Origin: a virus
Taxonomy: Duplodnaviria; Heunggongvirae; Uroviricota; Caudoviricetes
IMG/VR virus record: IMGVR_UViG_2585427776_000014
DNA length: 15,553 bases
Strand: one strand, 5' to 3'
In this document: piece by piece, positions 1-15,553 of the stretch
How the letters are laid out: every line of letters starts with the position of its first letter
Numbering within the stretch: position 1 is the stretch's first letter
Notes under the pieces: model-generated
Seen by the model: only the letters and a program-made list of their open reading frames with translations
What the model was told of the DNA's origin: nothing
Databases searched by the model: none
Made by a program: the position numbers and the translations under genes

Positions 1-71
1 ACCAAAGCATGACATCTCTGTTTCGCACCGAAGGTGACACTTCTGCTTTGCGTTGACAGGAGAAGCAGGCT

Positions 72-227
72 ATGAAGCAGCAAAAGGCGATGTTAATCGC
101 CCTGATCGTCATCTGTTTAACCGTCATAGTGACGGCACTGGTAACGAGGAAAGACCTCTGCGAGGTACGAATCCGAACCGGCCAGACGGAGGTCGCTGTC
201 TTCACAGCTTACGAACCTGAGGAGTAA
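72..227 (+). CDS. hokD: Hok-family type I toxin, 51 aa
   Basis: ATG at 72 with AGGAG at 57-61. Translation MKQQKAMLIALIVICLTVIVTALVTRKDLCEVRIRTGQTEVAVFTAYEPEE has the Hok/Gef layout (N-terminal TM helix, conserved Cys, acidic tail). Absent from the ORF track because it is under 60 aa. Position next to rem fits the K-12 relB-relE-hokD locus. Confidence 0.9.
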   Translation: MKQQKAMLIALIVICLTVIVTALVTRKDLCEVRIRTGQTEVAVFTAYEPEE

Positions 228-296
228 GAGACCCGGCGGGGGAGAAATCCCTCGCCACCTCTGATGTGGCAGGCATCCTCAACGCACCCGCACTTA

Positions 297-323
297 ACCC
301 GCTTCGGCGGGTTTTTGTTTTTA
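297..323 (+). terminator. Rho-independent terminator downstream of hokD
   Basis: GC stem CCCGC(298-302)/GCGGG(307-311) with TTCG loop, followed by TTTTTGTTTTT (312-322). Confidence 0.5.
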
Positions 324-443
324 TTTTCAACGCGTTTGAAGTTCTGGACGGTGCCGGAATAGAATCAAAAATACTTAAGTAGCGCGCAGGGATAAGAGGG
401 ATGGTCCCTTAAAGGGGAGAGCTAATTATCCGGAAGGATTCTG

Positions 444-695
444 ATGATGAACATCGAAGAACTGCGTAAAATTTTTTGTGAAGATGGCCTCTATGCTGTG
501 TGCGTTGAAAATGGAAATCTTGTTAGTCATTACCGCATTATGTGTTTGCGAAAGAATGGGGCTGCGTTAATTAATTTTGTGGATGCTCGGGTCACGGACG
601 GATTTATCTTGCGCGAAGGTGAGTTTGTCACTTCATTACAGGCATTGAAAGAGATCGGAATAAAAGCTGGCTTTTCTGCTTTTTCAGGAGAATAA
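444..695 (+). CDS. rem: Small prophage protein Rem, 83 aa, function unknown
   Basis: ORF track 444..695; GGAAGG at 433-438 as RBS. Length and position between hokD and ydfU match K-12 rem as I recall it. Confidence 0.75.
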   Translation: MMNIEELRKIFCEDGLYAVCVENGNLVSHYRIMCLRKNGAALINFVDARVTDGFILREGEFVTSLQALKEIGIKAGFSAFSGE

Positions 696-761
696 ACTCA
701 TCTACAATCTTGCGCGGGGCTGAACTCCCGCTGAGTAACACCGTGCCACCGGAGAAAACCG

Positions 762-1040
762 ATGGCACGCAACGCAAAATATTACAATTCTGATAATTCG
801 CCCGTTCTTGCCTGCACGCACGGGCGGTATTCTCACGCATTCAAGTCTGAATGGTTCCAGCACCCTCCATGCACTGCAGAACAGGCCGAATGGCTGATTC
901 ATTCTTACCGCAGGCGCGGGTTCGAGGTTAAGAAAGCTCTCAGTCTCGACTATCGGCACTGGATAATCTCTGTCAGGCTGCCTTATTCCGAACGCCCACC
1001 ACGTGCGTCCCGCACTTTCCAGCAACGGATCTGGAGGTAA
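762..1040 (+). CDS. Hypothetical 92-aa protein, possibly unannotated; translationally coupled to ydfU
   Basis: ATG at 762 with GGAG at 751-754 (7-nt spacing). Stop TAA at 1038-1040 lies one base before the ydfU GTG at 1042. I do not recall a named K-12 gene here. Confidence 0.4.
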   Translation: MARNAKYYNSDNSPVLACTHGRYSHAFKSEWFQHPPCTAEQAEWLIHSYRRRGFEVKKALSLDYRHWIISVRLPYSERPPRASRTFQQRIWR

Positions 1041-1041
1041 C

Positions 1042-2091
1042 GTGCGGGTATTACTTAGACCTGTTCTGGTGCCTGAGCTTGGGCTGGTGGTCCTTAAGCC
1101 GGGCCGTGAATCCATACAGATATTTCATAATCCTCGAGTGCTGGTGGAACCGGAACCAAAAAGCATGCGTAATCTGCCATCCGGAGTCGTTCCTGCCGTT
1201 CGCCAGCCGCTGGCGGAAGACAAAACATTGCTGCCGTTTTTTAGTAACGAACGGGTGATTCGTGCTGCTGGCGGCGTTGGCGCATTGTCCGACTGGCTAT
1301 TACGTCATGTTACATCCTGCCAGTGGCCTAATGGCGATTACCATCACACTGAAACAGTCATTCACCGTTATGGTACCGGCGCAATGGTGTTGTGCTGGCA
1401 CTGCGACAACCAACTGCGTGACCAGACATCGGAATCACTGGAGCTGCTTGCTCAACAAAATCTGACAGCATGGGTGATTGACGTCATCCGTCACGCAATA
1501 AGCGGTACGCAGGAGCGGGAATTATCTTTGGCTGAATTATCCTGGTGGGCGGTCTGCAATCAGGTGGTGGATGCACTACCTGAGGCTGTATCGCGTCGTT
1601 CGCTGGGATTACCAGCGGAAAAAATCTGCTCGGTGTACCGCGAAAGCGACATCGTACCGGGAGAGCAGACCGCCACCAGCATATTGAAACAACGCACAAA
1701 AAATCTTGCACCGTTGCCTTACGCCCACCAGCAACAAAAATCACCACAGGAAAAGACGGTGGTAAGCATCACCGTTGATCCAGAGTCTCCGGAATCTTTC
1801 ATGAAGCTGCCTAAACGTCGCCGCTGGGTTAAGGAGAAATACACACGTTGGGTTAAGACACAGCCGTGTGCTTGCTGCGGTATGCCAGCCGACGATCCGC
1901 ATCATCTGATTGGTCACGGGCAGGGCGGAATGGGAACAAAAGCACATGATCTCTTTGTGTTGCCTTTGTGCAGAAAGCATCACAACGAGCTGCATACGGA
2001 TACAGTGGCATTTGAAGATAAGTATGGCTCCCAACTGGAGCTGATATTTCGTTTTATCGATCGCGCGCTGACAATTGGCGTACTGGCGTAA
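1042..2091 (+). CDS. ydfU: Prophage protein YdfU (DUF968-like), 349 aa, with a Cys/His-rich C-terminal motif
   Basis: Track ORF 1003..2091; preferred start is GTG at 1042 with GGAGG at 1033-1037, giving 349 aa. C-terminus carries CACCG...DPHHL...CRKHHNELH. Sits in the nin-region position immediately upstream of Q. Confidence 0.8.
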   Translation: MRVLLRPVLVPELGLVVLKPGRESIQIFHNPRVLVEPEPKSMRNLPSGVVPAVRQPLAEDKTLLPFFSNERVIRAAGGVGALSDWLLRHVTSCQWPNGDYHHTETVIHRYGTGAMVLCWHCDNQLRDQTSESLELLAQQNLTAWVIDVIRHAISGTQERELSLAELSWWAVCNQVVDALPEAVSRRSLGLPAEKICSVYRESDIVPGEQTATSILKQRTKNLAPLPYAHQQQKSPQEKTVVSITVDPESPESFMKLPKRRRWVKEKYTRWVKTQPCACCGMPADDPHHLIGHGQGGMGTKAHDLFVLPLCRKHHNELHTDTVAFEDKYGSQLELIFRFIDRALTIGVLA

Positions 2092-2104
2092 GTGGAGAAC
2101 GAGC

Positions 2105-2857
2105 ATGAACCTTGAAGCCTTACCAAAATATTACTCCCCAAAATCTCCAAAATTGAGCGATGACGCTCCAGCGACAGGCACCGGTTGTTTAACAATTACG
2201 GATGTAATGGCAGCGCAGGGGATGGTGCAGTCGAAAGCACCACTTGGGTTGGCCTTATTTCTGGCAAAAGTTGGTGTTCAGGACCCTCAGTTTGCGATTG
2301 AAGGCCTGCTAAATTACGCGATGGCACTGGATAACCCGACATTGAACAAATTGAGTGAAGAAATCCGGTTACAGATTATTCCTTACCTCGTGAGTTTTGC
2401 CTTTGCTGATTACTCCAGGTCTGCGGCAAGTAAGGCTCGCTGTGAGCATTGTTCAGGTACGGGATTTTATAATGTATTGCGCGAAGTGGTGAAACACTAC
2501 AGACGCGGGGAATCTGTAATCAAGGAAGAATGGGTGAAGGAACTATGTCAGCATTGCCATGGTAAGGGCGAAGCCAGCACAGCGTGCAGAGGGTGTAAGG
2601 GTAAAGGGATTGTTCTGGATGAAAAAAGAACCCGGTTTCATGGCGTACCGGTATATAAGATTTGTGGGCGTTGTAATGGAAACCGGTTTAGTCGTTTACC
2701 GACCACGCTGGCACGACGTCATGTCCAGAAGCTGGTACCAGACCTGACCGATTATCAGTGGTATAAGGGGTATGCGGACGTCATTGGTAAACTGGTAACA
2801 AAGTGCTGGCAGGAAGAAGCATACGCGGAAGCGCAATTGAGGAAGGTGACGAGATAA
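2105..2857 (+). CDS. quuQ: Late-gene antiterminator Q (phage 82/21-type), 250 aa
   Basis: Track ORF 2075..2857; ATG at 2105 with GGAGA at 2093-2097 gives 250 aa. Contains four CxxCxGxG-type Cys pairs. Located directly upstream of a strong promoter plus terminator, then the lysis genes. Confidence 0.85.
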   Translation: MNLEALPKYYSPKSPKLSDDAPATGTGCLTITDVMAAQGMVQSKAPLGLALFLAKVGVQDPQFAIEGLLNYAMALDNPTLNKLSEEIRLQIIPYLVSFAFADYSRSAASKARCEHCSGTGFYNVLREVVKHYRRGESVIKEEWVKELCQHCHGKGEASTACRGCKGKGIVLDEKRTRFHGVPVYKICGRCNGNRFSRLPTTLARRHVQKLVPDLTDYQWYKGYADVIGKLVTKCWQEEAYAEAQLRKVTR

Positions 2858-2888
2858 ATGATTTTTGCTGAAGATGGCGACATGATGT

Positions 2889-2917
2889 TTGCATTTTTCA
2901 AAAAATATGGATAAAAT
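2889..2917 (+). promoter_or_regulatory. Candidate late promoter (PR'-like) downstream of Q
   Basis: TTGCAT (2889-2894), 17-nt spacer, TAAAAT (2912-2917). It occupies the position where lambdoid phages place PR' and the Q-utilisation site. Confidence 0.45.
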
Positions 2918-2963
2918 TTTTTCAACGATGGGCTTTGTATACCCGACGTTAAGAAAAAGTAGA

Positions 2964-2993
2964 AAACCCGCTGATGAGCGGGTTTTGTGCTTT
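2964..2993 (+). terminator. Rho-independent terminator about 40 nt after the candidate late promoter (tR'-like)
   Basis: Stem AAACCCGC (2964-2971)/GCGGGTTT (2978-2985) with loop TGATGA, followed by a T-rich tract. It would yield a short leader RNA unless Q-modified polymerase reads through. Confidence 0.5.
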
Positions 2994-3278
2994 AAATGGG
3001 GCAATGGTAATGTTGAATCTCATCCCGGGACTCATGTCTGTTAACTTATTATTTAGCTGGTGACTTGGTTATTTGCCTGATGTTTAAAATGTTTTCTTCC
3101 AGTACAATGTCCCTAAACACAATGAGTCTGCTTATTATATTATTAGCAGAGCTATTACGGCCAAAGTACAGCATAAGCTTTTAAAGCCAATCAACCAGTC
3201 ATCAAGACAGACGGGGTTATTCATAAAAACTCTCCATGTGTGATCCGATGGGGCCTGAAATTAAAGCTTTAATATAGC

Positions 3279-3491
3279 TCATGAAAGGTAAACATTGGCA
3301 GCTGAAGGGCCACGCAGACCATTTATCCGGCAAAATTCCACGCGTAATCCGGTGGTAATTTCTTCTGCATCGCGGAGATTGAGCGCTGAAACATGAAGCT
3401 GGACATCGATACGACCATCGGATGGGGTGATAAGACCCTTGCCGCTTTTGCCGTCAAAGGTTTTGACAATTCCTGTCATTTTACGGGACAA
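3279..3491 (-). CDS. cspF: Cold-shock protein family member CspF, 70 aa
   Basis: Track [29 protein letters not shown]... has the cold-shock-domain fold signature but a divergent RNP1 motif. Divergently arranged with cspB, as in K-12. Confidence 0.9.
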
Positions 3492-3791
3492 AAAAATTCC
3501 TTAATACTGATAACTTGGCGCACTATACACACGTTCCTGAAGAAAGCTATAGTTTTTTGATGGGGTTGAAGATGGCTGGATGTCTAAAATAAACATTGCT
3601 TCATATGTTCAACTATGCGTTAATGATTGCGTCGGTTTGAAGAACAGACGATATACGAAGTAGTTTACTAAAGCAGTTCTCATTTCAGGTGTTATTCACT
3701 TATTCCTTCTTTGAGTCTCTCCAATTAAGTACGAAGTCGTTTCTGTTATGCAAACCATTTATGCCGAAAGGCTCAAGTTAAGGAATGTAGA

Positions 3792-4007
3792 ATGTCAAAT
3801 AAAATGACTGGTTTAGTAAAATGGTTTAACGCTGATAAAGGTTTCGGCTTTATTTCTCCTGTTGATGGTAGTAAAGATGTGTTTGTGCATTTTTCTGCGA
3901 TTCAGAATGATAATTATCGAACCTTATTTGAAGGTCAAAAGGTTACCTTCTCTATAGAGAGTGGTGCTAAAGGTCCTGCAGCAGCAAATGTCATCATTAC
4001 TGATTAA
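3792..4007 (+). CDS. cspB: Cold-shock protein CspB, 71 aa
   Basis: [38 protein letters not shown]... carries the canonical CspA-family RNP1 (KGFGFI) and RNP2 (VFVHF) motifs; a roughly 300-nt AT-rich upstream region precedes it. Confidence 0.95.
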
Positions 4008-4118
4008 AATTCATCGCTCGTCTGTATACGATAACGAAGAAGGCTGATGCCTGAGTAGAGATACGGACAGAGTAGTGAATATTGGATCTCTTTAATAAAA
4101 AGTAAGGAGGTCCAATAC

Positions 4119-4154
4119 ATGAAACAATGGCTAGCATATTTGGCAAAATCTTAA
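4119..4154 (+). CDS. Candidate 11-codon small ORF (MKQWLAYLAKS) behind a perfect Shine-Dalgarno
   Basis: TAAGGAGGT at 4103-4111, 7-nt spacer, ATG at 4119, TAA at 4152-4154. Coding status is unproven. Confidence 0.3.
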   Translation: MKQWLAYLAKS

Positions 4155-4288
4155 TCAGGAAAAGTATGCTAACCATTGTGGTGAAGTGCAGGTTTGCTGC
4201 ATGAATAGTTTTACAGCAGAAGCTAACTGCTGGCATGGCAAAACAAAGTGCGTAAGTGGATGACTCCCACAAAAAGCACCACAATCTC

Positions 4289-4315
4289 AAACCCGCTCAG
4301 GCGGGGTTTTTATTA
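4289..4315 (+). terminator. Rho-independent terminator about 280 nt downstream of cspB
   Basis: Stem CCCGC (4292-4296)/GCGGG (4301-4305) with loop TCAG, followed by TTTTTATTAT. Confidence 0.5.
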
Positions 4316-4370
4316 TCTGCTTTAAATATATTATTAAAATATAAAAAATACTTGTTACTAATAAAATCAA

Positions 4371-4541
4371 TCAGGCTACAGCTTTAAGATTTGTCTGGAA
4401 TACTTTGTTGCAATGAGGGCAGATCAAAAGGGCACCTTTTTGTACTCTTGAAAAACTGTGTTCTGACTCTTGGGTGCAGTTTGGGCAGGAACATTTAACG
4501 AGATAATTACGGCGTGATTTTGAGTTTTTACGTTCTGACAT
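4371..4541 (-). CDS. ynfU: 56-aa zinc-ribbon small protein (two CxxC-type pairs)
   Basis: Minus-strand ORF; preferred start is the internal ATG giving MSERKNSKSRRNYLVKCSCPNCTQESEHSFSRVQKGALLICPHCNKVFQTNLKAVA, with AGGA about 9 nt upstream. The symbol ynfU is from memory of the K-12 small-protein catalogue and is uncertain. Confidence 0.55.
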   Translation of the reverse strand: MSERKNSKSRRNYLVKCSCPNCTQESEHSFSRVQKGALLICPHCNKVFQTNLKAVA

Positions 4542-4760
4542 AGGCTTTTCCTGTATAAATGGCCGTATACAGTACACTAAATATGAAAACATTTCTCGTA
4601 TTATTATTTTATATATGACTTTCTTTCAAAATAATTACCCACATTTTTAATGTGTATGTTTTTTTAGCGCCGTTGAGAACAACGTGTGCTGTCAAAACTA
4701 CCCCGTAGACTCCGATCTTTTCAAACATATTGCACCATCCGTGTACATCGGGGTGAGGAT

Positions 4761-4976
4761 ATGAAATCAATGGATAAGTTAACAACAGGTGTTGCCTATG
4801 GCACATCGGCGGGTAATGCTGGTTTCTGGGCATTGCAGTTACTCGATAAAGTAACTCCGTCACAGTGGGCTGCAATCGGTGTGCTGGGTAGCCTGGTTTT
4901 TGGCCTGCTGACGTATCTGACAAATCTTTATTTCAAGATTAAAGAAGACAGGCGTAAGGCTGCGAGAGGAGAGTAA
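4761..4976 (+). CDS. essQ: Pinholin (phage 21 S21-like class II holin), 71 aa, with dual-start motif
   Basis: [26 protein letters not shown]...[13 protein letters not shown]: Met1-Lys2-Ser3-Met4 dual start, two TM segments and a charged C-terminus. Closely resembles phage 21 S as I recall it. The track ORF 4686..4976 extends upstream of the likely start. Confidence 0.9.
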
Positions 4977-4980
4977 TCCA

Positions 4981-5288
4981 ATGACTCAAGACTATGAACT
5001 GGTTGTGAAAGGAGTCCGTAATTTTGAGAATAAAGTTACGGTAACTGTAGCCTTACAGGACAAAGAACGCTTTGACGGTGAAATTTTTGACCTGGATGTC
5101 GCCATGGACCGTGTTGAAGGAGCTGCGCTGGAGTTTTATGAGGCAGCAGCCAGAAGGAGCGTCCGGCAAGTCTTCCTGGAAGTAGCAGAAAAATTGTCAG
5201 AAAAAGTTGAGTCTTATCTGCAGCATCAGTACTCCTTTAAGATTGAAAATCCTGCCAATAAGCACGAGCGTCCTCATCATAAATATCT

Positions 5289-5292
<4 letters not shown>
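4981..5292 (+). CDS. ydfR: Prophage protein YdfR, 103 aa, function unknown, inserted between holin and endolysin
   Basis: Track ORF with AGGAGAG RBS at 4964-4970. Its stop overlaps the rrrQ start in an ATGA arrangement at 5289-5292. Confidence 0.85.
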
Positions 5293-6316
<1,024 letters not shown>

Positions 6317-6542
6317 GGTAATATTAAATCGGAACATTTACATCGCGGAATGTAAAATTTAAATAAAAAGGACTCTTCCATGAGCCAAAATTCCTGAAAT
6401 CTTAAGGGTAAGATAAAAGGTCTTAATCAGAATGACACGTTTTATTAATAAATAAAGCTATTCTTTCATTGCTGTGTTTTTCTTTACAAAAGTAATCCTT
6501 GCTATGGGTGGTTAATCATGCGTTAATGGTGTTCTGGTTTGT

Positions 6543-6575
6543 TACAAATTTATCTGAAGCAGTCATTGTTATAAT
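6543..6575 (+). promoter_or_regulatory. Candidate cspI promoter with extended -10
   Basis: TGTTATAAT at 6567-6575 (TGn plus TATAAT); the -35 is weak (TTACAA at 6543-6548, non-optimal spacing). About 100 nt upstream of the cspI ATG. Confidence 0.3.
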
Positions 6576-6678
6576 TTTATTATTTGTACCTCTTGAGATT
6601 TCCTTGTTGGTTTTTCTCTCTGATATTTTTTTTCGGACCATTCTGCCCAAGGGCTAATTTCTTCAAAAGGTAATAATT

Positions 6679-6891
6679 ATGTCTAACAAAATGACTGGTT
6701 TAGTGAAATGGTTTAACCCTGAAAAAGGTTTTGGTTTCATCACGCCGAAAGATGGCAGCAAAGATGTGTTTGTCCATTTCTCAGCAATTCAGAGCAACGA
6801 TTTCAAAACATTAACTGAGAATCAGGAAGTTGAATTTGGTATTGAGAACGGACCTAAAGGTCCTGCCGCTGTTCATGTAGTGGCGCTTTGA
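6679..6891 (+). CDS. cspI: Cold-shock protein CspI, 70 aa
   Basis: [38 protein letters not shown]... has canonical RNP1/RNP2 motifs; a long AT-rich upstream region precedes it. Confidence 0.95.
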
Positions 6892-7090
6892 GGTAGACAA
6901 TATTACAAACCATATTCACTTTAGATGCCCGTGTTGTCATGGTTCCCAGTATAGAACATCATCTTTTGATGTTTCTGACATGAATCCTTTCGGGGCAAAA
7001 TGTATCTTTTGTAAATCAATGATGATTACATTTGATAATATTTCACAATACTTAAATGCCAGCCGTCTGTCGTTGGATTTAAAAAAGTGA
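6881..7090 (+). pseudogene. Start-less zinc-ribbon ORF, paralog of the 4371-4541 protein, lying in the cspI 3' region
   Basis: Frame open 6881-7090 reads ...HFRCPCCHGSQYRTSSFDVSDMNPFGAKCIFCKSMMITFDNISQYLNASRLSLDLKK*. It shares the C-x-C-x1-2-C ... SF ... C-x2-C pattern with the 56-aa ORF. No ATG/GTG/TTG precedes the first Cys cluster; the only in-frame ATG (6980) would give 36 aa lacking the first Cys pair. Confidence 0.45.
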
Positions 7091-7096
7091 AAATGA

Positions 7097-7119
7097 AGGC
7101 TCCTTCGGGAGCTTTTTTG
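7097..7119 (+). terminator. Rho-independent terminator closing the cspI/zinc-ribbon transcript
   Basis: Stem GGCTCC (7098-7103)/GGAGCT (7108-7113) with loop TTCG, followed by TTTTT (7114-7118). Confidence 0.5.
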
Positions 7120-7237
7120 CTTGGTGTCTATTCGATGGATACTCACATACTACGGTAACATCATGAAAAAAATCATAGTTTTTTTTAACTCTGAACCAGC
7201 AGTGGTAGTGCCAGCGATGACTGGAGTTAACACCATC

Positions 7238-7393
7238 ATGCGTGAATATCCAAATGGCGAAAAAACACACCTTACTGTAATGGCCGCAGGGTTTCCATCT
7301 CTGACCGGAGATCATAAAGTCATTTATGTAGCCGCGGATCGACATGTTACTTCAGAAGAAATTCTGGAAGCAGCAATAAGGCTCTTGAGTTGA
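7238..7393 (+). CDS. ynfN: Small prophage protein YnfN, 51 aa (the same frame is open from an ATG at 7163, which would give 76 aa)
   Basis: In-frame ATG at 7238 gives MREYPNGEKTHLTVMAAGFP...AAIRLLS, 51 aa, matching my recollection of ynfN next to cspI. The start is uncertain. Confidence 0.6.
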   Translation: MREYPNGEKTHLTVMAAGFPSLTGDHKVIYVAADRHVTSEEILEAAIRLLS

Positions 7394-7564
7394 TTTGATG
7401 CTATTGCATTGATAATTCAGGAAAATTCTCTTTGTCTGTTTGTGTAAAATTTAGACTATCGTATGTTGATTATTGCGATGTTTCATCTTATCTTTTACAC
7501 GTTTGCACCATATAATCGACTTACTGTGTAACTGGAAAGTCATAACAGACTAAAAGAGGAAATG

Positions 7565-7738
7565 ATGAATATTGAAAACTTAAAAACAAAAGCAGAAGCA
7601 GATATTTCTGAATATATAACAAAAAAAATTATTGAACTTAAGAAAAAGACCGGGAAAGAAGTTACCAGTATTCAGTTTACCGCACGGGAAAAAATGACGG
7701 GTCTTGAAAGCTATGATGTCAAGATTAATTTAATCTGA
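7565..7738 (+). CDS. gnsB: GnsA/GnsB-family small protein, 57 aa
   Basis: MNIENLKTKAEADISEYITKKIIELKKKTGKEVTSIQFTAREKMTGLESYDVKINLI; an alternative start lies one codon upstream at 7562. Absent from the ORF track because it is under 60 aa. Confidence 0.85.
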   Translation: MNIENLKTKAEADISEYITKKIIELKKKTGKEVTSIQFTAREKMTGLESYDVKINLI

Positions 7739-7889
7739 TGTATTCAATAATAAAATTTATCCATAAACCTCGTTTTTACGGGGTTTTGTTATATTTGAAT
7801 GGTTCCGAATATCTAAATCACAATTGTTGATGGTTTTTATTAAACCAATGCAGTCCGGCTCAGGAGTGAGAGAAGCCGGACGTTATGGT

Positions 7890-8300
7890 TTAGCGTGGTA
7901 AGATCTGTGTAGTTTTCTGGATGCTTTCAGTAAATAGTAATGAATTATCAAAGGTATAGTAATATCTTTTTTGTTCGTGGATATTTGTAACCCACCGAAA
8001 AACTCCTGCTTTAGCAAGGTTTCTTCTGTATTCCTGAAATGTGATCTCTCTGGATTTCAGCTTATTAGAGGTCGTTTCTATAAGATGCCTATCCTTTGAA
8101 AATTTGACAGACACAATGTTTTTTAGGCCCTTTAATAACACTGTATTATCATTTTTTAATACAATATGAACATTCTCTGTGGCTAAATAGTAAATGTAAT
8201 GTGAGACATTGTGACGTTTTAGCTCAGAATAAAACCATTGATAGTTTAAATCGTTTCGAACTTTATCAAATATTTGTTTAAAAATGACTACCTGATCCAT
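7890..8300 (-). CDS. ydfO: DUF1398-family prophage protein YdfO, 136 aa
   Basis: Track ORF 7890..8315 (141 aa); the internal Met giving MDQVVIFKQ... yields 136 aa, the length I recall for ydfO. Confidence 0.8.
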
Positions 8301-8357
8301 AGATAAACCTTCCATGTGATATGAGGGGGCGTAGTCTGCACGATTATCTAAATTGCT

Positions 8358-8591
8358 TCAATCTGGTCTGACCTGTTTTCTGAGCAATTCAGTAATGTCA
8401 CTCTTTTCTTTGTTTGCTTCAGAAGAAACTCTTTTTTCTGAGCACAGTCTCCGGCGGCAGGCTTCAATGACCCAGGCTGAGAAATTCCCGGACCCTTTTT
8501 GCTCAAGAGCGATGTTAATTTGTTCAATCATTTGGTTAGGAAAGCGGATGTTGCGGGTTGTTGTTCTGCGGGTTCTGTTCTTCGTTGACAT
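8358..8591 (-). CDS. ynfO: Small prophage protein YnfO, 77 aa, with a ribbon-helix-helix-like core
   Basis: The RNIRFPNQMIEQINIALEQKGSGNFSAWVIEACRRRL segment fits a strand-helix-turn-helix RHH (Arc/MetJ/CopG-like) pattern. The fold assignment is inference. Confidence 0.7.
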   Translation of the reverse strand: MSTKNRTRRTTTRNIRFPNQMIEQINIALEQKGSGNFSAWVIEACRRRLCSEKRVSSEANKEKSDITELLRKQVRPD

Positions 8592-8759
8592 GAGGTTGCC
8601 CCGTATTCAGTGTCGCTGATTTGTATTGTCTGAAGTTGTTTTTACGTTAAGTTGATGCAGATCAATTAATATGATACCTGCGTCATAATTGATTATTTGA
8701 CGTGGTTTGATGGCGTAGATGCACGTTGTGACATGCAGATGATAATTATTATCATTTTG

Positions 8760-8960
8760 CGGGTCCTTTCCGGCGATCCGACAGGTTACGGGGCGGCGAC
8801 CTCGCGGGTTTTCGCTATTTATGAAAATTTTCCGGTTTAAGGCATTTCCGTTCTTCTTCGTCGTAACTTAATGTTTTTATTTAAAATACCCCCTGAAAAG
8901 AAAGGAAACGACAGGTGCTGAAAACGAGCTTTTGGGCCTCTGTCGTTTCCTTTCTCTGTT
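8760..8960 (+). other. Lambda-type cos site: cosQ region, cosN with the 12-nt cohesive end GGGCGGCGACCT (8791-8802), and cosB (R3, I1, R2, R1)
   Basis: ...CGACAGGTTACG|GGGCGGCGACCTCGCGGGTTTTCGCTATTTATGAAAATTTTCCGG... matches the joined right and left ends of phage lambda as I recall them. Nu1-binding repeats: R3 about 8843-8860, R2 about 8901-8914, R1 about 8940-8954, directly upstream of the Nu1 homolog. Confidence 0.85.
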
Positions 8961-8979
8961 TTTGGCCGTGGAATGAACA

Positions 8980-9525
8980 ATGGAAGTCAACAAAAAGCAG
9001 CTGGCTGACATTTTCGGTGCGAGTATCCGTACCATTCAGAACTGGCAGGAACAGGGAATGCCCGTTCTGCGAGGCGGTGGCAAGGGTAATGAGGTGCTTT
9101 ATGACTCTGCCGCCGTTATAAGATGGTATGCCGAAAGGGATGCTGAAATTGAGAACGAAAAGCTGCGCCGGGAAGTTGAAGAACTGCGGCAGGCCAGCGA
9201 GACAGATCTCCAGCCAGGGACTATTGAGTACGAACGCCATCGACTTACGCGTGCGCAGGCCGACGCACAGGAGCTGAAAAATGCCAGAGACTCCGCTGAA
9301 GTGGTGGAAACCGCATTCTGTACTTTCGTGCTGTCGCGGATCGCAGGTGAAATTGCCAGTATTCTCGACGGGATCTCCCTGTCGGTGCAGCGGCGTTTTC
9401 CGGAACTGGAAAACCGACATGTTGATTTCCTGAAACGGGATATCATCAAAGCCATGAACAAAGCAGCCGCGCTGGATGAACTGATACCGGGGTTGCTGAG
9501 TGAATATATCGAACAGTCAGGTTAA
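8980..9525 (+). CDS. nohA: Terminase small subunit (lambda Nu1 homolog), 181 aa
   Basis: MEVNKKQLADIFGASIRTIQNWQEQGMPVLRGGGKGNEV... is near-identical to lambda gpNu1 as recalled, with a winged-HTH N-terminus. Its 3' end overlaps the start of the A gene, as in lambda. Confidence 0.95.
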   Translation: MEVNKKQLADIFGASIRTIQNWQEQGMPVLRGGGKGNEVLYDSAAVIRWYAERDAEIENEKLRREVEELRQASETDLQPGTIEYERHRLTRAQADAQELKNARDSAEVVETAFCTFVLSRIAGEIASILDGISLSVQRRFPELENRHVDFLKRDIIKAMNKAAALDELIPGLLSEYIEQSG

Positions 9526-10717
9526 CAGGCTGCGGCATTTTGTCCGCGCCGGGCTTCGCTCACTGTTCAGGCCGGAGCCACAGACCGCCGTTGAATGGGC
9601 GGATGCTAATTACTATCTCCCGAAAGAATCCGCATACCAGGAAGGGCGCTGGGAAACACTGCCCTTTCAGCGGGCCATCATGAATGCGATGGGCAGCGAC
9701 TACATCCGTGAGGTGAATGTGGTGAAGTCTGCCCGTGTCGGTTATTCCAAAATGCTGCTGGGTGTTTATGCCTACTTTATAGAGCATAAGCAGCGCAACA
9801 CCCTTATCTGGTTGCCGACGGATGGTGATGCCGAGAACTTTATGAAAACCCACGTTGAGCCGACCATCCGCGATATTCCGTCGCTGCTGGCGCTGGCTCC
9901 GTGGTATGGCAAAAAGCACCGGGATAACACGCTCACTATGAAGCGTTTTTCCAATGGTCGTGGCTTCTGGTGCCTGGGCGGTAAAGCGGCAAAAAACTAC
10001 CGTGAAAAGTCGGTGGATGTGGCGGGTTATGATGAACTTGCTGCCTTTGATGAGGATATTGAACAGGAAGGCTCTCCGACGTTCCTTGGCGACAAACGTA
10101 TTGAAGGCTCGGTCTGGCCAAAGTCCATCCGTGGCTCCACGCCCAAAGTGAGAGGCACCTGCCAGATTGAGCGTGCAGCCAGTGAATCCCTGCATTTTAT
10201 GCGTTTTCATGTTGCCTGCCCGCACTGCGGGGAGGAGCAGTATCTTAAATTTGGCGACAAAGAGACGCCGTTTGGCCTCAAATGGACGCCGGATGACCCC
10301 TCCAGCGTGTTTTATCTCTGCGAGCATAATGCCTGCGTCATCCGCCAGCAGGAGCTGGACTTTACTGATGCCCGTTATATCTGCGAAAAGACCGGGATCT
10401 GGACCCGTGATGGCATTCTCTGGTTTTCGTCATCCGGTGAAGAGATTGAGCCGCCGGACAGTGTGACCTTTCACATCTGGACGGCGTACAGCCCGTTCAC
10501 CACCTGGGTGCAGATTGTCAAAGACTGGATGAAGACGAAAGGGGATACGGGAAAACGTAAAACCTTCGTGAACACCACGCTCGGTGAGACATGGGAAGCG
10601 AAAATCGGCGAACGTCCGGATGCTGAGGTGATGGCGGAGCGGAAAGAGCATTATTCAGCGCCCGTTCCTGACCGTGTGGCTTATCATCAGTTAATCTGGC
10701 TTCAAAAGGTCGGGTAA
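9500..10717 (+). pseudogene. Terminase large subunit (lambda gpA) fragment, about the first 396 codons, then 10 unrelated codons and a stop
   Basis: MNISNSQVNRLRHFVRAGLRSLFRPEPQTAVEWADANYYLPKESAYQEGRW... tracks lambda A through ...PVPDRVAY, then diverges ([10 protein letters not shown]). Lambda A is about 641 aa, so the nuclease domain is missing. Junction at about 10686. Confidence 0.9.
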
Positions 10718-10767
10718 CCGCGCTGACAGACAATACGCAGGGGGCAGCAGGTCTTGAGTTATACGAG

Positions 10768-11670
10768 GTGTATAACAACGGATATCCAACAGCGTATGGA
10801 AATATCATTCACCTGAAAGGGATGACAGCCGTTGGCGAAGGTGAGTTACTCATCGGCTGGAGTGGTACAAGCGGTGCTCATGCTCCGGCATTTATTCGTT
10901 CACGACGGGATACGACCGACGCAAACTGGTCGCCGTGGGCGCAGCTTTACACCTCGGCTCATCCTCCTGCAGAGTTTTATCCAGTCGGTGCACCAATCCC
11001 GTGGCCATCAGATACCGTTCCGTCTGGTTATGCCCTGATGCAGGGGCAGACTTTTGACAAATCTGCATACCCGAAACTTGCAGTTGCTTATCCGTCAGGC
11101 GTGATCCCTGATATGCGTGGCTGGACGATTAAGGGCAAGCCCGCCAGTGGTCGGGCCGTATTATCTCAGGAACAGGACGGCATTAAATCGCACACCCACA
11201 GCGCCAGCGCATCCAGTACGGATTTGGGGACGAAAACCACATCGTCGTTTGATTACGGAACCAAATCCACGAATAACACCGGGGCGCATACCCATAGTAT
11301 TAGCGGGACCGCAAATAGTGCCGGTGCGCACCAACACAAGAGTTCCGGTGCATTTGGTGGCACGAACACGAGCATTTTCCCTAATGGTTATACCGCGATT
11401 TCAAATCTAAGCGCGGGGATTATGAGCACAACAAGCGGTAGTGGCCAGACTCGTAATGCAGGGAAGACATCATCAGATGGTGCTCATACCCACTCGCTGT
11501 CCGGCACTGCTGCAAGCGCAGGCGCACATGCACATACTGTCGGTATTGGTGCTCATACGCACTCCGTTGCGATTGGTTCACATGGACACACCATCACCGT
11601 TAACGCTGCTGGTAACGCGGAAAACACCGTCAAAAACATCGCATTTAACTATATTGTGAGGCTTGCATAA
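10768..11670 (+). CDS. stfQ: Side tail fibre C-terminal (receptor-binding) fragment; frame is open from 10672 with no canonical start before GTG at 10768
   Basis: 300-aa frame containing seven His-x-His motifs (GAHTHS and variants) typical of T4 gp37/lambda Stf distal tips. It is 5'-truncated by the same deletion that cut the A gene. TAATG overlap with tfaQ at 11668-11672. Confidence 0.75.
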
Positions 11671-12245
11671 TGGCATTCAGAATGAGTGAACAACCACGGA
11701 CCATAAAAATTTATAATCTGCTGGCCGGAACTAATGAATTTATTGGTGAAGGTGATGCATATATTCCGCCTCATACAGGTCTGCCAGCAAACAGTACCGA
11801 TATTGCACCGCCAGATATTCCGGCTGGCTTCGTGGCTGTTTTCAACAGTGATGAGTCATCGTGGCATCTCGTTGAAGATCATCGGGGTAAAACGGTTTAT
11901 GACGTGGCTTCCGGCGACGCGTTATTTATTTCTGAACTCGGTCCGTTACCGGAAAATGTTACCTGGTTATCGCCGGAAGGGGAGTTTCAGAAGTGGAACG
12001 GCACAGCCTGGGTGAAGGATACGGAAGCAGAAAAACTGTTCCGGATCCGGGAGGCGGAAGAAACAAAAAACAACCTGATGCAGGTAGCCAGTGAGCATAT
12101 TGCGCCGCTTCAGGATGCTGCAGATCTGGAAATTGCAACGGAGGAAGAAATCTCGTTGCTGGAAGCATGGAAAAAGTATCGGGTATTGCTGAACCGTGTT
12201 GATACGTCAACTGCACAGGATATTGAATGGCCAGCACTACCGTAG
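11670..12245 (+). CDS. tfaQ: Tail fibre assembly protein (Tfa chaperone), 191 aa
   Basis: Track [51 protein letters not shown]...; Tfa-family N-terminus, position directly after stf. Confidence 0.9.
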
Positions 12246-12342
12246 GGTAAAACATATAAATTCTATAATTAGATGTATCTTTCCATTTACGGCAAGGAAG
12301 GGGGCTTGGAAGACGTAAAGCATCTCACACCGAGATTATTTT

Positions 12343-12933
12343 TTATATGTCAGGTGTCTGAAGTTTTGCTTTGGCTCTTAAAATGGTTTGCCGCGAGGTT
12401 TTGAATTCCCGGGCAATGGCACTTATACTTACACCTGACTTAATTCGTTCGAATACCGCCTGTTTCTGTTCTTCATTTAACACAGGTGGTCGACCAAAAC
12501 GTTTCCCTGCGCCGCGGGCTCTTACTATCCCGGAATGAGTGCGTTCAAGTAAAAGGTCTCGTTCAAATTCAGCGACTGCTGAAATTACTTGCATCATCAT
12601 TTTTCCTGTTGGACTGGTCAGGTCAATGCCCCCCAATGCTAAGCAATGCACTCTGATACCTGTTTCGGTCAGTTGTTCCACTGTTTTCCTGATATCCATT
12701 GCATTACAACCAAGGCGATCCAGTTTTGTCACAATCAATTGATCACCACATTTCAGGCGAGCAAGCAACCGGTTAAAACCAGGACGCTCACTGGTTGCTG
12801 CTGAGCCGCTAATGTGTTCTTCGATTATTTGCTGAGGTTTGATTTTAAAACCTGCACTTTCGATTTCCCGGCGTTGATTTTCGGTGGTCTGATCCAGCGT
12901 TGATATCCGACAGTAAGCAAAAATTTGAGACAT
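12343..12933 (-). CDS. pinQ: Serine recombinase, DNA invertase (Pin/Gin/Hin/Cin family), 196 aa
   Basis: [29 protein letters not shown]...: catalytic Ser in the YxRxSTxxQ motif, resolvase catalytic domain and C-terminal HTH ([20 protein letters not shown]). Confidence 0.95.
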
Positions 12934-13249
12934 AGTGAGACTCTATACGAAATTGGTGTTCATATCATAATGCATCTCAGAAAATAATTATGATTATTTT
13001 TGTGCATATTTGTATGTACACGTTCGAAAATAAACGAATGCGTATGCAACCCCGTAATTTTGGTGAGACCCAAAATCGATTTTGTGAAAAATGGCTTTAA
13101 CTCGGTTTGTTTTTCGAGTTCCGGGCGGACTCAAGGAAGAAGAATAGTGTTGCGTGTTATTTTAACCAGATTTCAAGTTGTTTGGTCGTGGAAAAGTGGA
13201 GCAAAATGTTGTTAAAGTGGAAAAATGATAAAAAAGTAAGTTTATTATA

Positions 13250-13483
13250 TTACATTTTACCATTTAAATTTTGGTTGTCTTTAAGAACTGATATCGCTGT
13301 TTGTAATAATTCTTTGTTATCCAGCCATGATTTTTTCTTTATGTTTCCTTCAATGTAATCAAGCAATGTTCTGGTATTGATAGGTCTTCCCTGTTTTGCT
13401 ACTTCCACTACAGCATCCCCTAGGATAATTCTTACTTCAGGAAGCTGCGCAGGGAACCACTTTAGGGTGTCTTTTGATTTCAT
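13250..13483 (-). CDS. ydfK: Small prophage protein YdfK (YnaE/YdfK family, cold-shock-induced in K-12), 77 aa
   Basis: Track ORF 13250..13516 (88 aa); the internal Met giving MKSKDTLKWFPAQ... yields 77 aa, the length I recall for ydfK. Confidence 0.75.
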   Translation of the reverse strand: MKSKDTLKWFPAQLPEVRIILGDAVVEVAKQGRPINTRTLLDYIEGNIKKKSWLDNKELLQTAISVLKDNQNLNGKM

Positions 13484-14269
13484 GAAGATATTCCTTAAAA
13501 TATTATTGATTTTCATTGCGATATTGTATGTCTGATTCAGGATATGTTGACTTATACATCGGTTTTGTCTGGGTTATTGGATATGCCAATCCCTAATTTT
13601 ATTAGGGCATGACTAAAAATGCTGAATATGATAAGGAGAGATGTGATTATCAGTATGCTGTTCATATAGCCTCGAATTAGTAATGTGTTATATATGATAT
13701 AGTTGACAATTTTTATCTTGGGTGTTCTTAAAGTTCGTAGATAAACATTGTCGTTTCAGGTATACAGGAATGCTAACAGGTGGCAGCAAAAATCAGGCGG
13801 TTTATGGCGCAAGCTGAAGCGGCAACTGCAAACTATCTTATGCAGAGACTCTACACGGATTGGGTTTAAAAGTATACATAGATAACAGTTTTTATCTGAA
13901 AAAGAAAAATATCAAGGTGATATAGCCTATATGCCTTTGATGCGGAGGAATGAATGTGATGGGAGTGATGTATCTGAATAGTTGAAAAACCGCAGACACG
14001 CCTTATGCAAGAACGTGCTGCGATTGGCTGGTAAATTTTTCGATAGTGTGAGTATTGAATGATTTCCAGCCGTTCTTGATTTTACGCATAAATCCATGAA
14101 AAAACTACTTATCTGTTGGGGAGTTTTTTTGGGGCATATATGGGACAGAAATAGGCCCCAGATAGACACTGAGATCGAACTTAGGATGCTTTTTAAAAAA
14201 ATGCAACTATCTGAAAAAACCTAGAAAACGCCAAGGAAACCACAGGATGGGAAAAAACACCTGTGAATT

Positions 14270-15553
14270 ATGGATTTCCAGTTATATTCGCTCGGCGCAG
14301 CGTTAGTGTTTCATGAAATATTTTTTCCTGAATCATCAACGGCAATGGCGTTAATTCTGGCAATGGGAACCTACGGTGCAGGTTATGTGGCGCGTATTGT
14401 CGGAGCATTTATTTTCGGCAAAATGGGCGACAGAATAGGGCGTAAAAAAGTGCTCTTTATTACCATCACCATGATGGGGATCTGTACCACCTTAATTGGT
14501 GTGTTACCGACCTATGCACAGATTGGTGTTTTTGCACCCATCTTGCTGGTGACGTTGCGTATTATTCAGGGGTTGGGTGCAGGTGCGGAAATTTCCGGTG
14601 CCGGTACGATGCTGGCGGAATATGCGCCAAAAGGTAAGCGCGGAATTATCTCCTCATTTGTGGCTATGGGAACTAACTGCGGAACCTTGAGCGCAACGGC
14701 AATCTGGGCCTTTATGTTCTTCATTCTCAGTAAAGAGGAACTGCTGGTGTGGGGATGGCGTATACCGTTCCTGGCGAGTGTTGTCGTGATGGTCTTTGCT
14801 ATCTGGTTGCGTATGAATCTGAAAGAAAGCCCGGTCTTTGAGAAGGTTAACGACAGTAACCAACCGACAGCAAAACCTGCACCTGCTGGTAGCATGTTCC
14901 AGAGCAAATCCTTCTGGCTGGCAACAGGGCTGCGTTTTGGTCAGGCGGGTAACTCCGGGTTAATTCAGACTTTCCTTGCAGGCTATTTAGTGCAGACGTT
15001 ATTGTTTAACAAAGCAATTCCAACAGATGCATTGATGATCAGTTCGATTCTCGGCTTTATGACCATTCCGTTCCTTGGTTGGTTATCCGATAAAATTGGT
15101 CGCCGGATCCCGTATATTATTATGAATACCTCCGCGATTGTGCTGGCATGGCCAATGCTTTCTATCATTGTAGATAAAAGCTATGCCCCGAGCACCATTA
15201 TGGTTGCACTGATTGTGATTCATAACTGTGCGGTGCTGGGATTATTTGCTCTGGAAAACATTACCATGGCAGAAATGTTCGGCTGTAAAAACCGCTTTAC
15301 CCGGATGGCTATTTCTAAAGAAATTGGTGGTCTTATCGCTTCCGGTTTTGGTCCTATCCTGGCGGGTATTTTCTGCACCATGACGGAATCCTGGTATCCG
15401 ATCGCCATTATGATCATGGCATATTCAGTGATTGGTTTAATCTCTGCGCTGAAAATGCCAGAGGTGAAAGACCGTGATTTAAGTGCGCTGGAAGACGCTG
15501 CGGAAGATCAACCGCGTGTTGTAAGAGCTGCGCAACCTTCCAGAAGTCTGTAA
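14270..15553 (+). pseudogene. ydfJ: MFS transporter of the metabolite:H+ symporter family (ProP/KgtP/ShiA-like), 5'-truncated at the prophage junction; 427-codon intact frame
   Basis: 12-TM-type sequence. The first residues MDFQLYSLGAALVF...FFP align with the conserved EWFDFGVYGF...FFP motif that in family members sits about 30 residues into the protein; a stop codon lies immediately upstream (14264-14266). ORF ends exactly at the window end (TAA 15551-15553). It may still be expressed as a truncated protein. Confidence 0.7.

Follow-up and report, generated by a model that had tools for sequence, protein, structure and literature searches.

The window that we analysed (the whole stretch of DNA, 15,553 nucleotides, numbered from its first letter) is the Qin cryptic prophage of E. 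coli K-12 read on the reverse strand, and the genes that concern us follow one another in the order hokD-rem-ORF-ydfU-quuQ (Table 1). A window position converts to the MG1655 genome as 1645346 minus that position, which places the ORF between rem and ydfU at complement(1644306..1644584). Its downstream neighbour, ydfU, matches Pfam DUF968 (E=2.6e-76) and encodes a member of His-Me finger group 7 (PMC5714182); the phrog_96 ‘HNH endonuclease’ profile aligns with YdfU from residue 1, and this supports the ydfU start at 1042.

Table 1. Features of the rem-ydfU locus and its surroundings, in window coordinates
Feature	Position	Strand	Description
hokD	72-227		
Intrinsic terminator	296-313		3' of hokD
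rem (b1561)	444-695		
Translation-initiation module	700..769	+	5' UTR, RBS and ATGGCNCA; common to DUF1367 genes at the same position elsewhere
Shine-Dalgarno-like GGAG	751..754	+	7-nt spacer (755-761) before ATG 762
Candidate ORF	762..1040	+	ATG 762-764 to TAA 1038-1040, 92 codons
N-terminal extension	762..839	+	Codons 1-26; Escherichia/Shigella-specific, weakly constrained, predicted disordered
Conserved core	840..1037	+	Codons 27-92; phrog_1212 domain, predicted beta-alpha-beta-beta fold followed by a basic Arg/Pro-rich tail
Predicted mRNA hairpin	1009..1048	+	14 bp; UAAC 1038-1041 bulged out
Putative coupling junction	1033..1044	+	ydfU SD GGAGG 1033-1037, TAA 1038-1040, C1041, GTG 1042-1044
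ydfU (b1560)	1042..2091	+	DUF968 His-Me-finger (HNH-type) nuclease gene, downstream neighbour of the ORF
ydfT/quuQ	2105-2857		

An earlier note, made from the sequence alone, had described this reading frame as a likely unannotated 92-codon gene with a good ribosome-binding site, translationally coupled to ydfU and with a product of no recognised family. On inspection of the sequence, the GGAG, its 7-nt spacing from the ATG and the stop codon lie exactly where that note had put them, and our translation agrees with the string that it gave (MARNAKYYNSDNSPVLACTHGRYSHAF...). An in-frame stop is present upstream (732-734) and no further in-frame ATG, GTG or TTG occurs before the conserved core, so 762 is the sole usable start. 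When the 346-nt rem-ydfU spacer was shuffled with dinucleotide composition preserved, a complete ATG ORF of at least 92 codons appeared in 93 of 5000 shuffles (p about 0.02); the length of the ORF is by itself only suggestive evidence for a gene, and it is the comparative evidence that is decisive.

To the extent that complete E. coli genomes were covered, the stretch was found in 4313 of 5426, at 6866 places in total. Of 335 loci drawn from RefSeq, GTDB genomes, IMG/VR and GenBank phages, we took the 247 with the homologous ATG as the long-form set, anchoring their ORFs on that ATG. The frame is intact in every one of these 247 loci (92 aa in 191 and 90 aa in 56), and the only indels are in-frame 6-nt changes within the N-terminal extension. 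Across the 101 unique DNAs, + frame 0 is free of stops throughout, and each of the other five frames carries stops in 79 to 101 of them; an antisense ORF of 137 codons (702-1115) was considered as a gene and rejected, being broken in 79 of the 101 variants. One frameshifted pseudogene copy was seen (locus L018). The pooled Nei-Gojobori dN/dS is 0.21 for the whole gene, and the two parts of the ORF differ: codons 27-92 have a dN/dS of 0.11 with nucleotide diversities of 0.063, 0.066 and 0.254 at codon positions 1, 2 and 3, the third-position value being about four times those at positions 1 and 2; codons 2-26 have a dN/dS of 0.63 with diversities of 0.20, 0.20 and 0.24. These values argue that codons 27-92 are under strong purifying selection, and that codons 2-26 evolve almost neutrally except for retention of the frame. 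The K-12 allele itself is intact, keeps all family-invariant residues and recurs at 99% identity or more in 1249 records.

Homologs with a conserved frame in related prophages, whose absence the earlier note had named among the things that would refute it, are present, and its claim of a real 92-codon gene agrees with a frame kept in 247 of 247 loci and a core under constraint. Taken together, the comparative data indicate that the ORF is a genuine small protein-coding gene of the Qin lambdoid nin region, and we hold it very probable that this gene exists as such, with ATG 762 as its start of translation and a layout suited to coupling. Its ribosome-binding site, called good in the earlier note, is not conserved: GGAG is found in about 132 of the 247 long-form loci and CAGAGA in the rest.

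The product falls into two parts, of which the second belongs to a known family. Residues 27-92 match the phrog_1212 profile from end to end (1-66/66; E=1.7e-35, 121.9 bits), so the absence of any family, as first reported, holds only for Pfam-type libraries: a Pfam scan of the ORF returned 0 families at E up to 1, NCBIfam gave no match, and PADLOC matched 0 families both for the ORF and for one short-form member. Residues 1-24 have an AlphaFold pLDDT below 50. Homologs outside Escherichia are 66-69 aa long and start at about residue 27 of the K-12 protein, and the protein alignments repeat the split between extension and core that is seen in the codon statistics. Relatives of ~66 aa include Gifsy-2 STM1021.1n, mEp237_051, PY54 ORF47, phiES15_017 and GF-2 ORF-72, with further short relatives in Klebsiella, Hafnia, Erwinia and Citrobacter phages; an exhaustive HMMER search of 1.84 billion representatives yielded 101 clusters at 50% identity, in which 66 aa is the commonest length, and protein-level homologs at 30-50% identity occur in at least eight genera. 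The best structural match in BFVD, N15 Orf QD1 (E=1.8e-3, 29% identity), is a probable homolog as judged from the predicted models.

The setting of the ORF also matches that of phrog_1212 members, namely the nin region of an enterobacterial temperate phage between the replication genes and Q, where homologs are placed between DUF1367 or NinB on one side and NinG, YbcO, RusA and Q on the other. These observations suggest that phrog_1212 is a narrow family in Enterobacterales temperate phages for which the 66-aa form is the norm. The ORF has in common with its relatives the nin position, the basic beta-alpha-beta-beta core and a PRPSR..QQ.iW+ tail; it differs from them in that only in the Escherichia form is the ancestral Met missing and an extension of 24-26 residues present, and in that this form is joined to DUF968 whereas the other relatives are joined to NinG or YbcO. 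The description of the ORF as a single 92-codon unit is therefore right insofar as the frame would be translated whole, but the conserved unit is 66 aa and the first 26 codons are lineage-specific.

The origin of these 26 codons can be traced in part through their upstream flank. One megablast match was limited to window positions 700-768; in strain RM9513, a 200-aa DUF1367 gene begins at the equivalent ATG, and the local alignment with that strain spans -60 to +8, homology stopping after codon 3, which points to a recombination junction. In Gifsy-2 and mEp237, the DUF1367 gene stops 5 nt before the short gene. No alternative in-frame start is found near the core in 160 of the 163 long-form loci examined, and an internal start giving a 66-aa product in K-12 was rejected because no in-frame ATG, GTG or TTG lies near codon 27. 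Given that the core is under selection and that the long forms have no ancestral start, the core would be translated from ATG 762, and the main role of the first 26 codons is to supply this sole available start codon. We also rejected two sources for the extension itself: it is not a remnant of the DUF1367 N-terminus, since the two genes have no more than the 5' UTR and the first 8 nt in common, and a derivation from the DUF1367 3' end or from an ancestral intergenic junction was judged not to rise above the shuffled null (observed maximum 30, null maximum 28).

In the alleles P0164 and P0189, the extension is joined with quite different core alleles, as would be expected if it travels with the upstream flank. 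The simplest reading of these sequences is that recombination at a module boundary made the longer form. The ancestral start codon of the core is gone in the Escherichia lineage; mosaic recombination at the boundary would have placed a DUF1367-type initiation region before the core and added ~24 codons of filler, and the core would since have been translated from ATG 762 through the resulting 26-residue leader, which is weakly constrained and probably disordered.

At the other end of the gene, the ydfU SD is formed by the last two sense codons of the ORF (TGG AGG). The claims that the stop lies one base from the ydfU GTG and that the ydfU SD falls inside the ORF proved exact and hold without exception in the long forms: the motif TGGAGGTAA[C/T]GTG occurs in 247/247 loci, and the TGGAGGTAANGTG junction is likewise kept in all 247. 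Junctions of the short forms have an equivalent arrangement, TGGGG(G/T)-TGA-NN-ATG, and conserved codons for a C-terminal Trp-Arg or Trp-Gly pair make up the downstream SD.

The mRNA around the long-form junction is predicted to fold into a hairpin whose 5' arm (1009-1022, codons S83-Q87) pairs with the ydfU SD (1031-1037) and with 1042-1048 (GTGCGGG). Folding of window positions 1005-1052 gave an MFE of -19.3 kcal/mol (z=-2.66; 4/200 shuffles as stable), and essentially all of the 28 junction variants are predicted to form the hairpin; a 101-nt context around the junction is not unusually structured (z=-0.65). In the alignment, 89% of cells are paired and compensatory changes number 0, covariation being absent because the region is too conserved, so that support for this predicted structure is thermodynamic only. 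Of 44 junction variants of the short form, only 4 have a fully paired downstream ATG; the SD-like G-run does pair. We reasoned that ribosomes ending at TAA 1038-1040 could open the hairpin in which the ydfU SD and GTG are otherwise hidden, and that the same ribosomes might then reinitiate 1 nt downstream at the ydfU GTG. Translational coupling of the ORF to ydfU, inferred from this arrangement, is plausible: as in classical coupled gene pairs, stop and start are 1 nt apart, the second gene has its SD within the first ORF and begins with a weak GTG, and both this SD and the start would be hidden in a predicted 14-bp hairpin. It departs from those pairs in that the hairpin is without covariation and is only partly paralleled in short-form loci.

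Coupling of this kind would not be peculiar to ydfU. DUF968/YdfU is the next gene in all 247 long forms; in a sample of 80 short-form loci, the next gene is NinG in 55 and YbcO/DUF1364 in 19 (for instance, YbcO in mEp237, phiES15 and one Klebsiella phage, and NinG in GF-2), and the gap to the downstream nuclease gene is nearly always 1-2 nt. DUF968, NinG and YbcO are all His-Me-finger nucleases linked to recombination (PMC5714182). NinG/Rap, YbcO/DUF1364 and YdfU/DUF968 are unrelated in sequence. In Erwinia 59, Hafnia Pocitis76, PY54 and PhiR46_1, the small gene is followed by something other than a His-Me nuclease gene. A full-length YdfU homolog is present in 173 phage records, and the small gene in 57; in cdtI and mEp390, ydfU-like genes directly follow RusA or a regulator, without the small gene. 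An obligate partnership with YdfU was rejected on these counts, and the specific link to ydfU that the earlier note had drawn does not survive them, given that NinG and YbcO are joined equally tightly elsewhere and that many phage ydfU homologs lack the small gene.

A comparable slot is known from lambda, where NinF is a small ORF immediately upstream of ninG/rap. NinF (PF05810) resembles the ORF in its position, as a small protein encoded just before a nin-region His-Me nuclease; however, there is no sequence relationship between the two, the Pfam scan of the ORF being empty, and NinF is a Cys-rich, zinc-ribbon-like peptide whereas the ORF protein is predicted to form a beta-alpha-beta-beta domain. 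Both occur in Erwinia phage 59, with NinF before NinG and the phrog_1212 member further upstream.

Structure prediction gives limited guidance on function. Proteins of the family are basic (pI 9.5-10), the conserved core of the ORF protein having a pI of about 10 and the Arg/Pro-rich tail one of 11.8, and AlphaFold models the core as beta-alpha-beta-beta with a pLDDT of about 90 (85 in a core-only model). Foldseek searches of the PDB with two AlphaFold models returned no significant match (best E about 0.2), and two PDB sequence-profile searches returned nothing significant. Weak matches that recur in Foldseek are R3H domains (PARN, Smubp-2), KH domains and an EHEE mini-protein. R3H and KH are small single-stranded nucleic-acid-binding domains that the ORF protein resembles in size, in beta-alpha-beta-beta(-alpha) topology and in basic charge; they differ from it in that no match is significant (E 0.2-1, TM 0.4-0.5). 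In the alignments, the helix of the ORF protein has no R-x3-H signature (consensus EEQAEWLIQNYRRRG), and an identity as an R3H domain was rejected on this ground, with Foldseek E values of 0.6-1.0 for the R3H entries and no Pfam match. The best-fitting target is the de novo designed EHEE mini-protein, which indicates a generic fold. We suggest only tentatively that the product may be a small protein that binds nucleic acid and serves the phage recombination module as an accessory or regulator.

Three accounts of the association with His-Me-finger nucleases have to be weighed. The genes of this module are ordered DUF1367 or NinB, this gene, NinG/YbcO/YdfU and RusA, and the product would be made alongside the nuclease that follows. 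One can imagine the phrog_1212 protein as a portable, co-translated cofactor (a DNA-structure targeting or regulatory subunit) for NinG/Rap, YbcO/DUF1364 and YdfU/DUF968, with translation of the ORF in K-12 also acting as a switch for Rho silencing of ydfU and quuQ; we regard this proposal as doubtful, although, if true, it would mean that lambdoid nin regions contain a two-gene module that had escaped notice. Alternatively, the small gene may simply occupy a fixed slot in the mosaic nin order with a role unrelated to the adjacent nuclease, and the tight junctions may merely reflect the compactness of phage operons. Such a purely positional association within a conserved gene order is a serious alternative, though less likely than not: the upstream neighbour varies (DUF1367, NinB, RdgC or rem), as does the downstream one (DUF968, NinG, YbcO, Dcm methylase, exonuclease and other genes), YdfU homologs exist without the small gene, and the joining of the P0164/P0189 extension to different core alleles fits mosaic exchange. 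It sits less well with the finding that a His-Me-finger nuclease comes next in >95% of the sampled loci, in a sample dominated by close relatives, and with a downstream SD that is made of conserved C-terminal Trp-Arg or Trp-Gly codons. HNH toxins are commonly paired with small cognate inhibitors, and the small protein might by analogy be an inhibitor or immunity-type partner that restrains the downstream His-Me nuclease, for which the 1-2 nt linkage and probable co-translation with three His-Me-finger families could be cited. However, the immunity proteins of HNH colicins are acidic and mimic DNA; the strongly basic charge of the phrog_1212 protein (pI 9.5-10) makes such an inhibitor unlikely, many YdfU homologs have no small protein beside them, and PADLOC gave no match, so that we consider this account very improbable. 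The case for a true partnership with His-Me-finger nucleases is weak; the near-constant adjacency to them is nonetheless a cheap, testable lead on the functions of nin-region genes, which are poorly understood.

A separate matter is what the gene does in K-12. PMC9160355 reports that the Rho-dependent terminator ahead of ydfU ranks with the strongest of its kind in vivo in MG1655 and that rem RNA is hardly changed in Rho/NusG mutants; together, these results put a termination zone in or near the ORF. Within the ORF, the RNA contains C>G bubbles at 790-867 (+12) and 940-1017 (+15). The ydfU-upstream terminator resembles the nin-region terminators of lambda, which need N antitermination. In K-12, the ORF-ydfU unit is probably largely silenced by Rho-dependent termination, and the ORF, lying in a cryptic prophage, probably gives rise to very little RNA or protein under laboratory conditions.

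These features bear on two explanations that would diminish the gene. Under one, the ORF arose by chance, or is a leader ORF whose translation matters (for coupling or against Rho) and whose peptide does not; an ORF of this length does turn up in about 2% of shuffles, the N-terminal 26 codons are almost neutral, and the hairpin together with the Rho zone offers a plausible role at the RNA level. The comparative data effectively refute this explanation, which we hold to be extremely improbable: the core has a dN/dS of 0.11 with the classic third-position pattern, homologs persist at 30-50% protein identity in at least eight genera, the phrog_1212 match comes with a confident predicted fold, the antisense ORF is broken in 79/101 variants, and the conservation of amino acids where the DNA has diverged argues against RNA structure as the whole cause. 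Under the other explanation, the ORF is a real phage gene that is inert in K-12, where the region would be silenced and the ORF essentially never translated under laboratory conditions, its RNA serving mainly as a zone where Rho loads and terminates transcription, so that ydfU and quuQ stay off. This complements our preferred reading of the family, that of a genuine gene translated from ATG 762, and is a rival to it only for K-12; we find it quite possible, if short of probable. In its favour are the strong Rho terminator with rem hardly affected (PMC9160355), the two C>G bubbles inside the ORF and the intrinsic terminator after hokD, and a literature search by accession and peptide found no paper mentioning the protein. 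Against it, the K-12 allele shows no decay, being intact with its invariant residues kept and at least 99% identical in 1249 records; Rho termination is conditional and would be relieved by an N-type antiterminator or by efficient translation; and the termination zone is placed upstream of ydfU, not pinned to the ORF itself.

As for its annotation, the curated MG1655 record (NC_000913.3) leaves the interval from rem (b1561) to ydfU (b1560) empty, and it is only for this record that the ORF can be called unannotated. RefSeq/PGAP calls exactly this frame a ‘hypothetical protein’, WP_012304870.1; the call, under this or an allelic accession, recurs across thousands of genomes of E. coli, apparently also in laboratory strains with a genome of K-12 size, and in E. 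coli W its coordinates are exactly those of the earlier note. Allelic versions in O157:H7 and other strains are WP_010917803.1 and WP_032155008.1. The exact K-12 protein occurs in at least 1000 contigs and bears the UniRef name ‘Prophage protein’, and phage GenBank records annotate it as well; in all sampled records, the match spans a ‘hypothetical protein’ that is followed by ‘ydfU / DUF968 domain-containing protein’. The ORF is an ordinary annotation gap of the curated K-12 record and not a new gene, its protein being on record already as a hypothetical one of phage origin (WP_012304870.1, phrog_1212), and the importance of the finding is modest. MG1655 is nevertheless the gene-level reference for EcoCyc, the Keio collection, and proteomics and Ribo-seq pipelines, where a missing gene is invisible, and the ‘intergenic’ stretch between rem and ydfU may be misread as non-coding, for example when the strong Rho-dependent terminator is mapped upstream of ydfU; adding complement(1644306..1644584) to the MG1655 record is a justified curation fix.

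We found that rem (window 444-695), which precedes the small gene, is much poorer in G+C than its neighbours (G+C 0.40 and GC3 0.37 for rem vs. 0.52-0.53 for the neighbours) and is missing from some prophages that are collinear in all else, such as the one at locus L003, where the small ORF directly follows hokD; at an O157:H7 locus (L002) a different ORF, of 86 aa, stands in its place. rem looks like an inserted moron. About 250 long-form loci of the small gene include a single clearly decayed copy: the second one in E. coli ECMA0423 (L018, CP178302.1 1503652-1508922), where a frameshift leaves two pieces, 49 aa and 20 aa long.

Two other reading frames overlap the small gene (see table). The antisense frame is broken in 79 of the 101 unique relatives (distinct DNA sequences of the long-form gene), and it is therefore not conserved. 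As to where ydfU begins, the GTG at 1042 is the start in all annotations, and the alignment to the phrog_96 profile begins at residue 1 of the 349-aa version of YdfU; the more upstream GTG comes from a mechanical ORF call.

Overlapping frames and termination signals around the small gene and ydfU
Feature	Window position	Strand	Remarks
Intrinsic-terminator-like hairpin, strong	296-322		Just 3' of hokD; AACCCGCTTCGGCGGGTT then TTTGTTTTT
Probable Rho terminator zone	about 700-1100		Upstream of ydfU
Antisense ORF, 137 codons	702-1115	minus	Spans whole small gene
Alternative ydfU start, GTG 1003	1003-1041		362 aa; overlaps small gene

The terminator upstream of ydfU was reported by an in vivo study to be among the strongest Rho-dependent ones in MG1655, with rem being unaffected (PMC9160355). 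C>G bubbles are present in this part of the window at 790-867 and 940-1017, and the zone should overlap the supposed 'intergenic' stretch that is in reality the small ORF (762-1040). Further upstream, the frame of the small ORF stays open in many relatives as far as the region of the post-hokD hairpin, and because of this a simple 'first start' ORF caller is misled.

A 22.9-kb contig from a metagenome-assembled genome labelled Veillonella parvula (L013, JAGZPX010000007.1) carries a 91%-identical copy of the Escherichia small gene, and this contig is most likely a binning contaminant. In phage vB_EcoS-689R5 (L010, ON470583.1), the small-gene homolog bears the label 'toxin to Rem', while the opposite strand has an annotated 'mobile element protein' of 37 aa that crosses the start of the homolog; both labels look like annotation-transfer artefacts rather than functional evidence. 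Among the family proteins, the best profile score belongs to P0121, a short-form member of 96 aa from Salmonella enterica with an internal tandem duplication of ~30 residues, in which HHHDCTTEQADTLISDYQKRG occurs twice. Finally, the 932-aa protein P0226, which came from the representative search, is built from a ~50-residue unit (…MTAQRLHCSRSTMIYRADD…HHDIQGWWQHRDCTAQGPPWYTGL…) in a tandem array of 14 or more copies; its match to the family profile is weak (positions 4-37, E=1e-7), and the protein may be a repeat-array artefact.

Follow-up and report, generated by a model that had tools for sequence, protein, structure and literature searches.

A probable lambda-type late-gene control module behind the Q gene of the cryptic Qin prophage of Escherichia coli

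Immediately after the Q antiterminator gene of the Qin prophage of E. coli, which is annotated as cryptic in RefSeq, lie a promoter-like sequence, a hairpin, and several small genes on both strands. What is this arrangement, and how would transcription entering it affect the genes beyond? The window, i.e., the whole 15,553-nt stretch of DNA analyzed here, corresponds to Qin, with just three mismatches to K-12 MG1655 over positions 1–7185. The best overall explanation, to which a probability of roughly 80% is given, is that promoter-like sequence and hairpin belong to the late-gene control module of this lambdoid prophage, consisting of a PR' promoter, a Q-utilization site, and a tR' terminator. 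PR' and tR' are an ordinary lambda-type late promoter, with its pause site, and terminator, and are visible in public K-12 data; homology with lambda PR', these public data, and conservation together indicate that they are real and the source of a constitutive RNA of about 67 nt. No paper was found that names this promoter as the Qin late promoter or describes Q-dependent expression in Qin. The identification would account for three unexplained K-12 signals (a Term-seq 3' end classed as “orphan,” a dRNA-seq start, and a sigma70 pause), and would place a lambda-type Q target on the K-12 chromosome, with the same module following Q in Stx2c phages.

The upstream gene, ydfT/quuQ (2105–2857, plus strand), encodes a 250-aa Q antiterminator according to RefSeq annotation, Pfam (PF03589, the lambda-Q family, E = 3.6e-54), and a structure match to Q-lambda (7UBM, E = 4.6e-36). 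The last is in two stretches, residues 1–120 and 160–250 of the query, covering both halves of the protein. The homology to lambda Q thus extends over the full length, but some 40 aa are inserted in the Qin protein, and this insertion carries an additional CxxCxGxG zinc motif (DnaJ_CXXCXGXG, E = 1.3e-08). The reading frame is intact, and identical copies are found in many genomes. The stop codon ends at 2857 and the -35 element begins at 2889, 32 nt past the gene, so that the promoter comes just after Q, as in lambda. The preliminary description had proposed a lambda-type PR'/tR' module in this position, and the Q family, the homology to lambda PR', and the pause element described below all bear this out.

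The promoter core, on the plus strand, has a -35 TTGCAT (2889–2894), a 17-nt spacer TTTTCAAAAAATATGGA (2895–2911), and a -10 TAAAAT (2912–2917). These hexamers, their coordinates, and their spacing are as first described, but “near-consensus” is too generous: the -10 matches the consensus at five of six positions and the -35 at just three of six (TTGACA). Promoter-like sites are also no commoner in the window (30) than in shuffled sequence (29.0 ± 6.4), and by themselves the hexamers do not rise above chance. It could accordingly be argued that they are chance occurrences and the hairpin merely the terminator of a cspF-ynfS or ydfU-ydfT operon, since the hairpin is predicted to function in either orientation and RpoD genomic SELEX, which reports promoters between cspB and cspF and between cspB and essQ, lists none between ydfT and cspF. 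That reading is scarcely credible, being contradicted by a transcription start at the position predicted from lambda together with a top-ranked sigma70 pause, and by the conservation of promoter and hairpin together in phages without cspF.

Each position of the Qin promoter core has its counterpart in lambda PR' (TTGACT-17-TAAATT), although the Qin -35 is the weaker; TCAACGATGGG, the sigma70 pause element, is identical in the two. The start mapped by dRNA-seq (Thomason 2015; NC_000913.2 1640446(-), as listed in PMC7876045) corresponds to A2924, exactly where the comparison with lambda predicts it and within the interval, 2920–2930, in which the preliminary description had called for one. The initially transcribed bases at +1 to +6 (2924–2929) are the -10-like AACGAT, identical in lambda as AACGAT(GGG). 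RNET-seq with sigma70 pull-down (delta-greAB sheet) places RNA 3' ends 16 and 17 nt from the start, at 2940 and 2941 (1640430(-), score 5783, and 1640429(-), score 6881). As rows 24 and 12, respectively, of the score-ranked delta-greAB list, these rank genome-wide with the strongest pauses associated with sigma70, and show that the pull-down recovered RNA polymerase at this promoter. The pause positions at lambda PR' are +16/+17, so the Qin pause lies within about 1 nt of them. By analogy with lambda, the pause would result from sigma70 rebinding to AACGAT. The spacer TTTTCAAAAAATATGGA, which is almost invariant among relatives but differs from that of lambda, is on the same grounds a candidate Q-binding element: QuuQ would bind it, load onto the paused polymerase, and make the polymerase resistant to terminators.

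An intrinsic terminator had been proposed to follow the promoter, and one is indeed present. At 2963–2993, a hairpin with stem AAAACCCGCU/AGCGGGUUUU and loop GAUG (2963–2986) is followed by the U-rich GUGCUUU to 2993, and Term-seq of uninduced K-12 has a plus-strand 3' end at C2990 (NC_000913.3 1642356(-); three listings, two of them with scores of 103591 and 55368). Folding of the RNA from 2924 to 3000 gives a z-score of -6.0, with a second value of -4.2 for the terminator. The distance from the start is about +67, compared to +194 for lambda tR'. Since a terminator scan called the hairpin on the minus strand, it is predicted to be bidirectional and could also end cspF-ynfS transcripts. This second direction is a prediction only, with no cspF-ynfS 3' end seen at the hairpin in Term-seq. 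The hairpin is retained in phages without cspF.

Joining the separate start and 3'-end data sets suggests a single, constitutive RNA species of about 67 nt (2924–2990, plus strand), a counterpart of the lambda 6S RNA and of StxS; in lambda, too, the short RNA is constitutive and terminated, and the lysis genes lie downstream. Not all of the RNA ending at 2990 need come from PR'; transcripts of ydfU-ydfT upstream could contribute part of it. The short RNA might also be a functional product of the lysogen, a trans-acting sRNA of the type represented by StxS in Stx phages and IsrK in Gifsy-1; these, too, are short, abundant RNAs made by premature termination from constitutive late promoters (PMC7547250). 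There is thus precedent for regulators of this origin, and the Qin RNA is abundant under more than one growth condition (the two Term-seq scores above), with a predicted 5' hairpin in addition to the terminator hairpin and its U-tail. The chance of such a function is nevertheless put as small. The searches turned up no data on Hfq binding or targets, and when six PR'-tR' RNAs were folded to a consensus no compensatory base changes emerged, leaving the 5' hairpin without covariation support. Unlike StxS and IsrK, the Qin RNA also has no significant Rfam match, and no regulatory role, Hfq binding, or targets have been described for it. At gathering thresholds Rfam gives nothing in 2850–3300; the best matches to the short RNA, isrK (16.6 bits, cut-off 50) and isrJ (16.8 bits, cut-off 37), are sub-threshold and driven by the terminator, and do not place it in a StxS/IsrK-type family. 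The other permissive matches (Phe, Trp, and Leu leaders, rnk, OrzO-P, and P9) were rejected with these two, as terminator-driven and far below their cut-offs.

Of 80 related viral contigs, 67 retain the module, and the PR' core is nearly invariant in these as well as in six phages. Cultured phages show 79–100% conservation; 2H10, Tritos, SfV, and Ayreon carry the module, as do Stx2c phages, and in SfV and Ayreon the hairpin is annotated as a terminator. Similarity to the relatives ends just past the hairpin (window 2986), after which the cargo differs between phages and is in some cases co-oriented with PR'. Because similarity stops there and the cargo differs from phage to phage, the csp pair looks like cargo inserted into a variable slot behind tR', the inserted block probably comprising ynfS-cspF and cspB. 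Stx2c phages have tRNAs in this slot; there are none in the window. The order Q, cspF (minus), cspB (plus), holin is the same in the functional phage 2H10 as in Qin, while in a Tritos-like lineage a frameshift and a 3'-terminal truncation make cspF a pseudogene, in 21 of 80 loci, including that of cultured phage Tritos. The complete stretch from PR' to cspF is found in 1410 of 5426 complete E. coli genomes (26%). Nearly all copies of this layout are at least 99% identical, however, so they represent one recent lineage and cannot be counted as separate instances in favor of selection.

Contrary to the preliminary description, cspF is not the first gene beyond the terminator. Between them on the minus strand is ynfS (3135–3224), a RefSeq-annotated gene for a 29-aa small protein (Pfam PF23697, E = 4.7e-23) that has been detected by tagging (PMC6001520). 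A plus-strand Term-seq 3' end falls inside it, at 3158, so some plus-strand RNA is present beyond tR' even without induction; no other plus-strand 3' end is listed between there and the cspB leader. The cold-shock-domain gene cspF (3279–3491, minus strand; annotation and Pfam CSD, E = 5.6e-22) is convergent with PR', with a likely -10 TATAGT at 3527–3522 that is conserved with the cspH promoter region. Beyond it and co-oriented with PR' is cspB (3631–4007, plus strand), composed of a cspA-type thermoregulator leader (Rfam RF01766, 158.8 bits) and a coding sequence at 3792–4007 (Pfam CSD, E = 9.8e-32). It has a Rho-dependent 3' end at 3712 and a Rho region at 3809, and at 37 °C Rho cuts its transcription short. 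A second hairpin terminator, called by the scan (4292–4312), separates cspB from ynfU (4371–4541, minus strand), with an opposite-strand Term-seq 3' end beside it (1641060(+), window 4286). The lysis cassette essQ-ydfR-rrrQ-rzpQ follows (4761–6316, plus strand; annotation and Pfam holin PF04971, DUF1327, lysozyme PF00959, and DUF2514) and is the expected Q late target. Both cspB and the cassette, at essQ, have promoter sites of their own. Some 1.8 kb of cargo, in which two genes and one promoter are directed against PR', therefore lie between tR' and the holin gene, a clear difference from the lambda late operon.

In uninduced cells, transcription with sigma70 starts at A2924, pauses strongly 16–17 nt on, and ends at C2990. 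If the module worked as in lambda, polymerase modified by Q would pass tR' and cross ynfS, cspF, and the cspF promoter in antisense. It would then run in the sense direction through cspB, past its Rho-dependent attenuation and the second hairpin, and finally over ynfU in antisense to the lysis genes. The path first proposed, antisense to cspF and sense to cspB and the lysis genes, is thus upheld as far as the gene layout goes. Q-driven read-through into the lysis and late genes of Qin would be expected from this layout and from the cultured phages that share the module. In the lysogen, tR' is presumably bidirectional and, if so, most likely insulates cspF and ynfS from PR' and its high activity. 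Should cspF be turned off when the prophage is induced, this would plausibly be a by-product of head-on transcription.

A stronger proposal is that the layout was selected as a programmed switch, with Q antitermination repressing cspF and ynfS, through either head-on transcription or antisense RNA, and co-expressing cspB with the lysis genes. The gene geometry fits, the cspF promoter is in the path of the read-through, and the plus-strand 3' end at 3158 shows that some plus-strand RNA is present beyond tR' without induction. The same layout occurs in functional phage 2H10 and in 26% of complete E. coli genomes. Overriding Rho is an established property of polymerase modified by lambda Q, and the attenuation of cspB at 37 °C should yield in the same way. 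Selection for a switch is still judged unlikely. No expression data were found that tie cspF or cspB to Q, the near identity of almost all copies removes them as independent evidence, and the decay of cspF in 21 of 80 related loci argues against a required role. Relatives have co-oriented cargo in the same slot, and the homologous cspH-cspG pair functions in the chromosome without any PR'. The antisense idea, if true, would be a modest addition to how prophage cargo genes switch between lysogeny and lytic growth.

Qin is defective, and Q may never be made in K-12. It is given slightly less than an even chance that the PR'/tR' module is active but that only the terminated short RNA is ever made in Qin, Q being unexpressed or non-functional, cspF, cspB, and the lysis genes depending on their own promoters, and antisense read-through not occurring. 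The cryptic annotation of the prophage favors this, as do the promoter sites at cspB and essQ. Between the immunity region and Q are toxin-antitoxin genes (relBE, hokD) and the oppositely oriented ydfV and flxA, and there is a strong Term-seq 3' end upstream of ydfU-ydfT, at window 774 (1644572-). On the other side are the intact Q frame with its identical copies in many genomes, the promoter, pause, and terminator, all intact and active, and the nearly identical modules in cultured phages.

At the opposite extreme, Q antitermination might serve the whole phage group as a strand switch for its cold-shock-domain genes. In the lysogen, PR' would rank among the cell's most active paused promoters, with bidirectional tR' shielding cspF and ynfS and Rho preventing cspB expression at 37 °C. 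Once the prophage was induced, Q-modified polymerase would override both tR' and the Rho block in the cspB leader; cspF, ynfS, and ynfU would be silenced by head-on transcription, and the RNA chaperones CspB and CspI would be delivered with the lysis proteins, independent of temperature. Taken as a whole, this scheme is decidedly improbable.

Other known arrangements can be compared with that of the cargo. The divergent cspH-cspG pair of K-12 is 76% identical to window 3283–3906, which covers the cspF coding region, the intergenic region, and the start of cspB, so that the promoter region is shared as well. It is chromosomal, however, with no Q, PR', tR', or ynfS adjoining, and would thus be unexposed to antiterminated transcription. 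In DLP12, nmpC was considered as a parallel case of a reverse gene between PR' and the lysis genes, but was rejected on account of a strong paused promoter downstream of nmpC, 169 nt before essD. The lambda bor gene, a reverse-oriented cargo gene (“moron”) within the late operon, offers a precedent: it is expressed in the lysogen from its own promoter, on the strand opposite to the late genes and in the path of Q-modified late transcription. The borD gene of DLP12 is arranged likewise. Lambda bor follows Rz/Rz1 directly, on the minus strand, and is thus past the lysis genes, while the reverse-oriented genes of Qin come before the lysis genes and directly behind tR', where, if the terminator is bidirectional as predicted, they would be shielded in the lysogen.

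The promoter PR' (2889-2917, +) and the hairpin terminator tR' (2963-2993), between the Q antiterminator gene ydfT/quuQ and cspF, are strongly supported in that identity: an alignment to lambda, a transcription start site (TSS) at 2924, a pause at 2940/2941, a 3' end at 2990, and conservation in phages all bear out the preliminary description on this point. Alignment to E. coli K-12 MG1655 (NC_000913.3) places them in the cryptic lambdoid prophage Qin, in reverse complement orientation, with three differences over window 1-7185 (positions 1667, 2071, and 4306); genome position is 1645346 minus window position. Collinearity is lost after 7186, and the window therefore derives from the Qin-like prophage of a different strain. 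An Rfam match to IS009 (220.9 bits) is found at 12013-12211 (+). Gene order, from RefSeq annotation and Pfam, is ydfU (1003-2091, +), ydfT/quuQ (2105-2857, +), ynfS (3135-3224, −; a 29-aa small-protein gene between tR' and cspF), cspF (3279-3491, −), cspB (3792-4007, +), ynfU (4371-4541, −), the lysis cassette essQ, ydfR, rrrQ, and rzpQ (4761-6316, +), and cspI (6679-6891, +).

The PR' core consists of a -35 TTGCAT (2889-2894) and a -10 TAAAAT (2912-2917) with a 17-nt spacer, and the tR' hairpin is AAAACCCGCU-GAUG-AGCGGGUUUU (2963-2986), followed by GUGCUUU. These elements had been placed correctly, but calling the promoter “near-consensus” was an overstatement, as the -35 matches TTGACA at just three of six positions. 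A consensus scan of the window gave 30 promoter-like sites (29.0 ± 6.4 in shuffles) and 18 terminator-like sites (14.1 ± 4.0), about as in the shuffles, so the PR' hexamers prove nothing on their own. The scan also detected the tR' hairpin on the minus strand, making the terminator bidirectional on paper. Just downstream is an imperfect direct repeat, TTATTTAGCTGGTG / TTATTTGCCTGATG (3049-3062 and 3069-3082, +), its copies 20 nt apart.

Anchored on the -35, Qin PR' (TTGCAT-17-TAAAAT-TTTTTC-AACGATGGG) aligns without gaps to lambda PR' (TTGACT-17-TAAATT-TGACTC-AACGATGGG), and the expected Qin start site is therefore A2924. In work by Roberts and colleagues, lambda AACGAT (+1 to +6) is reported to be a -10-like element that sigma70 rebinds, bringing about the +16/+17 pause where Q loading takes place.

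Published K-12 data agree with this expectation. An RNET-seq study of pauses associated with sigma70 (PMC7876045) pairs each site with the closest dRNA-seq TSS reported by Thomason et al. (2015). In its sigma70 pull-down, delta-greAB sheet, ranked by score, rows 12 and 24 hold positions 1640429(−) (score 6881) and 1640430(−) (score 5783), and the TSS listed as nearest to both is 1640446(−), at distances of 17 and 16, respectively. These coordinates are those of NC_000913.2, offset here by 1976 from version 3, a value that agrees with the genomic SELEX coordinates of the cspB-cspF spacer. The listed TSS then maps to window 2924, the exact base predicted from lambda, and the pauses map to 2940 and 2941. 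This start answers the refuting condition of the preliminary description, the lack of one near 2920-2930. In Term-seq data (supplementary file 1 of PMC7815308), an “orphan” 3' end is entered three times at NC_000913.3 1642356(−), which corresponds to the C of GGGUUUUGUGC at window 2990, and two of the entries score 103591 and 55368. Together these indicate a constitutive PR'-tR' RNA of about 67 nt (2924-2990), taken as a single species by deduction, since start and end derive from separate data sets. RNA 2924-3000 has a folding energy of -30.4 kcal/mol (z = -6.0). The PR'-tR' RNA has no significant Rfam match, and consensus folding of six such RNAs found no covariation support for its 5' hairpin. 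Known short RNAs of terminated PR' promoters are lambda 6S RNA, StxS, and IsrK (PMC7547250).

The product of ydfT/quuQ, QuuQ, belongs to the lambda-Q family (Pfam PF03589, E 3.6e-54), and both of its halves match Q-lambda as seen in 7UBM and 7UBN, structures of the loading complex (E 4.6e-36). With a lambda-Q family gene upstream, an active sigma70 promoter, a pause near +16/+17, and a terminator, the Qin module belongs, by the criteria tested, to the Q late-control system of the lambda type and would work in the same way. The element is ordinary for its class, which is well understood, and its bacterium is the best studied of all. As far as could be found, the public data behind this identity had not previously been connected to the element, and no paper testing QuuQ was found in the literature on quuQ/ydfT or Qin with cspF. 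There are several differences from lambda: tR' is much nearer (about +67 vs. +194), the spacer sequence differs, the -35 is weaker, and QuuQ has an insertion of ~40 residues (about 121-159) that adds zinc motifs of the form CxxCxGxG. Pfam scores a DnaJ central zinc-finger domain in this insertion. Also unlike lambda, Qin carries ~1.8 kb of cargo, partly reverse-oriented, ahead of the holin gene. Reverse-oriented cargo within a late operon is however already known: lambda bor is on the opposite strand directly after Rz/Rz1, and borD of the K-12 prophage DLP12 is similar.

Cultured or sequenced phages share the region from the Q stop codon through the hairpin (2858-2986) at 79-100% identity, among them PhiR42_1, HannyBb, PhiR63_1, 2H10, Tritos, SfV, mEp460, Ayreon, Lys8385Vzw, Salmonella phage 118970_sal3, and several Stx2c-converting phages; the SfV and Ayreon records annotate the hairpin as a terminator. 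When six of these phages are aligned, the -35, spacer, and CAACGATGGGCTTTGT show hardly any variation and the -10 reads either TAAAAT or TAAGAT; the hairpin stem is kept, while the loop and U-tract length vary. Of 80 IMG/VR contigs whose Q proteins are at least 94% identical, 67 have the strict pattern of promoter, pause element, and hairpin, and most of the others are single-base variants (e.g., AATGAT or a different hairpin). Between lineages, similarity stops at 2986. The hairpin is followed in Qin and 2H10 by ynfS-cspF (reverse) and then cspB, in the Tritos type by the same genes with a 258-bp deletion, in SfV and Ayreon by a co-oriented small ORF and DNA methylase, and in the Stx2c phages by co-oriented ORFs and then tRNA genes. 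Cargo is thus carried in a slot just 3' of tR', with the csp pair as one example. In HannyBb (L004 1438-2379 and 3932-8133), the end of Q and PR' are present twice; the first copy stops at the pause site (equivalent to window 2940), and ~1.55 kb of unrelated DNA separates it from a second, complete PR'-tR'-cspF unit.

That read-through of tR' would run antisense across cspF is a matter of geometry. The preliminary description went further and proposed, as a hypothesis, that induction represses cspF through antisense transcription and brings co-expression of cspB; the antisense effect on cspF is plausible, with precedent in kind, but unproven. In its favor, the layout occurs with an intact cspF in cultured phage 2H10, and 1410 of 5426 complete E. 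coli genomes have it; however, 1285 of the 1410 best matches are at least 99% identical, representing one recent lineage, so this count gives no independent support. Against the proposal, cspF is disrupted in the Tritos-like lineage (21 of the 80 viral loci, e.g., L045 and L047-L068), where the 258-bp deletion (equivalent to window 3031-3288; L006 4175/4176) takes out ynfS together with the final cspF codons and a frameshift, early in the gene in Tritos, disrupts the remainder. In this lineage cspF is therefore a pseudogene, with cspB intact. Qin is moreover a defective prophage and might never produce its Q.

Co-expression is also weakened by cspB having its own promoter and a cspA-type thermoregulatory leader (Rfam RF01766, 158.8 bits; leader/gene region 3631-4122, +). 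Published data place a Rho-dependent 3' end in the leader at 3712 and a Rho region at 3809, a block that RNA polymerase carrying Q should override, which speaks for the proposal. The dominant cspB 3' end, at 4120-4122, is ~170 nt ahead of a canonical hairpin (4292-4305). This hairpin (region 4286-4312), between cspB (+) and ynfU (−), is also bidirectional, and a Term-seq 3' end on the ynfU strand is at 4286. Further against the proposal, TTTATA-16-AATAAT in the cspB-essQ spacer (4608-4635, +) matches a constitutive RpoD promoter that genomic SELEX assigned to essQ-rrrQ-ydfP and marked with an H-NS site, and may thus give the lysis cassette a Q-independent promoter. The chromosomal homologue cspH-cspG (K-12 locus L010, 1968-2576) is 76% identical over window 3283-3906, intergenic promoters included, and the likely cspF -10 (TATAGT, 3527-3522, −) is conserved with cspH; the chromosomal pair has no Q, PR', or tR' beside it. 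Genes resembling ymcF/ynfQ and gnsA/gnsB come after a csp gene at both loci, which suggests either that cspG-gnsA was left behind by a Qin-like prophage or that it was the source of one.

In uninduced cells, then, transcription initiates at 2924, undergoes a sigma70-associated pause at 2940/2941, and terminates at 2990. By analogy with lambda, QuuQ would bind the conserved spacer, a candidate Q site, engage the paused complex, and confer terminator resistance. From the geometry, the modified polymerase would pass tR', meet ynfS, cspF, and the cspF promoter head-on, transcribe cspB in sense past 3712, 3809, and the 4292-4305 hairpin, cross ynfU antisense, and reach essQ. In a lysogen, tR', predicted to act in both directions, would prevent transcription from a very active promoter from entering cspF-ynfS, which seems the more secure functional statement about this arrangement. 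Some + strand RNA does exist past tR', as there is a + strand Term-seq 3' end at 3158 (genome 1642188−), inside ynfS and after a weak hairpin (3127-3150); it has one entry in the file, and its score (87904) is close to the tR' score of that sheet. This RNA may stem from leak-through or from a start of its own.

K-12 has one other prophage with a Q, DLP12. Rows 2 and 4 of that RNET-seq list, with a listed TSS at 576452 (NC_000913.2), map 169 nt upstream of essD in DLP12 (L011 about 1730-1800), and a CCCGCCGTCGAGCGGG hairpin follows; the arrangement resembles a late promoter with its terminator.

Follow-up and report, generated by a model that had tools for sequence, protein, structure and literature searches.

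The analysed window, a 15,553-nucleotide stretch of viral DNA (IMGVR_UViG_2585427776_000014), is the late region of a Qin-type lambdoid prophage of Escherichia coli. Over 7 kb, it is 99.8% identical to the Qin prophage of K-12, with 13 mismatches and one indel, which identifies it as a close relative and not K-12 itself. The genes are arranged in the order cspB, ynfU, the lysis cassette essQ-ydfR-rrrQ-rzpQ, cspI, ynfQ, ynfR, ynfN and gnsB. The two cold-shock genes are cspB (3792-4007, plus strand) and cspI (6679-6891, plus strand, annotated), the latter encoding a protein of 70 amino acids and serving as the upstream cistron for the gene that is the main subject of this analysis. The same layout, that is, cspB, the lysis cassette and the cspI-ynfQ-ynfN-gnsB block, is also present in the isolated lambdoid phages Tritos and 2H10, and ynfQ matches were detected in mEp460_ev081, PhiR42_1 and HannyBb as well. 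Elsewhere in the window, positions 12013-12211 match the Rfam small-RNA family IS009 (220.9 bits), a feature unrelated to ynfQ.

The reading frame that follows cspI is a real, conserved and already annotated small-protein gene, ynfQ (6902-7090, plus strand), which consists of 62 codons and a TGA stop and encodes a small, Cys-rich protein of the YmcF-like family. This sequence is base-for-base the same as K-12 ynfQ (b4724; 1638256..1638444 in NC_000913.3), the first codon of which is ATT. In RefSeq/PGAP, the product is WP_071524604.1, described as 'cold shock small protein YmcF' or simply 'cold-shock protein', with either ynfQ or ymcF as the gene name. A megablast search found the ynfQ region at ≥95% identity in 2145 of the 5426 complete E. 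coli genomes, where an intact coding sequence is annotated. The protein matches the Pfam YmcF-like family PF23641 over its full length (residues 1-62 of 62; 111.8 bits against a cut-off of 27, E = 1.7e-32) and carries the core F-R-C-P-C-C-H-G-S-Q-Y-R ... N-P-x-G-A-K-C-I-F-C-K, with all invariant columns of a 36-sequence family alignment (A2) present. The initial annotation of this DNA had taken the frame to be unannotated, which is wrong in view of the RefSeq and NC_000913.3 entries; as stated there, the finding is a rediscovery of an annotated gene, and its novelty is nil. It does carry a caution, namely, that AUU-initiated genes escape start-codon-based ORF callers, and readers.

An ynfQ ortholog is present, unannotated, in the phage records LR595862.1/NC_049950.1 (2H10), LR597641.1 (mEp460_ev081), PV340562.1 and PV340573.1. 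The missing annotation in these deposited lambdoid phage genomes presumably reflects gene callers that do not accept ATT starts. The nomenclature is a further source of confusion. In the study of VanOrsdel et al. 2018 (PMC6001520), the name 'ynfQ' denotes another ORF, of 37 amino acids, located between ydfJ and ydfK (1632890-1633003; Table 1 of that paper). In the gene order given in the 2024 y-ome paper, 'ynfT' stands at the site of this 37-aa ORF, and ynfQ is placed between ynfR and rzpQ, so that the 'ynfQ' of VanOrsdel 2018 is apparently the gene now called ynfT. Because of this name collision, the ribosome-profiling and tagging evidence reported for 'YnfQ' in PMC6001520 does not apply to the cspI-adjacent ynfQ.

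The frame is open from position 6881, right after an in-frame TAG (6878-6880), to the TGA at 7088-7090, and encodes 69 residues. Its sole canonical start codon is the ATG at 6980, which lies 3' of the first Cys cluster. The initial annotation was correct in stating that no canonical start (ATG, GTG or TTG) precedes this cluster, and its placement of the frame between the cspI stop and a terminator is borne out by a hairpin followed by U6 at 7098-7118. A good Shine-Dalgarno sequence, UGAGGU (6889-6894, plus strand), can be read directly; it overlaps the cspI stop codon TGA (6889-6891) and is separated by a 7-nt gap from the ATT (6902-6904, plus strand) that is the annotated start of the gene in RefSeq and of K-12 b4724. 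The gap between the cspI stop and this ATT is 10 nt.

We scanned one genome per species for orthologs and obtained 80 loci from Escherichia, Salmonella, Citrobacter, Klebsiella, Raoultella, Enterobacter, Kosakonia, Scandinavium and other genera. The codon homologous to 6902-6904 is ATT in 54 of the 80 loci, ATC in 4 and ATG in 22. In all 48 loci with an intact csp gene, the csp stop is located 9-10 nt upstream of this codon and is embedded in the Shine-Dalgarno sequence; the T[AG]AGG motif is invariant in 20 of 20 aligned csp-coupled orthologs and visible in all coupled loci. Many lineages have an upstream in-frame stop just 3-7 codons before the start codon, with no canonical start in between. 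Given that a quarter of the relatives have ATG at this position, that the Shine-Dalgarno sequence lies at a fixed distance, and that there is no alternative upstream start, the comparative evidence indicates that the AUU at 6902 is the initiation codon of ynfQ. Among the options listed in the initial annotation, non-canonical initiation is the one that stands, at a codon conserved as ATT, ATC or ATG in the 80 loci. The literature searched contained no link of ymcF or ynfQ to an AUU start.

The K-12 paralog ymcF (b4723) is organized in the same way behind cspG: TAAGGT overlaps the csp stop and is followed, after a 10-nt gap from the stop to the start codon, by an ATT-started gene of 62 codons, with a hairpin and a T-run just 3' of the ymcF stop. 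The ATT start, the T[AG]AGG Shine-Dalgarno sequence overlapping the csp stop, the 10-nt gap and the terminator hairpin are thus common to the two genes, and the two 62-aa proteins, both members of PF23641, have 42 of the 62 residues in common. The C-terminal 15 residues diverge, and the genomic settings differ, ymcF being a chromosomal gene (cspH-cspG-ymcF-ymcE-gnsA), whereas ynfQ is prophage-borne, within the cspI-ynfQ-ynfR-ynfN-gnsB module. The coding sequences of ynfQ and ymcF differ at 62 nucleotides, distributed 17/9/36 over codon positions 1, 2 and 3, with pS of 0.84 (saturated) and pN of 0.20; in the two alternative frames, dN/dS exceeds 1 and stops are present. None of the 80 sampled loci has a disrupted frame. 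The initial annotation had proposed comparing the frame across strains and measuring the selection that acts on it, and both comparisons came out on the side of a coding sequence: E. coli alleles that are about 4% divergent retain the ATT and the frame, although the internal Met (the ATG at 6980) is replaced by Arg, and the pS and pN values against ymcF show that YnfQ is under strong purifying selection. The YmcF-like family is small and restricted to Enterobacterales. The csp-ymcF loci on three contigs labelled otherwise (L006, Veillonella parvula MAG; L058, Mucilaginibacter MAG; L083, Chryseobacterium sp.) are nearly identical to those of E. coli or Scandinavium, and contamination of the bins or assemblies is the probable cause.

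Several readings other than a translated gene with an AUU start have to be considered. The lack of ATG, GTG or TTG before the first Cys cluster and the location of ynfQ in a cryptic prophage would be compatible with a zinc-ribbon gene that has lost its start codon and is decaying into a pseudogene. However, the frame is intact in 80 of 80 loci across Enterobacteriaceae with the Cys, His and Gly positions invariant, synonymous sites are saturated at a pN of 0.20, the ATT is conserved, with ATG taking its place in other loci, an intact coding sequence is annotated at ≥95% identity in the 2145 genomes mentioned above, and the gene is also found on intact lambdoid phages. Decay, which the initial annotation had left as an option, is excluded by this purifying selection, and we assign it a negligible probability. 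The same annotation had considered read-through from cspI. If the peptide were a C-terminal extension of CspI, produced by stop-codon read-through or by frameshifting, this would fit the overlap of the frame with the end of cspI, the frame opening 8 nt before the cspI stop codon; but with ynfQ in the +1 frame with respect to cspI, read-through cannot join the two, and no slippery site is conserved. Moreover, the open stretch upstream of the start is only 3-7 codons long in many lineages, and in Enterobacter, Klebsiella and Raoultella, the homologous codon of orthologs that lack a csp gene is an ATG start. The existence of these stand-alone genes, along with the frame relationship, eliminates read-through, and an extension of CspI of either kind is extremely improbable.

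It is equally hard to credit translation from the internal ATG at 6980, even if this is the sole canonical start in the frame. The product would be a 36-aa peptide with the second Cys pair only, but YmcF and other E. coli alleles of ynfQ have Arg in place of this Met, the position varies elsewhere, and the N-terminal 26 residues that such a peptide would lack are the most conserved part of YnfQ. The last of these readings, also raised in the initial annotation, is that the conservation reflects an RNA element in the cspI 3'UTR and not a protein. The window sequence on its own folds the Shine-Dalgarno sequence and the AUU into a hairpin (approximately 6885-6928), and the match to the Rfam cspA model includes the 27 nt that follow the cspI stop. 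Nevertheless, RNAalifold predicts no conserved pairing over the Shine-Dalgarno sequence, the start codon or the 5' part of the coding region in 20 orthologs, substitutions cluster at the third position of codons, and a single frame is open, so that an RNA element in place of a protein is excluded for practical purposes and ranks as vanishingly improbable. A conserved structure sequestering the Shine-Dalgarno sequence and the AUU was also considered and rejected, being confined to the window's own fold and absent from the 20-ortholog prediction. We therefore hold with high confidence that positions 6902-7090 are the genuine protein-coding gene ynfQ, which starts at AUU and is presumably the second cistron of the cspI mRNA, with the AUU probably used mainly via cspI-translating ribosomes, and with a product that is probably a metal-binding zinc ribbon.

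The cspI mRNA leader and coding region (6533-6918, plus strand) score 112.8 bits (gathering threshold 78, E = 1.1e-28) with the Rfam cspA thermoregulator model RF01766; the aligned region takes in the ynfQ Shine-Dalgarno sequence and start, ending 27 nt beyond the cspI stop. In published RNA-seq data, the fold values of cspI (6.5/4.3/38), ynfQ (5.9/4.0/42) and ynfN (5.8/9.9/51) are near-identical responses (PMC11228462), and ynfQ is labelled 'cold shock induced' in the same work. By this arrangement, ynfQ would be the second cistron of a cold-shock cspI mRNA with a cspA-type thermosensor leader, and, being on that mRNA, YnfQ would be expected to rise with cspI in the cold.

The hairpin that follows the gene resembles an intrinsic terminator (GGCUCC-UUCG-GGAGCU followed by U6; 7098-7118, plus strand), with a 6-bp stem, a dG of -14.5 kcal/mol and a z of -2.5. 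Separated from the ynfQ stop by 7 nt, it falls within ynfR (7093-7158, plus strand), an annotated small ORF of 21 amino acids, codons 2-9 of which encode the hairpin. SPA-tagged YnfR rises strongly after cold shock (PMC6001520); because the ORF overlaps the hairpin, transcription must pass the hairpin at least partly. The ynfR ORF is poorly conserved, given that the approximately 4% divergent E. coli alleles contain a premature stop at codon 13, with the PGAP flag 'too short'. Farther downstream in the cspI-ynfQ module, ynfN (7163-7393, plus strand; 76 amino acids, annotated) is intact in the window. The T-run at 7172-7179 contains one T more than the corresponding run in K-12 MG1655, which yields the intact 76-aa ORF; K-12 ynfN is frameshifted and appears in annotations either as a 51-aa protein or a pseudogene. 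The terminator hairpin follows the stop codon by just 5-7 nt in both ynfQ (7088-7118) and ymcF (2371-2400 in locus L003). A ribosome positioned at either of these stop codons would cover the 5' arm of the hairpin and might suppress termination, resulting in read-through into ynfR-ynfN-gnsB or ymcE-gnsA, respectively.

At the protein level, YnfQ contains two putative metal-binding knuckles, C9-P-C11-C12-H13 (6926-6940, plus strand) and C34-I-F-C37 (7001-7012, plus strand), with the cysteines and the histidine invariant or nearly so in alignment A2. The family alignment includes 20 invariant columns, among them C9, P10, C12, G14, S15, Q16, R18, N28, P29, G31, A32, K33 and C37; C11, H13 and C34 are nearly invariant. 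The AlphaFold2 model of YnfQ computed with this alignment, of moderate confidence (pLDDT 74.7), consists of two beta-hairpin knuckles with short strands and a C-terminal helix. Its best structural neighbours are zinc ribbons, TFIIE-alpha among them, and the zinc-ribbon and rubredoxin-like mini-domains, for instance the TFIIE-alpha zinc finger (PDB 1vd4), are among the closest known systems. On the basis of this model, YnfQ is probably a metal-binding zinc ribbon. As to its function, the most likely guess is that this small protein binds Zn and has RNA, the ribosome or another protein as its partner, working side by side with the Csp RNA chaperones in cold adaptation. YmcF and YnfQ are of interest in this respect as proteins co-expressed with the major RNA chaperones. 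The string CPCCHGSQY (6926-6952) resembles the Rieske box II, CPCHGSxY, with a conserved extra Cys11 and His13. We considered and rejected a Rieske [2Fe-2S] protein: only the box II-like string is present, without the box I C-x-H-x-G-C, and the matches in PDB and NCBIfam, to cytochrome b6f Rieske subunits, are non-significant (E 0.06-1).

The second small Cys-rich protein of the window, YnfU, is encoded on the minus strand (4371-4541; b4776). This annotated gene encodes a 56-aa zinc-binding protein with a CPxC...CPxC pattern that belongs to Pfam PF23499 and NCBIfam NF038384, that is, to a family other than that of YnfQ; the start codon and ribosome-binding site ascribed to it in the initial annotation are indeed there (ATG and AGGAAAA). 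Ribosome profiling with stalled initiation led to the discovery of the gene, for which two CPxC zinc knuckles were pointed out (Weaver et al., bioRxiv 10.1101/511675). The headline claim of the initial annotation, that the frame after cspI is a paralog mirroring this zinc-ribbon ORF near cspB, fails in every comparison that we made. The two proteins produced no BLASTP alignment at E ≤ 100. The Smith-Waterman score of 25 compares with 23.0 ± 4.5 for 5000 shuffles (p = 0.31), so that the similarity is no better than that of shuffled controls, the outcome that the initial annotation had named as refuting its claim. In an hhalign comparison, the 36-sequence YmcF-like alignment and a 23-sequence YnfU alignment matched over 8 columns, corresponding to one knuckle, with a probability of 4%. 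From 1.84 billion representatives, an exhaustive HMM search retrieved only 42 YmcF-like proteins with no YnfU among them, and YnfQ has no match to PF23499 or NF038384. With all these searches negative and with different Pfam families assigned, homology between YnfQ and YnfU is rejected.

The two proteins nonetheless resemble each other in being small, Enterobacteriaceae-restricted, equipped with two CxxC-type knuckles and encoded beside csp genes, and both show weak, sub-threshold matches to NF047912. They differ in the knuckle motifs (CPNC...CPHC in YnfU, CPCCH...CIFC in YnfQ), and, unlike ynfQ, ynfU has a canonical ATG with its own ribosome-binding site, lies on the other strand and has no coupling to a csp cistron. 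In at least 14 of the 80 loci, from several genera, a gene of the YnfU family in divergent orientation precedes the csp-ymcF-like module by 0.5-0.9 kb, and so the two small Cys-rich proteins travel together with csp genes, without being homologous. Such YnfU-family genes are found, all on the minus strand, at 616-783 in L027, 699-866 in L033, 836-1006 in L065, and approximately 795-946 in L044 and L055. Apart from the missing lysis cassette (window positions of approximately 4610-6486), of which L033 retains a 56-nt rzpQ remnant, the window and the Citrobacter loci L027 and L033 are colinear.

The identity of the start codon covaries with the state of the upstream csp gene. Every one of the 48 loci in which an intact csp stop lies 9-10 nt upstream has an AUU or AUC start, and AUG is found in none (0/48). 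Conversely, all 22 ATG starts occur where csp is pseudogenised or deleted, and these loci fall into three separate clades of the neighbour-joining tree. The csp gene is riddled with frameshifts in Klebsiella and Raoultella, and in Citrobacter sedlakii it is degenerate and fused in frame; in Enterobacter, Leclercia and Silvania, the csp coding region is deleted with a csp-type leader retained. All these lineages have ATG starts. Upstream of the csp-less Enterobacter gene, there was no Rfam match, but direct alignment did show the csp-type leader. A naive Fisher test of start codon against csp gives p = 2e-12. Since ATG was gained independently about three times, however, the association is suggestive rather than proven. 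The confinement of loci with intact csp to AUU or AUC, and of ATG to loci where csp was lost, suggests translational coupling between the two cistrons.

Ten csp-less loci, from Pseudescherichia, Atlantibacter and one Citrobacter (C. freundii), keep ATT. In Atlantibacter, the ATT is directly followed by ATG as the second codon, and in the csp-less ATT loci of Pseudescherichia and C. freundii, a short ATG-started uORF ends beside or across the ATT, although such uORFs also occur by chance. A systematic search for short uORFs ending near the start in csp-less lineages was abandoned as too noisy, given that chance uORFs turn up in the ATG-started lineages, too.

A precedent for such a start is infC, the gene for IF3. 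The AUU/AUC start of infC is discriminated by IF3, the fidelity of which is reported to be temperature-sensitive, and infC, like ynfQ with its 'cold shock induced' label, is cold-stress inducible (PMC5499595). As in infC, the ynfQ start in csp-coupled lineages is kept as AUU or AUC and is never a canonical triplet. The infC AUU, however, serves IF3 autoregulation, whereas a regulatory role of the ynfQ AUU is hypothetical; in further contrast to infC, the ynfQ AUU sits 10 nt past an upstream stop codon and gives way to ATG when the upstream cistron is lost. In the coupling scenario, the AUU, which is weak and subject to discrimination by IF3, probably depends for the most part on ribosomes arriving from termination at the cspI stop (termination-reinitiation). 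Proofreading by IF3 might be relaxed at low temperature, which would also aid the use of AUU. Coupling of this type would tie the output of YnfQ to the synthesis of CspI. Because mRNAs with an AUU start are less active at low temperature in vitro (PMC5499595), a simple model under which AUU works better in the cold is not favoured.

We entertain, tentatively and at somewhat less than even probability, the idea that an IF3-discriminated AUU or AUC is actively kept behind an intact csp, and replaced by AUG once csp decays, as a functional gate open to csp-terminating ribosomes and, perhaps, to cold-relaxed IF3. The alternative is that the AUU-started gene is real but that its start has no role in coupling or temperature response: a weak start would simply keep YnfQ far below the abundant CspI, and the ATG in csp-less lineages would be incidental. 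The small number of independent ATG gains, about three, the ten csp-less loci that keep ATT and the poorer performance of AUU mRNAs in the cold in vitro (PMC5499595) are all in line with this interpretation. Against it stand the complete absence of ATG from the csp-coupled loci (0/48), even though synonymous sites are saturated and ATT can turn into ATG by a single change, and the fixed 9-10 nt spacing with the Shine-Dalgarno sequence overlapping the stop. On balance, we find the absence of any coupling or temperature role rather unlikely. If the gate is real, YmcF and YnfQ would represent a second natural, conserved use of AUU in enterobacteria besides infC. The literature searched included no description of an AUU/AUC-csp gate, and the covariation of the start codon with csp may be a modest but new observation. 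Be that as it may, the pattern of AUU or AUC behind csp offers a cheap, testable natural experiment on the retention of non-canonical starts and on translational coupling in the cold-shock response.

In Enterobacter and Silvania (1250-1500 in L078, 1250-1500 in L067 and 2600-3000 in L089), a csp-type promoter and leader with the elements CATGCGTTAATG..GGTTTGAA..AAAGCAGTTCTCA are located directly before the YmcF-like gene. In these three loci, the csp coding region is gone, and the YmcF-like gene has a strong AGGAG Shine-Dalgarno sequence and an ATG start. In the Enterobacter locus L089, the gene adjoins the genes for the cytochrome bd-II oxidase.

Follow-up and report, generated by a model that had tools for sequence, protein, structure and literature searches.

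A 15,553-nt stretch of viral DNA (hereafter the window) carries a deletion junction at which the large terminase gene A of a lambda-type packaging module is joined, with mismatched reading frames, to the distal part of a side-tail-fibre gene (stf). Sequence comparison identifies the stretch as the packaging end of the Escherichia coli cryptic prophage Qin (Kim), inserted in ydfJ, and the scar is of the kind that decaying prophages ordinarily leave, in a rare version eroded less than that of K-12. We consider it highly probable that a PhiR42_1-like ancestor lost 19,930 bp, which left a gutted Qin remnant with a lambda-type cos. The scar joining the truncated A gene (A') to the truncated stf gene (stf') is already known in kind and of low interest, and it is one stage among nested and independent deletions found at the locus in other strains.

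Identity and setting of the locus

The window shows an insertion in ydfJ, the Qin gene order and 99.8–99.9% identity to K-12 Qin, and the gene order from relE to ydfJ' in RefSeq is annotated as Qin genes. By comparison of sequences, positions 8429–12245 are what is left of the right arm of a lambdoid prophage of the Qin type (Table 1). The prophage ends at approximately 14278–14281; homology to PhiR42_1 stops at 14281, a point that adjoins int in PhiR42_1. The original prediction, made from the letters of the DNA, identified neither the known Qin prophage nor the similar annotated scar of K-12 (nohD-aaaD'-tfaD in DLP12).

Table 1. Features at the packaging end of the prophage, in window coordinates
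Feature	Position	Strand	Evidence or remark
Right-end homologue of the lambda chromosome (non-coding, before cos)	8429–8790	+	Within the ungapped 97.3% alignment with lambda; 100% identical to PhiR42_1
cosQ, GGGTCCT	8761–8767	+	Same as lambda at bp -29 to -23
cosN, 12-nt cohesive end GGGCGGCGACCT (lambda bp 1–12)	8791–8802	+	Sole match in the window
cosB, Nu1-binding repeats R3, R2 and R1	8843–8955	.	Whole region identical to PhiR42_1
R3	8843–8854	+	One G>A change from lambda, also in PhiR42_1
R2	8899–8910	-	Match to CGTTTCCKTTCT
R1	8944–8955	+	Match to CGTTTCCKTTCT
nohA, intact small terminase subunit Nu1, 181 aa	8980–9525	+	Pfam Phage_Nu1; RefSeq nohA
A', truncated large terminase gene	9500–10717	+	GTG start at 9500; stop codon 10715–10717
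Deletion junction, dinucleotide TA	10682–10683	.	Alignment of the window with both A and stf of PhiR42_1
stf', about the last 328 codons of the side-tail-fibre gene	10684–11670	+	Homology to PhiR42_1 and lambda stf
tfaQ, intact tail-fibre assembly gene	11670–12245	+	Pfam Caudo_TAP; RefSeq annotation
pinQ, serine recombinase (invertase family)	12343–12933	-	Pfam Resolvase and HTH_7; RefSeq annotation
ydfJ', host gene split by the prophage	14270–15553	+	K-12 Qin annotation mapped onto the window

The junction between A and stf

The 2,255 bp from 8429 to 10683 align without a gap to lambda, at 97.3% identity, and cover its right end, cos, Nu1 and A as far as codon 395. In a search against a phage collection, the homology to A stopped at query base 2044, which corresponds to position 10683. 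The TA at the junction is common to codon 395 of A and codon 698 of stf and thus constitutes a 2-bp microhomology, across which the two reading frames do not match. Since a TGA precedes it at 10669–10671, the stf frame is open from 10672; its first possible start codon within stf' is the GTG at 10768. The fibre segment is 98.9% identical to positions 45320–45944 of PhiR42_1 within stf and 87–94% identical to the C-terminal part of lambda stf. It carries a Collar domain and C-terminal fibre repeats and lacks the N-terminal phage_tail_N domain (PF08400) of a complete Stf; PhiR42_1 Stf has phage_tail_N at residues 3–136 together with Phage_fiber_2 repeats, both of which are absent from stf'. Among 5,426 complete genomes, only 3 have this junction; strains of the window type include TOE17, AST46 and DLI.5a. 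Its identical occurrence in three independent complete genomes excludes an assembly artefact.

All the checkable elements described in the original prediction were found, either exactly where it had put them or within 3 bases. Its roughly 396 lambda-like A codons proved to be 395, and the end of A homology, expected at about 10686, falls at 10683/10684. The stop of the A frame at 10717 and the second frame, open from 10672 into the C-terminal part of stf, are as it described them. The comparison with lambda that it proposed revealed similarity at cos and no A homology past 10700. The fusion of A to a tail fibre is real as a join of DNA, although not as a fusion of proteins: A' ends 10 codons beyond the junction. 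The comparison confirms that a reader without tools can locate the scar of a prophage deletion with an error of no more than 3 bases.

A complete lambda-type cos beside an intact nohA

The cohesive end GGGCGGCGACCT was expected 0.04 times by chance in the window and occurs once, flanked by sequence that equals that of lambda from bp -16 to +53. A cohesive-end search of the window for a second cos found none. The R repeat CGTTTCCKTTCT has three matches against 0.15 expected, in the lambda order and orientation; R2 and R1 together make up an inverted repeat of 26 nt, and the interval between R3 and R2 corresponds to the place of IHF site I1 in lambda. Together with the GGGTCCT heptamer, which we take to be the lambda cosQ, the region thus comprises cosN with its flanks, cosQ and a three-repeat cosB. 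Positions 8690–8990 are 100% identical to the cos region of PhiR42_1. Since this cos equals that of a propagated phage base for base, and the N-terminal DNA-binding part of Nu1 equals that of lambda, the complete cos of lambda specificity is probably still functional.

The product of nohA matches Phage_Nu1 (PF07471) over profile positions 1–164 of 164 (E = 3e-100) in an intact frame and differs from lambda Nu1 by four amino acid changes (K48R, A75T, L132I and P133S). The lambda-like character predicted for cosN, the Nu1-binding repeats and Nu1 is consequently borne out by the ungapped alignment at 97.3%, the R matches and Pfam. In contrast to nohA, A' is incomplete, with 395 native codons (three amino acid differences from lambda) followed by 10 foreign codons and a stop. 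Its GpA_ATPase domain (PF05876) is complete (residues 47–285, E = 7e-51) and has the same extent as in lambda gpA, whereas the match to GpA_nuclease (PF20454) covers only profile positions 2–78 of 294, as against 2–286 in lambda gpA. Because the nuclease domain is partial and the native sequence ends at residue 395 of 641, short of a complete endonuclease domain and the C-terminal end, A' is a truncated remnant of the gpA family rather than a functional member. PGAP labels it "terminase gpA endonuclease subunit, missing C-terminus". The terminase had been predicted to lack its nuclease domain; no working nuclease domain is left, but the first quarter of it is kept.

Proposed deletion from a PhiR42_1-like ancestor

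Window positions 1–10683, with cos, Nu1 and A codons 1–395 included, are 99.96% identical to PhiR42_1 (PV340562), with four mismatches. Homology to this phage restarts at its position 45320 within stf, with a 2-bp overlap, and PhiR42_1 also shares the stf tip region, tfa, pin and an att region that matches the ydfJ junction. Lambda resembles the window at cos, Nu1 and A, at the 97.3% given above. Both differ from the window as complete phages, which possess the 19.9 kb of morphogenesis genes absent from it. The PhiR phages form plaques and serve as a panel of phages related to lambda (bioRxiv 10.1101/2025.11.03.685801), and our guess is that the PhiR numbers refer to ECOR strains.

Relative to PhiR42_1, the window is missing the C-terminus of A, the genes W, B, C/Nu3, D, E, FI, FII, Z, U, V, G, T, H, M, L, K, I, J and lom, and 697 codons at the N-terminus of stf. 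It retains the complete cos, the intact nohA, the out-of-frame A' stub, the fibre tip, tfaQ and pinQ. An ancestor like the temperate phage PhiR42_1 would have undergone an illegitimate, microhomology-mediated deletion at the 2-bp TA, which would have removed the span from codon 395 of A to codon 698 of the 1,025-codon stf. PhiR42_1 is not the exact parent, because its stf tip differs from that of the window (98.2–98.9% identity, with a patch at 11307–11473 that could not be aligned). The resulting element presumably can neither build virions nor cut its own cos.

Other alleles and the number of deletions

K-12 Qin resembles the window in site, gene order and sequence, with 99.8–99.9% identity over positions 1–9508 and 10715–15553, and has the cos site, nohA, tfaQ and pinQ in common with it. 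It differs in the loss of positions 9509–10716, and its junction lies 12 codons deeper in stf. Because these 1,208 bp across the junction are absent, K-12 has no A' stub; its stfQ consists of the first three codons of A joined in frame to stf, and the 3' end of its nohA is altered. The reference Qin junction of K-12 (nohA–stfQ) reads as a more eroded state of a scar still carried by a few natural isolates. The locus as a whole carries at least three independent primary deletions in addition to nested secondary ones, a tidy natural series for the study of cryptic prophage decay.

The junction records only the last event, which may have been the sole deletion or the latest of several. The scar may be the product of at least two nested deletions, a serious possibility, if somewhat less likely than not; for example, a deletion from the end of A into lom could have come first, and a second one, with endpoints at codon 395 of A and codon 698 of stf, would then have swallowed the A–lom junction. 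Strain MLI105 has at the same locus a junction between A (26116) and lom (42925) whose endpoints enclose those of the window, on a haplotype 99.93–99.96% identical to it. Further nested states are found in strain 1223 (25257/45545) and K-12 (24216/45355), and the less deleted alleles are the rarer ones, in 1, 3, 48 and at most 371 genomes. However, one 19.9-kb deletion from an intact ancestor accounts equally well for the junction, the sampling of laboratory strains skews the allele counts, and the SNP haplotypes of the alleles are mosaic, so that the allele order is not proven. The left flank of K-12 is that of the B-JRPT-4119 allele and its right flank is nearest to the window and WP2 alleles, indicating that the alleles have recombined. 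The original prediction that one deletion or recombination took all head and tail genes is thus correct as to the genes lost, while "single" is only the simplest reading, with MLI105 as a possible intermediate.

Possible consequences for packaging

With an intact cos of lambda specificity, as argued above, an infecting lambda-type phage could cut at the site, and it is plausible that a lambda-type helper can do so. Lambda packaging proceeds from cos in the Nu1-to-A direction; packaging in situ would therefore take stf', tfaQ and pinQ and then ydfJ and host DNA, while the body of the prophage lies on the opposite side of cos. After a cut by a helper, packaging would proceed rightward; it would reach the end of the prophage after about 5.5 kb and continue through ydfJ into DNA of the host, and without a downstream cos it would not finish a particle. 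The suggestion in the original prediction that a helper lambdoid phage may package the prophage in trans has to be qualified in this respect. A functional chromosomal cos beside host genes bears on recombination with incoming lambdoid phages, for which DLP12 provides a precedent: recombinants between lambda and DLP12 cluster at the prophage cos, which the authors credit to cutting by terminase (PMC3945230). The significance of the locus beyond bookkeeping is slight.

It is very unlikely that the remnant is a satellite-like mobile element that is excised by Int and Xis and packaged by a lambda-type helper via cos. In its favour, cos and Nu1 are undamaged and have the specificity of lambda, and in strain DLI.5a, which has the same junction, the annotation of the opposite prophage end shows int, xis and a recE-like gene as intact. 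The element, however, measures about 23 kb. This is well under the lower packaging limit of lambda, approximately 37 kb, and only multimers would therefore fit; moreover, packaging in situ would leave the body of the prophage behind. The immunity and replication region of DLI.5a is disrupted by an IS fragment and pseudogenes. Satellite-type genes for capsid size or packaging redirection, an own replicon and helper-sensing regulation are not evident from annotation of the window and of DLI.5a. In a PCR check by De Paepe et al., K-12 Qin was not excised during lambda infection (PMC3945230).

We regard it as very improbable that cos, Nu1 and an ATPase-only A' form a domesticated module, acting on superinfecting lambda-type phages or, once a helper cuts at this cos, in directional packaging or recombination of the adjacent chromosome on the ydfJ side. 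A' has kept its ATPase domain and the N-terminal part that interacts with Nu1 but has lost the nuclease domain and its C-terminal end. Such a protein could poison the terminase of a helper, or the chromosomal cos could divert it. If this were true, the recurrent and independent deletions, all of which spare cos–nohA to one side and stf tip–tfaQ–pinQ to the other, would mean selection and not chance.

Clustering of the deletion endpoints

A deletion made by the adjacent serine invertase PinQ, acting on a crossover site of stf together with a pseudo-site of A, was rejected as having next to no probability. In its favour, the overlap at the junction is as long as the stagger of serine recombinases (2 bp), only 1.7 kb separate pinQ from the junction, and the stf endpoints of several alleles are within 80 bp of each other (identical in K-12 and LZYWN_4). 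Against it, neither the surroundings of 10683 nor the interval from tfaQ to pinQ contain a crossover sequence of the Hin/Gin/Pin type (two weak matches elsewhere in the window, against 0.88 expected), no inverted repeat linking the junction region to the tfaQ–pinQ spacer was found, and the allele endpoints vary, with overlaps of 0 to 8 bp. An stf endpoint hotspot (45320–45398, four alleles) was likewise mostly discounted, because the alleles were found by ranking matches on query coverage, which partly explains the clustering. The stf endpoint shared by K-12 and LZYWN_4 remains after this discount.

Comparison with known systems

A search of the literature on nohA, aaaD and stfQ yielded nothing useful. 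A scar of this kind is present in DLP12 of E. coli K-12, which has a lambda-type cos, an intact Nu1 homologue (nohD), a truncated A pseudogene (aaaD') and tail-fibre genes, and likewise has no head or tail genes left. Recombination between lambda and the cos region of DLP12 has been described (PMC3945230). DLP12 is, however, another prophage at another locus, in which a much shorter A stub of 309 nt adjoins tfa and not stf. The cos PICIs of E. coli are also chromosomal elements with a helper-compatible cos and without capsid or tail genes. They differ in their satellite hallmark genes (packaging redirection, capsid-size control and an own replicon), which the annotations of the window and of DLI.5a do not show. 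The element in the window is a decayed full-size prophage, and its resemblance to the cos PICIs is superficial only.

Identity and gene content of the region

Judged by its sequence, the window comprises the right half of Qin (Kim), a cryptic lambdoid prophage, plus the interrupted host gene ydfJ. Compared with the annotated Qin of K-12 MG1655, positions 1–9508 and 10715–15553 show 99.83% and 99.88% identity, respectively; the intervening stretch is missing from K-12, so the window is not a K-12 sequence. The gene content was taken from the RefSeq annotation of the identical stretch in strain DLI.5a. The list opens with relBE, hokD, rem, ydfU, ydfT (Q), cspF, and cspB, and includes the lysis genes essD, ydfR, rrrQ, and rzpQ, as well as cspI, ynfN, gnsB, ydfO, ynfO, and nohA. 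It also contains a "terminase gpA endonuclease subunit" pseudogene with a missing C-terminus and a "phage tail protein" pseudogene with a missing N-terminus, and closes with tfaQ, pinQ, ydfK, ynfT, and ydfJ'. Four cold-shock-type genes (cspB, cspI, cspF, and ydfK) are interspersed among the late genes, and the cspB/cspI paralogues (3792–3982 and 6679–6869) are 73% identical. DLI.5a and AST46 carry an IS5-like insertion (ISKpn26 family) between ynfT and ydfJ' (15585–16781 of the DLI.5a locus), which is absent from the window at about 14224; the window thus derives from neither strain.

The cos site and Nu1

The lambda-like cos–Nu1–A' module proposed in the original prediction was recovered in full: an ungapped alignment of 2,255 bp (window 8429–10683) shows 97.3% identity to lambda, with window positions equal to the lambda coordinate plus 8790, and contains cosN, cosQ, R3, R2, R1, and Nu1. 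The three R motif matches in the window compare with 0.15 expected.

Features of the packaging module and stub genes in the window
Feature	Position	Strand	Remark
cosQ heptamer	8761–8767		same as lambda
cosN cohesive end, GGGCGGCGACCT	8791–8802		sole match within the window; 0.04 expected
R3	8843–8854	+	one G>A change
R2	8899–8910	-	pairs with R1 as a 26-nt inverted repeat
R1	8944–8955	+	pairs with R2 as a 26-nt inverted repeat
Nu1 (nohA)	8980–9525		reading frame intact, 181 aa
A'	9500–10717		GTG start at 9500, as in lambda A; stop at 10715–10717
stf frame	10672–11670		closed upstream by TGA at 10669–10671

Nu1 covers the Pfam Phage_Nu1 profile from end to end. Since it differs from its lambda counterpart only at residues 48, 75, 132, and 133, its N-terminal DNA-binding part is that of lambda. 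Position 9376, in codon 133, is T, unlike in lambda and PhiR42_1, changing the Pro encoded with the lambda C to Ser. The nohA product is WP_032304754.1 in DLI.5a and a different protein, WP_000453611.1, in WP2, 1223, and MLI105; the codon-133 substitution thus looks private to the window-type allele. The cos region (8690–8990) has no base differences from that of PhiR42_1 (PV340562), a temperate phage from a plaque-assay panel of lambda relatives (bioRxiv 10.1101/2025.11.03.685801). On these grounds, both cos and Nu1 are inferred to be functional and of lambda specificity.

The deletion junction

PhiR42_1, which contains the entire Qin gene set together with a complete lambda-like head/tail region, served as the undeleted comparison. 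Window 1–10683 corresponds to PhiR42_1 14709–25391 with 4 mismatches, while window 10682–11306 corresponds to 45320–45944, within a 1,025-codon stf. In a three-way alignment, the join reads GGCT-TA-TCATCAG, in which TA (10682–10683) is common to A codon 395 and stf codon 698. This 2-bp microhomology without filler sequence indicates illegitimate recombination. The 19,930 bp missing relative to PhiR42_1 comprise the A C-terminus, W, B, C/Nu3, D, E, FI, FII, Z, U, V, G, T, H, M, L, K, I, J, lom, and 697 stf codons, in agreement with the proposed loss of the head and tail morphogenesis genes. Across 50,697 phage records, all lambda-like matches end at query base 2044, equivalent to window 10683, and no A homology continues beyond 10700; the predicted coordinates deviate by at most 3 bases and 1 codon, and the predicted A stop and second open frame were located exactly. 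Three independent complete genomes, those of DLI.5a, TOE17, and AST46, share this exact junction, which excludes an assembly error. An origin of the deletion through PinQ was examined and rejected, and the anatomy gives no sign of a novel mechanism.

A' encodes 395 native codons with 3 substitutions, followed by 10 foreign codons. Its GpA_ATPase domain (Pfam) is complete (residues 47–285). The nuclease domain, predicted to be missing, is mostly lost, but GpA_nuclease profile positions 2–78 of 294 remain, versus 2–286 in lambda gpA; all sequence C-terminal to this fragment is also gone. Lacking most of the nuclease domain and the C-terminal end, A' is predicted to be unable to serve as a working terminase. 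The stf' stub retains the Collar domain and the C-terminal fibre repeats (Pfam), but the attachment domain at the N-terminus and the shaft repeats of PhiR42_1 Stf are absent; its translation could begin no earlier than a GTG at 10768. Since A and stf are read in different frames here, the expected fusion of terminase to fibre tip exists as a DNA scar but not as a chimeric protein. With these refinements, the structural interpretation in the original prediction is supported.

A patch of stf' (11307–11473), within the His-rich GAHTH repeat region, aligns to neither PhiR42_1 nor LZYWN_4 and is identical in the K-12, WP2, and B-JRPT-4119 copies, a distribution that indicates mosaic exchange inside the fibre tip. 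In the deposited linear record of PhiR42_1, a sequence of about 780 bp occurs at either end (within 3–1030 and at 47888–48668), each copy matching window 13253–14033, and probably represents an overlap from assembly of a circular molecule. Beside int, similarity to the window extends through position 1030 of the record and reaches the ydfJ junction, consistent with attP there.

Other deletion alleles at the ydfJ locus

The Qin morphogenesis region occurs in at least seven deletion alleles, ranging from MLI105, with nearly all of A and the full stf, to the minimal K-12 form.

Deletion junctions in PhiR42_1 coordinates (A, 24208–26133; stf, 43228–46305); counts are of complete genomes, for queried junctions only
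Allele	Left end	Right end	Genomes	Remark
MLI105	26116	42925	1	A end joined to lom'; whole stf retained
LZYWN_4	26764	45355		portal gene B joined to stf
WP2-S18-ESBL-08	25765	45398
Window	25391	45320	3
Strain 1223 and relatives	25257	45545	48	8-bp microhomology; A::Stf CDS in frame
K-12	24216	45355	at most 371
B-JRPT-4119	25144; 32922	31561; 44780		two deletions; Z', U, V' retained

Judged by these endpoints, the alleles could form two nested series: in one, the MLI105 deletion is followed by that of the window and then by that of 1223; in the other, the window deletion is followed by that of K-12. No nesting with the window allele is possible for WP2, LZYWN_4, or B-JRPT-4119, so a minimum of three primary deletions is required. 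The SNP haplotypes are mosaic, the K-12 left flank being that of B-JRPT and its right flank closest to the window; the proposed order of events is thus plausible but not proven, as is the predicted single deletion for the window scar.

Relative to the window, K-12 lacks 9509–10716 (1,208 bp), with the junction again at TA. Its stfQ (963 nt; 4886–5848 of the K-12 locus, L003) matches window 9500–9508 plus 10717–11670, and joins A codons 1–3 (GTG AAT ATA) in frame to stf codon 710 onward, whereas the window frames are out of register. Accordingly, stfQ uses the gpA start, overlapping the end of nohA. In three alleles, the N-terminus of an upstream gene reads in frame into the stf tip; the gene is A in strain 1223, whereas LZYWN_4 uses B and B-JRPT-4119 uses V.

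K-12 and LZYWN_4 share an identical stf breakpoint directly before ACCGCGCTG (window 10711–10722; 6417/6418 of the LZYWN_4 locus), within the imperfect palindrome CGGGTAACCGCG. Their left endpoints differ, lying at the Nu1/A start in K-12 and in portal gene B in LZYWN_4, and their flanking haplotypes are clearly different. The right side of the B-JRPT-4119 A–Z junction is formed by the similar TAACCGCG. The common breakpoint may reflect coincidence or a deletion hotspot.

Packaging by a helper phage and relation to known systems

In lambda, terminase binds cosB and cleaves cosN, and DNA is then packaged in the direction from Nu1 to A. To finish a particle, lambda needs another cos, oriented alike, about 37–51 kb further downstream. 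No second cos was found within the window. Rightward of cos, the prophage extends for roughly another 5.5 kb, through stf', tfaQ, pinQ, and ydfK, and ends at about 14278, where ydfJ and the chromosome follow; the lysis, Q, and toxin–antitoxin genes lie on the opposite side of cos from the packaging direction. Packaging of the Qin element would require excision and multimerisation of a circle of about 23 kb. At the far prophage end in DLI.5a, the int, xis, and recE-like exonuclease genes are annotated as intact, and the immunity/replication region is broken. In K-12, a PCR check detected no Qin excision during lambda infection (De Paepe et al., PMC3945230). The same study found that lambda × DLP12 recombination junctions cluster at cos, which its authors attributed to terminase cleavage (PMC3945230). 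It is plausible that an infecting lambda cuts the cos of a cryptic prophage. The suggested packaging in trans is thus only partly plausible: helper cutting of the window cos is likely, but productive packaging of the prophage is unlikely.

The feature is the known Qin prophage and is already known in kind: the Nu1 homologue is named nohA, and PGAP marks the A and stf stubs as pseudogenes. The junction itself is a rare, less-eroded allele of the Qin scar. DLP12, the other lambdoid remnant in K-12, bears a like scar, in which nohD is followed by aaaD, a pseudogene formed by an A stub of 309 nt, and then by tfaD. Such remnants reportedly donated Q-S-R-cos segments to lambda in the classical lambda qin and qsr' hybrids described decades ago.
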